Position numbers and translations under genes: made by a program
Origin: a virus
Direction: 5' to 3' (one strand)
Virus record (IMG/VR): IMGVR_UViG_3300045988_094189
Location: 1 to 42,303 of that record
Length of the DNA stretch: 42,303 bases
Shown here: in pieces, positions 1-42,303 of the stretch
How positions within the stretch are numbered: position 1 is the stretch's first letter
How the letters are laid out: the number at the start of each line of letters is the position of its first letter
Notes under the pieces: model-generated
Databases searched by the model: none
Told to the model about the DNA's origin: nothing
What the model saw: the letters and a program-made list of their open reading frames with translations, nothing else

Positions 1-119
1 AAAAGGTACTAAAAAATTATTTAAAACGCTTTTTTTCACATATAATATCCAAAATCAGCGTATTAAAAACGTTGAAATATCAACATTTATCAAAATCTAT
101 TAAGATTAATAATTCTATG
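1..119. repeat. Left copy of exact 119-bp terminal direct repeat
   Basis: Positions 1..119 read identically to 42185..42303 (aaaaggtactaaaaaattatttaaaacgc...attaataattctatg). Confidence 0.95.
70..85. repeat. CGTTGAAATATCAACA motif (variant copy, inside the terminal repeat)
   Basis: Related to the 16-bp near-palindromes at 17563 and 18474. It also occurs at 42254..42269 because of the terminal repeat. Confidence 0.4.
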
Positions 120-175
120 ATTGACTGTTTCATAATCCTATTATACCTTAAATTTCAAGGCTTTGCAAGATATAA

Positions 176-192
176 GGTACTAAAAAGGTACT
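176..192. repeat. GGTACTAAAAAGGTACT tandem motif (candidate integrase arm-type site), copy B
   Basis: The 17-mer ggtactaaaaaggtact overlaps the int stop codon. A near-identical copy (agtactaaaaaggtact) lies at 42178..42194, about 182 bp away on the circular map. Confidence 0.45.
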
Positions 193-1204
193 ATTCTATC
201 ATAGAAACAAACTCTTCCTGCTTGCCGGGGTAAAGGTGTGAATATGTAGCAAGGGCTGTTTCGGGAGTATCGCCAAGTCTTTCAGCCACAAGCAGTATAT
301 TACAGCCAAGCTCAATCATCATGGAGGCGTGAGAATGCCTTAAATCGTGTATTCTCATTTCAGGGAACCCACACTCGCGGAGAGCTGCTTTAAATGGCCT
401 TGTTGCTGTACTTCTGCTGATGTCAAAAAGCAAATCTGTCTTTTCCGCCTTATACATAGTTTCGATGTACTTCTGTACTTCATCTGCAAGGAATTTAGGC
501 ATTAAGACACTCCGTATAGAGTTCTGTGTCTTAGGGGCAGTAATAACATTTTCTCTGTCTCTGCTTTTGGTCACACTGATATTTTTCCCATCTATATCCC
601 CGACTGTCAGGGCAAGGCATTCGCCAAACCTCAAACCTGTGTAAAAAAGCACATCAAAAAGAACCTTGTATTTAGCGTTGGGGAACTCTAATTGCTCATA
701 TTGCTGCTTTGTCAGTATAACATACTCTCGTTTTTCTTTCGGCACAATGTTTTTTGCAATCCTAACAGGGTTTTTTTGCAGACCGCAAAAGGATATACCC
801 CAGTTGAATATAGCACTTAAAGTATCTACAATCTTCCTTATCGTGCTTGAAGCAAGCCCTTTATCCTTTAATGAATACTGCCACTCCTTAACCATAAGTG
901 GAGTAATTTCAGACGCAGGGCAGTTAAAAACTCCAAAGATGTGGTATTTTGCCATTGAAAGAACTCTCTCGTATGTTGTTTTTCTTGCTCTTGCCTTTAA
1001 GTCCACAAGATATTTATTAACAAGGGTATCAAAGCTAATATCGTTGTTGACAGCAGCGTGATTTTCAATAAAATCTCTTTCCCACGCAAGAGCTTCTTTT
1101 CTCAAGTCAAAGCCTGACTTCTTCTTCTGCTTTCTTTCTCCCGAATAGTCTTTATAGTAGAACTTGCAGTACCATTTCCCGTTTTTGTCTTTATATGCAG
1201 GCAT
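191..1204 (-). CDS. int: Tyrosine recombinase / phage integrase (Tn916-Int-like)
   Basis: 337 aa. The N-terminus MPAYKDKNGKWYCKFYY is typical of arm-binding domains. The C-terminus carries RIHDLRHSHAS ... LGDTPETALATYSHLY (R, HxxR, Y catalytic signature). Confidence 0.95.
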   Translation of the reverse strand: MPAYKDKNGKWYCKFYYKDYSGERKQKKKSGFDLRKEALAWERDFIENHAAVNNDISFDTLVNKYLVDLKARARKTTYERVLSMAKYHIFGVFNCPASEITPLMVKEWQYSLKDKGLASSTIRKIVDTLSAIFNWGISFCGLQKNPVRIAKNIVPKEKREYVILTKQQYEQLEFPNAKYKVLFDVLFYTGLRFGECLALTVGDIDGKNISVTKSRDRENVITAPKTQNSIRSVLMPKFLADEVQKYIETMYKAEKTDLLFDISRSTATRPFKAALRECGFPEMRIHDLRHSHASMMIELGCNILLVAERLGDTPETALATYSHLYPGKQEEFVSMIE

Positions 1205-1216
1205 AATATAACTCCT

Positions 1217-1654
1217 TTACCAACACACGCTGCAAGCGTCATATCCTGCGCTCTCAGCTTCATAAGAACTTTCATAATACGATAAATCGTCTTTCCCCGA
1301 CACATACTGGCACCATATATGATGATATTTTGAGCCTGTACGTGTAACGTAAGCATAATTTTCTTCCGAAACAGCGTCATTGTCATAACTGTAATCAGAG
1401 TTGCTTCGCAATTCCTGTTCGATTTCATCACGCAGCTGTTTGCTTATACATTGTCTGCAAGTTGTTGTGTATGTACCCTCAGTACTATTGTAATACAGAT
1501 ATATATTACGACCACAAGTGCTACAAACAGCGTATGTATCATCTTTATCTGTAACTTTGTACAGGAAGTAACCATTTAGAACTAACGATACGATAAGCGC
1601 AACAGTCAAGAATATCAAAGTAAATTTATTGTTCGTTTTCTTCTCTTCGTTCAT
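1217..1654 (-). CDS. Membrane-anchored zinc-ribbon protein, unknown function
   Basis: 145 aa. It has an N-terminal TM helix (FTLIFLTVALIVSLVLNGYFLY), CSTCG...CRQC cysteine pairs and a C-terminal KYHHIWC...GYDACSVCW motif. It lies between int and the repressor. Confidence 0.7.
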   Translation of the reverse strand: MNEEKKTNNKFTLIFLTVALIVSLVLNGYFLYKVTDKDDTYAVCSTCGRNIYLYYNSTEGTYTTTCRQCISKQLRDEIEQELRSNSDYSYDNDAVSEENYAYVTRTGSKYHHIWCQYVSGKDDLSYYESSYEAESAGYDACSVCW

Positions 1655-1658
1655 TTCA

Positions 1659-2108
1659 TCACCTATACATAATTATTATCTTATCCCTAAACCTGTCATA
1701 CTCCAATTTTGCGAAGTCATTACCTCGAATAAAAATATAAGTATAGCTTCCCGGGCGTGAATAATCAAATCCCAGTACAACCATACTTTCCACATAAGTC
1801 CTTATAATTTCAGTAACGGGCAATCCGTCACAGTTCTTCGAAACTTTAATACTGTCATAAGTAATCTTACTGTATTCAGCCTTACGTCTGACAGCAGCAG
1901 GCGAAGTATTTGTAAACTCGCCAAAATTAATAATGGCGGTCTTTCCATAGCGTGCTAACTGATGTATGCATTCGTCATTGCAAGGCAATATGGTGCTCTC
2001 TGCATACGCAGTACACCTCTGTGACATTCCCACAATAATAAATGCACTTGTCGTGAGCATTACCGTCACAACGATACAGGACAGTATGCTTTTTAATTTT
2101 ATCTTCAC
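1659..2108 (-). CDS. Secreted or membrane-anchored protein, unknown function
   Basis: The track ORF 1659..2231 overlaps the repressor gene by more than 100 nt. An in-frame GTG at 2108 follows GAGAAAGG by 7 nt. This start gives VKIKLKSILSCIVVTVMLTTSAFIIVG (signal/TM) plus a Cys-containing domain, 149 aa. Confidence 0.6.
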   Translation of the reverse strand: MKIKLKSILSCIVVTVMLTTSAFIIVGMSQRCTAYAESTILPCNDECIHQLARYGKTAIINFGEFTNTSPAAVRRKAEYSKITYDSIKVSKNCDGLPVTEIIRTYVESMVVLGFDYSRPGSYTYIFIRGNDFAKLEYDRFRDKIIIMYR

Positions 2109-2127
2109 AGTGTAGCCTTTCTCGCTT

Positions 2128-2499
2128 TTATGCGTCTTGATAAATATCACACAGTCGTATAGATTGCTCAATATTATCAATAATAATTTTTCTGCTAAAG
2201 TCGTCCAGTGTGTCGCCTGAATATTCAACATTAGCGGAATTTCTTAGTAGAAACGCCAGTTTTGTAAGTTCCAACTTGACGTCAAATGGTGGTATTTCGG
2301 TTTGTTCCCCTTTTAGTATATAAGCTACAGGGGCTCCGAGATATGCACTCAGCTTGTTTAGGGCAGGAACAGACGGTACTGTATTTTTCCATTTGCAAGC
2401 GTTACCTCTAGGGAAGCCTATATCTCTTTCCATTTGAGCAACAGTTACTCCTTGTTTTTCGCACAATGCCTTTACTCTATCGTATACTGTTTCGCCCAC
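2128..2499 (-). CDS. XRE-family HTH repressor (cI-like)
   Basis: HTH_XRE motif KQGVTVAQMERDIGFPRGNACKWKN..LNKLSAYLG. The GTG at 2499 lies 8 nt after AGGAAAGGAGG. The upstream ATGs at 2541 and 2535 lack an SD, so the ORF could still extend to 2541. Confidence 0.85.
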   Translation of the reverse strand: MGETVYDRVKALCEKQGVTVAQMERDIGFPRGNACKWKNTVPSVPALNKLSAYLGAPVAYILKGEQTEIPPFDVKLELTKLAFLLRNSANVEYSGDTLDDFSRKIIIDNIEQSIRLCDIYQDA

Positions 2500-2549
2500 G
2501 ACAAAAACCTCCTTTCCTAAAAAAATATTAGACATACGCAAAAAACCTA

Positions 2550-2578
2550 TTGACAGTCGTACCGATATACGCTAGAAT
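2550..2578 (+). promoter_or_regulatory. Sigma-70-type promoter, rightward (early/lytic candidate)
   Basis: TTGACA (2550..2555), a 17-nt spacer, then TAGAAT (2573..2578). The spacer contains cgta..tacg operator-like sequence. Confidence 0.5.
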
Positions 2579-2588
2579 AAGAGTGTGA

Positions 2589-2609
2589 GATACGACGCAC
2601 AATCGTATC
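2589..2609. promoter_or_regulatory. Perfect 7-bp inverted repeat GATACGA-N7-TCGTATC (candidate operator)
   Basis: gatacgacgcacaatcgtatc. It is one of at least 7 ATACG/CGTAT pentamers concentrated in 2533..2746. Confidence 0.5.
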
Positions 2610-2703
2610 GAACTACGATTAAATCAGCGGCAAACTGAAATTCGAGCGGAATCAATACGGCAAAAGTGCCCAATTTAGTGTATGTAGTTGTTTGCGTATT
2701 ATT

Positions 2704-2732
2704 AATGTACACCAGATTGCGTAAATTGTCAA
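2704..2732 (-). promoter_or_regulatory. Possible leftward promoter facing the rightward one
   Basis: The reverse complement reads TTGACA (2727..2732), a 17-nt spacer, then TACATT (2704..2709). The spacer carries TACGCAA operator-like sequence. It is about 200 nt from the repressor start, so its role is uncertain. Confidence 0.3.
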
Positions 2733-2780
2733 TATAAATTCGTATTTATTTCAGTGCTAAAATGTGGAAAGGAGTTGAGA

Positions 2781-2972
2781 ATGGAAAAAGACGACAGGAT
2801 AACACCTGAAACAATGCACAGATATTGCTGCCTAGATGAAGTTGACCCCGCACTTGACAGGCTTGTCAAGCACGAGGTCGAGAGCGCAAAGCACATCGGT
2901 TTTGCAAAAGGTTTATTTGTTGGTATTATCGCAGGACTGGCGACAGCATACATTATCGTTGCAAGCCTATAA
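2781..2972 (+). CDS. Small C-terminally anchored membrane protein
   Basis: The ATG at 2781 lies 6 nt after GGAAAGGAG. 63 aa ending in the hydrophobic helix GLFVGIIAGLATAYIIVASL. Confidence 0.6.
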   Translation: MEKDDRITPETMHRYCCLDEVDPALDRLVKHEVESAKHIGFAKGLFVGIIAGLATAYIIVASL

Positions 2973-3012
2973 TGCCGGTTATGGCAGCAATTATGGCAGA
3001 AAGGAGAAAAGC

Positions 3013-3219
3013 TTGAAAACAGAAATTATTATCAAGAACATTGAAGAAGTGGCAAAACGCAAAGGGTTATCTATTGCGGCACTCGAAAGAAAAGCAGGAC
3101 TTGCTAGAGGTCATTTCTACAAGCTGAAAAGCACAGCAATGCAGCTTGAAACTCTTGCAAGAATAGCAGACGCACTGGACGTTTCTGTTTCCTACCTGCT
3201 TAGAGAAAGAAAGGAGTAG
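3013..3219 (+). CDS. Cro-like XRE-family HTH regulator
   Basis: The TTG at 3013 lies 6 nt after AAGGAG. 68 aa with KRKGLSIAALERKAGLARGHFYKLK...LETLARIADALDVSVSYLL. The longer track ORF (from 2836) overlaps the previous gene. Confidence 0.8.
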   Translation: MKTEIIIKNIEEVAKRKGLSIAALERKAGLARGHFYKLKSTAMQLETLARIADALDVSVSYLLRERKE

Positions 3220-3221
3220 AA

Positions 3222-3398
3222 ATGTTAAAGAAAGGAGGCTTTTACACTGTACAAGATGTGATGAACATCTTAGGAGTTAAACAGTCTAAGGCTTACAGGG
3301 AGATTAGAAAACTCAACAATGAGCTAAAGGCAGATGGTTATATCACTATAGCAGGGAAAGTTCCTGCTAAGAAATTCAATGAGAGGTTTTACCAATGA
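3222..3398 (+). CDS. Small HTH DNA-binding protein (excisionase/AlpA-like)
   Basis: Not in the ORF track (58 aa): MLKKGGFYTVQDVMNILGVKQSKAYREIRKLNNELKADGYITIAGKVPAKKFNERFYQ. The SD AAAGGAG lies upstream, and the stop overlaps the next ATG (ATGA). Confidence 0.75.
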   Translation: MLKKGGFYTVQDVMNILGVKQSKAYREIRKLNNELKADGYITIAGKVPAKKFNERFYQ

Positions 3399-3949
3399 AG
3401 AGGATAGGTAAGACGGGGGCAATACCCGTAATAGCATTTCTGCTGCTTATAAGCTGTACCCCTACCAGTGAAGTAGTAGACGCACAGGAAATGCCAAAAA
3501 ATGAAACGACCGCCCCGGCTGTCGAAGTACAAAAATGGCAACCTTGGGCGGACATTCCGCTAAGCAATGAATTGCAGGAGTACATTCACACGCTATGTGA
3601 AGAACGTAATCTTGCATACTCGTTTATTATAGCATTGATTGAGGTTGAAAGCAACTTTAATTCTGACATTGTTTCAGCAACAAATGATTACGGCTTAATG
3701 CAGATTAACGCCTGTAATCACAGAGAAGATTTTGATTACTTAGACCCATACGACAATGTAACTATGGGAATCGAAATGCTGTCAGATTTAGCGGAAAAAT
3801 ACTCCGATGTTGAAAGCGTTTTAATGGCTTACAATCTTGGAGAAGCAGGAGCTGTAAACCTTTGGAATCAGGGCATTTACAGCACCGAATACACTAAAAA
3901 AGTATTAGACAGAAAACTGCAATATGAGAAAGGACATAGTGATTTATGA
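3395..3949 (+). CDS. Lipoprotein lytic transglycosylase (SLT domain)
   Basis: Signal peptide with lipobox LLISC. SLT motifs are IEVESNFN, YGLMQIN and AYNLGEAG. Confidence 0.85.
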   Translation: MKRIGKTGAIPVIAFLLLISCTPTSEVVDAQEMPKNETTAPAVEVQKWQPWADIPLSNELQEYIHTLCEERNLAYSFIIALIEVESNFNSDIVSATNDYGLMQINACNHREDFDYLDPYDNVTMGIEMLSDLAEKYSDVESVLMAYNLGEAGAVNLWNQGIYSTEYTKKVLDRKLQYEKGHSDL

Positions 3950-4245
3950 AATTACGAAAGCAAGACGGTGAGTTTGTAAACGCTTTAATAAACGGAATAG
4001 GAACGGGCGTTTTAAAACTTGAAATAATAACTTCGCCTATAGGTTTAAAAGTCGTAGTTGCTTCAAGTCAGAAAGGTGTTGACAAGTTGAAGGCTGAAGG
4101 AGCAACAGACGACTGTATAGAACAATGCAGAAATGTTATGAAAATGGCAGCGGCAGAGATTGGCGAAATTATAAAAAGTTGTGGTGTAGGAGAATTGATG
4201 TATGAGAGTACGAAGAAAGACGAGGAACAGCCAGTTACTGCTTGA
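3946..4245 (+). CDS. Hypothetical protein
   Basis: 99 aa, start overlaps the upstream stop (ATGA), same-strand operon context. Confidence 0.6.
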   Translation: MKLRKQDGEFVNALINGIGTGVLKLEIITSPIGLKVVVASSQKGVDKLKAEGATDDCIEQCRNVMKMAAAEIGEIIKSCGVGELMYESTKKDEEQPVTA

Positions 4246-4390
4246 TTCGGGTAAATGCGACAAGCCGATGAAGCGGAGCAAGGAAGCTGCAGGTTGGGAA
4301 TGTAAAGGAAACTGTCAGAACTGCTTCTGCTTCATCGTCAAGACAACAACAGGAGATTGGGAGCATATATCCCCAGTGATAGATAAATGA
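4202..4390 (+). CDS. Hypothetical small Cys-rich protein (start uncertain)
   Basis: 62-aa ORF overlapping the upstream gene by 44 nt. It contains CKGNCQNCFC. An alternative ATG at 4268 has no SD. Confidence 0.35.
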   Translation: MRVRRKTRNSQLLLDSGKCDKPMKRSKEAAGWECKGNCQNCFCFIVKTTTGDWEHISPVIDK

Positions 4391-5124
4391 ATAGTGGCTA
4401 CTTAAAAATCTACAGGAAATGCAGAGAAAACTTTCTTTACATGGAAAAGCCTTTTGACAGGTGGCATGCTTTTGAGGACTTGCTTTTTATGGCACGACGA
4501 TTCCCGGCAGATGTGATGATAAAGGGGAAAATGATACACCTAGAAGTTGGTCAATTGATAGTTGGAACTGATAAACTCGCAGAAAGATGGGGTTGGAGTA
4601 GGGGAAAAGTAACAAGGTATGTGACTACCCTTGAGACTCAAGGAATGATTGCGAAAATCGGTACAGCAAGCGGGACACTTATAACCATTGAAAATTACGG
4701 GTTATACCAGCTTGTCCGAACAGGAGATGATACAGCAGACGGTACAGCAGACGGTACAGCAGACGGTACAGCAGACGGTACACATAAAAAGAAAGAAAAG
4801 AAAGTAAGAAAGAAAGAAAGTAAGAATGTATTAATAACCCCCCATACCCCCCTTCTTACAGATTGCGGTGAGGAATTGCAGGAAGCAGTCAAGCGGTGGT
4901 TGGCTTACAAGCAGGAGCGAGGACAAGCCTATAAGCAAGTTGGGCTTGATACGCTGATTAAGAAAATTAAGAAGTCAGCTACCCAGTACGGCGAGAGCGT
5001 AGTAGTAGACCTTATAGACGAGTGTATCGCCAACAGGTATCAGGGCATAATTTGGGAAAGAATACAAAGGCGGAACAGCCTAGAGGACAGCTACAGGATG
5101 ATGGAGGAATGGGCGAATGAGTAA
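4387..5124 (+). CDS. Replication initiator / replisome organiser (wHTH N-domain, DnaD-like C-domain)
   Basis: The N-domain GQLIVGTDKLAERWGWSRGKVTRYVTTLETQGMIAKI...ITIENYGLYQ is typical of Firmicutes phage replication proteins. A linker (TADG)x4 plus a K/E-rich stretch follows. The C-terminal domain ends YQGIIWE. Confidence 0.75.
   Translation: MNSGYLKIYRKCRENFLYMEKPFDRWHAFEDLLFMARRFPADVMIKGKMIHLEVGQLIVGTDKLAERWGWSRGKVTRYVTTLETQGMIAKIGTASGTLITIENYGLYQLVRTGDDTADGTADGTADGTADGTHKKKEKKVRKKESKNVLITPHTPLLTDCGEELQEAVKRWLAYKQERGQAYKQVGLDTLIKKIKKSATQYGESVVVDLIDECIANRYQGIIWERIQRRNSLEDSYRMMEEWANE
4732..4836. promoter_or_regulatory. Candidate origin of replication: 4 x 12-bp iterons plus A-rich tract
   Basis: acagcagacggt is repeated exactly 4 times (4732..4779). 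It is followed immediately by about 50 bp of purine/A-rich DNA (ataaaaagaaagaaaagaaagtaagaaagaaagaaagtaagaatgtattaataa). Confidence 0.5.
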
Positions 5125-5650
5125 GACAGAATTTTTAAAACTGGCAGAAGCGATTAAGACAGCCTACCCGAAAGAGGGACTGCTAGCCACCAAAGAAGCT
5201 ATGCAGCTGTGGTATGCAATGCTTCAGGATATTGACTATCAGACAGCAGCGGCAGCAGTAAAGGCATATATCGCCGTTAAGAAGTTCCCGCCTACCATAG
5301 CAGACATAAGAGAAATGGCAACAGTAAGCGAGGTACAGGACTGGGGGACAGGTTGGCAGAAAACACTTAGCGTAATCCGAAAGTATGGGTGGTGCAGACA
5401 GAAAGAAGCACTTGAAGAACTTGACGAGCTCACAAGGCAGACAGTACAGCGGCTTGGCTATATGGAGCTGTGCACATCAGAAAACCTAATGGCAGACAGG
5501 GGTAATTTCAGAATGATTTACGAGGAGCTGTCAGCAAAAGAAAAGACAAGGGAAAAACTGCCCGAAAAACTAAGAAAGGAGCTAGGCAATGAAAGCAGAG
5601 GTATTACTGGACCTGCTAAGCGGCAAGCCAGTGACAAGGAGAGAGATTAG
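5117..5650 (+). CDS. G39P-like helicase loader/inhibitor domain protein
   Basis: AIKTAYPKEGLL..EAMQLWYAMLQDIDYQTAAAAVKAYIAVKKFPPTIADIRE matches, from memory, the SPP1 G39P family pattern. Confidence 0.6.
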   Translation: MSKTEFLKLAEAIKTAYPKEGLLATKEAMQLWYAMLQDIDYQTAAAAVKAYIAVKKFPPTIADIREMATVSEVQDWGTGWQKTLSVIRKYGWCRQKEALEELDELTRQTVQRLGYMELCTSENLMADRGNFRMIYEELSAKEKTREKLPEKLRKELGNESRGITGPAKRQASDKERD

Positions 5651-5900
5651 ACAGCAGACAGGCTACCCCGACAGAGAGATTAGACAGGCTGTAAGAGATT
5701 TACGGCTCAGCGGAGTAAGGGTGGTGACAGCAGAGAACGGCGGTTACTACATAGCGAGAAGCGAAGAAGAATATATACCATTTCGCAATTCAATGATATC
5801 AAGAGTTGTGAAAATCATGGAAGTAGTTAACGCAATGGACAGAAACTTAAACGGGCAGGTGATATTGGAATGTACTGGTGTGAAGAATGCGGAGCAGTAG
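5589..5900 (+). CDS. Winged-helix DNA-binding protein
   Basis: 103 aa, SD AAAGGAG 7 nt upstream. LLSGKPVTRREIRQQTGYPDREIRQAVRDLRLSGVRVV looks like a wHTH. It overlaps the upstream gene by 62 nt. Confidence 0.55.
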   Translation: MKAEVLLDLLSGKPVTRREIRQQTGYPDREIRQAVRDLRLSGVRVVTAENGGYYIARSEEEYIPFRNSMISRVVKIMEVVNAMDRNLNGQVILECTGVKNAEQ

Positions 5901-6148
5901 AAAAACCGCAATTCGCGTATGACAGTACCGGAATGTACGAGGTTTGCCCGAACTGCAAAGGTGAATTAACCCACGCCGACAGGTGCGGCTGCGGAAACTG
6001 GATAGACCCGACAGAGTTCATATGCGAGGACTGCAAGAAATTTATATCAAACATAGGCTTAACCCTGCAGGACGAGTTCGACAGACAGACAGGCAGAGAG
6101 GTGAGCGAGGAACATTTAAAGGAGTTAATGGAGAAATGGATAACTTAA
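5870..6148 (+). CDS. Zinc-ribbon protein
   Basis: 92 aa with CEEC...CPNC...CGC...CEDC cysteine pairs. Confidence 0.6.
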   Translation: MYWCEECGAVEKPQFAYDSTGMYEVCPNCKGELTHADRCGCGNWIDPTEFICEDCKKFISNIGLTLQDEFDRQTGREVSEEHLKELMEKWIT

Positions 6149-6834
6149 AAATATATAACGCAGTACGAAAAGTGCCAAAGGAAGCGCAGAAACCGATAAC
6201 CGCAGGAAGACTAAAAGGAATGACGGACATCAACCCGATGTGGCGAATTAAGACGTTAACAGAACAATTTGGCGTGTGCGGCATTGGTTGGTACTACCAA
6301 ATAACAGACAAATGGATAGACAACGCAACAGCCAACGGCGAAATCACTGCAAATGTAGTTATTGACCTTTTCGTTAGAGTTGCAGGCGAATGGAGCAACG
6401 CTATTCAGGGCATAGGCGGCTCAAAGCTTGTTGCTTCTGAGAAAAACGGCTTATATGTCAATGATGAATGTTATAAAATGGCGCTTACAGATGCAATATC
6501 CGTAGCGTGCAAGTCACTAGGCGTGGGCGCGGACATTTATTGGCAGAAAGACAACACAAAATATAACGACGGCAAGAAAGCCAATGCTGCTGAAGAAAGA
6601 AAAGACGCAGAGAAGAAAAAAGAGCTTGAAACCACAGCTATAAGCGCAGCCGAAGCTAAAACCTTAAAGGGACTAATCGAGATGACTGGCACAGACGAGA
6701 AGAAGCTGCTGAAATCATACAAGGCGGCAACCATAGAAGCCCTTTCAAAGGCACAGTGGGCGCAGGCGGTTAAGATTTTAAGCGAGAGAAAAGAAAAACA
6801 GACAAGCGAAGTGCAGAACGCACTTTTCGGATAA
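6136..6834 (+). CDS. Rad52/Sak-like single-strand annealing protein
   Basis: LTEQFGVCGIGWYYQI and ECYKMALTDAISVACKSLGVGADIYWQKD resemble the Rad52 core (FG..GW; EAVTDGLKRAL..FGNALG). The start at ATG 6136 (MDNLKIYNAV) avoids a 165-nt overlap. Confidence 0.7.
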   Translation: MDNLKIYNAVRKVPKEAQKPITAGRLKGMTDINPMWRIKTLTEQFGVCGIGWYYQITDKWIDNATANGEITANVVIDLFVRVAGEWSNAIQGIGGSKLVASEKNGLYVNDECYKMALTDAISVACKSLGVGADIYWQKDNTKYNDGKKANAAEERKDAEKKKELETTAISAAEAKTLKGLIEMTGTDEKKLLKSYKAATIEALSKAQWAQAVKILSERKEKQTSEVQNALFG

Positions 6835-6844
6835 GGAGAAAATT

Positions 6845-7054
6845 ATGTTAATAAGCAGAAAAGCATTTGAGAAAGCGTTGGAAGACGAAAGACGCAAGGT
6901 TGACAATGAATGGATTAAACGCAACGAAAAAAGACAGAGTGAAGAATATTTCGAAAGACGATTTACACGATTAGAAGAAAGAGTTGGAATACTTGAACGG
7001 TCTGCAGGCAAAACGATTGACGAAGTTGACCAGTGCTGGATGACCAAAGGATAA
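6845..7054 (+). CDS. Hypothetical coiled-coil protein
   Basis: 69 aa, SD TAAGGAG, charged helical sequence. Confidence 0.6.
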   Translation: MLISRKAFEKALEDERRKVDNEWIKRNEKRQSEEYFERRFTRLEERVGILERSAGKTIDEVDQCWMTKG

Positions 7055-7065
7055 GGAGTTAAGCA

Positions 7066-7806
7066 ATGGAATTAAAAATCAAGGAGAACACATACACACC
7101 GATTGTGATAGAGAATTTTGACGAAATTAAATCACTGGTACAGGAGAAAGCAGACCATTATGCGAATATGGTCTACACCGAGGAAGATTTACCTCAGGCG
7201 AAGAAAGACAAGGCAACGCTGAATAAATTTATCAAGGCGATAGAGGACAGGCGGAAAGAAATTAAAAAAGCTTGTATGCAGCCGTATGAGAGTTTTGAAA
7301 CTCAGATAAAAGAACTGGTTGCAATCTGTAATCAGCCTGTAAAGGCGATAGACGAATTTGTCAAAATGATTGACAGTCAGAACAAAGCAGATAAAAGAGC
7401 AGAAATCGAAAAACTGTACGAGGAGACAGACCACCCCGAATGGCTGAAACTGGAGCAAATATTCAACCCTAAGTGGCTAAATCAGACCGTAAAGGTATCT
7501 TTAGTCGATGAAGAGATAAAATCGCGTCTCAAGGCCATTGAGAGCGATATAAAGACTATTGCAACGCTAGAGTGTAGCTTTGAAGCACAGGAAGAATACA
7601 AGAGGTCACTAAGCCTAGCAGACGCAATCAGAGAGGGACAGCGAATTGCTGACATTCAGAAAGCAAAAGAGGGCGAGGTAAAACCTAAGATTGACTATTC
7701 AAACGAACAAAGAGAATGGATAGCGTTTAAGGTTTGTATCACTCCGACGGAAGCAAGAGAGCTGAAAGCGTGGTTAATTCAGAAAGGAATTGAAATACGT
7801 GCATAA
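7066..7806 (+). CDS. DUF1351-like phage protein (recombination-module associated)
   Basis: MELKIKENTYTPIVIENFDEIK...AKKDKATLNKFIKAIEDRRKEIKKACMQPYESFE matches the family pattern from memory. Its position next to the annealing-protein gene fits. Confidence 0.65.
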   Translation: MELKIKENTYTPIVIENFDEIKSLVQEKADHYANMVYTEEDLPQAKKDKATLNKFIKAIEDRRKEIKKACMQPYESFETQIKELVAICNQPVKAIDEFVKMIDSQNKADKRAEIEKLYEETDHPEWLKLEQIFNPKWLNQTVKVSLVDEEIKSRLKAIESDIKTIATLECSFEAQEEYKRSLSLADAIREGQRIADIQKAKEGEVKPKIDYSNEQREWIAFKVCITPTEARELKAWLIQKGIEIRA

Positions 7807-8119
7807 GAGAGCGAAAGCCTGCGACATATCACAGGAAGTCAAAGCAAGGGTATGGGAGAGGGATAAAGGCTGCTGTATTATCTGCGGCAGTCCGATAGCC
7901 GCCCCGAACGCTCACTATATCCGCAGGTCACAAGGTGGGCTGGGAATTGAGCAGAACATTGTTACGCTCTGTATGGACTGTCACAACGAATTTGACAACG
8001 GAAGCGGTAAATACTCACAGGCGATTAAAAAAGCGGTCAGAGACTACTTACAAGGGCAGTACGACGACTGGAGCGAAAAAAATTTAGTTTACAACAAATG
8101 GAGGGAGTTTGAAGTATGA
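7790..8119 (+). CDS. HNH endonuclease
   Basis: CIICGS...NAHYIRRSQGG...NIVTLCMDCHNEFD (Cys4 plus the H-N-H motif). Confidence 0.85.
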   Translation: MKYVHKRAKACDISQEVKARVWERDKGCCIICGSPIAAPNAHYIRRSQGGLGIEQNIVTLCMDCHNEFDNGSGKYSQAIKKAVRDYLQGQYDDWSEKNLVYNKWREFEV

Positions 8120-8892
8120 AAGGATATAAAGGATTTAAGCCGGGGTTGGTTTGCAGAGACAAACAATATGCGGAGAATACGATTTTTAAAGAGGACAGCG
8201 CGGAACCTTGCGTAAGAGGTATGCATTTTTGCGAGGATCCGTTCGAAGCGCTGAGATACTATCCAATAGTAGATAGCAACGGCAACTTCAACGAATTTGC
8301 GGAGGTAGAAGCGTTAGATACGCCTGCAACCGATGACGGCAAAAAATTTGCAAGCACAGAATTGAAAATTGGGGCAAAGCTCAGCTTTAAAGGGTTCATT
8401 GATGCCTGCATCAGTTTTGCACTCAAAAAAACAAAACTTGACAGTGGTGATTACGCTTGTATCGGCAGCAGTGGTGATGCCGCTTGTATCGGCAGCAGTG
8501 GTGATGCCGCTCGTATCGGCAGCAGTGGTTATGCCGCTCGTATCGGTAGCGCTGGTGATGCCGCTCGTATCGGCAGCAGTGGTTATGCCGCTCGTATCGG
8601 CAGCAGTGGTAATTACGCTCGTATCGGCAGCAGTGGTGATGCCGCTCGTATCGGCAGCAGTGGTGATTACGCTCGTATCGGCAGCAGTGGTAATGCCGCT
8701 GTGATTATGTGCGCAGGCAACAACAGCAAAGCCAAAGCTAAAAAAGGCAGTTGGATAACGCTTGCAGAATGGCAGAACATAAACGATGAATGGACGCCTG
8801 TATGCGTCAAGACGGAACAGGTAGACGGCAAAAGAATAAAAGAGGACACTTTTTATCAGCTTAAAGGCGGTGAGTTCGTGGAATGCGAATAA
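8116..8892 (+). CDS. Nonapeptide-repeat protein with conserved Cys/His N-domain
   Basis: 258 aa. The N-domain reads KGFKPGLVCRDKQY...CVRGMHFCEDPFEALRYY. It is followed by 10 tandem 9-aa units of consensus SGDAARIGS and then a C-terminal domain. Confidence 0.8.
   Translation: MKGYKGFKPGLVCRDKQYAENTIFKEDSAEPCVRGMHFCEDPFEALRYYPIVDSNGNFNEFAEVEALDTPATDDGKKFASTELKIGAKLSFKGFIDACISFALKKTKLDSGDYACIGSSGDAACIGSSGDAARIGSSGYAARIGSAGDAARIGSSGYAARIGSSGNYARIGSSGDAARIGSSGDYARIGSSGNAAVIMCAGNNSKAKAKKGSWITLAEWQNINDEWTPVCVKTEQVDGKRIKEDTFYQLKGGEFVECE
8443..8712. repeat. 27-bp tandem repeat x10 (in-frame, inside CDS 8116..8892)
   Basis: Unit agtggtgatgccgctcgtatcggcagc, 10 contiguous copies with a few substitutions. 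It generates long spurious ORFs in other frames. Confidence 0.95.
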
Positions 8893-8942
8893 CCGAAAAG
8901 AACATACTGCGAAGCGAAACGAACGCAAAGGAAGTAGTCCTG

Positions 8943-9404
8943 ATGATAACAACTCCCGACAGGCAGGCGGCACAAGCCTTTATGGACCTTAAAGCTGAGG
9001 AAGTAGAGATAAAGCCGAAGAAGAAACGCCGCTCGCTTGACGCCAACGCCTATATGTGGGTGCTGTGTGACAAGATTGCAAAAGTAGCAGGAACGACTAA
9101 GGAAGCGGTCTATCTTGACACTATACGAGATGTGGGAGTATTTGATTATCTTATGGTATCCGACAAGGCGGTAGACGCATTCATCGACAAGTGGAAATCA
9201 AACGGTATCGGGTGGCACGCAGAGAAGCACCACAAGGCAAAGGTGGACAACTGCACTGTAGTAATAGCCTACTATGGGAGCAGTACATACGATACAAAGC
9301 AGATGTCAAGACTGGTAGATATGATAGTCCAAATAGCAAAGGAATTGAATATTGAAACAATGACACCTGCGGAATTAAAAAGATTAAAGGAGATGTGGAA
9401 ATGA
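8943..9404 (+). CDS. NinB/Orf-like recombination mediator
   Basis: KKRRSLDANAYMWVLCDKIA parallels lambda NinB RNRSLDQNRKLWACLGDVS. The ATG at 8943 follows AAAGGAAG, though the track ORF starts at 8883. Confidence 0.65.
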   Translation: MITTPDRQAAQAFMDLKAEEVEIKPKKKRRSLDANAYMWVLCDKIAKVAGTTKEAVYLDTIRDVGVFDYLMVSDKAVDAFIDKWKSNGIGWHAEKHHKAKVDNCTVVIAYYGSSTYDTKQMSRLVDMIVQIAKELNIETMTPAELKRLKEMWK

Positions 9405-9715
9405 TAGAAAAACTGATTGACGAAGAACTGCAGAATGCAAACAAAAAATTCCCGCTGTTTTCGTCCTGGCACGAAGCATATGCGGTAATACTTGAGGAAG
9501 TGGAAGAAGCAGATGAAGAAACCAACGTAATGTGTACTTTATATCTCGACAGACTATGGCAAGACATAAGGGCAAAAGCGTCAAGTGAAGCAGACAGATT
9601 TGAGGATATAGGCATAGTAAGAGGGCATGCAGTTAGAGCCATTGAGGAATTAATACAGGTAGCCGCTATGTGCGACAAGGCGGCAATGAGCTTAGGAAAG
9701 GAGAAAACGGAATGA
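9395..9715 (+). CDS. Hypothetical all-alpha acidic protein
   Basis: 106 aa. SWHEAYAVILEEVEEADEE is faintly MazG/NTP-PPase-like. Function not established. Confidence 0.55.
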   Translation: MEMIEKLIDEELQNANKKFPLFSSWHEAYAVILEEVEEADEETNVMCTLYLDRLWQDIRAKASSEADRFEDIGIVRGHAVRAIEELIQVAAMCDKAAMSLGKEKTE

Positions 9716-10083
9716 ACCAAGTAGTACTTATCGGTAGGCTCACCAAAGACGTAGAAGTTCGCTATACGCAGGACGAAATGGCAATCGCAAGATTTTCAAT
9801 AGCAGTAGACAGATTTGCAAAGGGCGAAAAAAAAGCGGATTTTATCAATATTCTTGTATTTGGCAAGCAGGCGGAAAACTGCGAGAAATACCTTGCTAAA
9901 GGCAGAAAGGTAGCCATAGAGGGCAGAATACAGACAGGAAGTTATACAAAAGACGACGGAACAAAGGTATATACAACAGATGTTGTAGCAAACAGGGTAG
10001 AGTTCATCGAGTGGGGCGAGAAGAAAGAGGACGACACGCCACCGGGATTTGAAGCACTGGAAGAGGAGTCGATACCATTTTAA
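9712..10083 (+). CDS. ssb: Single-stranded DNA-binding protein
   Basis: MNQVVLIGRLTKDVEVRYT...FINILVFGKQAEN...GRKVAIEGRIQTGSY, with an acidic tail ending EEESIPF. SD AGGAAAGGAG lies upstream of ATG 9712. Confidence 0.95.
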   Translation: MNQVVLIGRLTKDVEVRYTQDEMAIARFSIAVDRFAKGEKKADFINILVFGKQAENCEKYLAKGRKVAIEGRIQTGSYTKDDGTKVYTTDVVANRVEFIEWGEKKEDDTPPGFEALEEESIPF

Positions 10084-10098
10084 TTATGGAGGTTTAAG

Positions 10099-10641
10099 AT
10101 GAAATGGAAAGATATACCAAATTTTGCAGGCTATCAAGTTAGCGATACAGGACTTGTGAGAACGCACAACAAAATCACGCACACAGAGAAACACGGCGAT
10201 AGACATTGGAAAGACAGAGTATTGAAGTTTAAAAACGCGCCCAAAGCCAAGAGAAATCAGCCGAGAGTTGACCTTTGGAAAGACGGAAAACCGTATTCTT
10301 TCATAGTCGCAAGATTAGTAGCGTTTACATTCTTAGAAGTAGATATAAGTAATCACGACTTGACAGTAAATCATATTGACGGAGATTGGAAAAATAACAA
10401 TTTGTCTAACCTAGAGCTTATAAGTTTAGCCGATAATATTAGACACGGATTTGATAATGGACTGTATACAAGCTGCAACAAGGTAAAAGTGACTAACAAG
10501 TTAACAGGGGACGTGGTGTTTTGCAGAAGTCAGTCTGAAGGCGACAGAATAATTGGTCGAAAAGAGGGATACATATCGGCAATGAAAAAACAAAATAAAA
10601 ACGAAAACGAGCAGTTTAAATGGCAACAATGCGACTTCTAG
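10099..10641 (+). CDS. HNH homing endonuclease (NUMOD4 + HNH_3)
   Basis: WKDIPNFAGYQVSDTGLVR (NUMOD4) and VNHIDGDWKNNNLSNLELISLADNIRHG (HNH_3). Confidence 0.9.
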   Translation: MKWKDIPNFAGYQVSDTGLVRTHNKITHTEKHGDRHWKDRVLKFKNAPKAKRNQPRVDLWKDGKPYSFIVARLVAFTFLEVDISNHDLTVNHIDGDWKNNNLSNLELISLADNIRHGFDNGLYTSCNKVKVTNKLTGDVVFCRSQSEGDRIIGRKEGYISAMKKQNKNENEQFKWQQCDF

Positions 10642-10650
10642 GAGGTAAAA

Positions 10651-10914
10651 ATGCAAATCAAGAAAGGGAAATACATACTCAACAGCGACAAGAGCTGTTA
10701 CTGGGTAAGCGAAATAAAGACCAGTAAGCAGGGGAAGGAGTACGAGGTAATCGTAAGCGGCTATCACCGAAAGATAGCAGACCTTGCAGACAGTTTTATA
10801 GAGGGCGCTGTGAGAGGTTCAGAAGCCGAGGACATAAAAACCCTTGTAAGCGAGATAAACAACGCTGTACAGGTCGCTCAAGACCTTGTAAGAGAGGTGC
10901 AGAATGAGAGGTAA
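10651..10914 (+). CDS. Hypothetical protein
   Basis: 87 aa, SD TAGGAGG. Confidence 0.6.
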   Translation: MQIKKGKYILNSDKSCYWVSEIKTSKQGKEYEVIVSGYHRKIADLADSFIEGAVRGSEAEDIKTLVSEINNAVQVAQDLVREVQNER

Positions 10915-11281
10915 AGCAGTAAGCGGTGAGGAATATATCAGACTGTGCGAGAAACACACAGCAAGTGAGATAGCGGAGATAATGGAAGTAAGCAAAGGGT
11001 TTGTATCAAAACTACAGGCGAAACACAAAGTCAAGCCAAAAAGAGAGTGCAGCGAGTGCCACAAGCGGTTTGACCCAGTACGCAACGAAAAAATGTGTCC
11101 TGAGTGCCGAAAGACAAAGAAATATCCAAAATACGAGCCACTAATCAAGCCGAAACCATACAGGAAGCCGAGGAAATCAAAAGCATTTCAGATTGAAGCA
11201 GAAATGCGAAAACAGGGCAAAAATTATGCCGACTGGCAGAAAGAAAGGACAATTGCAGAGTATGCAAGGGTGGAGATATGA
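10904..11281 (+). CDS. HTH plus zinc-ribbon DNA-binding protein
   Basis: HTASEIAEIMEVSKGFVSKLQAKH (HTH), then CSECHKRF...CPECRK. Confidence 0.6.
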   Translation: MRGKAVSGEEYIRLCEKHTASEIAEIMEVSKGFVSKLQAKHKVKPKRECSECHKRFDPVRNEKMCPECRKTKKYPKYEPLIKPKPYRKPRKSKAFQIEAEMRKQGKNYADWQKERTIAEYARVEI

Positions 11282-11505
11282 CAGAAAGAACGACAGGCGC
11301 AGGTGTAAGCGTTGTAGGAGTAATAACGATCGTCTTCGTTATATTAAAGTTAGTAGGAGTAATAAGTTGGAAATGGGTATGGGTATTTTCGCCAATATGG
11401 CTGTCAGCAGCCTTTGTGGTTGGAATTGGAATTTTGGCGCTAGTCGGCTTTTCAATAATTGCGATTGCGGATTTTGTAATCGAACTGGTGACGGGAAAGG
11501 AGTAA
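11278..11505 (+). CDS. Small two-TM membrane protein
   Basis: 75 aa, two long hydrophobic segments (VVGVITIVFVILKLVGVI; WLSAAFVVGIGILALVGFSIIAI). Confidence 0.6.
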   Translation: MTERTTGAGVSVVGVITIVFVILKLVGVISWKWVWVFSPIWLSAAFVVGIGILALVGFSIIAIADFVIELVTGKE

Positions 11506-11548
11506 AAAATGCTTGAAGAAAAAATTTTAAAAGCTCAGGTGAGCAGGA

Positions 11549-11623
11549 ATGAAGTATGAAACGAAACTAGTAGCAACAGAAGCATTTAAGTATGACGGGG
11601 ATTTATTAGACAAAGATGTATAA
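11549..11623 (+). pseudogene. Truncated 5' paralogue of gene 13651..13965
   Basis: 24-codon ORF MKYETKLVATEAFKYDGDLLDKDV. The first 17 residues and about 50 nt closely match the start of 13651..13965 (MMKYRTKLVTVEAFKYDGG). Confidence 0.6.
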
Positions 11624-11634
11624 GGAGGTTTATT

Positions 11635-12138
11635 ATGTCAAGTTTATTGGACAGAATATCAGAACTTGAACAGCAACTGGCTGTGTTAAGAGCCGAAGCC
11701 GAGAAAGAGGAAAAAGAAAATAAAAGCACGAACAAAAGGTGGAGGGCTGAAAAGAGGGGTACATATTGGTTTGTAGACGGCGATGGGATACCCAAGTGGT
11801 GGCACGAATATAGCAGAGATATTGATGGTTTTTATTACGACACACATAACTATTTCCAAACTGAAGATGAAGCCCGGAGATACGCTAAAGTGCTTGAAGT
11901 AGAAAGACAGTTAAAGAGATTTGCTGATGAACACAATGATAAGATTGATTGGAATGATGGTAATTCAGTTAAATATTATTTGTACTATAACCATAGCGCA
12001 CAATCAATATTTATAGCTATTGTTTCAGTTTTACAATATGCAAGAGTAATTTATTTTTCCTCAGAAGAAATCGCAGAACAGGCAATAAAAACAATCGGCG
12101 AAGAAGAAATTAAAGAATATCTCACATATGAATGGTAA
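11635..12138 (+). CDS. Hypothetical protein
   Basis: 167 aa, SD TAAGGAGG. First gene of the AT-rich island. Confidence 0.65.
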   Translation: MSSLLDRISELEQQLAVLRAEAEKEEKENKSTNKRWRAEKRGTYWFVDGDGIPKWWHEYSRDIDGFYYDTHNYFQTEDEARRYAKVLEVERQLKRFADEHNDKIDWNDGNSVKYYLYYNHSAQSIFIAIVSVLQYARVIYFSSEEIAEQAIKTIGEEEIKEYLTYEW

Positions 12139-12157
12139 TTGATATAAGGAGAGAATA

Positions 12158-12418
12158 ATGTTATTGAATTTTGTAGGTGCTAATATTACACCAGTACCAT
12201 TAGGCAATTTAGAAACAGGACAAACTATAGTCTTTGACGGTATGCTGTTTATTGTGACTGATGAACCGCAAAGTGATGTACCCCATGACGTAATGTGTAT
12301 CAGGTTATCCACGGGAGAGTCACTTACTTTATCTCTTGAGGATAAGGTAATACCTGTTGATACAGGATTGAATATCCTATCAGCAGATAGTAGTTTATTT
12401 TATAGGGAGGATATATAA
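12158..12418 (+). CDS. Hypothetical protein
   Basis: 86 aa, SD TAAGGAG. Confidence 0.6.
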   Translation: MLLNFVGANITPVPLGNLETGQTIVFDGMLFIVTDEPQSDVPHDVMCIRLSTGESLTLSLEDKVIPVDTGLNILSADSSLFYREDI

Positions 12419-12419
12419 T

Positions 12420-12620
12420 ATGCTGACAGTTATAGATATGGATGTTGTTAAACTTTGTGACAGCATAAATTGTAAACATAAGTGTTTTAGGTATCGTACT
12501 TGGTTAAAAGAGGAAAATTTGCGAATACATAATATACCTTATGAAATATATTCTACTTTACAAAATGATGATTGTTGCGGTGATAAAAGGAGGAAACAAA
12601 GGTGCGTAAACACATACTAA
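12420..12620 (+). CDS. Hypothetical Cys-rich protein
   Basis: 66 aa, SD AGGGAGG. Confidence 0.5.
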   Translation: MLTVIDMDVVKLCDSINCKHKCFRYRTWLKEENLRIHNIPYEIYSTLQNDDCCGDKRRKQRCVNTY

Positions 12621-12796
12621 CAGATGAGCAGATAAGACACACAAGTGATTGGCTTAGAGAGCAATATAATATCGCACTGAATTCTAACAGTTCAGTAGAT
12701 ATAGTATACTACGAAGGAGCTGTTAAAGCATTATCAAAAATGGGATTTTCTATATTTAATAATTTTGAAATTGTAATTAATGAAGAGCAAGACTAA
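12602..12796 (+). CDS. Hypothetical protein
   Basis: 64 aa, GTG start after AAAGGAGG. Confidence 0.5.
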   Translation: MRKHILTDEQIRHTSDWLREQYNIALNSNSSVDIVYYEGAVKALSKMGFSIFNNFEIVINEEQD

Positions 12797-12823
12797 TGAC
12801 TAATTATGAAAAGGAGGTAAACA

Positions 12824-13045
12824 ATGAGCGACACATATTATAGAGACCAAGAAATAAAGTTCGTTTTGTCAGACTGTGTGGGTACTGGTTCAGAGTGTGA
12901 CAAAGTGCTTTATAGTACGGTAGAAATATACATAGGTGATAATAACGAAACATCACCTGTTGTTGTAGGTGATACATTACAGGAAGTAATTAAACAGTTT
13001 GACAAATGGTGTGTTAATCATCATATAGGAAGTGAGGTGAAATAA
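12824..13045 (+). CDS. Hypothetical protein
   Basis: 73 aa, SD AAAGGAGG. Confidence 0.6.
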   Translation: MSDTYYRDQEIKFVLSDCVGTGSECDKVLYSTVEIYIGDNNETSPVVVGDTLQEVIKQFDKWCVNHHIGSEVK

Positions 13046-13464
13046 TGACGAACTTTGAAAGATACAAAGATGATATATATTTAATATTAGAACAAAAGGA
13101 AAATATAGCTTTCGATAAAGATATGAAAAAGGTTGTGTCTTGCTTAGGCTTCAAGTGTGTGAATTGTCTGTTTTCATATCATTATACTAAACATCTATAT
13201 TGTTGTGATTTGAATAGGGTAAAGTGGTTAGTTGCAGAATACAAAGAACCTGAAGTTGATTGGTCTAAAGTACCGATTGATACGGCTGTACTAATTTCTG
13301 TAGATAATAAGAATTGGTTCAACCGATACTTTGCCGGTGTCAACGAAAAAGGACAACCTACAGTGTTCTGTTATGGGGCAACACAATGGAGTAATGGATA
13401 CAAAGAACCCTGTCATTTTAAATATATAAAACTAGCGGAGGTGTCAGATGAAAAAAGTAAATAG
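13045..13464 (+). CDS. Hypothetical Cys-rich protein
   Basis: 139 aa, SD GTGAGGTG, start overlaps the upstream stop. Confidence 0.6.
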   Translation: MTNFERYKDDIYLILEQKENIAFDKDMKKVVSCLGFKCVNCLFSYHYTKHLYCCDLNRVKWLVAEYKEPEVDWSKVPIDTAVLISVDNKNWFNRYFAGVNEKGQPTVFCYGATQWSNGYKEPCHFKYIKLAEVSDEKSK

Positions 13465-13654
13465 AGCAAAACTCAGAGGTAGACCCCTAGATAGTGATTG
13501 TAAAAAAGCCTATAGAAGTACAGGCGAATATGGGAACGATGACCGTAGGGTTTTCTGCTATGGATATACGGATGCAATGACAGATGAATACTTAACGAAA
13601 TGTAAAGAATGTGGAGCATTTGTGTATAATGCAAAACCGTTGGAGGTGGAATGA
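13448..13654 (+). CDS. Hypothetical zinc-ribbon-like protein
   Basis: 68 aa, SD GGAGGTG, C-terminal CKECG. Confidence 0.55.
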   Translation: MKKVNRAKLRGRPLDSDCKKAYRSTGEYGNDDRRVFCYGYTDAMTDEYLTKCKECGAFVYNAKPLEVE

Positions 13655-13965
13655 TGAAGTATAGAACAAAATTAGTAACAGTAGAAGCGTTTAAGTATGA
13701 CGGTGGATATATCGGCAGGTTGGTTGACATAAAGTTTACTGAGGAAGATATATCTCACATTGAAATAGCTGATGTATTGAATGAAGCACTATTTGATGAA
13801 GTAGGCGAAGTTTCAGAAAGTTGGGAGGTCACTGATGAACAGGATAAAGAAATTTCTCAAATAGCCGCAAAAGCTGTTATTGATTATATCAATAAGAACA
13901 ATCTGCAACCACACTGCTATAAAGTTATCGACATAGAATTTATTGAGGCAGGTGGGCGAAAATGA
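13651..13965 (+). CDS. Hypothetical protein (full-length paralogue of fragment 11549..11623)
   Basis: 104 aa, SD GGAGGTGG, ATGA overlap with the upstream gene. Confidence 0.6.
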   Translation: MMKYRTKLVTVEAFKYDGGYIGRLVDIKFTEEDISHIEIADVLNEALFDEVGEVSESWEVTDEQDKEISQIAAKAVIDYINKNNLQPHCYKVIDIEFIEAGGRK

Positions 13966-14207
13966 CTGAATATGAAACTATATTACAGCTGCAAAATTTA
14001 AGAGAGCACTGTAGAACGTTTAGCGATGGCGGAGAAATATGGCAGAAAGATATTGAAGCACTGGGTAATGCAATTAAAATTCTTGAAAGACAGCTTGCAG
14101 ACGGTTGCACAGGCTGTGCATTCGTGAATGTAGAAGAATGGGAAATGCCTTGTGCTAAGTGCAAGAGAGGCTGCAAAGACTATTGGAGGGCGGTAATATA
14201 TGACTAA
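13962..14207 (+). CDS. Hypothetical Cys-rich protein
   Basis: 81 aa, contains CTGCAF...CAKCKRGC. Confidence 0.55.
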   Translation: MTEYETILQLQNLREHCRTFSDGGEIWQKDIEALGNAIKILERQLADGCTGCAFVNVEEWEMPCAKCKRGCKDYWRAVIYD

Positions 14208-14454
14208 AAAGTATCCGCAGATGAAACCACTTGTACGGCAGATGTGGCAAGGGAAGTTAATCAACCAGTTGAGGCAAGGGGAAGAGTTTTTGCAAACGTC
14301 CGCATGCGGAATACCAGACCAAGAAAGAAAGTTAATTATGGACGGCGATGAAGCTATAGCACAACTTAAAAAGCTAGTGGGTACTTGCGGTAACGAAAAA
14401 GACGTTGTTGCTTTAAACGTAGCGATAAACGCGATAAACGAGGTGTGGAATTGA
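14200..14454 (+). CDS. Hypothetical protein
   Basis: 84 aa, SD GGAGGG. Confidence 0.55.
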   Translation: MTKKYPQMKPLVRQMWQGKLINQLRQGEEFLQTSACGIPDQERKLIMDGDEAIAQLKKLVGTCGNEKDVVALNVAINAINEVWN

Positions 14455-14753
14455 TACCAAGAGCAAAAAAACCGAAAAAGAAAGCGATACACAGACCTGC
14501 CAAGACGCCTTTTGAATACGTTAAGGCGACAAACTATCTGAATATCGCCGCAATGGTCAGAACCCTTGCTACAGTCTACGACTGGAACAAGGAACAGATT
14601 GATGAATTTATGGAATCTCATATGGCATTATTGCAGGAGATTTCAGACCATAGAACAAACATAAAGCGGTTTGTGGCGGACACCGAAGAACTTACCGGTG
14701 TGAATATTACAGACCTAATAGATAAGACCTGCGAGGTCATTGAAAGGAGCTGA
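14445..14753 (+). CDS. Hypothetical protein
   Basis: 102 aa. GTG start, or TTG at 14451 after GAGGTG. Confidence 0.55.
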   Translation: MELIPRAKKPKKKAIHRPAKTPFEYVKATNYLNIAAMVRTLATVYDWNKEQIDEFMESHMALLQEISDHRTNIKRFVADTEELTGVNITDLIDKTCEVIERS

Positions 14754-14757
14754 AACG

Positions 14758-14949
14758 ATGAAAATAAAAGATTTTATATTGCTCAACCCCTGCCCGAAAT
14801 GCGGCGGCGACGCTGAGGCGGTTACAACGTGGTATGCAAACGGCGGCGACGGCTACACAAAGCAGGTCGTACGCTGTACAGTATGCGGCAAAAATGTCGC
14901 AAGAACAACTGGACAGGAAGCGGTCAAGGCGTGGAACAGTTTGAGATAA
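14758..14949 (+). CDS. Lar-family restriction-alleviation-like zinc-ribbon protein
   Basis: 63 aa: LNPCPKCGGDAEAV...VRCTVCGKNVARTTGQEAVKAWNS fits the Lar pattern CPxCG...CxxCG...eAi.aWN. The ATG at 14758 follows AAAGGAG. Confidence 0.65.
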   Translation: MKIKDFILLNPCPKCGGDAEAVTTWYANGGDGYTKQVVRCTVCGKNVARTTGQEAVKAWNSLR

Positions 14950-14959
14950 GGAGGGAAAA

Positions 14960-15406
14960 GTGATTTATATTGGAATAGATCCGGGCAAGAATGGCGGCAT
15001 CGCCGTCCTAACACCCGAAATAGGCGGCGTGATAGCAGAAGCTTATAAGTACTCAGATGACAAGCTGATAGAGGTTATCAAGACAAGCGAGGGCAAGGCA
15101 AGGGCGTGTGTCGAGAGAGTGGCGGCAAGACCACAACAGGGCGTTGTAAGCATGTTTAGCTTCGGGCAGTCCTACGGAGCGATAAAAGGCATTTTACAGG
15201 CGCTAGACGTGCCGTATACGACAGTTACGCCGCAGAAGTGGAAGAAGTCCTTAAATGTCACAAAGGACAAGGGGACATCAATAGACAAGGCGAAAGAACT
15301 ATACTCCGGAGTTAATCTGCTTGCAAGTCCACGCTGCCACAAGGACCACGACGGAATGGCGGAAGCCCTGCTGATAGCCACGTACGGCTACTGGAGCGGC
15401 ATATGA
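14960..15406 (+). CDS. RuvC-like Holliday junction resolvase
   Basis: MIYIGIDPGKNGGIAVL (catalytic Asp motif) and DHDGMAEALLIATYG at the C-terminus. GTG start after AAGGAGGG. Confidence 0.8.
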   Translation: MIYIGIDPGKNGGIAVLTPEIGGVIAEAYKYSDDKLIEVIKTSEGKARACVERVAARPQQGVVSMFSFGQSYGAIKGILQALDVPYTTVTPQKWKKSLNVTKDKGTSIDKAKELYSGVNLLASPRCHKDHDGMAEALLIATYGYWSGI

Positions 15407-15573
15407 CAGGCGAAAAGTGTATATCCTGCAACGACAGATTCCCCGGCTGTCAGGACCATTGCGAGTACGGGAGAGCAGCAAAGGCAGAGCGGCTGCAGCG
15501 GAAAGACCAAAAAGAAAAGCAATCACAGAACGAGGCGCGCGACTACTACGCCGCCAAGAGATATAGGAGGTAG
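15403..15573 (+). CDS. Small Cys-rich basic protein
   Basis: Not in the ORF track (56 aa): MTGEKCISCNDRFPGCQDHCEYGRAAKAERLQRKDQ... ATGA overlap with the resolvase stop. The stop is 2 nt before the next gene. Confidence 0.55.
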   Translation: MTGEKCISCNDRFPGCQDHCEYGRAAKAERLQRKDQKEKQSQNEARDYYAAKRYRR

Positions 15574-15575
15574 AA

Positions 15576-15992
15576 GTGCTTGAGAGTTACAGAAAAATCA
15601 ACGTTGAAGAGTTCTTGAGAGATTACCGGGACAACTGCGCCAAGCTGGCAGAACTGAAAAGAGAAAAAGAGTACCTGCTAGGCGCTGCAGGCGTTGACAC
15701 GACAAAAGAGACAGTTAAAGGCGCGCCAAGTTCGCCCACTGAAAACGCAGCGGTTGCAAGGGAACGAATAGACCGCAAGATAGCAGCCCTTGAGGAGTAC
15801 TTCCGGGCGTTTAATGCGGCGATGGACTTCTTAGATGACACAGACAGGCAGATAGTCCAAGAGTTCTATGTCGCCAACAACCCGACAGCCCTATCAGCCA
15901 CAATGCGGCTGCAGCGGTTAGGCTACAGCGACAGAGCTATCAGAGCGAAGCGAGAAAAGGCAATCAAGCGGTTGTATCACTTTTTCAATTAA
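15576..15992 (+). CDS. ArpU/RinA-like late-gene transcriptional activator (sigma region-4-like)
   Basis: 138 aa. LDDTDRQIVQEFYVANNP...ATMRLQRLGYSDRAIRAKREKAIKRL resembles sigma-70 region 4. It is the last gene of the early operon, just before the packaging genes. Confidence 0.65.
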   Translation: MLESYRKINVEEFLRDYRDNCAKLAELKREKEYLLGAAGVDTTKETVKGAPSSPTENAAVARERIDRKIAALEEYFRAFNAAMDFLDDTDRQIVQEFYVANNPTALSATMRLQRLGYSDRAIRAKREKAIKRLYHFFN

Positions 15993-16012
15993 ATCGCTGT
16001 AAAACAAAAATA

Positions 16013-16029
16013 GCCCCCTTTACGGGGGC
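16013..16029. terminator. Bidirectional intrinsic terminator between convergent operons
   Basis: GCCCCC-tttac-GGGGGC. A T-run follows on the minus-strand reading (tatttttgtttt), and cttgtgttt follows on the plus strand. Confidence 0.7.
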
Positions 16030-16036
16030 CTTGTGT

Positions 16037-16222
16037 TTAGAAGCAGCAGTATAATGGGCTGCCCTCTATGCCAAGCCTGTCGCGAACGTAGTCGCCAAGA
16101 CAAGTGGCATACCTACAAGTTGCACAGCTTCCGCCAAATCTACAATCTGTGGAAACGCTGTCGCATTTTGGAGCGTTTTTAATTATTCGCTCCGCCTTTT
16201 TTATTTCAGTTTCTGTATACAT
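16037..16222 (-). CDS. Cassette gene 5: small Cys-rich protein
   Basis: 61 aa with 7 Cys (CDSVSTDCRFGGSCATCRYATC...YCC). Last gene of the minus-strand cassette. Confidence 0.6.
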   Translation of the reverse strand: MYTETEIKKAERIIKNAPKCDSVSTDCRFGGSCATCRYATCLGDYVRDRLGIEGSPLYCCF

Positions 16223-16224
16223 TG

Positions 16225-16452
16225 TTACAGCTCCTTTCCTTGCTTTCTGTTGCCGCCTTTGTTCTCGGCGACACGAAAACTGTTGTGGTTTTCTCTATAT
16301 TCTCGCAAGGCGGCCTTTATAAGACCTGCCTTGCTGTTTGTCTTCGCGAACATATCCAATATGTCCGCGTCTGTGCTGTGGTACAGGGTGACTGTCACCC
16401 TATCCGCGTTTGCTTTTTTCCAAGCGGCGTCCCGCTGATTTTTTGTTGCCAT
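16225..16452 (-). CDS. Cassette gene 4: ribbon-helix-helix-like DNA-binding protein (candidate autoregulator)
   Basis: 75 aa. ADRVTVTLYHSTDADILDMFAKTNSKAGLIKAALREY has the beta-strand/helix/helix pattern of CopG/Arc RHH proteins. Confidence 0.6.
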   Translation of the reverse strand: MATKNQRDAAWKKANADRVTVTLYHSTDADILDMFAKTNSKAGLIKAALREYRENHNSFRVAENKGGNRKQGKEL

Positions 16453-16455
16453 TCT

Positions 16456-16992
16456 TCACGCTCCCTCAAATCTTGCAATCCCAGTCGGGCAATAATCCGT
16501 GCCGTGTTTTTCGTCGAGTTCTCTAAGATATTTCTCAATTATGTCATTCTGTTTCTCGCAAATCTTAAAAAACGTATCGTATTCCCAGCTTTCTTCTTTC
16601 CAGAGGGTATACCCACTATGAGGGAAAAAGGCATTCGGGTTTTCTTCATTGAATTTATCGGCTCTTTCCTCCCATTCTTCTCTTTCTTCATCTGAGAGCA
16701 AGTCATAATAGTCCTCTTCGCCGGGCATATCACAGGAAATCAACAATTTCAATTCTGGCAATCCTACTTCTTTTAACTTATAACTCATGTTGTAATCATT
16801 GCAGTCGCTAAATTCATTCAGCAAATCAGCAGCGTTGCGGTTCCACATACTCTCGAATGAGCAGTGGAACTCGTGTCTTTTTGCGCATAGCTCCTGAATA
16901 ACGTCGTGCTGTTCAGGTGTCAATGTTTTTATTTCCTCATTCTCTCTGTTCTTTCGTTCTACGTACTTTTCTTTTGCTTCCCACTTATCCAT
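16456..16992 (-). CDS. Cassette gene 3: acidic protein of unknown function
   Basis: 178 aa, visibly D/E-rich (GEEDYYDLLSDEEREEWEERADKFNEENP). SD GGAGTAAGCGAGG lies upstream. No family recognised. Confidence 0.7.
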   Translation of the reverse strand: MDKWEAKEKYVERKNRENEEIKTLTPEQHDVIQELCAKRHEFHCSFESMWNRNAADLLNEFSDCNDYNMSYKLKEVGLPELKLLISCDMPGEEDYYDLLSDEEREEWEERADKFNEENPNAFFPHSGYTLWKEESWEYDTFFKICEKQNDIIEKYLRELDEKHGTDYCPTGIARFEGA

Positions 16993-17025
16993 ATTTACCT
17001 CGCTTACTCCTTTTCTTTTTATTAT

Positions 17026-17041
17026 GCCCCCGTAAGGGGGC
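17026..17041. other. GC-clamp hairpin in the leader of cassette gene 3
   Basis: GCCCCC-gtaa-GGGGGC. No U-run follows on the minus-strand transcript, so it is more likely an RNA stability or processing element than a terminator. Confidence 0.5.
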
Positions 17042-17102
17042 GAGTGTCAACCTGTTTCGCTCTTGCTCATCAGTGCCGGACTTTTACCGGCAGACAGGGG
17101 GG

Positions 17103-17258
17103 CTATATCCTAACCCCTAGCAACATACAATTGCGCTTTGCCTCGCAGAGTGTGAGCCAGTTCTCAGGGCTCATATCTGATATGTAGTTGGCTTTTGCTT
17201 TCATATATACCGCCTTTGCCGCGGCCTTTCTGTCTTCTAACTGCCTTAAATGTGTCAT
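17103..17258 (-). CDS. Cassette gene 2: small helical protein
   Basis: Not in the ORF track (51 aa): MTHLRQLEDRKAAAKAVYMKAKANYISDMSPENWLTLCEAKRNCMLLGVRI. SD GGGAGGTG lies 6 nt upstream. Confidence 0.6.
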   Translation of the reverse strand: MTHLRQLEDRKAAAKAVYMKAKANYISDMSPENWLTLCEAKRNCMLLGVRI

Positions 17259-17259
17259 T

Positions 17260-17421
17260 TTACACCTCCCACGCTTCCGCTTCTTCTAATGTACGGAAGT
17301 ATTTACCGCCGCCGCAGTAGCACCAAGTCTTACCGCCGTCTATGCTGCGCCATATCTGCGCATTGTAGTTATAACCGTCTACCGGAAGCTCTAGCTTCTT
17401 TATTTCTTTCTTTTCTAACAT
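17260..17421 (-). CDS. Cassette gene 1: small protein
   Basis: Not in the ORF track (53 aa): MLEKKEIKKLELPVDGYNYNAQIWRSIDGGKTWCYCGGGKYFRTLEEAEAWEV. SD AAAGGAG is upstream. The stop is 1 nt before the start of gene 2. Confidence 0.6.
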   Translation of the reverse strand: MLEKKEIKKLELPVDGYNYNAQIWRSIDGGKTWCYCGGGKYFRTLEEAEAWEV

Positions 17422-17458
17422 TTTTGTTTTCTCCTTTTCATTGCTTAGCTGTTGTTGT

Positions 17459-17474
17459 AACGGGCTGTTCCGTT
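17459..17474. promoter_or_regulatory. Operator palindrome 1 (AACGGGCTGTTCCGTT)
   Basis: 16-bp inverted repeat with one mismatch. It lies just downstream of the predicted transcription start of the cassette. Confidence 0.6.
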
Positions 17475-17485
17475 GCTGTGATTAC

Positions 17486-17514
17486 ATAGTACAACGGGCT
17501 GTCCCGTTTGTCAA
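17486..17514 (-). promoter_or_regulatory. Consensus sigma-70 promoter of the antisense cassette
   Basis: The minus strand reads TTGACA (17509..17514), a 17-nt spacer, then TACTAT (17486..17491). The spacer is filled by operator palindrome 2. Confidence 0.7.
17493..17508. promoter_or_regulatory. Operator palindrome 2 (AACGGGCTGTCCCGTT, perfect)
   Basis: Perfect 6-N4-6 inverted repeat occupying the -35/-10 spacer. Confidence 0.65.
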
Positions 17515-17562
17515 CAGTTTTTTTAAAACTTTTTCAAACTTTTTTAAAAAAACCCCGCAAAC

Positions 17563-17578
17563 CGTTGAAATTCCAACG
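17563..17578. repeat. CGTTGAAATTCCAACG near-palindrome upstream of terS
   Basis: 7 of 8 palindromic pairs. The flanking context aaACCGTTGAAATwCCAACGa is shared with the copy at 18474. Confidence 0.5.
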
Positions 17579-17768
17579 AAAAAATTTTAAAAATGTGCCA
17601 ACAGGAAGCCAAGCGGCGCGCATATAATGTATTATAATATATATAACAAAAGTATTTCTTCTACAACTGATTGTTTCATAGTTTTAAATTTACTCCTTGA
17701 AAGATATTCGGACGACAGCGGGACAAAATCCTGCTGTTTTTCGTTATGTTGGGGGAAAGGGGGCACAT

Positions 17769-18332
17769 ATGGCAGTAATAGAAAGCACAGCAGAAGTAAT
17801 AAATATTAAAGACACAGCCCCTAAGGGCAAGAGTAGGAAATGTAAGACAGCAGAGGAGACCGCAGCATACAAGGGGAAGAGAGGCGAGAGCTTCTCAGGC
17901 AACAACGGCAAGTCCGGCAGAGGCAGGGGAACGGGCGCAGGCAATCCGAGAGCCTTTACCAGTGCAGATGATCTCATAGACAAGCAGATAGCATACTGTA
18001 AATATATCAAAGATACAGGATATACAGAGTACCCAACTAAGAACGGATTCGCTGAATGGCTAGAAGTAGACCCAAAAACTGTTTATTTAAGCATTAAACG
18101 CTACTATCCGGAAGTTCAAAAACAGTGGCAGGAGAACATAGAGCAAACCCTTGTAAACGGCGTAAATGCAGGGGTTTACCACGTCACAATGACTATTTTC
18201 ATACTGAAAAACTGGTGTAACTGGGCGGACAGAAAAGAAAACATCACGACAGAGAAGAAGCCACAGATCGCAACAAAGGCAGAGCTAAAGGAGGCTATCA
18301 CAGCCTATCTGCAGGCTCCAGTAGACGAATAA
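17769..18332 (+). CDS. terS: Terminase small subunit
   Basis: 187 aa from ATG 17769 (SD GGGGAAAGGGGG). PTKNGFAEWLEVDPKTVY (HTH-like) and MTIFILKNWCNWADRKE match the Terminase_2-type pattern. It lies upstream of terL. Confidence 0.75.
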   Translation: MAVIESTAEVINIKDTAPKGKSRKCKTAEETAAYKGKRGESFSGNNGKSGRGRGTGAGNPRAFTSADDLIDKQIAYCKYIKDTGYTEYPTKNGFAEWLEVDPKTVYLSIKRYYPEVQKQWQENIEQTLVNGVNAGVYHVTMTIFILKNWCNWADRKENITTEKKPQIATKAELKEAITAYLQAPVDE

Positions 18333-18473
18333 ACATACAACCAATTGAATAAAAGTATCAGAATATCCCGAGGAAATACCTCAAAATATGAATAAATAGC
18401 GCATATTCATTGCATAAAGCAGTATAACAGAATATGCATAGATACAGCATACGCACCATAAAACAGCTAGAAC

Positions 18474-18489
18474 CGTTGAAATACCAACG
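18474..18489. repeat. CGTTGAAATACCAACG near-palindrome downstream of terS
   Basis: Same 16-mer with one substitution. Non-coding. Confidence 0.5.
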
Positions 18490-18512
18490 ATTATAGGCAT
18501 TATGAGTATGCA

Positions 18513-18544
18513 ACTATTCCGAAGATAAGGATTTTCGGAATAGT
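18513..18544. other. 11-bp perfect hairpin in the terS-terL spacer
   Basis: actattccgaa-gataaggatt-ttcggaatagt, followed by ttaaac. It could be a weak terminator or part of a larger RNA or DNA structure. Confidence 0.5.
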
Positions 18545-18755
18545 TTAAACATACATATACCCTGAAGATTTTTTTTTGAGGGTATACGGGGGACTGGGGG
18601 ATACCGGGGTACCGGGTAGTGAATACCGGTATAGTCCAAGTAGCAAGTATCGAATCCGAAAGACCCCCCTCGTCGAAACTCAGCCCCGTAGGTAGGGTAC
18701 CTCACCCGTGCAACCCAATTTCAAAACACCCCCTACCCAAAAATAGGTGGTATGT

Positions 18756-18825
18756 GCCGACGTAGCTCAGATGGTAAGGCCTGTTAAGCACAAGGTCGCA
18801 GGTTCAAGTCCTGCTGTCGGCGCCA
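18756..18825 (+). tRNA. tRNA-like element / degenerate tRNA (Asn-GTT-like loop, truncated anticodon arm)
   Basis: - Acceptor stem GCCGACG/TGTCGGC: 7 bp with one G-U pair.
- D arm GCTC-agatggta-AGGC.
- T arm GCAGG-TTCAAGT-CCTGC.
- Discriminator G plus an encoded CCA.
- Only 11 nt sit where the 17-nt anticodon arm should be. They include CTGTTAA, but no 5-bp stem can form. Confidence 0.55.
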
Positions 18826-18904
18826 GCAATCCAAATTACCTCCGAAGCATTTCGGGAAAATCCTTTTAAGTCGTGGCAGGAGACTGAAAACCCTGCCTTT
18901 TTAC

Positions 18905-20362
18905 ATGAATGAAGAACAACTGTACCGAATGATACTGCAAAACGACTACGCAGAGTATGTGCAGTATACATCTAGGGGACAATGGAAAAAGACAAAATTT
19001 CATAGATACCTGTGCGAAGCAGTACAAAGCTTCATTGAAACCGATACGGGACATGCTGCAGACATACTTGTTTTATCGGTCCCGCCGCAACACGGCAAGT
19101 CAGTAACCATAACTGAGAGCCTAGTGTCATGGTATTTGGGAAAGCACCCGAACCACAGCTGCATAATAGCATCATACAATACAGACTTTGCAGAAAGGTT
19201 CGGCAGACGTAACAAAGAGAAGATAGAACAGTACGGAGAAGCGATATTCGGAATAGGTGTCGGCGGTAAAAGCTCCAATCAGGAGTTTGAATTAGACGGG
19301 ACATCGGGCAGATGTATCTCAAGAGGTATGCTGTCGGGTATTACAGGTAACTCCGGTCACTTAATCATCATAGACGACCCTTTAAAGACAAAAGAGGAAG
19401 CATATTCGCAGACCACAAGGGACAAAATATGGGAAGAATGGAGTTTCTCTATCAAGTCACGTTATCAGGACAAAACAAAAGTAGTCGTGATAATGACGCG
19501 CTGGCACGATGATGACCTGGCAGGGCGGATAATCAAGAATGAAAACAATGTCACTGTAATAAACTTGCCTTTAGAAGCAGAAGCTGGTGATCCGTTAGGG
19601 CGTAAAGTCGGAGACGCTCTCTGCCCTGAACTTGGCAAAGACAACGCATGGGTAAAGGAATTCAAAGAGGGCTTCTTAAAGACCGAGGGCGGAACAATGG
19701 CGTGGAATGCACTTATGCAGGGACACCCCACATCAGAAGACGGCAACATGCTTAAAAGGGAGTGGTGGCAGTACTACGACGAACTGCCTGAATGCGGCGA
19801 CTGGCTTATGAGCGTTGACGCAGCCTTTAAAGACGGAGACGACAACGACTACGTTGCAATACAGGTATGGGGCAAACGAGACGCCAACATGTATCTTATC
19901 GACAGAGTTAAAAAGCACCTTGACTTTCCGTCCACATTAAGAGAGATAAGACGTCTGAGAGGACTGTATCCGAAAGTTAAACAGGTACTGATAGAAGACA
20001 AGGCAAACGGTTCTGCTGCAATACAGGTTTTAAGACGTGAAATGCATGGTGTAATAGGAATCAATCCGCAGGGCGGTAAAGTATCAAGAGTAAACGCAGT
20101 ATCGGGCGCAATAGAAAGCGGCAACGTATGGCTTCCGAAAAACAAAGCGTGGACACACGAATTTGTCGACGAATGCGCGGCGTTTCCTAACGGCGTGAAC
20201 GATGACGAAGTAGACTGCTGCTCACAGGCCTTAACAAGATTTATGTATTATCGCGGCAAAGTGCCGGAGATGACAAAAAAGAAGAAGACACTATCCGACG
20301 TATTCAATATGGGTACGAAAAGAAAGAGATTAGACATAGGAGACAAAATCAATGTTGTATAG
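18905..20362 (+). CDS. terL: Terminase large subunit
   Basis: 485 aa. Walker A VPPQHGKS, Walker B HLIIIDDP. The nuclease domain carries VDAAFKDGDDNDY, IEDKANG and NDDEVDCCSQAL. Confidence 0.95.
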   Translation: MNEEQLYRMILQNDYAEYVQYTSRGQWKKTKFHRYLCEAVQSFIETDTGHAADILVLSVPPQHGKSVTITESLVSWYLGKHPNHSCIIASYNTDFAERFGRRNKEKIEQYGEAIFGIGVGGKSSNQEFELDGTSGRCISRGMLSGITGNSGHLIIIDDPLKTKEEAYSQTTRDKIWEEWSFSIKSRYQDKTKVVVIMTRWHDDDLAGRIIKNENNVTVINLPLEAEAGDPLGRKVGDALCPELGKDNAWVKEFKEGFLKTEGGTMAWNALMQGHPTSEDGNMLKREWWQYYDELPECGDWLMSVDAAFKDGDDNDYVAIQVWGKRDANMYLIDRVKKHLDFPSTLREIRRLRGLYPKVKQVLIEDKANGSAAIQVLRREMHGVIGINPQGGKVSRVNAVSGAIESGNVWLPKNKAWTHEFVDECAAFPNGVNDDEVDCCSQALTRFMYYRGKVPEMTKKKKTLSDVFNMGTKRKRLDIGDKINVV

Positions 20363-20588
20363 TTTATCAACGCTGTTACTTTGCATGGTAATGGCTTTTT
20401 TAGTTCCGTTAGTTGTCATAAAAGCATTTATAGCAGGCTTTAAGTTCCAAAAGGGAGAAGATATCCTTGTACCTAAAAAAAAGGCTGTAAAGGTCACTGA
20501 AGGCGACCTAGAGCGCAAAAGAAAGATACTTGAAGCCAACATAGAAAAATATGACGGCACATCTACAGGACAGATAGAGGTTAAATAA
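20352..20588 (+). CDS. Small membrane protein
   Basis: 78 aa, N-terminal TM (LLLCMVMAFLVPLVVIKAFIAGF). It lies between terL and the portal gene. Confidence 0.55.
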   Translation: MLYSLSTLLLCMVMAFLVPLVVIKAFIAGFKFQKGEDILVPKKKAVKVTEGDLERKRKILEANIEKYDGTSTGQIEVK

Positions 20589-22558
20589 TGGAAACAACAT
20601 CAATATGGGTTAAATACCAAAAAGGTAAAGATTTCATCAATAAGAAAGCACTTATACAGAATACGCAGAAGAACTGGAACTTTTATTTAGGAAACCAGTG
20701 GGAGGGACTTGAAAGCGGCGGAGAGAAAATGCCGATGTTCAACTTCATCAAAGGCGTTGTAAAGTACAAAGTTGCGGTTATTTCACAAAACAAAATGGCT
20801 GCAAGGTATATAGATCCCGAAAGCCGCCCCGAGTACAAGGGAATATGCGAAGCACTGAACAAAAACTTTGAGAAACTGTGGGAAAACGGCAAATTTGACG
20901 TCAAATCGTGGAATACCGTCAAAGGCGCAGCTATAGTAGGCGACGCATATCTGTTTTGGGGCAATTCAGACGCTACAGACACACAGGTTTTGCCTAATGT
21001 AAACGTGCTTTTGGGTGACGAACAGCAGCCGGACCTGCAGAAACAGCCATACATTCTGATAATTGAGCGTTTAAGAGTAGGCGAGATTAAGCGAATGGCG
21101 AAGGAAAACGGCTTGCCGCAGGAGAAAATAGACCTTATTGTGCCGGACGAGGAAAAAGAGCTTGTCATAGGCGACAAAACAGAGGTTCAAAACCCCGATG
21201 ACGAAAAATGCCTGTCAATTCTCTATATGGACAAAGACGAAAACGGCTATGTCAGAGTAGGCAGAGCAACAAAAACAGTCGAGTATGAGCCGGTAGAGCC
21301 TTTAACGAGAAAAAATCAGCGTGGAGAGGCTACAGGAGGCTTAAAGGCATACCCGATAGTAAGTTACATATGGGAAGACGCACCGAACTCAGCAAGAGGG
21401 CTTGGAGAAGTAGAACAGCTTATTCCAAACCAGCTTGAATTAAATAAAACGCTTGCAAGGCGTTCAATCACAGTAAAGCAGACAGCGTACCCGCGCATAG
21501 CGTATGACAGAAGTGTGATTGATAACGAAGAGGATATAAACAGAATAGGTGCTGCAATCGCATTAAACGGCGGCGGCGCACAGTCTGTATCGCAGATGAT
21601 TTCATACTTAAACACAACGTCAATGTCAGCAGACGCACAGTATCTGTCAAACGACTTACTGGAGATAACGAGAGACCTTGCAGGTGCGGGAGATGCAGCA
21701 ACAGGTAATGTAGACCCTGAGAAAGCCTCAGGAGAAGCTATCAATGCAGTAAAAGACGCTGCACAAATGCCATTAAATGAACAGGTGGCAAAATACAGCC
21801 AGTTTGTAACAGACATTGCATACATAGCATTAAACTTATGGTTTGCATACAACAAGGATATTACTGTCTCATACGAAGACGACTTCGGGCAGCGACAGGA
21901 ACTGCAGATAACACAGGAAGATATAAACAATCTTCAGCCGAACATCAAGATAGACGTATCCTCAGACAGTCCTTGGAGCAAGCAGGCTGAACAGCAGGAG
22001 ATAAAGGAACTGTTTATGCAGGGCCACATCACCTTAGAGGAATATACAGAGCTTATGCCGGACAACTCATACATTCCAAAAGCGAAACTGAAAATCATTC
22101 TTGACAAGAGAAAAAATCAGATGATGAATCAAACGCCTATGGGACAAATACCTATGGAACAGATGGAACAAATACCTGCAGAGCTTGACGACGACGAAGA
22201 GGCGGCGGCAATAGATGAAATGGCACTGCAGATGATGAACACAGAGGAACTTGACGATGAAGAAGAAGCTGCAGCTATAGACGAGGGTGCAATGCAGATA
22301 ATGCAGGGCGAGGGCGCTGTAGACGAAAACGGCGAACTGACAGACGGAGCATTAGACGAAGACGCACTTGTAGAAAGACTGCTTGCCGAAGCAGAAGCCG
22401 CAGAATGGCAGAATAGCCGTTCAGTCAATAAAGAACTTAAAGAAATCCTTGATAAATGCCTTGAAGAGGGGCTTATCGACAAGGAAGATTACGAAAAGGC
22501 TTTGCAGAACGGCTTATCGGAAGAAGAAATTGAATACCTAAAGAGTTTACTCAGTTAA
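20588..22558 (+). CDS. Portal protein with long acidic C-terminal extension
   Basis: 656 aa. The N-terminus KNWNFYLGNQWEG is typical of SPP1-Gp6-type portals, and the gene follows terL. The C-terminal ~150 aa are D/E-rich with an internal duplication. Confidence 0.85.
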   Translation: METTSIWVKYQKGKDFINKKALIQNTQKNWNFYLGNQWEGLESGGEKMPMFNFIKGVVKYKVAVISQNKMAARYIDPESRPEYKGICEALNKNFEKLWENGKFDVKSWNTVKGAAIVGDAYLFWGNSDATDTQVLPNVNVLLGDEQQPDLQKQPYILIIERLRVGEIKRMAKENGLPQEKIDLIVPDEEKELVIGDKTEVQNPDDEKCLSILYMDKDENGYVRVGRATKTVEYEPVEPLTRKNQRGEATGGLKAYPIVSYIWEDAPNSARGLGEVEQLIPNQLELNKTLARRSITVKQTAYPRIAYDRSVIDNEEDINRIGAAIALNGGGAQSVSQMISYLNTTSMSADAQYLSNDLLEITRDLAGAGDAATGNVDPEKASGEAINAVKDAAQMPLNEQVAKYSQFVTDIAYIALNLWFAYNKDITVSYEDDFGQRQELQITQEDINNLQPNIKIDVSSDSPWSKQAEQQEIKELFMQGHITLEEYTELMPDNSYIPKAKLKIILDKRKNQMMNQTPMGQIPMEQMEQIPAELDDDEEAAAIDEMALQMMNTEELDDEEEAAAIDEGAMQIMQGEGAVDENGELTDGALDEDALVERLLAEAEAAEWQNSRSVNKELKEILDKCLEEGLIDKEDYEKALQNGLSEEEIEYLKSLLS

Positions 22559-22559
22559 T

Positions 22560-22586
22560 AAAGGACCTTAACAGGTCCTTTTATTA
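22560..22586 (+). terminator. Intrinsic terminator after the portal gene
   Basis: aaaggacc-ttaaca-ggtccttt followed by tattat. Confidence 0.7.
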
Positions 22587-22617
22587 TACAAATTTTAAAA
22601 AGAAGGAGACGTAAAAA

Positions 22618-23250
22618 ATGAGCGAATATCTCGACAACATAGGCGCAGAAGAGCAGGAAGTCGCCGAACCTGCAGAAGAAGTTGTCACAGGCGAAGAAGA
22701 GCAGGAGGTCGCCGAACCTGCAGATAAGAGTGATGCCGCATTTGCGGAAATGAGACGTGAAAATGAGCGGTTAAGACTTGAAATTGCACGCAAAGATAAA
22801 GCATTAGGGTTTTACTTTGACGGAGACAACAAGGAAGTACAGGCAATAGCGCACGCTATGGGACAGGCTCCCGAAGATGTGCAGAAAGCACTTGATACTG
22901 ACGCTGAGATTTCACAGTTAAGAGCAGACCTACAAAAGGAAAGGGCAGAGAGGGTAATGGAAAAAGACCTTGCCGAAATTCAGAAGATTGATTCCAACGT
23001 CAAATCTCTTGACGACTTAGGAGAAACTTACGCCAATTACATCAGAGCAGGCTTATCGGGAGTAGAGGCATACGCCGCAATAAAGGCAAAGGAAAACCTC
23101 AACACCGAAACGCCGCCTAAGACCATTGGCAACCTTTCAACAGAGCCTGCTAAAAAAGACTTTTTCACAAGTGAAGAAGTAGACAGAATGTCTCCTTCCG
23201 AACAACTTGCAAATCACGACGCCATTATGGCAAGTATGGCCAAATGGTAA
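22618..23250 (+). CDS. Scaffolding protein
   Basis: 210 aa, acidic N-terminus with a duplicated EEQEVAEPA motif, coiled-coil core. It lies between the portal and capsid genes. Confidence 0.7.
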   Translation: MSEYLDNIGAEEQEVAEPAEEVVTGEEEQEVAEPADKSDAAFAEMRRENERLRLEIARKDKALGFYFDGDNKEVQAIAHAMGQAPEDVQKALDTDAEISQLRADLQKERAERVMEKDLAEIQKIDSNVKSLDDLGETYANYIRAGLSGVEAYAAIKAKENLNTETPPKTIGNLSTEPAKKDFFTSEEVDRMSPSEQLANHDAIMASMAKW

Positions 23251-23267
23251 AAAGAAAGGAATAAAAA

Positions 23268-24104
23268 ATGAGCTTTAACAACTTCAAACCTCAGATATGG
23301 TCAAACGAGGTAATGACACAGCTTGAGAGAAAATGCGTTTTTGCAGGTCTTACAAACAGACAGTATGAGGGACAGGTAAAAAACGCAGGCGACAGCGTAA
23401 GAATACTTGGCGTTGCAAGACCTACAATCTCACAGGCAAACGAAACAAACTTTACACTTGCAGATCCGGAAGAAGTACCAACTTCCGCTACAACTCTTAA
23501 CATCAATCAGATTAGAACATTCAACTATATGGTTGGTGATATAGACCAGCAGCAGATGAAAGGCAATTTAAAGCCTGTATTATCCGGAGAAACCACCAAT
23601 GCACTTGCAGAGGAAATCGACAGCTATATTGCAGGAATGGCACTCACAAAGGAAGCTAAGCTGATGAACGCTTCGGCACTTAAGATTGAAACTGCAAACA
23701 TCTTAACAGAGCTTGACAAGGCTTGGCAGTACCTTGTAGAGAACAACGTTCCTACATCTGAGACTATCAACGTAGTAATGTCGCCTAGATTCTGGGTGCT
23801 TTTAAAACAGAGAATCATCGACTTAGACACTGACAACTCTAAGTTAATCAAAACAGGACAGATGGCGAAATACTCAAACATGAACCTTATCATGTCAAAC
23901 GCCGTTGCAACTACTAACGGCGGTGCTGTTGATAACATTATGGTTATGTCAGAAAAGGCGATTGCATATGTAAATCCGCTTACAAAGACAGAAGCCTACA
24001 GACCTGAAAAGAAAATGGCAGACGCTATTAAAGGATTCACTCTGTTTGACGCAAAAATCGTTAGACCTAAAGAACTTATCGTAATGAACGTTAAGTATGC
24101 GTAG
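23268..24104 (+). CDS. Major capsid protein (P22-coat-like family)
   Basis: 278 aa. PQIWSNEVMTQLERKCVFAGLTNRQYEGQVKNAGDSVRI matches the N-terminal pattern of short P22-type coat proteins. It follows the scaffold gene. Confidence 0.8.
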   Translation: MSFNNFKPQIWSNEVMTQLERKCVFAGLTNRQYEGQVKNAGDSVRILGVARPTISQANETNFTLADPEEVPTSATTLNINQIRTFNYMVGDIDQQQMKGNLKPVLSGETTNALAEEIDSYIAGMALTKEAKLMNASALKIETANILTELDKAWQYLVENNVPTSETINVVMSPRFWVLLKQRIIDLDTDNSKLIKTGQMAKYSNMNLIMSNAVATTNGGAVDNIMVMSEKAIAYVNPLTKTEAYRPEKKMADAIKGFTLFDAKIVRPKELIVMNVKYA

Positions 24105-24118
24105 AAAGGAGATAGAAA

Positions 24119-24487
24119 ATGGCTAATACAAACGTGACACCTGTAAAGGTAAAAGACGTAAACACTATTTCTCCAAAACTGATAGACAACGCTGTAGCGG
24201 CAACGACTGACAACTTCATTGTAGACGTTGCACAGTCAATGGACAAAAAGCTTGTATTCATTGCTGACAACTCGGCAAGCACATCTGCAGCCACAACAAT
24301 CACAGTTAAGGCAGGAGCAAATGTGGCAGGCGTAAACGACCTTACTCTTTCCGTACCAAAAGGGGAAAAGGCGTTTTTCCAGTTAGACAGCAACGCTTAC
24401 ATGAACGCAAGCGGCGTTAATAAAGGGAAAATCGTTATCGCAGTTAGTTCGGCAGACTGCAAACTGGCAGTAGCAGAGCTTCGATAG
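24119..24487 (+). CDS. Head-associated structural protein (decoration candidate)
   Basis: 122 aa, beta-rich. It lies immediately after the capsid gene and before a strong terminator. Confidence 0.55.
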   Translation: MANTNVTPVKVKDVNTISPKLIDNAVAATTDNFIVDVAQSMDKKLVFIADNSASTSAATTITVKAGANVAGVNDLTLSVPKGEKAFFQLDSNAYMNASGVNKGKIVIAVSSADCKLAVAELR

Positions 24488-24493
24488 TTTAAT

Positions 24494-24525
24494 GAGGGCA
24501 GTTTAATACTGCCCTCTTCTTTATT
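24494..24525 (+). terminator. Intrinsic terminator after the capsid operon
   Basis: gagggcagt-ttaat-actgccctc followed by ttctttatt. Confidence 0.8.
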
Positions 24526-24538
24526 AGGAGAAAGACCT

Positions 24539-24946
24539 ATGACGTGGTTAGAATTAAAAAACATAATCAAAACGCTTGGTTTTGAGGAAAATTCAATATT
24601 GACAGAATATCAGGAAATAATCATAAACGCCTGCAATCTCTCAGTATCGACAATAAATGATATTGTAGTATCACGACTTCAAGGCTACTTCAAATCACAG
24701 GACAAGGATTGGGTTAAGCCGGAGATAACGCCGTTCACAGCGGAAACTCCCGACGATTTTGAACTTGAAATGCCGAAACTGGTACACAAACTCGTACCGT
24801 ACTTGGCGGCATATCATGTATGGCTTGACGATGACGAGCGAAAAGCAATCTACTACTACAATATGTATCAGGATATGAAAGATGAACTGGTAGGCGAATA
24901 CACAAGAGCAATGAAAGCAACGATTGTTGGAGGGTATGACATATGA
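24539..24946 (+). CDS. Head-tail adaptor candidate
   Basis: 135 aa. Assigned from its position only. Confidence 0.45.
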   Translation: MTWLELKNIIKTLGFEENSILTEYQEIIINACNLSVSTINDIVVSRLQGYFKSQDKDWVKPEITPFTAETPDDFELEMPKLVHKLVPYLAAYHVWLDDDERKAIYYYNMYQDMKDELVGEYTRAMKATIVGGYDI

Positions 24947-26955
24947 GCAAAATGAATGTTCCTGCCGCTCCCACACTTTATCATACATACTATAAGGAAT
25001 TAAAAGGGGCTGACTTTTCAAGGGACAGAACAGAAGTTGACAGAAAGAGATCACCCGACCTTTTAAATATGATTTCTGATAACGGCGGAAACCCAATTAA
25101 AAGGCTAGGTTGGCGAAAAGTCGCAGACACATCGGGAGAGAAGATAGTAGACATATTCCACACAGGCGGCTCTTTTTATGTAATCACATCGTCGCACCTG
25201 TTTAAGTTCAGCGAATCGTGGGTAAAAGATGACACATTCACGATAACCCACACATCAACGAACCCAAAAGGCTTTGTGTTCGGCGGAAACATATACTTTT
25301 TCTTAGGCACAAAGATAATTTACATAGACACTTCAGACACATCACACACAATAGCAGACCTCACAGGTCAATATCCTGCAGGCGAAGCAAAGATACCGAG
25401 AGTATCAATTTCAAGAAGTCCCGCAGGAAAAGACGGCACATTACTGGAAGATGTCAATATGCTTACTCCTTGGCAGTGTAACACATTCTTAGGCGACAGT
25501 ACATCAAAGGATTATATCTTATCGTCTAAGAAGATATTAAGCGGCGCAGAGTATATAAAGGTCTATGTAATGGATTCAAACGGCGAATTTCAGTTAAAGA
25601 CCTATGGCACAGACTACACACTTCCTGCAGCTGTAGAAACAACAGGCAAGGGCGTAAACGGAGCAAGCTATACATTCAATGTGTGCGACGGAAAAATCAC
25701 TTTTAAAGAAGCACACGCACCTGTAGTCACAGGACAGGACAATGTCAAGGTAGAGTTCATATCCTTTGACGAAAAAAACGGACTTTATAAGGACAGGAAA
25801 GGTATAACAAACCCATACGATGTTGTAACATATGGCTACTCAAAAGAAGATAGAGTATTCATCGTTTCATCGTCAGAGCGAAACAAGATATTCTACTCAG
25901 AGGTTGAAAGCGTGGCATACTTCCCTGACCTCAATTACCTCACTGTAGGTAACGTTACCGCTGACATAGTAGGCTTTGCACGAATGAGTTCATACCTTGC
26001 AGTAATCAAAGAGGAAGTTTCAACAGATTCAACAGTCTTTCTGATAAGCGGCACAACAGTAGAGAATCTGACAGCGTTTCAGTGTACGCCTGCAAAAGCA
26101 GGTGTCGGCGGAATCGCTCAAAAGTCCATTGCAATGCTAGGTGACGAGCCGCTGTTTCTATCTCAGACAGGAGTTTACGGCATATCCAACTACTATGTAT
26201 CAAGTGAATACATAGTGCGAAACAGGTCATACCTGCTCGATAAGAAACTGTTAAAAGAGCCAAACCTTGATAAAGCAGTGGCGGTACAGTGGAACAGATA
26301 CTACATTCTGTGCGTCAATTCACATTGTTATGTGCTAGACGGACGGAACAAGGCAAACGACAAGAACAACAACACAGACTTCTTATACGAGGGTTATTAC
26401 TGGGAAGATGTCCCTGCAGTATGCTTTGCCAATATCGGAAATGAGCTGTTCTTCGGCACATCTGACGGGCGTATATGCAAGTTCAACTCAGACGTACCAA
26501 ACATCACAGCGTACTGCGACAACGGCACAGCAACAATAGGTGACGCAGGAGAAATACTGCTTACAGACGGTAAAGCAATTAAATGTGTGTGGTCTACTCC
26601 GCTTGATGATGACAACTATCCACAGTACTTCAAAACGCTAAATAAGAAAGGCACACTGCTTACTCTTATGCCTTATGACAGAACAAGTGTTAAGGTACGG
26701 ATAATTAAAGACGGAATAGAAGCCGCAGCACTTGAAACGGAAACCTTTGATATATTCAACTGGACCTTAATTGACTTCTCACGATTTACCTTTAACGGCA
26801 ATACGACAGCACAAAACGACCACTTCAACAAGAAAATCAAGAAGTATGTCAGACTTCAGATAATACTTGAAAACGAGGGCATATATGAGCCTTTCGGAAT
26901 ACTCGGTATAACAAAGACCTACAGTGTAGGTAATTTCTCAAAGAACAGGAGATAG
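24943..26955 (+). CDS. Large tail protein, beta-propeller-like (nozzle/stabilisation candidate)
   Basis: 670 aa with recurring blade-like segments (GGSFYVITSSHLFKF, GNIYFFLGTKIIYID, DRVFIVSS, NRYYILCVNSHCYVLDG, GNELFFGTSDGRICKF). Confidence 0.5.
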   Translation: MSKMNVPAAPTLYHTYYKELKGADFSRDRTEVDRKRSPDLLNMISDNGGNPIKRLGWRKVADTSGEKIVDIFHTGGSFYVITSSHLFKFSESWVKDDTFTITHTSTNPKGFVFGGNIYFFLGTKIIYIDTSDTSHTIADLTGQYPAGEAKIPRVSISRSPAGKDGTLLEDVNMLTPWQCNTFLGDSTSKDYILSSKKILSGAEYIKVYVMDSNGEFQLKTYGTDYTLPAAVETTGKGVNGASYTFNVCDGKITFKEAHAPVVTGQDNVKVEFISFDEKNGLYKDRKGITNPYDVVTYGYSKEDRVFIVSSSERNKIFYSEVESVAYFPDLNYLTVGNVTADIVGFARMSSYLAVIKEEVSTDSTVFLISGTTVENLTAFQCTPAKAGVGGIAQKSIAMLGDEPLFLSQTGVYGISNYYVSSEYIVRNRSYLLDKKLLKEPNLDKAVAVQWNRYYILCVNSHCYVLDGRNKANDKNNNTDFLYEGYYWEDVPAVCFANIGNELFFGTSDGRICKFNSDVPNITAYCDNGTATIGDAGEILLTDGKAIKCVWSTPLDDDNYPQYFKTLNKKGTLLTLMPYDRTSVKVRIIKDGIEAAALETETFDIFNWTLIDFSRFTFNGNTTAQNDHFNKKIKKYVRLQIILENEGIYEPFGILGITKTYSVGNFSKNRR

Positions 26956-26958
26956 AAA

Positions 26959-28323
26959 ATGGCGTTATTAAATGCAAAGATACTGGAAACAGAACGAAAT
27001 GCTGTTTATGTCAAATCTGTACCCGGTGAAAGACTGACAGGAAATGTTCAGCAGAACAAAGATGTATTTGATAAGTTCCCACAGCTCATTATGGGTAAAT
27101 ATAATGACCTTGTAGACTTGCTCATATCTCTTAATCTTGACAACATAACAACAGACTTATCGGACAGATACACAAAGACAGAAGCAGACGCAAAAATAAC
27201 AGAGGAAACCAACAGCCTTGTGGCTAATGTAACGATTAACACCGACACAGGAGTAATCACAGTTACAAAGAAAGACGGAACAGCTCAATCTGTAGATACT
27301 GCACTTGAGAAAGTTCCTGCAACATTTGAATTTGTAGAGGATACAGAAAACGATAAATACTACTTAAAGATAACAAATGTTGACGGCTCTACATCACAGA
27401 CAGAAGTAACAAATCTGATGAACCAGTTTACATTTACTTCGGGTGATATTGTTACATTCTCACAAAATACAAACGGCACGACAACGACAATTACAGCCTC
27501 AATTAAGGCAGGCTCTGTCGGGTTTAACGAATTAAAAAGCGAAGTCAAGGCTTATATTGACACTAAGGCGGCTGATATTTCAGCAGACAAGGAAATAGTC
27601 CTTGCCGCTAAAACAGAGGTTCTTAATGCTTCTCAGAGCGTCACAGCCAACACTACAATAGTGCTTAATGCTAAAGATGACGCACAGGCTGCGGCGAACA
27701 AAGCCAAATCATACGCTGTCGGTGGCACAGGCACAAGAGAGGGCGAAGATACTGACAATGCACAGTATTATTCAAATCAGGCTAATTTAAGAGCTAATGA
27801 TGCTCACGATTCGGCTGTAGCTGCAGAAGAAGCCAAAAACAAAGCACAGGAAATCGTAGGCGGCGATTTCCTTACTAAGACAGGTGACGGAAGCAATCTG
27901 ACTGCGACTTTTACGGAAACGGCTTCAAGAACAAACATTGCAACAGGTGAAAAACTTTCTGTAATTTTCGGCAAGATAAAAAAGTTCTTCTCTGACTTAA
28001 AAACAGTAGCATTTACAGGCAGTTATACTGACCTGAGCAACAAACCGACAATACCTGAGAAGAATAAAGTGTTAACTGGCTCACTTACTGTCGCAGGGTG
28101 GACTGCTGAAACAGACGGTTTCAAGCAGACTTTAACTATATCGGGACTTGCTACAAGCGGATATACATATACAGTTTATCCTAATTCCGCACAGTATAAA
28201 GTGTGGACAGAAGCAGGAATATATGCTGATGATGTTACAACAGCTAACAGTATAACATTTCATTGCACCGAAAAGCCTACAGTTGCAGTATCAGTAAACA
28301 TAAAGAAAGAGCAGGTGGGATAA
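26959..28323 (+). CDS. Tail fibre protein
   Basis: 454 aa. The central region is Ala/Lys/Asn-rich. It carries the motif AFTGSYTDLSNKPTIP, which is common in phage fibres. Confidence 0.7.
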   Translation: MALLNAKILETERNAVYVKSVPGERLTGNVQQNKDVFDKFPQLIMGKYNDLVDLLISLNLDNITTDLSDRYTKTEADAKITEETNSLVANVTINTDTGVITVTKKDGTAQSVDTALEKVPATFEFVEDTENDKYYLKITNVDGSTSQTEVTNLMNQFTFTSGDIVTFSQNTNGTTTTITASIKAGSVGFNELKSEVKAYIDTKAADISADKEIVLAAKTEVLNASQSVTANTTIVLNAKDDAQAAANKAKSYAVGGTGTREGEDTDNAQYYSNQANLRANDAHDSAVAAEEAKNKAQEIVGGDFLTKTGDGSNLTATFTETASRTNIATGEKLSVIFGKIKKFFSDLKTVAFTGSYTDLSNKPTIPEKNKVLTGSLTVAGWTAETDGFKQTLTISGLATSGYTYTVYPNSAQYKVWTEAGIYADDVTTANSITFHCTEKPTVAVSVNIKKEQVG

Positions 28324-29480
28324 TGGGTAATGTAATCAATATGATAGGCGGCGGTGAAAATGTAAATGCCGAAGTCGCTACACAAAAAACAGATATTGAA
28401 CTGCTTGCAAAACAGATAGCTTCTGTACAGCTAGACTTCAATTCAACATATGTATGGGGTAAATATACAGCTTCGGGCGGTGATTTACTTGATTATGTGT
28501 ATTCTACAGATAGTTCAGCATATCCCGATGGCGGTACACAAGGCGGTTACTACTATAAGATTGTAAGACCTGTATTAACCGGTATATCAATCACTACACA
28601 GCCTACGAAAACAACATATGCTGTAGGCGGTAGCTTTGACAGCACAGGTATGGTAGTTACTGCAACATATGATACAGGAGCAACTAAGGAAGTTACAGGG
28701 TTTACACTCTCACCGCGAACATTCAGTTCGGCAGGAACTAAAACAGTAACAATATCCTATACAGAAAATGGTGTTACAAAGACTGCGACGCTAAGCGTAA
28801 CTGTAATACAGGTTGGTAATTTTGCTACATCAACGTGGGCGGATATAAAAGCCGCAGTACAGGCAGGAATAAGCGGTTTAGATTTATCTGAATATTGGGC
28901 TGTAGGCGATACAAAATCAGTAACACTTACGACAAATGAAGTCATAGAATTACAGATAGCAGGGTTTAATCACGACACTTATTCAGACGGAGTAACAGCA
29001 CCAGTAACATTTATTATGAAAGACTGCTTGAATACTAAGGCACAAATGAATAGTAGTGACACTAATGCAGGTGGCTATCCTGCTAGTGCTATGAAAACTT
29101 GGGTTGAGAATAATATATATGACAAACTACCTAGTGATTTGAAAGCTATAGTAGCACCTGTTAAAAAGAAATGGTATACGACCTACAATGATGCAAGTTC
29201 ACTTAGCGAAGCAAACTATAATGTATGGCTATTGGCAGAAGCAGAAGTATTTGACAGTGTTTCTCTGACTGTTGGTAATGGCGAGGGTACGAAGTATCCT
29301 ATATTTACTGATAATGCTAGTAGGATTAAGAAGGTTAATGGAACTCCTGATGCTTGGTGGTTGGGTTCGGGCGGCAAGAGCGACAGCGGCTTCTTTGTTC
29401 TTGTCTATTCCAGTAGCTATGTCGGTCCCAGCTACGCCAGTACCTCTTACGGCGTAGCGGCGGGCTTGTGTGTAAGATAA
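28323..29480 (+). CDS. Receptor-binding/fibre protein with Ig-like domain and DUF6273-like C-domain
   Basis: 385 aa from ATG 28323. The Ig-like segment reads ITTQPTKTTYAVGGSFDSTGMVVTATYDTGATKEVTGFTLSP..GTKTVTISY. The C-domain carries WAVGDTKSV..MNSSDTNAGGYPASAMKTWV..WLLAEAEVF..WWLGSG..GLCV. Confidence 0.65.
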   Translation: MGNVINMIGGGENVNAEVATQKTDIELLAKQIASVQLDFNSTYVWGKYTASGGDLLDYVYSTDSSAYPDGGTQGGYYYKIVRPVLTGISITTQPTKTTYAVGGSFDSTGMVVTATYDTGATKEVTGFTLSPRTFSSAGTKTVTISYTENGVTKTATLSVTVIQVGNFATSTWADIKAAVQAGISGLDLSEYWAVGDTKSVTLTTNEVIELQIAGFNHDTYSDGVTAPVTFIMKDCLNTKAQMNSSDTNAGGYPASAMKTWVENNIYDKLPSDLKAIVAPVKKKWYTTYNDASSLSEANYNVWLLAEAEVFDSVSLTVGNGEGTKYPIFTDNASRIKKVNGTPDAWWLGSGGKSDSGFFVLVYSSSYVGPSYASTSYGVAAGLCVR

Positions 29481-29490
29481 GGAGGTAATT

Positions 29491-30366
29491 ATGAGCAATA
29501 AAAAAATACTACAAGGTCATAATAAAGCCTTAGAAAGTTTAGCTACTATAGCGGCTATACCACTTGAAAAAGCAGGATTGACAGCTTGGGCGAAATATAA
29601 CTATTTGCCGAAAATAAATTTAACAAACCCTACATTTAAAGCAACCGTAACAAGCACGGGAATAACTATTACAGAGGCTTCGTTCGATTTATCTCTTTTA
29701 ACGGAGGATAATTATAAAGAAATACTCGCTGGCTTTCATTACAAGAGTAATTCATATATGCATTTTGAATTGAACAGTTCAGGTACTCTTTATTTGTATT
29801 CCACATCCTCTAGTGCTAGTGAAGTCACAGGTTATAGTAACGGAGTAATTACAACAAAAACTATATATAACAACCTGGGAGAGTGGGATTTCATATATGA
29901 CGGAGAAAAGGTTTTTAGAACAGAATCAAAAACTCTTGTTGGCTATGTAGTATCCGATGACGAAAACGCTTATCCTGATAAAGCTGTTCATACTGATGGA
30001 TATTATTATGAGAAAGTTGAAGGCGGTATAACAGCTAAAATGTTCGGTTGTACAAAAATGGCAATTGATACTTTTGCGTTTACTGCGGACACACCAGTTA
30101 ATGCTGCCATAAATCATTCGTTAGGTGAAAAACCTAAATACTTATTCATTCTTATAAATGCCGAGCCCGCATCTGTTTCGGCTACTCGTATAAAAAAATT
30201 TATAGGATTTGGAACCGATAACAGCGATTTAATGGGTTATATGCTATACAATGCAACCTCTATGATTTCGGTCTATTTCGTTGCTACCGACACAACTGTT
30301 AAGTCGTATACATCCAATTATTACTGGTATGGTGGAATAAAGTATACGGTTATAACAATGGCATAG
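29491..30366 (+). CDS. Tail/fibre-associated protein
   Basis: 291 aa, SD TAAGGAGG, beta-rich. Assigned from its position. Confidence 0.5.
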   Translation: MSNKKILQGHNKALESLATIAAIPLEKAGLTAWAKYNYLPKINLTNPTFKATVTSTGITITEASFDLSLLTEDNYKEILAGFHYKSNSYMHFELNSSGTLYLYSTSSSASEVTGYSNGVITTKTIYNNLGEWDFIYDGEKVFRTESKTLVGYVVSDDENAYPDKAVHTDGYYYEKVEGGITAKMFGCTKMAIDTFAFTADTPVNAAINHSLGEKPKYLFILINAEPASVSATRIKKFIGFGTDNSDLMGYMLYNATSMISVYFVATDTTVKSYTSNYYWYGGIKYTVITMA

Positions 30367-30378
30367 AAAGGAGTATCT

Positions 30379-30768
30379 ATGTATTACAAACAAGTAGAAA
30401 ACAATATAATACTGTCAATAGGCACTTTAGAAGTTGCTAATGACAGTCTAACTGAAATAACAGAAACAGAGTACAAAAGTCTACTTTCAGTTATGGCAAA
30501 TAAACCTGTGGACACACTCGAATATATTTATCGTCTTTCAGCAGAAACAAACCAGTACGAGCCGTTTACTCGTACTCACGATGAGACTGTTGACTGGTAT
30601 GTAGGTAAAATTCTGAATGAGGAAATGATTATTGATGAAGTCCCCGAAACATACAGGGAAGAAGTAAAAGCTAAACTACCAAATAACGACTATGGTATTG
30701 ACAATACAACTTATAATAACATAATTGACGATTACACTATGGAGTTAGTTGAGAAAGGAGTTATATAA
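30379..30768 (+). CDS. Hypothetical structural-module protein
   Basis: 129 aa, SD GAAAGGAG. Confidence 0.55.
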   Translation: MYYKQVENNIILSIGTLEVANDSLTEITETEYKSLLSVMANKPVDTLEYIYRLSAETNQYEPFTRTHDETVDWYVGKILNEEMIIDEVPETYREEVKAKLPNNDYGIDNTTYNNIIDDYTMELVEKGVI

Positions 30769-30959
30769 TGAGTACGTTTGTAGAATCATTAAAGAGATTA
30801 TATAGTGAAAAACATTACATTACGCTAGACTATATACGTTCTCTGAAAGAAAAGAATAAGATAACACAGGAAGAATACGATTACATTGTTCCAGACGAAG
30901 TGTTAACTGTTGAGCAGTGTCTGAGTGAAATGGAAAGTGAGGTAGGAATCAATGGCTAG
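30768..30959 (+). CDS. Hypothetical protein
   Basis: 63 aa, SD GAAAGGAG, start abuts the upstream stop. Confidence 0.5.
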   Translation: MSTFVESLKRLYSEKHYITLDYIRSLKEKNKITQEEYDYIVPDEVLTVEQCLSEMESEVGING

Positions 30960-31305
30960 TGATAGAGAGAGATTAGATGCTATTAAAGCGGCTGTAAGAA
31001 ATGATAAAGATACTCTTGCAGTTATTGAGGAAGTAGGTATCACTATAGAGGATAGACCGACTATTGCAACACCAAGACCTGGCTATAAATGGGTGCCATA
31101 TCAAGCAACAGCAGGTGGAGTTATCACTTGGATAGAAGAAGCTGGTCCTACAGCAGAAGGAACAGCAGACAAACCTATTACATTCAAAGTAGGTATGGAA
31201 GTTAATGTAAACTATTATTACACAGATGGGGTGAAAAAATATGTTTGCATAAAGGGCGGTTTTCCACCGGAACTTGCTGAGGGTGAATACTTTACAGAAA
31301 TATAA
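30952..31305 (+). CDS. Hypothetical protein
   Basis: 117 aa, overlaps the upstream gene by 8 nt. Confidence 0.55.
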   Translation: MASDRERLDAIKAAVRNDKDTLAVIEEVGITIEDRPTIATPRPGYKWVPYQATAGGVITWIEEAGPTAEGTADKPITFKVGMEVNVNYYYTDGVKKYVCIKGGFPPELAEGEYFTEI

Positions 31306-31374
31306 ACAAATTGTCGGATAATGTGACACACTGCCACACCCAAAAATGCTATACTTAAATCGGGAGGTGGCACT

Positions 31375-31530
31375 ATGAGTAACGCAGAGAAGTTCACACA
31401 AATACTCAGAGAGGGTATGGCAGAGCAAGACAGAAAAGACGCATACAAAGTATTAGAGATGTTGTGGGAGTACGACAGGCTCCCGAAATGGAAAAAGATA
31501 ATTCACAGAATAAAACGCAGGCTTAAGTAG
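31375..31530 (+). CDS. Small basic protein
   Basis: Not in the ORF track (51 aa): MSNAEKFTQILREGMAEQDRKDAYKVLEMLWEYDRLPKWKKIIHRIKRRLK. SD GGGAGGTGG lies upstream. The terminator overlaps its 3' end. Confidence 0.5.
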   Translation: MSNAEKFTQILREGMAEQDRKDAYKVLEMLWEYDRLPKWKKIIHRIKRRLK

Positions 31531-31545
31531 TCTGCGTTTTAGTTT
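31512..31545 (+). terminator. Intrinsic terminator
   Basis: aaaacgcag-gcttaagtagt-ctgcgtttt followed by agttt. Confidence 0.65.
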
Positions 31546-31558
31546 GAAAGGATAAGTT

Positions 31559-32548
31559 ATGGCTAAAAGCAAAAAGAACCCTCAAAATGGGCTGACTGGC
31601 ACAATTAACGCTGTAAAAGGTTCACTTGGTGGCAACAAACCTGCGAATGCAATTGCGAGTGCCAAAAACTCACTGGCGAATGCGGCAAACAACGCCAAAG
31701 AAGCATATCAAGAAGCACAAGGCAGAGCGGCTTCGCAACAGGCACAATTGGCAGATGAACGAGAGCAACAGCGACAGCAGGAAGAGCGAGAAAAGCAAAT
31801 GCAGGAGTTTTTAAACAACTACGCGCCATCTGTAGACTTTATGGGCGTCTACAACGACTATGCAAACAGAATGGGGAATATCCTGCAACAGCAGAAAGAC
31901 GCACTAAGTCAGCAGACGACCTCAAAGGCAAGAAGTGCGTATGTCGCCAACGAACAGAGCAAAGCCGAGATACCAAGACTTTTATCAAACGCAGGGTTAA
32001 GCGGCGGAATTGCAGAAAAGGTAAGAGGAAACCAAGACACTTCATATCAGCAGAATATCGCAAACATACTAAGCGAGAACGCAACACAGGGAGCACAGCT
32101 TGAAAGAAACAACGCAAATCTTATCAGTGAAGCATACAAGGAAGCAATGAGCAATCAACAGGCTGTAGACAACGAGAGAGCACTTGCGGCACAGCAGTAT
32201 GCAAACCAGTTAGCACTGCAGCAACAGCAACAGGAATACGCTAGACAGCAGGCGGAACAGGAAGCAGCCGCTTCAATAGCTTCTGCGTCACTTGGCAGGG
32301 TAAGCGGTGATATTTACAAGAAGAAAAACGGCAAAAAAGTGCTTTCAAGTTCGCAGGCTAATCAGATTGCTTCAATTTACAATACTGCAAAGTCAAGCGG
32401 GGCTTCACAGTCAACACTCAATCAGCTAGAATCCGCAATGACGGAAGCGGCAACACAGCGTTGGAATGAGAAGTACGGCTCAAAGAAAAATCCGTCAATA
32501 TCATATAAAGCATACATCAAGAAATATGTTACTGACAGGATATCGTAG
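31559..32548 (+). CDS. Gln/Ala/Asn-rich virion protein (internal/ejection candidate)
   Basis: 329 aa, low-complexity helical sequence (QQAQLADEREQQRQQEEREKQ; LALQQQQQEYARQQAEQEAAA). Confidence 0.5.
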   Translation: MAKSKKNPQNGLTGTINAVKGSLGGNKPANAIASAKNSLANAANNAKEAYQEAQGRAASQQAQLADEREQQRQQEEREKQMQEFLNNYAPSVDFMGVYNDYANRMGNILQQQKDALSQQTTSKARSAYVANEQSKAEIPRLLSNAGLSGGIAEKVRGNQDTSYQQNIANILSENATQGAQLERNNANLISEAYKEAMSNQQAVDNERALAAQQYANQLALQQQQQEYARQQAEQEAAASIASASLGRVSGDIYKKKNGKKVLSSSQANQIASIYNTAKSSGASQSTLNQLESAMTEAATQRWNEKYGSKKNPSISYKAYIKKYVTDRIS

Positions 32549-32560
32549 AAAGGACAAGCT

Positions 32561-33874
32561 ATGAGCAGTAAAAAAAACGTGATACAAGACGCTTATAAAT
32601 CAGGTCTATCGAACCTCTCAGGCGGTGGAGCGCTTAAAGGGTTAGGGCTTGCAAGTCTTGTAACAAAGGCTACAAGTCCTACAGACTTAACAAAATACTT
32701 AATGACAGGGGCAAACCTGATTAATACGGCGGGCAAAGTGAGAAGTGCAATAGACAAGGCAAATAATGCAAGCAGTAAGACAAGCGACGCAGGGGTTACC
32801 AACCCTACCGAGATACCAACAACGGTTTACCCGACAGTTACACCAAGAGCCAACTACTCAGATATGTATAGCGCATATGAACAGGCAATGAACGCAAGGG
32901 CAAACGCCTACAACGCACAGAGCAACGCTGAAGCGGCGGATATTGCACGACAGCTACAGATTATCGGAAATCAGAACAAAAACGCTCTATATGGCACTCA
33001 AGGCGTGAGAGGGCAAGATGTTTCTGAAACCTCACTTCTGCAAAACGAAATGTCGACAGGAACAACTCAAAGCGGTGTAAGGTCTGCCTATGATACAGCT
33101 ATGAGAGAAGTTGGAATGTCAAAAGACCAAAACCTTGCAGAAACAGACAGGCTAATGGGAAATCAGCAGGCCAACTACGAAAACCAAAGGCAAGAGCTTG
33201 CAAACCAGTACCTAAGAGATGTTGACGACTTCAACAGGCAGAAAGAATACAACGCAGAATTAAAAGCCATATCGGACAAAGCCAACGACACAATCTACAA
33301 ACAGCAGGCATTTGAGGACTTTGGCACAGATTACTCTACTGTAAAGGCTTACAACAAGGCAATATCCAAGCTGAAAAGGGATAAAACCCCGAGCAACGAC
33401 TGGAAGATTAACTACCTTAGAGAAAAACGTGACGCACTTCAGAAAGAAGTTGACAAACAGAAACTTGCGGCACAGAAAAACGCATACAGCAAATCGCTCA
33501 CCAAGTACAAATCAACAGACCAAATCGACAGAGCTATTGCCAAGATACTGTCAGACGGAAACACAAGCAATGACTGGAAGCTGCCATATCTGAACAAATA
33601 CCGCACAATCCTCAACAGACAGGAAGTAGCAGCAAGGAAAGCTGCAAAAGCGGCTAAGAAAGGCAGGGGCAAAGGCGGCGGCGGTGGCAAAAGCAAGAGC
33701 CGCAGCAATAACAACAATAATAACAACAATAATAATAATGGCAACAACAAGAAGAAAAAGAAAGATAAATATGCGGGAGTTTCATTAGACAGCTCAAATA
33801 AATTCAATGTAAATTACTTTAACACTCCGGCAAACTTTGATGAAATCAACAGAGCCTTAAAGAAAATAAAGTAG
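32561..33874 (+). CDS. Low-complexity virion protein (internal/ejection candidate)
   Basis: 437 aa. Duplicated segment TPSNDWKINYLREKRD / NTSNDWKLPYLNKYR. The tail reads GKGGGGGKSKSRSNNNNNNNNNNNGNNKKKKK. Confidence 0.5.
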   Translation: MSSKKNVIQDAYKSGLSNLSGGGALKGLGLASLVTKATSPTDLTKYLMTGANLINTAGKVRSAIDKANNASSKTSDAGVTNPTEIPTTVYPTVTPRANYSDMYSAYEQAMNARANAYNAQSNAEAADIARQLQIIGNQNKNALYGTQGVRGQDVSETSLLQNEMSTGTTQSGVRSAYDTAMREVGMSKDQNLAETDRLMGNQQANYENQRQELANQYLRDVDDFNRQKEYNAELKAISDKANDTIYKQQAFEDFGTDYSTVKAYNKAISKLKRDKTPSNDWKINYLREKRDALQKEVDKQKLAAQKNAYSKSLTKYKSTDQIDRAIAKILSDGNTSNDWKLPYLNKYRTILNRQEVAARKAAKAAKKGRGKGGGGGKSKSRSNNNNNNNNNNNGNNKKKKKDKYAGVSLDSSNKFNVNYFNTPANFDEINRALKKIK

Positions 33875-33883
33875 GTGACTTAT

Positions 33884-36800
33884 ATGGCGACAATATTCGA
33901 TAAACTGAATAAAAAAGCTGAAAAGGCAGCTGACAAAGGGGCGAAAAAGAAAAAGAAATATAACCCTCAAAAAAAGCAACAGGTAAAGAGCGGTTCCGTT
34001 TCTGTTGCTAAGAATAAAAAGAAAACCAGTAAAAACCTAACATCAAACGAAGCCTTACTTTTGCAGAACCTATCCCGTACAGGCTCAAAAAAAGTAGTAA
34101 AACAGGGTGTAAAAAACGCTGAAAAGACTTTAAGGACCTCAAAAGCAAAGACAAATGAGTATAAAAACCTCAGTAAAAAGACCGAAAGGAAGAAGTCAAA
34201 GCCAAGTAAGCAGTTATCATCTAACGAAAGTCTGTTACTGCAGAACTTAACAAGAACAGGTACGCCGAATGTAGTCAATAAAGGCTTAAAGGGTGCAGAG
34301 AAAACTTTACGAACCTCAAAAGCAAAGACAAATGAGTATAAAAACCTGAACAAGAGGGTAGCAAAGCAGGACGAAAAGTTTTTAAATTCCTCACCTTTTG
34401 CTTACGGCTTTATGGCGGGAACTTCGCCTATTCCGTTAAAGGAAACACTCGAACTGCAGACAGGTCAGAAAATCGACACGTCCAAAGCAGAGAAGTCTGT
34501 CGGTTACAAGGCAGGCTATATGGCAGGACTTGCGGGCGAATATGCTTTAACTGGCGGCGTTGCTAGAGGTGCTGTAGAGCAGAGTGTAAAGACAGCCTTA
34601 AAACAGGCAGGAAAAAAGGCAGGCAAAGAAGCGGTAAAGGATATCGCCAAAGAAGCAGGCAAGAAAAATCTTGCTAAGGTAGGAAAGAAAATGCTGACAG
34701 GTGCGGCGGCGGATACCATTACAGGCATACCTACAAATGCACTTGAAGCAGGCAAAGAGGCTTCCAAAGCACCTAAAGGCGAAAAGGGTAAGGAATTCGC
34801 AAAGTCACTGGCAGTAAATACAGCCTTTGATGTCGGTATGGGTGCTGCGGGTGAGGTTATTCCTGCGGCAATCAAGTCTGCCAAAGCAGCGAAAGCAAGC
34901 AGGAGTTCGTACATTCCTGCAAACACAGTGCCTAAAGAAAGCAAAAAGGTTTATAAAGAGTATACAAAAGCAAATAATAAGCAGATTGCGGACTATGCTA
35001 AAAAAGTTGAAAACAAAAATCAAGGCAAACAAAAATTTGTAGAAGTAACCAAAGTAAACAAGCCTAACTCAGACAAAATAAATGAGTTGACCGGTGTTGA
35101 TACTACAGGCTATACCATTAAGCTGAGAGGACAAACTTTAGAACAGCATATAACGCCAAGACACGGAGCAAATGGCAAAGCCGACAAATCAATGGCTGAT
35201 ATAAACGACTTATCAAGAATGGGATACATAATAGATAATGCAGACAGAATAGATTATGTGTACGATAAGAACGGACGGCCAAAGGTGAGTAAGGAGTATA
35301 CCAATAAAGACAGTTCGAGAGCAAACTTGATAATGTTTGAGAAGAAAATTGACGGACATTATTATGTTGTGACTGCTGTGCCCGACACAAAAGACAAGTC
35401 TCTGCAGGTAGTTAGTTCATATATAAAAAAGGCGGGTCAGACAGGAAATGAAAAAAACCTTTCCCAGTACGTCCGAAACGCTTCTGAAACCACTACCTTT
35501 AGTGACAGTGTAGCACCGTCCGCAACAGATGTCAAGCCTTTAGATGAGAGGTTGTCAGTCGTTAGAGAAGCAAGGGAAGAAGTTCCGAAAGCCTCAGAAA
35601 ACATATCGTATGAGAATATAACACAACCCGAAATCATCAAAAAGGCTGAACAGCGAAAGGTCCAACAGGTGGCAATGGAGAAATCCGCACTGGAAAAAGA
35701 CTTAGGCGCTGATATTAACAGGATAAAAGGCACAACGGAAGAAAACATCACAGAGTATGGCCAGTATGTTAAAAACGGAAAACGCACAAATGTACCACAG
35801 GCTACAGCATACGGGGAAACCTCACAGGCTGCAGTAAACATTCGTAACAGCAAAGAGTTTGAAAGTGCTAAAGAGGCTATCAACAAGGGTATAAACGAGG
35901 GAAGCTTTGCAAAGCATACAGAAAGTCAGAAAACAGCCTTATCAAACGCAGAGAAAACTATAGCTGATGACGGACTGGACGTTGCAGCCGGGAAAGTGGC
36001 AGGTTATACCGAAAGCACAGCCAAAGTGAAAAAAGAAGTTTCTCAAGATCAGATTATGTTAGGCTACAAGGTGGCGCAGAAATATCTTGACGAGGGCAAT
36101 ATTGAAAAGGCTGTAGATGTTTTATCTGATACAGCAATGATTGAAAGTGAAGCCGGTAGAGCGCTGCAGGCGGCAAGGATATTTTCTTCACTGACACCTG
36201 CAGGCAAAGTTAAATCCGTAACAAAGGCTGCCAACAAACTAAGCAAGGAAAAGAATGTTGACATAACACTCAACAATGAACTGCTTGAAAAGCTGTCAAA
36301 AGCTACAGACGCAGACGAAGCAGCAAGAATACAGAATGATATTGCTGTCGATATGTGGAACCAAGTACCGCCTACCATTATGGATAAAATCAATGCGTGG
36401 AGATATACAAGTATGTTATCATCGCCAAAAACACATATCCGTAACATGCTGGGCAATGCCATGTTTGTACCATTCAGAATAATATCAAACGGGCTGCAGG
36501 TGGGAATGGAAAAAGCCTTTGTAAAGGAAGCAAACAGAACAAGGGCGATATTAAACCCTGCAACAGACAAAAATCTTATAAAAATGGGAGCGGAAGATTA
36601 CAAAAAAGTAGAATTTACGCTTAGAAACAATACAAAGTACATTGACACACGCAGACCTCAGGACGCAAGGGTATATAAACTTAAACCTTTAGAGAGTGCA
36701 AGAAAGTTCGTATCATGGTCTCTTGACGCAGAGGACGGATTGTTTATGAAGTACCACTACTCAAGAGCATATGCAAGGTATCTGAAAGCACAGAAAATCA

Positions 36801-38377
36801 AAGGAAAAGTTCCTGCAGAGGTGGCGGAAAAAGCAAGAGCCTTTGCTTCACAGGAAGCCTTAGAGGGAACATACAGAGACGCAAATGCATTATCTGATTT
36901 TCTCAACAATACAAGGAAATCGTGGGCGAACGCAGATAATAAAGTGTTGGCAAAACTCAGCACAATGATGTTAGATACCACAGTACCTTTTGTAAAAACT
37001 CCTGCCAACATCTTAAAGCAAGGTGTGAGATATTCACCTTTAGGGCTTGCTGAAGGTCTTGTAAGAACAGGAATATATGGTGTTAAAAAGTCATTCAGAA
37101 GCCCTGAACAGGTAAGTAAGATTATCAAAGAAATATCAGAGGGGCTTACAGGTACAGGAGTGACAGCCTTAGGAGCATATCTTGCTTATGAGGGACTGCT
37201 TAATACCTCAATGGATACACAGAGCAAAAAAGGGCAGTACGACAAGATGTTAGGCGAGCAAGAATACTCAGTCAACATAGGCGACTATACATACACTGTA
37301 GACTGGACCATACCGGCGTCAATGCCAATGATGATAGGTGCAGAGATAGCTAAGTTTACACAGGAAAAAGGACTGTCATTTGTCGATACGCTTAACGCCA
37401 TAAGTAACATTGCAGAGCCTTTATTAAATCTGTCAATGCTTAGTGGTATCGAAAACACATTCAATACAGCCTTTTCGCAGGAAAGTACATTTAAAGAGAT
37501 TGCCAAAAACACAGCAGAGGGTTATGTGTCGCAATTCTTCCCAACATTACTTTCGCAAATAGCCAAAACAACAACAGAAACAAGGAAATCAACGACAGCC
37601 ACCAACAAATCACTAGCCGAAAGAGATATGAAAAGGTATCTTAATCAGCTCACAAACAAGATTCCGTTGGCAAACGAAAACCTTGCTGATTACATCAATC
37701 TGTGGGGCGGCAAAGAAACAAAGTATTCAAACTCGGACTATTTTGTAGCATTGTTACAGAATGTATTTTCTCCCGGCACTCTTAAAAAGAAAGAGACAAC
37801 ATCTGTTGATAGAGAGTTGCTATCTTTATATGACAGGCTAGATGACGATACTGCAAACACAATTATTCCGAAAAACACACCAAGCGGATATGGTGTAGCT
37901 TTTGCCGGCACAGAATATCAGATGTCAGAAAAGGATCTGCAAAAATATAAAGAGACGCGAGGCAGGCAATCATATGAAGAAGTTCACAAACTTATAAATA
38001 CCAGCAAATATAGAAATATGAGCGACGAAGACAAGGCGAAAGCTATAAAGGAAATCTATAGCGACGCCGGGACATATGCAAAAGAAGAATTTTTGAGGTC
38101 GAAAGGCGTGTCTGACACAGATATCCAATTCAACAAATTGCATAAAGAAACAAAAGCAAAGTTCAACAATATGCCGTCAAATGTGACAAAAGAAGCGTAT
38201 GTTGCTGTAATGAGTTCAAAAGGCAAGGCTAAAGCAGACACAGACGGAAACGGAAGCATACGACAGGTTGAAGCCGAGGCATATTTAGATACACTGCCAT
38301 ACTCAAACAGCGTTAAGGCGGAACTATGGCAAGCCTACAACGCAAGATGGGCGGCAAGAAATAACCCTTACAGATAG
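33884..38377 (+). CDS. Very large virion protein (polyvalent/ejection-type) with embedded PBECR-like nuclease-toxin domain
   Basis: 1497 aa from ATG 33884 (SD AGGTGA).
- Lys-rich N-terminus with a 59-aa tandem duplication.
- Segment LRGQTLEQHITPRHG...DINDLSRMGYIIDNADRIDYVY...GHYYVVTAVPDTKDKSLQVVSSYIKK at about nt 35100..35430.
- Long helical C-terminal region with hydrophobic segments. Confidence 0.6.
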   Translation: MATIFDKLNKKAEKAADKGAKKKKKYNPQKKQQVKSGSVSVAKNKKKTSKNLTSNEALLLQNLSRTGSKKVVKQGVKNAEKTLRTSKAKTNEYKNLSKKTERKKSKPSKQLSSNESLLLQNLTRTGTPNVVNKGLKGAEKTLRTSKAKTNEYKNLNKRVAKQDEKFLNSSPFAYGFMAGTSPIPLKETLELQTGQKIDTSKAEKSVGYKAGYMAGLAGEYALTGGVARGAVEQSVKTALKQAGKKAGKEAVKDIAKEAGKKNLAKVGKKMLTGAAADTITGIPTNALEAGKEASKAPKGEKGKEFAKSLAVNTAFDVGMGAAGEVIPAAIKSAKAAKASRSSYIPANTVPKESKKVYKEYTKANNKQIADYAKKVENKNQGKQKFVEVTKVNKPNSDKINELTGVDTTGYTIKLRGQTLEQHITPRHGANGKADKSMADINDLSRMGYIIDNADRIDYVYDKNGRPKVSKEYTNKDSSRANLIMFEKKIDGHYYVVTAVPDTKDKSLQVVSSYIKKAGQTGNEKNLSQYVRNASETTTFSDSVAPSATDVKPLDERLSVVREAREEVPKASENISYENITQPEIIKKAEQRKVQQVAMEKSALEKDLGADINRIKGTTEENITEYGQYVKNGKRTNVPQATAYGETSQAAVNIRNSKEFESAKEAINKGINEGSFAKHTESQKTALSNAEKTIADDGLDVAAGKVAGYTESTAKVKKEVSQDQIMLGYKVAQKYLDEGNIEKAVDVLSDTAMIESEAGRALQAARIFSSLTPAGKVKSVTKAANKLSKEKNVDITLNNELLEKLSKATDADEAARIQNDIAVDMWNQVPPTIMDKINAWRYTSMLSSPKTHIRNMLGNAMFVPFRIISNGLQVGMEKAFVKEANRTRAILNPATDKNLIKMGAEDYKKVEFTLRNNTKYIDTRRPQDARVYKLKPLESARKFVSWSLDAEDGLFMKYHYSRAYARYLKAQKIKGKVPAEVAEKARAFASQEALEGTYRDANALSDFLNNTRKSWANADNKVLAKLSTMMLDTTVPFVKTPANILKQGVRYSPLGLAEGLVRTGIYGVKKSFRSPEQVSKIIKEISEGLTGTGVTALGAYLAYEGLLNTSMDTQSKKGQYDKMLGEQEYSVNIGDYTYTVDWTIPASMPMMIGAEIAKFTQEKGLSFVDTLNAISNIAEPLLNLSMLSGIENTFNTAFSQESTFKEIAKNTAEGYVSQFFPTLLSQIAKTTTETRKSTTATNKSLAERDMKRYLNQLTNKIPLANENLADYINLWGGKETKYSNSDYFVALLQNVFSPGTLKKKETTSVDRELLSLYDRLDDDTANTIIPKNTPSGYGVAFAGTEYQMSEKDLQKYKETRGRQSYEEVHKLINTSKYRNMSDEDKAKAIKEIYSDAGTYAKEEFLRSKGVSDTDIQFNKLHKETKAKFNNMPSNVTKEAYVAVMSSKGKAKADTDGNGSIRQVEAEAYLDTLPYSNSVKAELWQAYNARWAARNNPYR

Positions 38378-38387
38378 GAGAAAGAAG

Positions 38388-38714
38388 ATGTTAACAACAA
38401 CCCAAATTATCACAATTATTGGATTTATCTTTGCTTCAAATGGCTTTTGGGCGTTTCTTACAAACCGAAGTCAGCGGAAAAAAGTAAACCTTGAGCAAAT
38501 GCAGACGGATATTGCTGTTCAGAAAAAATCAAACAAGGCACTACTACACGACAGGCTCACAGATGTCTGCCTTTTGTGTATACGGCGGCAGTACGTATTC
38601 CCTGATGAACTCGACAACATAGAGTATATGTTTGAGCCATATGAGGAATTAGGTGGAAACGGCACTGTTAAAAAATTAGTTAAAGACGTTAGAAAACTTC
38701 CTGTAAGGGAATAG
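38388..38714 (+). CDS. N-terminally membrane-anchored protein upstream of the holin
   Basis: 108 aa. TM IITIIGFIFASNGFWAFL, then LHDRL...YEELGGNGTVKKLVKDVRKLP. Confidence 0.55.
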   Translation: MLTTTQIITIIGFIFASNGFWAFLTNRSQRKKVNLEQMQTDIAVQKKSNKALLHDRLTDVCLLCIRRQYVFPDELDNIEYMFEPYEELGGNGTVKKLVKDVRKLPVRE

Positions 38715-38727
38715 AAAGGAGAAAAAA

Positions 38728-38919
38728 ATGTCTAAGAAATGGTTAAAAGCTGCTCTCGTGAGGGCTGTAAAAACGATTGCACAGACAGCAGTTGCAACAA
38801 TAGGCACTTCAATGGTTATCTCGGAGGTTAACTGGGTAATGGTAGCAAGTGCGTCAGTATTAGCAGGAGTAATTTCAATCTTAACTTCTGTTGCAGGACT
38901 GCCGGAAGTGGAGGACTAA
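38728..38919 (+). CDS. Holin
   Basis: 63 aa. ALVRAVKTIAQTAVATIG plus a second TM VMVASASVLAGVISILTSVAG, and an acidic C-terminus. It lies directly upstream of the endolysin. Confidence 0.8.
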   Translation: MSKKWLKAALVRAVKTIAQTAVATIGTSMVISEVNWVMVASASVLAGVISILTSVAGLPEVED

Positions 38920-38920
38920 T

Positions 38921-39664
38921 ATGCGAATCAATGTACATTGTGGGCATAACGCCGCAGGCAGGGTTGCCTGCGGCGCCGTGTCTATCTTAAACGAAAGCAG
39001 AGAGAACAGAAAAGTCGGAAAAGAAGTCATCAGACTTCTGAGAATTGATAATACTGTGTATGATTGTACGGTAGATAATGCGGAAGATGTGAACAAGAAC
39101 CTACAGGAGATCATAGCAAAATGCAATGCTCACGAAGTTGACCTTGATGTTTCAATTCACTTTAACAGCGGAGCGAAAAACAAGAAAGGCAACGGTAAGG
39201 TTACTGGCACAGAAGTATGGGTTACCGAAAACAAGGGCATAAAAAGAGTTGTCGGCGAAAACATATGCAACAATATGAAACGATTAGGCTTTACGAATCG
39301 TGGGATAAAGAAAACAAGCGGACTTTATGTCCTTAATCACACAAAGGCAAAAGCAATTCTTATAGAGGTATGCTTCGTTGACGACTTAGACGACGCAAGG
39401 CTGTACCGCAAGGTAGGTTATAAGGCTGTGGCAAGAGCCATTGCGGAGGGAATTGTCGGCCACAAAATCGACGAAAGACCAAAGTATAAGGCGGTGAGGA
39501 ATGTCAATATCAGAAAATCCCCTACAATCCACTCAGATAAGCTAGGAGCAATTAAAAAGGGTGAGGCAATAAAGGGTATACCCGTAGAGAATAACTGGCT
39601 GAAAACGGACAGGGGATATGTAAGAATCAAAGGCCTTAAAACATACTTAAAGAGGGAGAAATAA
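38921..39664 (+). CDS. Endolysin: N-acetylmuramoyl-L-alanine amidase (Amidase_3) + SH3-like binding domain
   Basis: 247 aa from ATG 38921 (SD GGAAGTGGAGG). Zn ligand pattern HCGH..NESRE..SIHFN..EVCFVD. The C-terminus YKAVRNVNIRKSPTIHSDKLGAIKKGEAIKG..NNWLKTDRGYV is SH3-like. Confidence 0.9.
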   Translation: MRINVHCGHNAAGRVACGAVSILNESRENRKVGKEVIRLLRIDNTVYDCTVDNAEDVNKNLQEIIAKCNAHEVDLDVSIHFNSGAKNKKGNGKVTGTEVWVTENKGIKRVVGENICNNMKRLGFTNRGIKKTSGLYVLNHTKAKAILIEVCFVDDLDDARLYRKVGYKAVARAIAEGIVGHKIDERPKYKAVRNVNIRKSPTIHSDKLGAIKKGEAIKGIPVENNWLKTDRGYVRIKGLKTYLKREK

Positions 39665-39756
39665 TGCTAGCAACAGATGTTTTAAAAAGGCTGAAAAGGC
39701 AAAACTTAATTCTGACTATTGCAGTATGCGTACTGCTGATTAAGAAAAGAGGCTAA
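39664..39756 (+). CDS. Possible 30-aa membrane peptide after the endolysin
   Basis: MLATDVLKRLKRQNLILTIAVCVLLIKKRG. The ATG overlaps the endolysin stop. No SD beyond coupling, so this is speculative. Confidence 0.3.
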   Translation: MLATDVLKRLKRQNLILTIAVCVLLIKKRG

Positions 39757-39762
39757 CCAAAA

Positions 39763-39984
39763 TTGAGAAAGGTAGTAAAGGTATGCGAATTTATTGAGCC
39801 GGAACTGGACCAGTTCAGGGCAATATGTAATTTCGTAGGGCTTGAAAAAGAAGTATTTGAATTAAGAGCAAGAGGTTATTCATTATATGAGATGTCAGAT
39901 ACACTTGACGTTGATTACGATACTGTCAAGAGAACAAGCCAAAAGGTCACGCACAAAATCATAAAAGCAATTCCATACACTTAA
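39763..39984 (+). CDS. Small sigma-70 region-4 / LuxR-type HTH regulator
   Basis: LEKEVFELRARGYSLYEMSDTLDVDYDTVKRTSQKVTHKI. TTG start at 39763, or ATG at 39783. Confidence 0.6.
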   Translation: MRKVVKVCEFIEPELDQFRAICNFVGLEKEVFELRARGYSLYEMSDTLDVDYDTVKRTSQKVTHKIIKAIPYT

Positions 39985-39993
39985 TACACTCTT

Positions 39994-40034
39994 AACACAC
40001 ACTAATCTGTACGTGATTGGTGTGTGTTTTTTTA
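39994..40034 (+). terminator. Intrinsic terminator
   Basis: aacacacac ... gtgtgtgtt stem (9 bp) followed by ttttttatt. Confidence 0.8.
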
Positions 40035-40063
40035 TTATGCTGTAAGCGAAAGGAGATAAAGAT

Positions 40064-40408
40064 ATGTACGGTTTTAATCCTTATACAATGCCACAAGCCC
40101 CTGTGGGCGTGGTAAACAGCAACAGGGGGGAATTAATCAGAGTAACAGGTTTTGACGGTGCTAAAGCCTATCAGATGTCCCCTAACAGCAGTGTAGCACT
40201 CTTTGACAGCAACGAGGACATATTCTACGTCAAGACTACTGACGGAGCAGGCTTTCCTACAATCAGAGCTTTTAAGTTTACTCCAATGGAAACACAACAG
40301 CCTGCAAGTGAATTTGTAACAAGAGATGAATTTGAGAGATTAAGGCAGGAGGTATTAAGTTATGGCAAGCAGTTTGTTCCAAACGAAGAAGCTCAGCAAT
40401 CAGAGTAA
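40064..40408 (+). CDS. Cargo-module protein, unknown function
   Basis: 114 aa, SD GAAAGGAG. MYGFNPYTMPQAPVGVV...FYVKTTDGAGFPTIRAFKF. Confidence 0.65.
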   Translation: MYGFNPYTMPQAPVGVVNSNRGELIRVTGFDGAKAYQMSPNSSVALFDSNEDIFYVKTTDGAGFPTIRAFKFTPMETQQPASEFVTRDEFERLRQEVLSYGKQFVPNEEAQQSE

Positions 40409-40589
40409 CATAATGTCACTGATAAAGGGCAATCCGGTGCAGGCTTTAACAGGAATCCTGCAGAAAAACCCACAGATGAAAAACATGCTAGACGCTATGG
40501 TAAAAGGGAAAGATCCGAAAGAGGTCTTTTATCAGAAGTGCAATGAGATGGGATATGATCCGGAAGACATTTTAAAACTGATACGTTAG
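40362..40589 (+). CDS. Cargo-module small protein (start uncertain)
   Basis: The ATG at 40362 follows GGAGG by 9 nt but overlaps the upstream gene by 47 nt. The alternative ATG at 40413 gives 58 aa. Confidence 0.5.
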   Translation: MASSLFQTKKLSNQSNIMSLIKGNPVQALTGILQKNPQMKNMLDAMVKGKDPKEVFYQKCNEMGYDPEDILKLIR

Positions 40590-40631
40590 CCTTTAAGGCT
40601 TTTGTAAATAAACTCAGAAAGGGGTATTGAG

Positions 40632-41213
40632 ATGGACAACAACTTATCACTAGCAGACATTGCAGCAGTAAGCGGCAAAGAGGGAGCAAGCGGCGGCGGA
40701 CTATGGATATTCGCTCTGCTTATACTTTTACTTATCGGAGCAGGCGGCGGCGGCTTCTTTGGCGGGGGTGCAGCGTCAAATGCAATGACACAGGCTGATT
40801 TATGTATGAACTCACAGTTCCAGAACTTAAATCAGAATGTGAACGATATCGGGCAGAGACAGTTCATGCAGGCCAACGAGCACACTAAGGACATTGCCAC
40901 AGCTTCGGCAGCAATGCTCACAGGCTTTGACACAGTAGGCTCTAAGATTGATAACTGCTGCTGCGAAACAAACAGAAATATCGACAGCGTAAAGTTCGAT
41001 ATGGCAAACTATGTAGCCTCTATTAATGCTACGTCTACAGCCAACGCACAGAAAATCTTAGATAAAATGTGCGAAAATCAGATGTCTGCAATGCAGAATG
41101 AAATTCAGACACTGAAACTGCAGCAGGCAATGTGCGGCGTTCCGAAAGTCAATCCTTACGGATATGGAATTGTACCGACATTCAGCGGCTGCGGAAATCT
41201 GACAAACATCTAG
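40632..41213 (+). CDS. Gly-rich single-pass membrane protein with Cys-rich coiled-coil ectodomain
   Basis: 193 aa. GASGGGLWIFALLILLLIGAGGGGFFGGG resembles the YjcZ-type tiny sporulation membrane peptides. It is followed by CCCETNRN and C-terminal MCGVPKVNPYGYG. Confidence 0.65.
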   Translation: MDNNLSLADIAAVSGKEGASGGGLWIFALLILLLIGAGGGGFFGGGAASNAMTQADLCMNSQFQNLNQNVNDIGQRQFMQANEHTKDIATASAAMLTGFDTVGSKIDNCCCETNRNIDSVKFDMANYVASINATSTANAQKILDKMCENQMSAMQNEIQTLKLQQAMCGVPKVNPYGYGIVPTFSGCGNLTNI

Positions 41214-41223
41214 TCGAGGGGAT

Positions 41224-41248
41224 AAAAGAGGTCTTACGGACCTCTTTT
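41224..41248 (+). terminator. Intrinsic terminator/attenuator inside the cargo module
   Basis: aaaagaggtc-ttacg-gacctctttt. Confidence 0.6.
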
Positions 41249-41264
41249 GAGAAAGGAGAAAAAA

Positions 41265-41669
41265 ATGAGCTGTAAATCGGGAATATACACAGCAAACACT
41301 ACACAGGGTACAGCCGTTGCTAACGGTGGAATATTACCTTTAGGTAATATCATCAGACGATACGGACAGCATATCAACTTAGGCGGTAACGGTATCACTC
41401 TTACAGGTGGCGGATATTACGATGTAGACGCTACAGTAACAGTAACAGCTGCAGCGGCAGGTCCTGTGTCAGTGGCATTATACTTAAACGGCGTTGCTGT
41501 GCCGGGAGCGGTTGCTACAGTAACAGCGGCAGCAGATGGGATTGTAACACTTCCTGTTTCTGCACTGGTAAGGCTTAACGGCTGTAATGCAGAGGGAACT
41601 CTTACTCTTGTAGTCGGCGGACAGGCTGTAACCACATACAACACAGCAATGGTTGTAGAGAAGATATAA
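41265..41669 (+). CDS. BclA C-terminal-domain-like (C1q/TNF jelly-roll) protein
   Basis: 134 aa from ATG 41265 (SD GAAAGGAG). GGGYYDVDATVTVTAAAAGPVSVALYLNGVAVPG...TLVVGG...TAMVVEKI parallels the Bacillus BclA C-terminal domain (GFYKITVIANTA...LTIQVNGVPVPG...SASIIIEKVA), recalled from memory. Confidence 0.6.
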   Translation: MSCKSGIYTANTTQGTAVANGGILPLGNIIRRYGQHINLGGNGITLTGGGYYDVDATVTVTAAAAGPVSVALYLNGVAVPGAVATVTAAADGIVTLPVSALVRLNGCNAEGTLTLVVGGQAVTTYNTAMVVEKI

Positions 41670-41681
41670 GGCGGTGATGTT

Positions 41682-42122
41682 ATGGGCTTAAGAGACATTA
41701 CGGATAAAATCTACGCCTTAGACGACAAAGAGAAAAAGGAAAAGGCTAACGACCTTTACTACAAGTCAGCGCAAATGCTTAAACATCATAACCCGCAGGC
41801 GTATGAGCAGCTTGTCAGAGAAGCAGAAAATATCTTTTATGACATTGACGAAGAAAAGGCTGTACTGATAGTCAGGAAGATGATACCTTTCGGCGAGCGG
41901 TGGACTTACGACACAGTGAAACAGTTTATCGCCACAAAAGGAATTACAGACAGGTGCATTGAATACTACTTAGCGATGAATATGGCATACAATGACTATT
42001 ACGAAGTGGCTGCCAAATACGGCAATGATAATGAGGATTACTTCTTTGACATAGCTAAAGCATTTGTAGATGATAAAGACGCAGTGCCGAATAAGGTTGC
42101 AAAATACTTTATGCTGACATAA
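41682..42122 (+). CDS. Cargo-module helical protein, unknown function
   Basis: 146 aa. Last gene before the strong terminator and the att-side region. Confidence 0.6.
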   Translation: MGLRDITDKIYALDDKEKKEKANDLYYKSAQMLKHHNPQAYEQLVREAENIFYDIDEEKAVLIVRKMIPFGERWTYDTVKQFIATKGITDRCIEYYLAMNMAYNDYYEVAAKYGNDNEDYFFDIAKAFVDDKDAVPNKVAKYFMLT

Positions 42123-42160
42123 AGACAAAAACCACAGTTTTACCTGTGGTTTTGTCTTAT
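42121..42160 (+). terminator. Strong intrinsic terminator at the end of the rightward transcription unit
   Basis: aagacaaaaaccacag-ttttac-ctgtggttttgtctt (15-bp stem with one bulge). Confidence 0.85.
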
Positions 42161-42177
42161 AAGAAAGGTCACATAAA

Positions 42178-42194
42178 AGTACTAAAAAGGTACT
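42178..42194. repeat. (A/G)GTACTAAAAAGGTACT tandem motif (candidate integrase arm-type site), copy A
   Basis: agtactaaaaaggtact, followed by aaaaaa. It partly lies inside the terminal repeat (equivalent to window positions ..10). Confidence 0.45.
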
Positions 42195-42303
42195 AAAAAA
42201 TTATTTAAAACGCTTTTTTTCACATATAATATCCAAAATCAGCGTATTAAAAACGTTGAAATATCAACATTTATCAAAATCTATTAAGATTAATAATTCT
42301 ATG
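42185..42303. repeat. Right copy of exact 119-bp terminal direct repeat
   Basis: Identical to 1..119 and runs exactly to the window edge. Confidence 0.95.

Follow-up and report, generated by a model that had tools for sequence, protein, structure and literature searches.

We found that the 178-residue protein encoded in a five-gene minus-strand cassette is, by its sequence, homologous over its full length to AcrVA1, an anti-CRISPR characterised by experiment, and that the cassette is probably an autoregulated anti-CRISPR operon of the acr-aca type, carried by a temperate Firmicutes-type phage. The window analysed is the whole stretch of 42,303 nucleotides of this virus. The cassette shows the hallmark of acr-aca loci, namely an Acr-family gene in one operon with a small putative DNA-binding gene behind a promoter with inverted repeats (P1, O1 and O2). 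A sequence-only reading had proposed an acr-aca-like anti-defence cassette, and this guess was essentially right because the operon encodes an AcrVA1 relative as its effector together with a probable repressor, the 75-aa protein, which co-varies with the promoter palindromes in a conserved unit with swapped genes.

The five-gene antisense operon and its bidirectional terminator, as described previously, were recovered (Table 1). A Shine-Dalgarno-like site precedes each of the five open reading frames (ORFs), and the intergenic gaps are only 1-3 nt between ORF1 and ORF2, ORF3 and ORF4, and ORF4 and ORF5 (2 nt for the last pair). As also proposed, the cassette is flanked by a late-regulator-like gene (PHROG 36, E = 1e-14) and terS. 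The terS assignment is weak (GP3_package, E = 3e-4; PHROG 606, E = 4e-4); the next gene is terL, of which the nearest relatives are Staphylococcus and Bacillus phage terminases with 44-46% identity. The phage is temperate, encoding an integrase that has both an Arm-binding and a catalytic domain. The integrase gene (191-1204) and two further ORFs (to 2231) also lie on the minus strand, contradicting the claim that the cassette is the only antisense multi-gene block. None of the five cassette proteins had a significant match in Pfam, PHROGs, NCBIfam or PADLOC, and a blastn search with the cassette region found no match among the INPHARED phages.

Table 1. Positions of the cassette features in the 42,303-nucleotide window.
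Feature	Position	Strand	Remarks
P1: TTGACA, 17-nt spacer, TACTAT	17486-17514	-	consensus scan, 10/12 positions
O1: AACGGG-ACAG-CCCGTT (minus-strand reading)	17493-17508		occupies the -35/-10 spacer of P1
O2: AACGGA-ACAG-CCCGTT	17459-17474		~+5 to +20 from the predicted transcription start
ORF1	17260-17421	-	53 aa; one Asp-box-like SxDxGxTW motif
ORF2	17103-17258	-	51 aa, basic
Candidate type III hammerhead self-cleaving ribozyme	17049-17100	-	predicted cleavage after C at 17093
P2: TTGACA-18 nt-CATAAT	17021-17050	-	consensus scan, 11/12; hairpin GCCCCC-TTAC-GGGGGC in the spacer
ORF3, AcrVA1-family homologue	16456-16992	-	178 aa, pI 4.55, 45 D+E
ORF4, RHH-like putative autorepressor (Aca analogue)	16225-16452	-	75 aa, basic
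ORF5	16037-16222	-	61 aa, 7 Cys
Bidirectional intrinsic terminator	16012-16030	both	terminator scan; common to the cassette and the convergent late-regulator gene

The earlier statement that no family could be recognised for any of the five proteins was wrong for the 178-aa protein. A phmmer search aligned its residues 4-175 with residues 6-173 of AcrVA1 (PDB 6NMD_B; E = 1.6e-23, 86.8 bits), the family profile gave E = 8.2e-31, and BLASTP reported 38% identity (E = 2e-28). A profile search recovered the UniRef entry 'AcrVA1, Moraxella bovoculi' itself among 106 clusters, and the Foldseek search against BFVD found matches annotated 'Cpf1, AcrVA1/RNA complex'. Residues that are invariant between the gut clade and AcrVA1 include T25, E27, Q28 and H29, L35, C36, R39, H40, F42 and H43 in helix 2, and G164, T165, Y167, C168, P169, G171 and R174 at the C terminus, as seen in the common motifs LT.EQH...LC..RH.FH (helix 2) and GT.YCPTG..R (C-terminal). 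Conservation between the two proteins is highest in the N-terminal helices and the C-terminal motif and poor in the middle third. The two proteins are also alike in length (178 vs ~170 aa), in acidity (pI of 4.35 for AcrVA1) and in the helical character of the model; the AF2 model of the 178-aa protein was all-helical with a pLDDT of 74. A Foldseek search of this model against the PDB gave nothing at E < 3.7 and missed AcrVA1, although AcrVA1 was found by sequence. No match to the 178-aa protein was found by tblastn among the INPHARED phages and PLSDB plasmids, and the family has no model in Pfam, PHROGs, NCBIfam or PADLOC. Unlike AcrVA1 (PDB 6NMD/6NMC), which comes from a Moraxella bovoculi prophage, the homologue is carried by a Firmicutes-type gut phage and is paired with a small RHH-like (ribbon-helix-helix-like) regulator.

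AcrVA1 is a broad-spectrum Cas12a inhibitor and is in use as a Cas12a off-switch. This small helical protein is negatively charged, grips the crRNA with its basic helices 1 and 2, and both mimics the PAM and truncates the crRNA (PMC7556299). Helix 1 of the 178-aa protein is likewise rich in Lys and Arg, and H29, R39, H40 and H43 of its helix 2 are invariant with AcrVA1. The acidic protein had been suggested to be an effector and possibly a DNA mimic; its membership in the AcrVA1 family bears out the first part, but AcrVA1 combines PAM mimicry with crRNA truncation and is not a plain DNA mimic. From the homology we infer that the 178-aa protein would inhibit Cas12a.

Promoter P1 had been described as near perfect. 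The hexamers TTGACA and TACTAT with a 17-nt spacer are indeed present, but P1 is better called good because it matches 10 of the 12 consensus positions. The twin palindromes reported with it are real, one copy in the spacer and a second one with a single mismatch, 34 bp apart, downstream of the predicted start. The spacer copy is not a perfect palindrome as stated: its 6-bp complementary arms (AACGGG/CCCGTT) enclose a 4-nt non-symmetric centre. We found no further copy with one mismatch or fewer in the 42-kb window. A palindrome-like site with two mismatches at 39571-39586 is located inside the amidase gene and was judged to be a chance match.

As the sequence-only reading had proposed, we surveyed related loci for the same promoter-operator-RHH unit with different small genes, and observed in nine sister loci that the unit was conserved and its neighbouring genes were exchanged. 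P1 and the 75-aa protein are constant across these loci. The gene just upstream of the 75-aa gene encodes an AcrVA1 homologue or an unrelated protein of 60, 79, 85, 90, 152 or 211 aa, or is absent; at least seven unrelated, mostly acidic proteins occupy this slot. The downstream gene is also variable, encoding a 61-aa Cys-rich, a 60-aa acidic Cys-rich, a 54-aa acidic or a 115-117-aa protein. In L026 and L126 the equivalent position is taken by the 115-117-aa proteins, whose C-terminal half is homologous to ORF5; the acidic 60-aa and 54-aa proteins that fill the ORF5 slot elsewhere are unrelated to it. The exact sequence of ORF1 was found on 94 contigs, and ORF1 is present in some sister cassettes and absent from others. 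ORF2, for which the family scans and the PDB sequence search gave no match, is kept in the window and in L001, L027, L124, L125 and L127. A search of 15 concatenated cargo and neighbour proteins against PDB sequences returned only weak Xre-type matches, to the HTH protein of L003. The smallest arrangement, in L026, has just the 75-aa protein and an ORF5-like gene behind P1 and the operators.

Three variants of the 75-aa protein, distinguished by its N-terminal strand region, co-vary with three variants of the palindrome. Type A, with the strand region DRVTVTLYHS, is accompanied by two copies of AACGG[GA]-ACAG-CCCGTT. Type B (TTYQTIKLNY) is accompanied by ACGG-GGACA-CCGT and type B' (TTSQTIKLNNN) by ACGC-GGAGG-GCGT, in which both arms are altered with symmetry retained; one of these two motifs replaces O2 where a locus has another 75-aa variant. 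The differences between B and B' cluster at residues 15-30 of the protein. The hexamers of P1 are unchanged across the three types; in eight sister loci, the hexamers and the next GTAATCACAG are invariant and the spacer is swapped. The arms of O1 are conserved and its centre is variable (TCAT in L026). This co-variation is consistent with binding of the 75-aa protein to the operators and repression of P1, which we infer from the sequences.

The 75-aa protein belongs to a family of 743 representatives without annotation. Because the family alignment of 101 members was too diverse for the locus search, a subset of 20 sequences was used. The top three matches of the family profile in the PDB were RHH proteins, albeit weak ones (E = 0.048-0.21), and sub-threshold matches to VapB_antitoxin were found in nine of the 101 members, with a few to BrnA, RHH_1 or 56B_RHH. 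These weak matches suggest an RHH fold. A comparison of the family by hhalign with approximate sequences of CopG and Arc was not significant. The AF2 monomer model, built from a five-sequence alignment, was all-helical without any strand and of low confidence (pLDDT 59), and was left out of the fold search. Across the wider family, the gene most often found downstream encodes a TM/coiled-coil protein (29 of 63 loci), so that acr loci are not the exclusive setting of the family; in rumen elements, its members mostly form a pair with such a protein close to recombinases. The weak RHH signals, the rumen pairing and the second promoter-like site P2, which has no operator, would fit an alternative explanation, in which another repressor, such as the CI-like HTH protein of the phage or a factor from the host, binds the palindromes of an anti-CRISPR locus that is not autoregulated, and the 75-aa protein is, for example, a relaxosome- or partition-type RHH protein or an effector. 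We regard this explanation as unlikely. The three protein variants track the three operator variants while the remaining promoter stays constant, the B/B' differences are focused in one short segment of the protein, and the minimal cassette retains the 75-aa protein together with P1 and the operators.

Autoregulation by the 75-aa protein would place the cassette beside the acr-aca operons with HTH-type regulators (Aca1, Aca2 and others), with which it has in common a strong inverted-repeat promoter, small variable effectors and a conserved small DNA-binding gene, putative here, that can be used as a guilt-by-association anchor. It differs from them in that the regulator is not an HTH protein and stands in the middle of the operon with one more gene behind it. 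A promoter-like site inside the operon and a ribozyme candidate are further differences. Aca14, an RHH-type Aca of Pasteurella multocida, was shown experimentally in 2026 to repress acr promoters through inverted repeats, controlling both its own and a neighbouring operon (PMC13551039). We compared Aca14 (WP_005725436.1) with the 75-aa protein by description only. Each is a small regulator, putative here, that is encoded at the aca position behind a promoter with inverted repeats, the RHH fold being only suggested for the 75-aa protein. Aca14 has an AT-rich motif that overlaps the -10 element, whereas the motif here is GC-rich and occurs twice, in the -35/-10 spacer and past the transcription start; Aca14 comes from Proteobacteria, and the 75-aa family from gut and rumen Firmicutes-type elements.

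Independent links to anti-CRISPRs came from related loci. Distant relatives of the 75-aa gene in L009 and L031 have an AcrIC5-family gene downstream (Pfam PF22147, E = 1e-18 and 4e-13). Among 60 neighbours of 75-aa-family genes scanned with Pfam, AcrIC5 appeared once, the other matches being FtsK, a zincin-like peptidase and weak ones. AcrVA1 homologues in other phages are likewise terS-divergent, with consensus promoters containing a repeated spacer motif. The last gene of the AcrVA1-homologue operon in L129 encodes a 55-aa protein for which the HTH matches are weak and sub-threshold, and an HTH gene is located directly upstream of the AcrVA1 homologue in the ICE-like elements L003 and L133. 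In other ICE-like elements (L018-L020, L022 and L025), homologues with 75-92% identity are found directly upstream of a signal-peptide-bearing Endonuclea_NS_2 gene. Such an arrangement could mean that the AcrVA1-like protein has a target other than Cas12a, for instance as an immunity protein or inhibitor against a secreted non-specific endonuclease, with the phage copy as an orphan immunity gene. The same idea could draw on AcrVA1 residues D95 and S96, Cas12a contacts reported to be necessary for complex formation, which are not conserved and align with E102 and E103 in a poorly aligned acidic loop; the Trp following this loop (W107) is invariant with AcrVA1. We consider a nuclease-immunity role highly improbable, as the nuclease adjacency comes from a single related element family, there is no adjoining nuclease gene in the phage, L003, L021, L129 or L130, and conservation is strongest in just those N-terminal helices and the C-terminal motif that are common with AcrVA1.

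Two elements absent from the earlier reading lie between the second and third genes, a hammerhead candidate and the promoter-like site P2. The hammerhead candidate covers the full Rfam model RF00008 with 30.1 bits (E = 6e-4), below the gathering score of 48.5. Its core is complete, with CUGAUGA, GAAA and the cleavage triplet GUC, and its minimum-free-energy fold is a three-way junction with an open stem III. An independent copy in L044 has three compensatory pair changes; over four distinct sequences, 98% of the stem cells were paired compared with 31-42% in slid controls, and a descriptor search gave eight matches in the loci and none in shuffles. The candidate has the complete catalytic core of the gene-flanking prophage hammerheads described by Perreault et al. 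in 2011 (PMC3088659), its two-base-pair stem II is common according to that report, and its inter-cistron position in a phage operon is consistent with processing of polycistronic RNA. It differs from them in scoring under the gathering threshold and in its location within an anti-CRISPR operon, at the junctions of swappable modules. In L001, L027 and L127, a conserved unit begins exactly at the TTGACA of P2, with different DNA upstream. P2 lacks an operator of the AACGGG type and shows no co-variation with the 75-aa variants. An active P2 would leave the acr gene incompletely gated by O1 and O2, and the twin operators may not be its sole control, given P2 and the ribozyme candidate upstream.

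A lysogeny-expressed moron, exclusion or toxin-antitoxin module, with an RHH antitoxin and ORF5 as the toxin serving prophage maintenance or superinfection exclusion, would agree with the temperate nature of the phage, the sub-threshold VapB and BrnA antitoxin matches of some 75-aa family members and the 2-nt gap before ORF5, but we give it very little credence because the operon contains a bona fide Acr family member and none of Pfam, PHROGs, NCBIfam, PADLOC or the PDB gave a toxin family match, and the type II toxin-antitoxin form is rejected because the gene following the 75-aa gene varies among close relatives in place of a conserved adjacent toxin.

The autoregulated anti-CRISPR operon would then operate as follows. 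Host sigma-70 RNA polymerase would fire the strong P1 once the DNA enters the cell, and the 178-aa protein would inactivate Cas12a-crRNA complexes in the AcrVA1 mode, with the PAM-recognition pocket occupied and the crRNA truncated. The 75-aa protein from the same transcript would bind both palindromes as a dimer or higher oligomer and turn P1 off, limiting expression later in infection and in the lysogen, a step supported by the co-variation of regulator and operator. The hammerhead-like RNA and P2 would probably uncouple the acr, regulator and ORF5 genes from ORF1 and ORF2 by transcript processing, separate initiation or both, and ORF1, ORF2 and ORF5 would be accessory genes of a swappable locus.

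We tentatively extend this model further, although we would put the extension at somewhat below an even chance. The 75-aa family, recognisable by W-K-x-N-T, TDADI and IK-x-ALREY, could be a new family of RHH-type Aca proteins, not related to Aca14, that controls a hot-swappable, terS-adjacent anti-defence slot in phages of gut Firmicutes. The other slot occupants (the acidic 60-, 79-, 90-, 152- and 211-aa proteins and the secreted 85-aa protein), together with ORF1, ORF2 and ORF5, could be new inhibitors of Cas12a or other defences, and the hammerhead, the P2 unit and the repeated leader could be portable junctions for transcript processing and for module swapping by recombination. 

The swappable slot provides a candidate list of about eight small proteins, and the slot occupants of the sister phages are several new candidate inhibitors. 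The first RHH-type Aca was reported only in 2026, and the 75-aa regulator could serve as an anchor of non-HTH type when mobile elements of Firmicutes are searched by guilt by association. Its three co-varying regulator/operator pairs form a natural specificity-swap set, and the ribozyme candidate opens a route to asking what hammerheads do in phage operons. Marino et al. reportedly found in 2018 that AcrVA1 orthologues were only narrowly distributed. The AcrVA1 family is wider than its annotation implies: metagenomic phages and ICE-like elements contain at least 106 clusters of relatives without annotation, some of which may fit Lachnospiraceae or Acidaminococcus Cas12a enzymes better.

The minus strand of 15700-17900 carries five closely packed ORFs, each preceded by a Shine-Dalgarno-like site; on one side they are flanked by a late-regulator-like gene (PHROG 36, E = 1e-14), on the other by terS, an assignment with weak support, and then terL. 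The promoter P1, its twin palindromes and the terminator were all located, so the five-gene cassette described in the sequence-only reading was largely correct. The P1 spacer is filled by AACGGG-N4-CCCGTT (O1), and a second copy with one mismatch follows (O2); the two are the sole matches to this motif with at most one mismatch in the 42 kb window. The motif had been called a perfect palindrome. Its 6-bp arms are indeed complementary, but they surround an asymmetric centre, and hence it is not a perfect 16-mer. Nor is the cassette the only antisense block, as had been claimed, because the integrase and two further ORFs share the minus strand. The phage is temperate. A Lar-like restriction-alleviation protein, encoded in the early region about 1 kb from the cassette, is likely a second anti-defence gene.

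Features of the cassette and its surroundings in the window
Feature	Position	Strand	Description
Integrase and two further ORFs	191-2231	minus	
Lar-like gene	14740-14949	plus	69-aa zinc-ribbon protein; Pfam PF14354, E = 1.6e-7, above cut-off; PHROG 599
Bidirectional terminator	16012-16030	both	scan
ORF5	16037-16222	minus	61 aa, 7 Cys
ORF4	16225-16452	minus	75 aa, pI 9.9; RHH-like
ORF3	16456-16992	minus	178 aa, pI 4.55, 45 Asp+Glu; AcrVA1 homologue
P2 (promoter-like)	17021-17050	minus	TTGACA-18 nt-CATAAT; between ORF2 and ORF3, just upstream of the AcrVA1-like gene; consensus scan, 11/12
Candidate type III hammerhead ribozyme	17049-17100	minus	immediately upstream of P2; Rfam Hammerhead_3, sub-threshold
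ORF2	17103-17258	minus	51 aa, basic
ORF1	17260-17421	minus	53 aa
O2	17459-17474		palindrome, one mismatch
O1	17493-17508		palindrome in P1 spacer
P1 promoter	17514-17486	minus	TTGACA-17 nt-TACTAT; consensus scan, 10/12 positions

ORF3 matched nothing in four family libraries (Pfam, PHROGs, NCBIfam and PADLOC), and an initial word-based search retrieved only seven close relatives. Its AF2 model is all-helical (pLDDT 74) and had no Foldseek match in the PDB. Against BFVD, the model retrieved gut-virome proteins whose deposited names cite 'Cpf1, AcrVA1/RNA complex', with normalisation-dependent TM-scores of 0.48-0.71. We checked this lead by sequence comparison against AcrVA1 (PDB 6NMD chain B), which gave E = 8.2e-31 for the ORF3 family profile and E = 1.6e-23 for the single sequence (residues 4-175 against 6-173), with 38% identity by BLASTP. 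Residues conserved in the joint alignment include T25, E27, Q28, H29, L35, C36, R39, H40, F42 and H43 in helix 2 and G164, T165, Y167, C168, P169, G171 and R174 at the C terminus, whereas the reported contact residues D95/S96 of AcrVA1 correspond to E102/E103 of ORF3, within a divergent acidic loop. A profile search collected 106 clusters, including the Moraxella bovoculi protein entered in UniRef as AcrVA1; nearly all others lack annotation. These matches and the joint alignment demonstrate, at the sequence level, that ORF3 is a homologue of AcrVA1. AcrVA1, which is negatively charged, acts as a PAM mimic in the pocket of Cas12a and truncates the crRNA, gripping the RNA with helices 1-2 (PMC7556299), and we infer an AcrVA1-type activity for ORF3.

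The 75-aa protein ORF4 had four relatives in a word-based search and 743 representatives (E <= 1e-3) in an exhaustive profile search. These small proteins share the consensus W-K-x-N-T, an alternating hydrophobic/polar segment, TDADI and IK-x-ALREY, a pattern that would be expected for a ribbon-helix-helix (RHH) protein. The three best profile matches in the PDB were all to RHH proteins, albeit weak (E = 0.05-0.2): 2Q2K, a ParR-DNA complex of pSK41, along with two regulators of the CopG family. Some members have sub-threshold matches to the VapB, BrnA, RHH_1 and 56B_RHH families. The AF2 monomer model was poor, and hhalign found no significant match of the family to CopG or Arc. Because these fold tests are weak, we label ORF4 RHH-like rather than RHH.

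In the promoter-region alignment of the sister-phage loci, neither the hexamers nor the GTAATCACAG after them vary. The palindromes, by contrast, come in three types, each with its own variant of the 75-aa protein. Type A has two copies of AACGG[GA]-ACAG-CCCGTT and the protein strand region DRVTVTLYHS, type B has ACGG-GGACA-CCGT with TTYQTIKLNY, and type B' has ACGC-GGAGG-GCGT with TTSQTIKLNNN. Between B and B', both palindrome arms are altered with symmetry retained, and the protein differences are almost confined to residues 15-30. Type A palindromes keep constant arms around a drifting centre (TCAT in L026; ACAA in O2 of L001). Although indirect, this co-variation is the strongest evidence available that the palindromes would be bound by their cognate 75-aa protein as a symmetric oligomer.

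The hallmark of acr-aca loci is a constant regulator beside neighbours that vary and are mostly small and acidic. The sister phages have in common the terS/late-regulator junction, the promoter and the 75-aa protein, but their cargo differs.

Gene order in the cassettes of the window and of sister phages
Locus	Cassette
Window	ORF1, ORF2, hammerhead, P2, AcrVA1-like, 75-aa, ORF5
L001	ORF2, 87 aa, P2, 90-aa acidic, 75-aa, 60-aa Cys-rich acidic
L002	152-aa acidic, 75-aa, 60 aa
L026	P1, 75-aa directly after, 117 aa with ORF5-like C-terminal half
L027	ORF2, P2, 79-aa acidic, 75-aa
L124, L125	ORF1, ORF2, 85-aa signal-peptide protein, 75-aa, 54-aa acidic
L126	137 aa, 85 aa, 211-aa acidic, 75-aa, 115 aa
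L127	ORF1, ORF2, 87 aa, P2, 60-aa acidic, 75-aa, 54 aa

Two further differences lie outside the cassette. The terL product of L002 (1530-3989, minus strand in the locus) has 819 aa versus 485 aa in the window, the excess being an insertion of about 334 aa directly after the Walker-A GK, which looks like an intein because of its LAGLIDADG-like motif (LLAGLIDTDGY) and terminal HN. Sister phages also carry one to three tRNA genes (L001:3383-3854, between terS and terL; L124:6325-6391; L125:6368-6438; L127:6509-6575), whereas ARAGORN found none in the window, at the corresponding place (18333-18904) or anywhere else.

The sequence-only reading had picked up neither P2 nor the hammerhead candidate. 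The spacer of P2 holds the hairpin GCCCCC-TTAC-GGGGGC. P2 could act as a promoter, or its hairpin could stabilise the 5' end of a processed RNA. In L001, L027 and L127 the unit is kept from exactly TTGACA onward behind different upstream DNA, which favours a real promoter. Since the hairpin is unchanged across regulator types, P2 is probably not a site of action of the 75-aa protein. The hammerhead candidate scored 30.1 bits (E = 6e-4), below the gathering score of 48.5, has a complete core with a 2-bp stem II, and its minimum-free-energy fold is a three-way junction. In sister phages (L001, L027, L028, L124-L127) the element reappears without change at various gene junctions, and an independent copy in L044:370-430 retains the core while three of its base pairs show compensatory changes; a descriptor search gave 8 matches versus 0 in shuffles. 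Bacterial hammerheads often occur in prophages, flanking single genes, and two-base-pair stems II are common (Perreault et al. 2011, PMC3088659). More hammerhead-like cores (CUGAUGA ... GAAAC, 6-bp stems II) were seen in rumen mobile-element contigs with a 75-aa-family gene (L034, L042, L062, L101). On this reading, cleavage would separate ORF2 from ORF3 in the P1 transcript, and transcription of the acr-regulator-ORF5 part may also begin at P2. The leader GCTAAGCAATGAAAAGGAG is repeated, after O2 and, in several loci, after the hammerhead, and may offer a joint at which modules are swapped by recombination.

Elsewhere, distant members of the 75-aa family in L009 and L031 have genes of the AcrIC5 family directly after them (Pfam PF22147; 67.7 bits vs cut-off 27). 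Across the wider rumen set, the upstream neighbours are hypervariable (56 clusters for 76 genes), and the family is not confined to acr loci, because the commonest downstream neighbour is a TM/coiled-coil protein (29/63 loci). In L032, L036, L051, L079 and roughly 25 further rumen loci, the downstream protein has 130-240 aa and combines a transmembrane helix at its N terminus with a long coiled coil; its gene is followed by a tyrosine-recombinase-like gene in L011, L012 and L060.

AcrVA1 homologues, in turn, occur in the same terS-divergent position in other phages. The L129 promoter (TTGACT-17 nt-TATAAT) has CCATTGGGC in its spacer, repeated upstream, and drives an AcrVA1 homologue, then a 92-aa gene and one for a 55-aa protein whose HTH matches are weak and sub-threshold. 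In L130, one operon includes a possibly related 65-aa RHH-like gene, and a second promoter with GTTAAACAAC repeats leads into genes for a J-domain protein, a 131-aa protein and an AcrVA1 homologue. An HTH gene directly precedes the AcrVA1 homologue in the ICE-like contigs L003/L004 and L133, and in other ICE-like contigs (L018-L020, L022, L025) the homologue lies directly upstream of a secreted Endonuclea_NS_2 nuclease of 382-388 aa. One Acr family with different regulators is the pattern expected of acr genes. The HTH gene of L003/L004 encodes a 142-aa HTH_3/HTH_19 protein. These contigs also encode (1-4369) a giant protein of >1900 aa with ArdC, Eco57I-like methylase and SNF2 helicase domains, adjoined by a 230-aa protein (L003:4425-5117) that has only the AcrVA1-family C-terminal motif (..EYCPAGTSRYESEEDFEL) in common. 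The homologues of L018-L020, L022 and L025 are 75-92% identical to the window protein and lie, with the nuclease, inside long runs of small acidic ORFs; a CHAP/lysozyme protein is also encoded.

The anti-defence reading of the cassette as acr-aca-like is therefore supported by the AcrVA1 homology of ORF3, the constant 75-aa protein with swapped neighbours and the operator co-variation. Judged from sequence, the cassette represents an operon of the acr-aca type. It combines an AcrVA1-family gene with a probably RHH-type autoregulator and its co-varying twin operators; the rest is three small genes, all uncharacterised, and an internal candidate ribozyme/promoter junction.

What the first reader, a model, noticed from the sequence alone, without database searches (positions are those of the whole stretch)
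18756..18825. tRNA-like element with intact acceptor stem, T arm and encoded CCA but a truncated anticodon arm, 80 nt upstream of terL
**What folds**
- A 70-nt sequence folds into a 7-bp acceptor stem, a D arm with the GG loop, a perfect GCAGG/TTCAAGT/CCTGC T arm, a discriminator base and a genomically encoded CCA.
- Between the D arm and the variable region there are only 11 nt (tgttaagcaca) instead of 17. These give at most a 3-bp stem with a 5-nt loop.
- The heptamer CTGTTAA, which would be an Asn-GTT anticodon loop, is present but has no canonical 5-bp stem around it.

**Possible interpretations**
- A decayed tRNA gene.
- A functional tRNA mimic. It could serve as an RNase P/Z processing signal separating the terS and terL messages.
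- A decoy for host tRNA-targeting defence nucleases or for tRNA-modifying or CCA-adding enzymes.
- An att-like sequence.

Its placement between the two terminase genes is unusual.
Basis: partly seen in the sequence, partly recalled or inferred. Interest (0 to 1): 0.62.

Follow-up and report, generated by a model that had tools for sequence, protein, structure and literature searches.

The report
Phage asparagine tRNA missing its anticodon arm
This 70-base element is a gut phage's own asparagine tRNA gene that has lost seven bases and can no longer read codons but still looks like a tRNA; sister phages carry the intact gene, and two other tRNAs at the same spot have lost the same arm, so the tRNA shape may still be in use.

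Summary
Window 18756-18825 scores 40 bits on Rfam tRNA (cut-off 29). The acceptor stem, T arm, G73 and CCA are perfect, but 11 nt stand where the 17-nt anticodon arm should be. ARAGORN calls nothing.

- **Origin.** It is a deletion allele of a phage tRNA-Asn(GUU) gene. Sister phages carry the full 77-nt gene in the same slot upstream of terL. The window's copy equals that gene minus AGCAGGT.
- **The slot.** About 36 related contigs hold a recombining tRNA mini-array of Asn, Thr(UGU) and a third species, "X". Each species occurs with a 10-11-nt mini anticodon arm, and X occurs only in that form. Wrecks also occur: a Thr/Asn chimera, fragments and deletions.
- **Reading.** It cannot decode. It keeps what bacterial RNase P and 3' maturation need. 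My best reading (0.45) is a retained tRNA-shaped module of the terL leader, cut out as a ~70-nt RNA. A neutral young pseudogene is nearly as likely (0.38).
- **Rejected or weak.** An att site is not supported. A decoy role is speculative.
- **Earlier notes.** This scan noted anticodon-less tRNA-like phage RNAs before on other DNA. I did not check those notes.

The parts
18756..18825 (+). Mini-anticodon-arm tRNA-Asn derivative, 70 nt including the encoded CCA
   Evidence: Rfam tRNA 40 bits. No ARAGORN call. Identical to the full-length tRNA-Asn(GTT) of L041 and L072 except for a 7-nt gap.
18756..18762 (+). Acceptor stem, 5' strand (GCCGACG). It pairs with 18815-18821 (TGTCGGC).
   Evidence: cmscan alignment. 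Sequence read.
18765..18780 (+). D arm. GCTC / AGATGGTA / AGGC gives 3 pairs plus a C-A mismatch. G18 and G19 are kept. The 3' strand is rebuilt from former anticodon-stem bases.
   Evidence: cmscan alignment. Comparison with the intact alleles.
18778..18779 (+). Deletion junction. Full-length alleles have AGCAGGT between these two bases, that is D-stem 3' strand nt 23-25, nt 26 and anticodon-stem nt 27-29.
   Evidence: Alignments.
18782..18792 (+). Mini arm TGT / TAAGC / ACA: an 11-nt remnant of the 17-nt anticodon arm. The former anticodon GTT now sits partly in the 5' stem strand (TGT) and partly in the loop.
   Evidence: cmscan local gap. Folds.
18798..18814 (+). T arm GCAGG / TTCAAGT / CCTGC. 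It is invariant in every Asn allele inspected, whether full-length, mini or chimeric.
18822..18825 (+). Discriminator G73 plus the encoded CCA (an RCCA motif)
   Evidence: The role of RCCA in bacterial RNase P recognition is taken from PMC4919922.
18694..18755 (+). Conserved 5' flank of the tRNA slot (...CCCCCTACCnnAAAATAGGTGGTATRT). It ends with T at position -1.
   Evidence: 0-1 variable sites among the three mini-Asn carriers. The same flank precedes Asn, Thr and X elements.
18826..18904 (+). Conserved 3' leader up to the terL ATG. It holds hairpin 18841-18856 and hairpin GGCAGG-N11-CCTGCC at 18875-18897, followed by T5 at 18898-18902.
   Evidence: No variable site at 18833-18889 in 7 genomes. 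Fold.
18905..20362 (+). terL (large terminase subunit)
   Evidence: Pfam Terminase_6N and Terminase_6C; PHROG 38 at E 3.9e-101.
17697..18332 (+). terS-like gene (small terminase subunit, weak match)
   Evidence: Pfam GP3_package E 3e-4 and PHROG 606 E 4e-4. Orthologues in relatives carry GP3_package hits.

Best explanation
The element is an allele of the phage's own accessory tRNA-Asn(GUU) gene. It has lost 7 nt: the 3' strand of the D stem, nt 26 and the 5' strand of the anticodon stem.

**Shown**
- The remaining bases re-pair into a short-limbed cloverleaf with a 3-bp D stem and a 3-bp/5-nt mini arm.
- There is no 7-nt anticodon loop on a 5-bp stem, so it cannot decode. AsnRS needs the anticodon (my own knowledge), so it should not be charged either.
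- Everything bacterial RNase P and 3' maturation read is intact: U(-1), the 7-bp acceptor stem, the T arm, the G18G19/T-loop elbow and G73-CCA.

**Inferred**
- It is still transcribed with the terS-terL late region.
- It is cut out by RNase P at its 5' end and by 3' trimming, giving a stable ~70-nt tRNA-shaped RNA.
- The cuts separate the upstream RNA from a terL message that begins with two conserved hairpins.

On this reading the tRNA body is kept as a shape-dependent processing or small-RNA module, and decoding is dispensable. That would explain why three different tRNA species in this slot have each lost only the anticodon arm.
For: **Origin**
- Full-length tRNA-Asn(GTT) genes sit in the same slot in sister phages, scoring 63-68 bits and called by ARAGORN.
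- The window allele equals the L041/L072 allele minus AGCAGGT.
- One full-length allele carries a compensatory G28-C42 to U28-A42 change (L066/L067). The ancestral gene was therefore a working tRNA.

**Recurrence**
- tRNA-Thr(TGT) occurs full-length in L004, L006, L042, L039, L052, L053, L063, L064, L068, L070 and L071; L065 and L075 hold only its 3' part at a contig end.
- The same Thr gene occurs with a 10-nt arm in L008, L041, L073 and L074.
- Between the two mini-Thr alleles, GCTGAAAGGA changes to GCCGAAAGGA. This turns a U-G pair into a C-G pair closing a GAAA loop.
- A third species, X, is seen only with an 11-nt arm (GAC/UUCGU/GUC), in 8 contigs.
- All 3-4 small internal lesions fall in nt 22-43, about 30% of the gene. 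By my own estimate that has a chance of about 0.008-0.03.

**Persistence**
- The three mini-Asn carriers are 96-100% complete genomes with no other tRNA.
- Their upstream 400 nt differ by 7.5-10.5% and their terL 4-fold sites by 15-16%.
- Yet their elements differ only at 3 positions, all within a few nt of the junction, and at none of the other ~60 nt.

**Context**
- The slot flanks are nearly invariant whichever tRNA they hold.
- Bacterial RNase P tolerates extensive truncation of tRNA. It uses RCCA and prefers U(-1) (PMC4919922).

**Precedents for non-decoding tRNA-like processing signals**
- Plant mitochondrial t-elements (PMC1920247).
- mascRNA and menRNA (PMC11693755).
Against: - No RNA evidence exists.
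- The tRNA shape is not indispensable in the slot:
  - L061/L062 carry a Thr-5'/Asn-3' chimera whose acceptor stem has 2 mismatches and 3 G-U pairs.
  - L007 keeps only the 5' 45 nt of X.
  - L054-L060 keep a 50-nt remnant that does not fold better than shuffles.
  - X is deleted outright in several genomes.
- The window allele is a pure deletion of a current full-length allele, so it could be very young.
- The D stem of the L003 and L005 alleles is degraded (34-35 bits).
- The flanks are as conserved as the tRNA body. Recombination is rife. Low diversity of the body may therefore reflect cassette exchange and not selection on the body.
- Only three mini-Asn alleles are known.
- More distant relatives (TerL 61-63% identical) have no tRNA-like element upstream of terL.
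Confidence: 0.45

Rival explanations
1. Neutral young pseudogene. The accessory tRNA-Asn gene became dispensable in this lineage and a random 7-nt deletion killed it. The element has no selected role. Its intact-looking body reflects only its youth and frequent cassette exchange in a recombination-prone tRNA array.
For: - The window allele equals a current full-length allele minus 7 nt, with no other change.
- The slot shows every kind of wreck: chimera, 5' fragment, 50-nt remnant and whole-element deletions.
- Full-length alleles carrying C33 in place of the near-universal U33 (L069-L071) are the likely parents of the L003/L005 mini alleles. This suggests decoding was relaxed before the deletion.
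- The L003 and L005 D stems are degraded.
- The flanks are as conserved as the body.
Against: - All 3-4 small lesions, in three tRNA species, hit the same ~30% of the gene and leave arms of 10-11 nt.
- X exists only as a mini form. It is identical in 7 of the 8 contigs that carry it, while the spacer after it diverges by up to 26%.
- Mini-Thr has persisted on two T-arm backgrounds and gained a pair-strengthening change.
- Mini-Asn sits in three backgrounds 7.5-10.5% apart, with no change outside the junction zone.
Confidence: 0.38
2. Liability removal. The intact anticodon stem-loop was selected against, either at the RNA level (an anticodon nuclease or a sensor of its cleavage products) or at the DNA level (a CRISPR protospacer). 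Deletions and substitutions therefore pile up there, and the rest of the gene simply comes along.
For: - Variation is concentrated from the D loop to nt 33 in Asn, and in the anticodon arm in Thr.
- C33 variants exist among full-length Asn alleles. This recalls the proposal that phage tRNAs escape anticodon nucleases through loop mutations (PMC10264068, found; the title only was used).
- The phage carries an AcrVA1 homologue, so it does meet CRISPR pressure.
Against: - No spacer-like match to the tRNA region turned up in 401 Oscillospiraceae genomes. Only two weak tRNA-gene matches were found. The host is unknown, so this test is weak.
- A non-decoding tRNA gives the phage no supply benefit. 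The model therefore needs the intact gene to be harmful, and nothing shows that.
- Most sampled genomes keep the intact genes.
Confidence: 0.07
3. Decoy or competitor for enzymes that read the acceptor stem, T arm and CCA tail. Examples are tRNA-tail nucleases such as Cas12a3, or toxins that modify the CCA end. The decoy cannot enter translation.
For: - The element keeps the parts that Cas12a3 is reported to engage: the tail, the acceptor stem and the T arm (PMC12851939).
- That paper says viral tRNAs cannot readily circumvent tail cleavage.
- The phage encodes an AcrVA1 homologue, which acts against type V-A CRISPR.
Against: - A decoy would have to compete with the whole cellular tRNA pool.
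- There is no expression data.
- An intact tRNA would serve as a decoy equally well, so the loss of the arm is not explained.
- X lacks an encoded CCA in most genomes.
- No Cas12a3 host is known for this phage.
Confidence: 0.07
4. att-like site: the element is the phage attachment site, or a remnant of one, for integration into a host tRNA gene.
For: The phage is temperate. It has a tyrosine integrase at 191-1204 on the - strand. Many integrases of this kind target tRNA genes (my own knowledge).
Against: - The integrase is 17.5 kb away.
- All ~36 contigs show phage sequence on both sides of the slot.
- The same flanks hold Asn, Thr or both.
- The element carries the complete 5' half of the tRNA, which an attP does not need.
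Confidence: 0.02
5. An ordinary decoding tRNA with an unusual fold that the standard tools mis-align.
For: The CTGTTAA heptamer (Asn GTT) survives in the window allele.
Against: - Only 2 pairs can flank that heptamer.
- L003 and L005 have C at nt 33 and 1 flanking pair.
- ARAGORN makes no call.
- No fold shows a 7-nt loop on a 5-bp stem.
Confidence: 0.01

Closest known systems
Canonical phage-encoded tRNA-Asn(GUU): the full-length alleles in sister phages L002, L041 and L072 (Rfam RF00005)
   Same: The sequence is identical outside the 7-nt gap. It sits in the same slot between the same flanks. The acceptor stem, T arm, G73 and CCA are the same.
   Different: It lacks nt 23-29. It has no 5-bp anticodon stem or 7-nt loop, so it cannot decode. 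It scores 40 bits against 64-68, and ARAGORN does not call it.
Plant mitochondrial t-elements: tRNA-like cis-signals for RNase P and RNase Z at mRNA ends (PMC1920247)
   Same: Both are non-decoding, tRNA-derived cloverleaf-like elements with a conserved T arm. Both sit directly upstream or downstream of protein genes. The proposed mode of action is the same: cuts that define mRNA ends and release a stable small RNA.
   Different: t-elements are organellar and have experimentally mapped ends. Here nothing has been mapped, the system is a bacteriophage, and the CCA is encoded.
mascRNA and menRNA: tRNA-like 3' modules of MALAT1 and NEAT1 (PMC11693755, PMC4919922)
   Same: Both have a tRNA-like L shape with a normal acceptor/T-arm limb and elbow but a non-standard anticodon-equivalent region. 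mascRNA and menRNA are not aminoacylated and are recognised by RNase P and RNase Z.
   Different: They are eukaryotic nuclear lncRNA modules, and their anticodon-equivalent stem is longer with a compact loop. They are not recent derivatives of a working tRNA gene.
RNase P-processed phage regulatory RNAs: the C4 antisense RNA precursor of P1 and P7 (cited in PMC4919922, ref. 206)
   Same: Both are RNAs of a temperate phage whose maturation would depend on host RNase P recognising a tRNA-like acceptor end.
   Different: C4 is an antisense regulator with a known target. It is not a cloverleaf derived from a tRNA gene.
Rfam RF02435 SpF41 sRNA. An earlier, unchecked note of this scan says it has tRNA-shaped, non-decoding domains.
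   Same: By that note, it is a phage-borne tRNA mimic with truncated anticodon arms.
   Different: No match to this family appears in the window region even at E up to 10. The element is not a member.

Membership tests
tRNA (Rfam RF00005), functional decoding tRNA | Scores above the Rfam gathering threshold over the full model | tested here: met
   40.0 bits against a gathering score of 29, model positions 1-71.
tRNA (Rfam RF00005), functional decoding tRNA | A 5-bp anticodon stem closing a 7-nt loop, with U33 and a 3-nt anticodon | tested here: not met
   11 nt stand where 17 are expected. The best arrangement is a 3-bp stem with a 5-nt loop. ARAGORN makes no call.
tRNA (Rfam RF00005), functional decoding tRNA | Acceptor stem, T arm, T-loop consensus and G18G19 (the elbow) | tested here: met
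   7-bp acceptor stem, GCAGG/TTCAAGT/CCTGC T arm and GG in the D loop.
tRNA (Rfam RF00005), functional decoding tRNA | Aminoacylation and use on the ribosome | not testable with these tools
   This needs acid-gel northern blots or tRNA-seq.
tRNA pseudogene (derived from a working tRNA gene by an inactivating lesion) | An intact orthologue at the same locus in close relatives | tested here: met
   Full-length tRNA-Asn(GTT) sits in the same slot in L002, L008, L041, L052, L053, L063, L064, L066-L072 and others.
tRNA pseudogene (derived from a working tRNA gene by an inactivating lesion) | Neutral decay: changes spread over the whole gene at about the neutral rate | tested here: inconclusive
   The three mini-Asn alleles differ only near the junction. 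However, the alleles may be young or exchanged by recombination, and n = 3.
tRNA-like processing element (t-element or mascRNA type) | A non-decoding tRNA-like fold that keeps the acceptor/T-arm limb and elbow | tested here: met
   U(-1) and RCCA are also present (PMC4919922).
tRNA-like processing element (t-element or mascRNA type) | RNA ends of neighbouring transcripts and of the small RNA coincide with the ends of the element | not testable with these tools
tRNA-like processing element (t-element or mascRNA type) | Conserved in relatives as a tRNA-shaped element regardless of decoding identity | tested here: inconclusive
   Most of the ~36 contigs have at least one tRNA-shaped element in the slot. 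L061/L062 (chimera), L007 and L054-L060 do not clearly have one.
Phage attP in a tRNA gene | Adjacent to the integrase, and at a phage-host junction in prophages | tested here: not met
   The integrase lies at 191-1204, 17.5 kb away. Phage DNA lies on both sides of the slot in all contigs.
SpF41 sRNA (RF02435) | Match to the family covariance model | tested here: not met
   No match at E up to 10 in window 18300-18950.

The most novel reading that the evidence does not exclude
This phage lineage converts its accessory tRNA genes into anticodon-less, short-limbed tRNA mimics (mini-Asn, mini-Thr and X). The mimics would be made on purpose, as small RNAs that occupy host or defence factors reading only the acceptor stem, T arm and CCA tail. 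Examples of such factors are tRNA-tail nucleases of the Cas12a3 type or CCA-modifying toxins. The mimics would stay invisible to synthetases, ribosomes and anticodon nucleases. That would make them an RNA-based counter-defence, sitting beside the phage's protein anti-CRISPR (the AcrVA1 homologue).
Probability: 0.06. Interest if true: 0.85.

Novelty: new variant of a known kind. Interest (0 to 1): 0.5.

Why it matters
Phage tRNA genes are usually discussed only as codon suppliers or as spare parts against anticodon nucleases. In one natural gut-phage population, the same locus holds intact tRNAs and derivatives that have lost only the anticodon limb. This has happened in three different tRNA species.

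If the tRNA body is retained for its shape, as a processing signal or as a small RNA, several things follow:
- Phages would join plant mitochondria and mammalian lncRNAs in reusing tRNA shape as a signal.
- The many "pseudo-tRNA" calls in phage genomes would deserve a second look.
- This locus would offer a ready-made allelic series (full-length, C33, mini, chimera, absent) for testing what a tRNA body does apart from decoding.

If the element is only decay, the finding still documents how phage tRNA arrays turn over.

Tried and rejected
- **ARAGORN.** No call on the window, nor on L003, L005, L054, L061 and L062. The element is not a standard tRNA.
- **Other Rfam families.** At E up to 10 on 18300-18950 only tRNA matches. 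There is no SpF41, no tmRNA and no other family. The antisense Plastid-ycf2 hit (27.5 bits against a cut-off of 65.7) is simply the tRNA read backwards.
- **Exact-pattern scans.** Viral contigs and metagenome contigs added only a few contigs. The larger sample came from TerL cluster members.
- **The window's own TerL.** It is not on record in the contig index.
- **Host and prophage search.**
  - TerL relatives in genomes reach only 37-56% identity: an Oscillospiraceae MAG, Lederbergia and Lentilactobacillus.
  - DNA search of 401 Oscillospiraceae genomes found no prophage and no spacer-like hit to the tRNA.
  - The host therefore remains unknown, and the CRISPR-escape idea could not be tested properly.
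- **Alternative folds of the mini-Asn alleles.**
  - Two were considered: a GGCCU/AGGUC stem in the window, and a GAUGG/CYGUU hairpin in L003 and L005.
  - They are not shared by all alleles, and their z-scores are weak, -1.5 to -2.5.
  - I do not build on them.
- **The 50-nt element of L054-L060.** It can be drawn as an acceptor stem, a hairpin and a T arm, but it folds no better than shuffles (z = -0.6). I treat it as a remnant.
- **Promoter scan.** No convincing sigma-70 promoter lies directly upstream of the element. I therefore assume co-transcription.

Full report
**1. Observation**

The window is a complete 42,303-bp viral contig with terminal repeats. It belongs to a temperate phage. 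Its landmarks are listed here.
- A tyrosine integrase lies at 191-1204 on the - strand.
- A replication module holds G39P-like, SSB and RuvC genes.
- A terS-like gene lies at 17697-18332.
- terL lies at 18905-20362 and the portal gene at 20588-22558.

Rfam finds exactly one RNA family match in the window. It is tRNA at 18756-18822 on the + strand, at 40 bits (cut-off 29), covering the full model, with a local gap of 5 nt where 11 inner anticodon-arm positions are expected. ARAGORN calls nothing.
- a 7-bp acceptor stem;
- GG in the D loop;
- the T arm GCAGG/TTCAAGT/CCTGC;
- G73 and an encoded CCA;
- 11 nt (TGTTAAGCACA) in place of the 17-nt arm;
- 79 nt between the CCA and the terL ATG.

**2. 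Origin**

TerL relatives in viral contigs include seven genomes with 92-99% identical TerL. In L002 and L008 the same position holds a full-length tRNA-Asn(GTT), called by ARAGORN and scoring 64-65 bits. More full-length alleles came from contigs that encode members of the TerL 90% cluster, which has 254 members.

The window element is letter for letter the L041/L072 allele without AGCAGGT. That stretch is nt 23-29 of the tRNA: three bases of the D-stem 3' strand, nt 26 and three bases of the anticodon-stem 5' strand. Former anticodon-stem bases G30 and C31 now complete a 3-bp D stem. U33-G34-U35 pair with A41-C42-A43.

The ancestral gene was a working tRNA. In L066/L067 its anticodon stem carries a compensatory G28-C42 to U28-A42 change.

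**3. The slot**

The slot lies between a conserved 5' flank (...CCCCCTACCnnAAAATAGGTGGTATRT) and a conserved 3' leader that runs to terL. About 36 contigs from many gut metagenome assemblies hold a variable mini-array there:

| Slot content | Contigs |
|---|---|
| Full-length Asn alone | L002, L072, L066/67; L069 has C33 |
| Mini-Asn alone | window, L003, L005 |
| Full-length Thr(TGT) alone | L004, L006, L042 |
| Thr directly followed by Asn | L053, L064, L065, L075 |
| Full-length Thr + X + Asn | L052, L063, L068; L039 is cut at the contig end |
| Mini-Thr + X + Asn | L008, L041, L073, L074 |
| Thr + Asn(C33), with X deleted | L070, L071 |
| Thr-5'/Asn-3' chimera with a mismatched acceptor stem | L061, L062 |
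| The first 45 nt of X joined to downstream spacer | L007 |
| A 50-nt remnant with a GGTTCAAGGCC motif | L054-L060 |

X is a 68-nt tRNA-like element (36.5-39.8 bits). Its anticodon arm is GAC/UUCGU/GUC, 11 nt, and no full-length version was seen. Mini-Thr has GC[T/C]GAAAGGA, 10 nt, in place of 17 nt.

So three tRNA species show the same architecture: everything is normal except an arm of 10-11 nt. The relatives' genomes hold no tRNA elsewhere.

**4. Decay or retained?**

*For retention*
- All 3-4 small internal lesions fall in nt 22-43, about 30% of the gene. By my estimate the chance of that is about 0.008-0.03.
- There is no ascertainment bias, because I read the slot directly and did not rely on a tRNA finder.
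- X is identical in 7 of the 8 contigs that carry it, while the spacer after it diverges by 12% on average and up to 26%.
- Mini-Thr occurs on two T-arm backgrounds. Its two alleles differ by a change that turns a U-G pair into a C-G pair under a GAAA loop.
- The three mini-Asn carriers differ by 15-16% at terL 4-fold sites and by 7.5-10.5% in the upstream 400 nt.
- Yet their elements differ only at three positions next to the junction and nowhere in the other ~60 nt.

*For decay*
- The window allele needs no change other than the deletion, so it may be young.
- L003 and L005 derive from the C33 full-length allele, by loss of GCAGGTG plus one nearby substitution each. Their D stems are poor (34-35 bits).
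- The flanks are as conserved as the body, and the region is visibly mosaic. Cassette exchange could therefore mimic constraint.
- Several genomes live with a wrecked element or without X.
- More distant relatives have no tRNA-like element upstream of terL.

I judge retention slightly more likely than neutral decay (0.45 against 0.38), but the call is close.

**5. Mechanism**

*Shown*
- The element cannot present an anticodon.
- It keeps U(-1), the acceptor stem, the T arm, the elbow nucleotides and G73-CCA.

*From the literature*
- Bacterial RNase P tolerates extensive truncation of the tRNA body.
- It pairs its L15 loop with RCCA and prefers U(-1) (PMC4919922).

*Inferred*
- No convincing promoter lies directly upstream, so I assume the element is co-transcribed with the late region.
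- It would then be excised, yielding a stable ~70-nt RNA and a terL message that begins with two invariant hairpins. These are 18841-18856, and 18875-18897 followed by T5.

The closest working analogues are plant mitochondrial t-elements (PMC1920247) and mascRNA/menRNA (PMC11693755).

**6. Other readings**

- **att site.** Rejected. The integrase is 17.5 kb away, phage DNA lies on both sides of the slot in all contigs, and the tRNA in the slot is interchangeable.
- **Hidden normal tRNA.** Rejected.
- **Liability removal** (escape from an anticodon nuclease or from CRISPR). It fits the local hypervariability and the C33 alleles, but it has no direct support. The spacer search in 401 Oscillospiraceae genomes found nothing relevant, and the host is unknown.
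- **Decoy for acceptor- or CCA-reading nucleases.** This is the most novel reading.
  - The phage carries an AcrVA1 homologue (E 1.6e-23 to PDB 6NMD).
  - But an intact tRNA would serve equally well, and a decoy must compete with the whole tRNA pool.

**7. Limits**

- Only three mini-Asn alleles are known.
- Recombination blurs any dating of the alleles.
- Earlier notes of this scan report anticodon-less tRNA-like RNAs in other phages (e1-200217, e1-3488236, e1-185656). I treated them as leads only. The one testable link, Rfam SpF41, does not match here.

Noticed in passing
L061:1027-1100 and L062:1027-1100: A chimeric tRNA gene. The 5' part of tRNA-Thr (GGCAGTGTAGCTCAAAGTAGAGCAG) is fused in register to the 3' part of tRNA-Asn. 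The anticodon arm is intact, but the acceptor stem has 2 mismatches and 3 G-U pairs (47.3 bits; ARAGORN makes no call). It is probably a deletion by recombination between the two genes of a Thr-X-Asn array.
   Followed up: partly
L069, L070 and L071 (Asn gene in the slot): Full-length tRNA-Asn alleles have C at position 33 (anticodon loop CCGUUAA) in place of the near-universal U33. They occur in three contigs from different samples and are the likely parents of the L003/L005 mini alleles. They could reflect relaxed decoding or a nuclease-escape loop variant.
   Followed up: partly
L006:1813-4275 (also L007): terL is 820 aa here, against 485 aa in the window. A ~335-aa insert after about residue 60 carries a LAGLIDADG_3 domain. 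This is an intein with a homing endonuclease inside the large terminase.
   Followed up: partly
L015:307-370 (-): A type II hammerhead ribozyme (Rfam RF02276, 52.7 bits against a cut-off of 37) lies about 2.6 kb upstream of terL in a relative with 61% identical TerL.
   Followed up: no
window 18586-18618: A tract with four G runs (GGGGGACTGGGGGATACCGGGGTACCGGG) is almost invariant in the close relatives. It could be a G-quadruplex or a pac/terminase recognition site within the 570-nt terS-terL spacer.
   Followed up: no
window 18527-18536 and 18856-18865: A perfect 10-nt inverted repeat (AAGGATTTTC / GAAAATCCTT) brackets the G-rich tract and the tRNA-like element. Both arms lie in invariant sequence. 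Chance expectation is about 0.2 per region, so it may mean nothing. It could also be a long-range processing stem.
   Followed up: no
window 18875-18904: The hairpin GGCAGG-N11-CCTGCC followed by TTTTT ends 2 nt before the terL ATG and contains the only AGGAG nearby. It could be an attenuator or a translational control element for terL. It is invariant in the close relatives.
   Followed up: no
L005, L008 and L041, between the slot and terL: A small extra ORF of about 57 aa with CxxC...CxC motifs (zinc-ribbon-like) is inserted between the conserved leader and terL. Its stop codon overlaps the terL start.
   Followed up: no
window 16456-16992 (-): This ORF is an AcrVA1 homologue (PDB 6NMD chain B, E 1.6e-23).
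   Followed up: yes
window 17502-17550: A T-rich motif (CCCGTTTGTCAACAGTTTTTTTAAAACTTTTTCAAACTTTTTT) recurs at 80-100% identity in dozens of Oscillospiraceae genomes, often near contig ends. It is probably a shared terminator or promoter type, and a weak hint at the host family.
   Followed up: partly
L008:2350-2680 and its equivalent in L068 and L052 (spacer between X and Asn): The spacer after X holds conserved hairpins and exists in two very different versions. In L052 a further ~110-nt insert follows an X copy that does have an encoded CCA. More small RNAs may be encoded in this array.
   Followed up: no

Follow-up and report, generated by a model that had tools for sequence, protein, structure and literature searches.

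Gene content of the block between endolysin and integrase

The stretch of DNA analyzed here, referred to as the window, is the complete 42,303-nucleotide virus record IMGVR_UViG_3300045988_094189, in which a 119-bp terminal repeat joins position 42303 to position 1. Because this repeat closes the map, the block of interest sits between an endolysin gene with Amidase_3 and SH3-like domains (38921–39664, plus strand; Pfam Amidase_3 E 5.5e-28, phrog_435 E 1.3e-57), to which it lies directly 3', and a tyrosine integrase gene (191–1204, minus strand; Pfam Phage_integrase E 1.4e-16), which adjoins it on the circular map. We verified six plus-strand open reading frames in the block, each preceded by a Shine-Dalgarno-like sequence—w73 (73 aa, TTG start, 39763–39984), a stand-alone helix-turn-helix (HTH) protein of the LuxR/GerE/sigma-70-region-4 type; w114 (114 aa, 40064–40408), with a small alpha/beta core and a C-terminal helix; w75 (75 aa, 40362–40589), a small helical protein; w193 (193 aa, 40632–41213), which combines a Gly-flanked transmembrane (TM) helix with a long body; w134 (134 aa, 41265–41669), a jellyroll resembling C1q, TNF, and the C-terminal domain (CTD) of BclA; and w146 (146 aa, 41682–42122), a DUF7841 protein. 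The six genes, the Gly-rich TM segment, and the three hairpins listed in an earlier note on this DNA were all present, with one change to the third small gene, which had been read as 58 aa from 40413: the ATG at 40362 is preferred because its product opens with MASSLFQ, matching the MANSLFQ of relatives.

The first hairpin (39994–40028, plus strand; −19.6 kcal/mol, z −6.0) has the form of an intrinsic terminator, with a 14-bp stem followed by U7, and separates w73 from w114; a hairpin with a T-run recurs between the regulator and w114 genes in all 11 distant loci inspected, where the stem sequences are unrelated. The second (41223–41248, plus strand; −14.2 kcal/mol, z −3.3), between w193 and w134, is weaker, has a poor U-tail, was not called by the terminator scan, and could serve to terminate transcription in part or to influence RNA stability. 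The third (42122–42158; −18.7 kcal/mol, z −5.4) is bidirectional and closes the unit, its terminator score from the scan being on the minus strand only; 3' of it presumably lies attP, followed by the integrase gene. The three hairpins first described were thus confirmed; w73 is outside the terminator bracket and, since similar hairpins occur within the structural operon at ~22559 and 24494, bracketing of this kind is not special to the block. In a related phage (L012/L013), prophage-host homology stops ~150 nt past the last cassette gene. Measured against an 85%-identical relative, five cassette genes show dN/dS of 0.03–0.17, similar to the lysis genes; dS of w75 was saturated in this comparison.

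The w73 protein itself matches phrog_1190 (sigma factor) at E 7e-5 and, weakly, HTH_38 (E 0.021) and Sigma70_r4_2 (E 0.14), with no Pfam match at E < 0.01. Among 15 family members, five match Sigma70_r4_2 (best E 1e-6) and three match GerE, and the family profile matches SdiA, GerE (1fse, E 5.6e-5), and region 4 of sigma-H, so that the sigma-region-4/LuxR-type assignment made earlier holds at the family level and is weak for w73 taken alone. The similarity to GerE and sigma region 4 is that of a generic fold. Like GerE, a 74-aa stand-alone LuxR-type protein, w73 consists of a single HTH; unlike sigma-70 factors, it has neither region 2 nor region 3, and is not a complete sigma factor. Of 80 viral loci, 78 have a homologue of 66–90 aa located 5' of the cassette, and we regard w73 as a candidate for regulating the transcription unit that follows it. 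Inspection of the sequence just 3' of the first hairpin's U-tract revealed a candidate −10 element, TATTAT (40034–40039, plus strand), which may represent an activator-dependent promoter of the w114–w146 unit; this motif has no −35 element, and a consensus scan called no promoter there. TATAAT-like or extended −10 motifs also lie 3' of the hairpin in four other loci (L019, L020, L022, and L025).

The two genes that follow encode small proteins of distinct make-up. In w114, a core at residues ~25–71 is flanked by disordered ends (AF2 pLDDT 75.6 overall, > 90 in the core); the protein matches phrog_21718 (E 4e-15), its relatives carry a Q/N/P/M-rich N-terminus, its family exceeds 1331 clusters at 90% identity, and a search of the PDB gave no fold match (best E 0.15). 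The w75 gene starts 47 nt before w114 ends (an overlap of 8–56 nt in relatives), and its alignment shows a conserved start, MA(N/S)SLFQ, and a core of the form NPQ...GxxP..VFY..C...G.(N/D)P(D/E)D.

Distribution and portability of the cassette

That the block is a single instance of a phage accessory cassette both widespread and portable is well supported, as is its general plan—a fixed core of w114, w75, w193, and w134, with the w73 regulator 5' and a variable sixth gene 3'. The order HTH, w114, w75, w193, w134 was found in 19 Clostridia genome loci, at 40–58% amino-acid identity and in hosts spanning Oscillospiraceae, Lachnospiraceae, Monoglobus, Mogibacterium, and Acutalibacteraceae, and in ~200 viral contigs (80 loci plus a further 121 more diverse ones). 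Among 84 related loci, at least 61 have an endolysin as the nearest 5' open reading frame of at least 120 aa, and the endolysins directly 5' of the cassette represent at least nine catalytic types. The block had been described as a moron-like insert; it is indeed accessory and 3' of the endolysin, but the synteny survey identifies a conserved, portable cassette rather than a one-off acquisition.

Portable and outside the virion core, the cassette shows no coupling to head genes. Four or five complete phages that have a related major capsid protein lack it (with a positive control run), and it was found in five phage genomes—four complete by CheckV and the fifth a deposited complete genome—without a detectable homologue of the window's capsid protein. 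The core is also carried by four phages of 141–180 kb (three rated 100% complete and one 90%), in which it adjoins tail-fibre or lysis genes and in which we found no tyrosine-integrase or serine-recombinase profile match; in these phages and others, it lies 2–3 kb 5' of the endolysin. Elsewhere, the cassette directly follows a receptor-binding protein (Dulem virus 36) or Dit-Tal (G041), or lies among tail-fibre genes (G033 and G030). HK97 gp15 and other classical morons are inserts bounded by a promoter and a terminator at the end of the late region and are dispensable for the virion. The cassette resembles gp15-type morons as a late-region-end insert with a membrane protein product, but it comprises five or six genes in fixed order, is conserved in thousands of phages, and occurs inside tail clusters of phages in which no integrase was found.

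None of the six products has a signal peptide, and none matched PADLOC-DB 2.0 at E ≤ 0.1. SpoIVA was present in three of the five host genomes tested and missing from two metagenome-assembled genomes (MAGs), Mogibacterium and Acutalibacteraceae, subject to the incompleteness of such genomes. The cassette is very common yet undescribed: as the earlier note had suspected for this combination of genes, neither the profile databases nor the literature, in which we found no paper on the cassette, gave a description of it.

A membrane-anchor candidate and its C1q/TNF-like neighbor

The w193 protein begins with an acidic N-tail of ~24 aa, followed by the Gly-flanked TM helix, a long body rich in N, Q, and A that carries the motifs CCC(E)TNRNID and QKILDKMCENQ, and a Cys-containing C-terminal tail. 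The string reported for its Gly-rich segment, GGGLWIFALLILLLIGAGGGGFFGGG, was found in the protein, and a hydrophobic 17-mer starting at about residue 24 has a mean Kyte-Doolittle score of 2.0. Across 233 family members, a TM-like segment of 17–20 residues stays hydrophobic, and CCC is retained in 205. The N-tail averages 0.7 K/R and 3.4 D/E, and 213 of the 233 members have a C-terminal flank of more positive charge than this tail, from which we predict a topology with the N-tail outside and the long part in the cytoplasm; this call is weak because both flanks are net acidic. The protein matches phrog_16490 (E 1e-9), and its family comprises 2195 clusters at 50% identity (E ≤ 1e-3) and reaches Vibrio phages, including phage K479, whose homologue matches the family profile at E 6e-18 and whose genome gave no tyrosine-integrase or serine-recombinase profile match. 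A proposed kinship with YjcZ-type sporulation peptides was not upheld: there is no Pfam match even at E ≤ 1 and no NCBIfam match, and for this 193-aa protein, set against peptides of tens of residues, the likeness is one of Gly-rich hydrophobic composition only. We propose that w193 is a membrane anchor or rod.

Like the i-spanin Rz, w193 has an N-terminal TM helix, a long helical body with Cys, and a gene by the lysis genes, whereas Rz belongs to Gram-negative hosts and the cassette hosts are mostly single-membrane, mainly Clostridia. Rz-type spanins are N-in/C-out proteins with a periplasmic coiled coil and an o-spanin partner; this function was considered and rejected for w193, given the lack of an o-spanin or lipoprotein partner, the N-out/C-in charge bias, and the lack of a profile match. 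The neighboring w108 gave a weak Rz-like PHROG match (E 0.04), and the w193 homologue of a Vibrio phage lies 1.1 kb from an endolysin.

For w134, structure prediction gave a jellyroll of the BclA-CTD/C1q/TNF type (AF2, pLDDT 94.5), and the Foldseek search sustained the likeness first proposed for this stalkless 134-aa protein. The best fold matches were the CTDs of BclA (3twi and 1wck, TM 0.80, E 1e-10) and F-BclA (TM 0.80), a group represented by PF18573 and 1wck, 3twi, and 9h38, followed by ExsFA/BxpB (7r5i, 7r1m, 8d02, and 9h3d; TM 0.73–0.78); stand-alone relatives in uncultured phages reached TM 0.84–0.92, and EDA, APRIL, and TWEAK were also among the matches. The predicted NGV.VPG core and C-terminal EKI were likewise found, as LNGVAVPGA and VVEKI. 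The Pfam profile BclA_C (PF18573) scored 28.5 bits (E 1.5e-6), under its gathering cutoff of 38. Many relatives of w134 carry a precomputed PF18573 label. The protein begins MSCKS and runs straight into the fold from residue 5, with no collagen match, stalk, or exosporium-targeting leader within its 134 aa. Its family exceeds 664 clusters, and its gene adjoins a w193-family gene in 180 distinct pairs. Our proposal for w134, presumably a trimer, is that it caps or partners w193; we infer the contact between the two proteins, along with the trimer state and the rod shape, from adjacency and composition. A correlation between Cys3 of w134 and the CCC motif of w193, which would have favored direct contact, failed to appear.

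Several known systems share parts of this architecture. BxpB/ExsFA (ExsF) of the Bacillus cereus-group exosporium basal layer is, like w134, a stand-alone jellyroll of ~130–170 aa without stalk or signal peptide. PMC10470788 describes BxpB/ExsFA as docking a partner's terminal peptide and associating with Cys-rich proteins. The two are only 17–21% identical and have no Pfam family in common, and the likeness is therefore one of fold, not of a demonstrated common family. BxpB/ExsFA is moreover encoded on spore-former chromosomes without an adjacent TM-CCC protein, whereas w134 is phage-encoded beside w193, in a cassette that also occurs in SpoIVA-less hosts and whose w193 family extends to Vibrio phages. 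BclA differs in possessing a collagen-like stalk and an N-terminal targeting domain, both absent from w134; in the cassette, the putative stalk would be a separate, helical, membrane-anchored protein, w193. TNF-family ligands, type II membrane proteins with a stalk and a trimeric head, have a layout that the cassette splits over two genes, but the analogy is one of architecture only, as the predicted topology of w193 is opposite, with the body in the cytoplasm.

Proposed working of the cassette and alternative explanations

We favor, with a probability of roughly 0.42, a lytic-cycle accessory unit in which a w193 rod, a w134 cap, and two partly disordered partners act at the membrane late in infection. 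On this reading, w73 would be transcribed together with the lysis genes, because no terminator lies between it and the endolysin, and would act on an activator-dependent promoter just past the 39994–40028 hairpin, making w114–w146 a separate, very late unit. The w193 protein would enter the cytoplasmic membrane by its Gly-flanked helix, leaving the acidic N-tail outside and the Cys-rich body in the cytoplasm, where a w134 trimer, having no signal peptide, would dock onto it as a cap; w114 and w75 could be partners or assembly factors. The complex would work on the membrane of the infected cell at the end of infection, its likeliest roles being control of lysis or release, or keeping further phage DNA from entering. 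A lytic-cycle role is favored by the presence of the core in the 141–180-kb phages, and of the w193 homologue in K479, without an integrase or recombinase profile match, and by positions close to lysis or tail genes. Because the structural operon also contains terminator-like hairpins, regulation by antitermination or read-through out of the late operon would be equally simple. Against the lytic-unit reading, a position by attP between terminators fits expression in the lysogen equally well, and placement among tail genes in several phages fits a role in the virion.

A broader and more tentative possibility, which we rate well short of likely, is that the cassette is a hitherto undescribed device that tailed phages use generally late in infection—a Cys-rich membrane rod, a C1q/TNF-like cap, two disordered partners, and its own mini-regulator. 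If so, the device would perform a membrane step that present models of how phages lyse, leave, or exclude others from the cell do not contain, would be common to gut Clostridia phages by the thousand, temperate as well as apparently virulent, and would have an anchor protein shared with phages of Gram-negative bacteria.

An accessory virion structure seems to us unlikely, though several lines of evidence point to it. Here, w193 would form the shaft of a trimeric fibre or needle, with w134 as its distal knob, serving as an adhesin or as capsid cement or decoration, with w114 and w75 as chaperones or adaptors and the hydrophobic N-terminus of w193 either anchoring the fibre in the particle or entering the target membrane. 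TNF/C1q-like knobs are common at phage fibre tips, and the viral Foldseek matches of w134 include collagen-repeat fibre proteins, fibritin whiskers, and PRD1 P5. PMC13517437 supplies two TNF-like precedents, an Enterococcus phage Tal with a TNF-superfamily tip and, as cited there, a cement protein of Helicobacter phage KHP30. The positions after a receptor-binding protein or Dit-Tal and among tail fibres described above also fit. On the contrary, tailed virions are membrane-free, and the TM-like segment conserved across the 233 members would direct w193 to the membrane of the cell; there is no coupling between the cassette and head genes; its lysis and tail contexts vary so widely that no common docking site is evident; and its own regulator and terminators would be unusual among structural genes.

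A moron expressed in the lysogen is a rather improbable explanation, one in which the products would provide membrane superinfection exclusion or an abortive-infection-type defence, with the Gly-zipper helix of w193 as effector and w134 as sensor. The hairpin-bounded location beside attP and integrase, the small regulator, the membrane protein among the products, the absence from phages with related heads, and the many IMG/VR contigs in which the cassette occupies the end of the prophage are all as this explanation would have it. Against this, no product has a PADLOC match, the core sits inside tail or lysis clusters of complete phages in which no integrase or recombinase was found, and the regulator gene, which follows the endolysin without an intervening terminator, is probably expressed late. 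In addition, a prophage remnant (L016/L017) retains w134 but only 72 nt of w193, and thus gives no sign that the pair has been domesticated.

The earlier note suggested a lysogenic-conversion unit acting on the surface of the spore or cell, which here would be a BclA/BxpB module of exosporium type controlled by a GerE-like regulator; this is very improbable. In its favor, w134 has its best structural matches exclusively among Bacillus exosporium proteins (for which signal peptides are likewise lacking), GerE is matched by the profile of the regulator family, the Cys-rich partners are reminiscent of ExsY/CotY, and the identified hosts are mostly spore-forming Clostridia (SpoIVA in 3/5 tested). 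The alternative offered in the same note, an accessory set for receptor binding or superinfection exclusion, may yet account for the block. Against spore-surface conversion, the core occurs in phages without a detected integrase or recombinase and in host MAGs that lack SpoIVA (MAG incompleteness allowed for), and therefore is very probably not such a unit, a conclusion with which the w193 homologues of Vibrio phages, the lack of signal peptides, collagen stalk, exosporium-targeting leader, and YjcZ match, the predicted cytoplasmic body of w193, and the generic nature of the GerE/sigma-region-4 fold agree.

At its 5' edge, the block is preceded by a 30-aa open reading frame, MLATDVLKRLKRQNLILTIAVCVLLIKKRG (39664–39756, plus strand), with a start that overlaps the stop codon of the endolysin gene. 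Its product may be a small membrane peptide, and its membership in the cassette is uncertain. The same reading frame is kept 5' of the regulator in another locus (L011). At the 3' edge, w146 matches Pfam DUF7841 above the cutoff (E 2.2e-13), and the sixth slot of other copies holds a protein of ~100 aa with weak rubrerythrin/ferritin-like similarity (rubrerythrin E 0.002). Proteins of the w146 type and of the L012-103 type alternate in this slot, each occurring with both kinds of core.

Gene map and transcription signals of the window

The window map is circular, with a 119-bp direct terminal repeat in the complete IMG/VR virus record, and it encodes a terminase, a portal, a major capsid protein, and a tyrosine integrase identified by profile match (191-1204, minus strand). 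Family matches define a lysis block at 38388-39664—w108, an r1t-type holin, and an Amidase_3 endolysin—and a block of six genes fills the interval from the endolysin to the integrase. All six open reading frames proposed in an earlier note on this DNA are present on the plus strand, each with a ribosome-binding site. Naming products by their length in amino acids, these are an HTH regulator, w73 (39763-39984); a core of w114 (40064-40408), w75 (40362-40589), w193 (40632-41213), and w134 (41265-41669); and a variable sixth slot, here w146 (41682-42122). The third small gene was retained, but its start was revised: ATG 40362, giving 75 aa, is better supported because the MASSLFQ start matches the MANSLFQ start kept in relatives. 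The resulting w75 gene overlaps that of w114 by 47 nt, with a comparable overlap seen in relatives. Measured against an 85%-identical relative, dN/dS was 0.03-0.17 for five cassette genes (with dS saturated for w75), comparable to values for lysis genes, and the cassette is thus under purifying selection.

Several features lie in or near these blocks. A 30-aa ORF (39664-39756, plus strand) has an ATG overlapping the stop codon of the endolysin gene; its product, hydrophobic with basic termini, is kept in the 85%-identical relative (L011) and may be a lysis-linked small membrane peptide. Directly ahead of the lysis genes, a 1500-aa protein (33875-38377, plus strand) had no match in PHROG or Pfam; its Lys-rich N-terminus contains two copies of an approximately 55-aa segment (…SNE(A/S)LLLQNL(S/T)RTG…KTLRTSKAKTNEYKNL…). 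A role as an internal or ejection protein, in a phage with a short tail, is possible. The gene directly before the holin, w108 (38388-38714), matches phrog_4105, which is also hit by a 282-aa protein near the cassette of a 142-kb phage (locus L322, 15912-16760, in phage G015). Finally, Rfam called a tRNA at 18756-18822 (plus strand; score 40 bits, gathering score 29), within the 570-nt gap preceding the terminase gene; ARAGORN found no tRNA over the entire window, and the Rfam call may represent an atypical or decayed tRNA.

The cassette had also been described as divided by three intrinsic terminators. All three hairpins—39994-40028 after w73, 41223-41248 in the gap between w193 and w134, and 42122-42158 after w146—fold well, but a clean U-tract follows the first alone. 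Hairpins of a similar kind also occur inside the structural operon of the window, and terminator bracketing alone is therefore not a sign of foreign cargo. Two such terminator-like structures on the plus strand follow the portal gene (22559-22585) and a 122-aa gene (24494-24516), and late transcription must probably read through terminators in this operon. The regulator gene was followed by a hairpin and T-run in 11 of 11 distant loci inspected, with unrelated stem sequences, and in at least four of these a TATAAT-like motif without a -35 element followed the hairpin; no shared promoter motif was found elsewhere in the window.

Conservation of the cassette across differing phages

Searched with the w134 alignment, species-representative genomes yielded 19 loci from Oscillospiraceae, Lachnospiraceae, Monoglobus, Mogibacterium, Acutalibacteraceae, and unclassified Clostridia, in which the order HTH, w114, w75, w193, w134 is kept at 40-58% protein identity. 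Two genomes with the cassette, Lachnospiraceae bacterium X68 (L030) and Oscillospiraceae bacterium 38-13 (L024), appear to come from isolates and not from MAGs. Among 80 viral contigs, the HTH gene is present in 78 and w193 adjoins w134 in 79; the cassette order recurs in 121 further, more diverse viral loci, and distinct w193-w134 pairs number 180 over all loci. The core has two variants, with either w114 and w75 or a 134-aa substitute, and the sixth slot holds a DUF7841 protein (the Pfam assignment of w146) or a weakly rubrerythrin-like 100-aa protein, either of which pairs freely with both core variants. The w114, w75, and w193 families gave no match in Pfam or NCBIfam, and the three families counted (w114, w193, and w134) range from several hundred to more than 2000 sequence clusters. 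We found no description of the cassette in the literature searched and no DNA similarity of the window to deposited phages, among which a protein search with w134 gave only two unannotated faecal phage records; many uncultured phages have stand-alone w134 relatives.

The alternative sixth-slot protein of about 100 aa (L012, 8558-8869; L199, 6117-6416; L200, 2935-3234) shows weak similarity to rubrerythrin and ferritin (E 0.002, below cutoff) and contains E..H motifs, which hints at a metal or redox connection to the Cys-rich proteins of the cassette. In another pair of loci (L016, 7833-9023, and L017), a prophage remnant with intact genes for w134-like, 52-aa, and 103-aa proteins adjoins a host NUDIX gene and shares 92.6% of its nucleotides with the phage copy. 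Domestication was ruled out: homology sets in within the final 72 nt of the gene for w193, and the remnant is a plain deletion product that kept w134 and two downstream genes beside host genes.

The cassette is independent of the head genes. Neither w193 nor w134 was found in four complete phages whose capsid protein is related (33-51% identity), while the same search recovered both genes in the window as a positive control; conversely, no homologue of the window's capsid protein was detectable in five cassette-bearing phage genomes, four of which were rated complete by CheckV. Because presence is uncoupled from capsid relatedness, the cassette is not tied to one virion design. A search of IMG/VR for close relatives lacking it found the cassette in all eight, and dispensability is judged only from distant relatives of the head genes. 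The lytic enzymes beside it vary as well: the endolysin is the nearest upstream ORF of at least 120 aa in at least 61 of 84 loci, and ten endolysin cluster representatives comprise eight Pfam catalytic types, including M15_3, M15_4, Amidase_2, CHAP, ELLD, glucosaminidase, and GH25, with Amidase_3 (window) and a C39_2 lysin (L199) as two further types.

The core is also present in four phages with genomes of 141-180 kb, of which three were rated 100% and one 90% complete. None of them matched the tyrosine-integrase or serine-recombinase profile, and the cassette thus occurs in phages without a detected integrase. The same profiles had no match in Vibrio phage K479, whose 194-aa protein matches the w193 profile (E 6e-18) and has its Gly-rich helix, SCCCD, and ILDKLCENQ. 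The homologue is also present in a second cultured Vibrio phage, 1.238.A. Two large-phage lineages that differ in lysin type have the cassette 2-3 kb upstream of the endolysin; elsewhere it directly follows Dit-Tal (G041), sits among tail-fibre genes (G033 and G030), or, in Dulem virus 36, comes directly after the receptor-binding protein without the regulator. A panel of lysin sequences placed a lysin within 10 kb in 4 of 13 large-phage regions, from two lineages, so the lysis-gene link outside temperate phages rests on few cases. That gene order stays fixed while the heads, tails, endolysins, and lifestyles of the phages differ implies a function important to phage fitness.

Features of the cassette proteins

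The earlier note likened w134 to the C-terminal domain of the exosporium protein BclA, and this fold call is correct: the structure model, built from an alignment of 35 relatives, is confident (pLDDT 94.5), and in the PDB it lies closest to the BclA C-terminal domain, F-BclA, and ExsFA/BxpB, with C1q and TNF-family heads next. The BclA_C Pfam match falls under the Pfam cutoff, and as a stand-alone protein w134 has its nearest analogue in BxpB/ExsFA and not in BclA. The class proposed for w73, a sigma-region-4/LuxR-type HTH, also held, in that its family is clearly LuxR/GerE/sigma-region-4 while w73 itself gives weak matches. In a Lachnospiraceae prophage (L033, 5978-6679), a 233-aa protein encoded directly upstream of w114 joins a GIY-YIG-like nuclease motif, at its N-terminus, to a second copy of the r4-like HTH.

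By contrast, the suggested kinship of w193 with YjcZ-type sporulation peptides is unsupported, as Pfam, NCBIfam, and PADLOC searches gave no match. The w193 family comprises 2195 clusters at 50% identity and has a CCC motif in 205 of 233 members; the N-tail of w193 is acidic and the C-terminal flank is more positive in 213 of 233 members, a charge bias that favours a predicted N-out, C-in orientation. For w114, the model has a confident small alpha/beta core with no Foldseek fold match in the PDB (best E 0.15), and profile searches of PDB sequences with w114 and w193 returned chance-level matches only. Direct cysteine coupling between w193 and w134 was considered after L200, where a w193 homologue without CCC has a partner without Cys3, and was rejected: the association is not significant, with 23 CCC-positive pairs among 114 also lacking the N-terminal Cys.

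A possible late-infection role and its alternatives

Our preferred reading, to which we assign a probability of roughly 0.4, is that the cassette encodes a membrane complex of late infection. The regulator w73 would be made together with the lysis genes and control a very late unit; w193 would serve as a membrane anchor with its Cys-rich body in the cytoplasm, onto which w134 would dock; and w114 and w75 would be partners, with the complex acting at the membrane as infection ends. The steady place by lysis and tail-fibre genes points to the end of infection, its least understood stage in Gram-positive hosts, and should the cassette prove to control lysis, release, or exclusion, the spread and competition of gut prophages would be affected. 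The w193 anchor protein in cultured Vibrio phages could provide an experimental entry point.

An accessory virion fibre or decoration is an unlikely alternative, kept alive by the TNF-superfamily tips and cement proteins known in phages (PMC13517437) and to be set beside the uncoupling of the cassette from capsid type. An exclusion or defence function active in the lysogen is somewhat less likely again: searches of defence and NCBIfam libraries with the cassette products gave no significant match, and a purely lysogenic role does not fit the large phages without a detected integrase or recombinase, K479, and positions at tail and lysis genes. Spore or cell-surface conversion, as the earlier note suggested, is very improbable. 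Reading spore-surface conversion from a BclA-like match in a prophage of Clostridia is tempting but a misannotation. Among the hosts, SpoIVA is missing in two of five MAGs (Mogibacterium and Acutalibacteraceae), which MAG incompleteness may explain, and Spo0A_C is present in all three genomes tested, those two MAGs included.

Among the large phages, the w193 homologues of G037, G031, G034, and G039 contain in-frame TAG (or other) stops, and that of L323 (phage G017) likewise has one or more in-frame stop codons. The ORFs around the homologues in these stop-containing phages are fragmented under table 11, a pattern that suggests stop-codon recoding.
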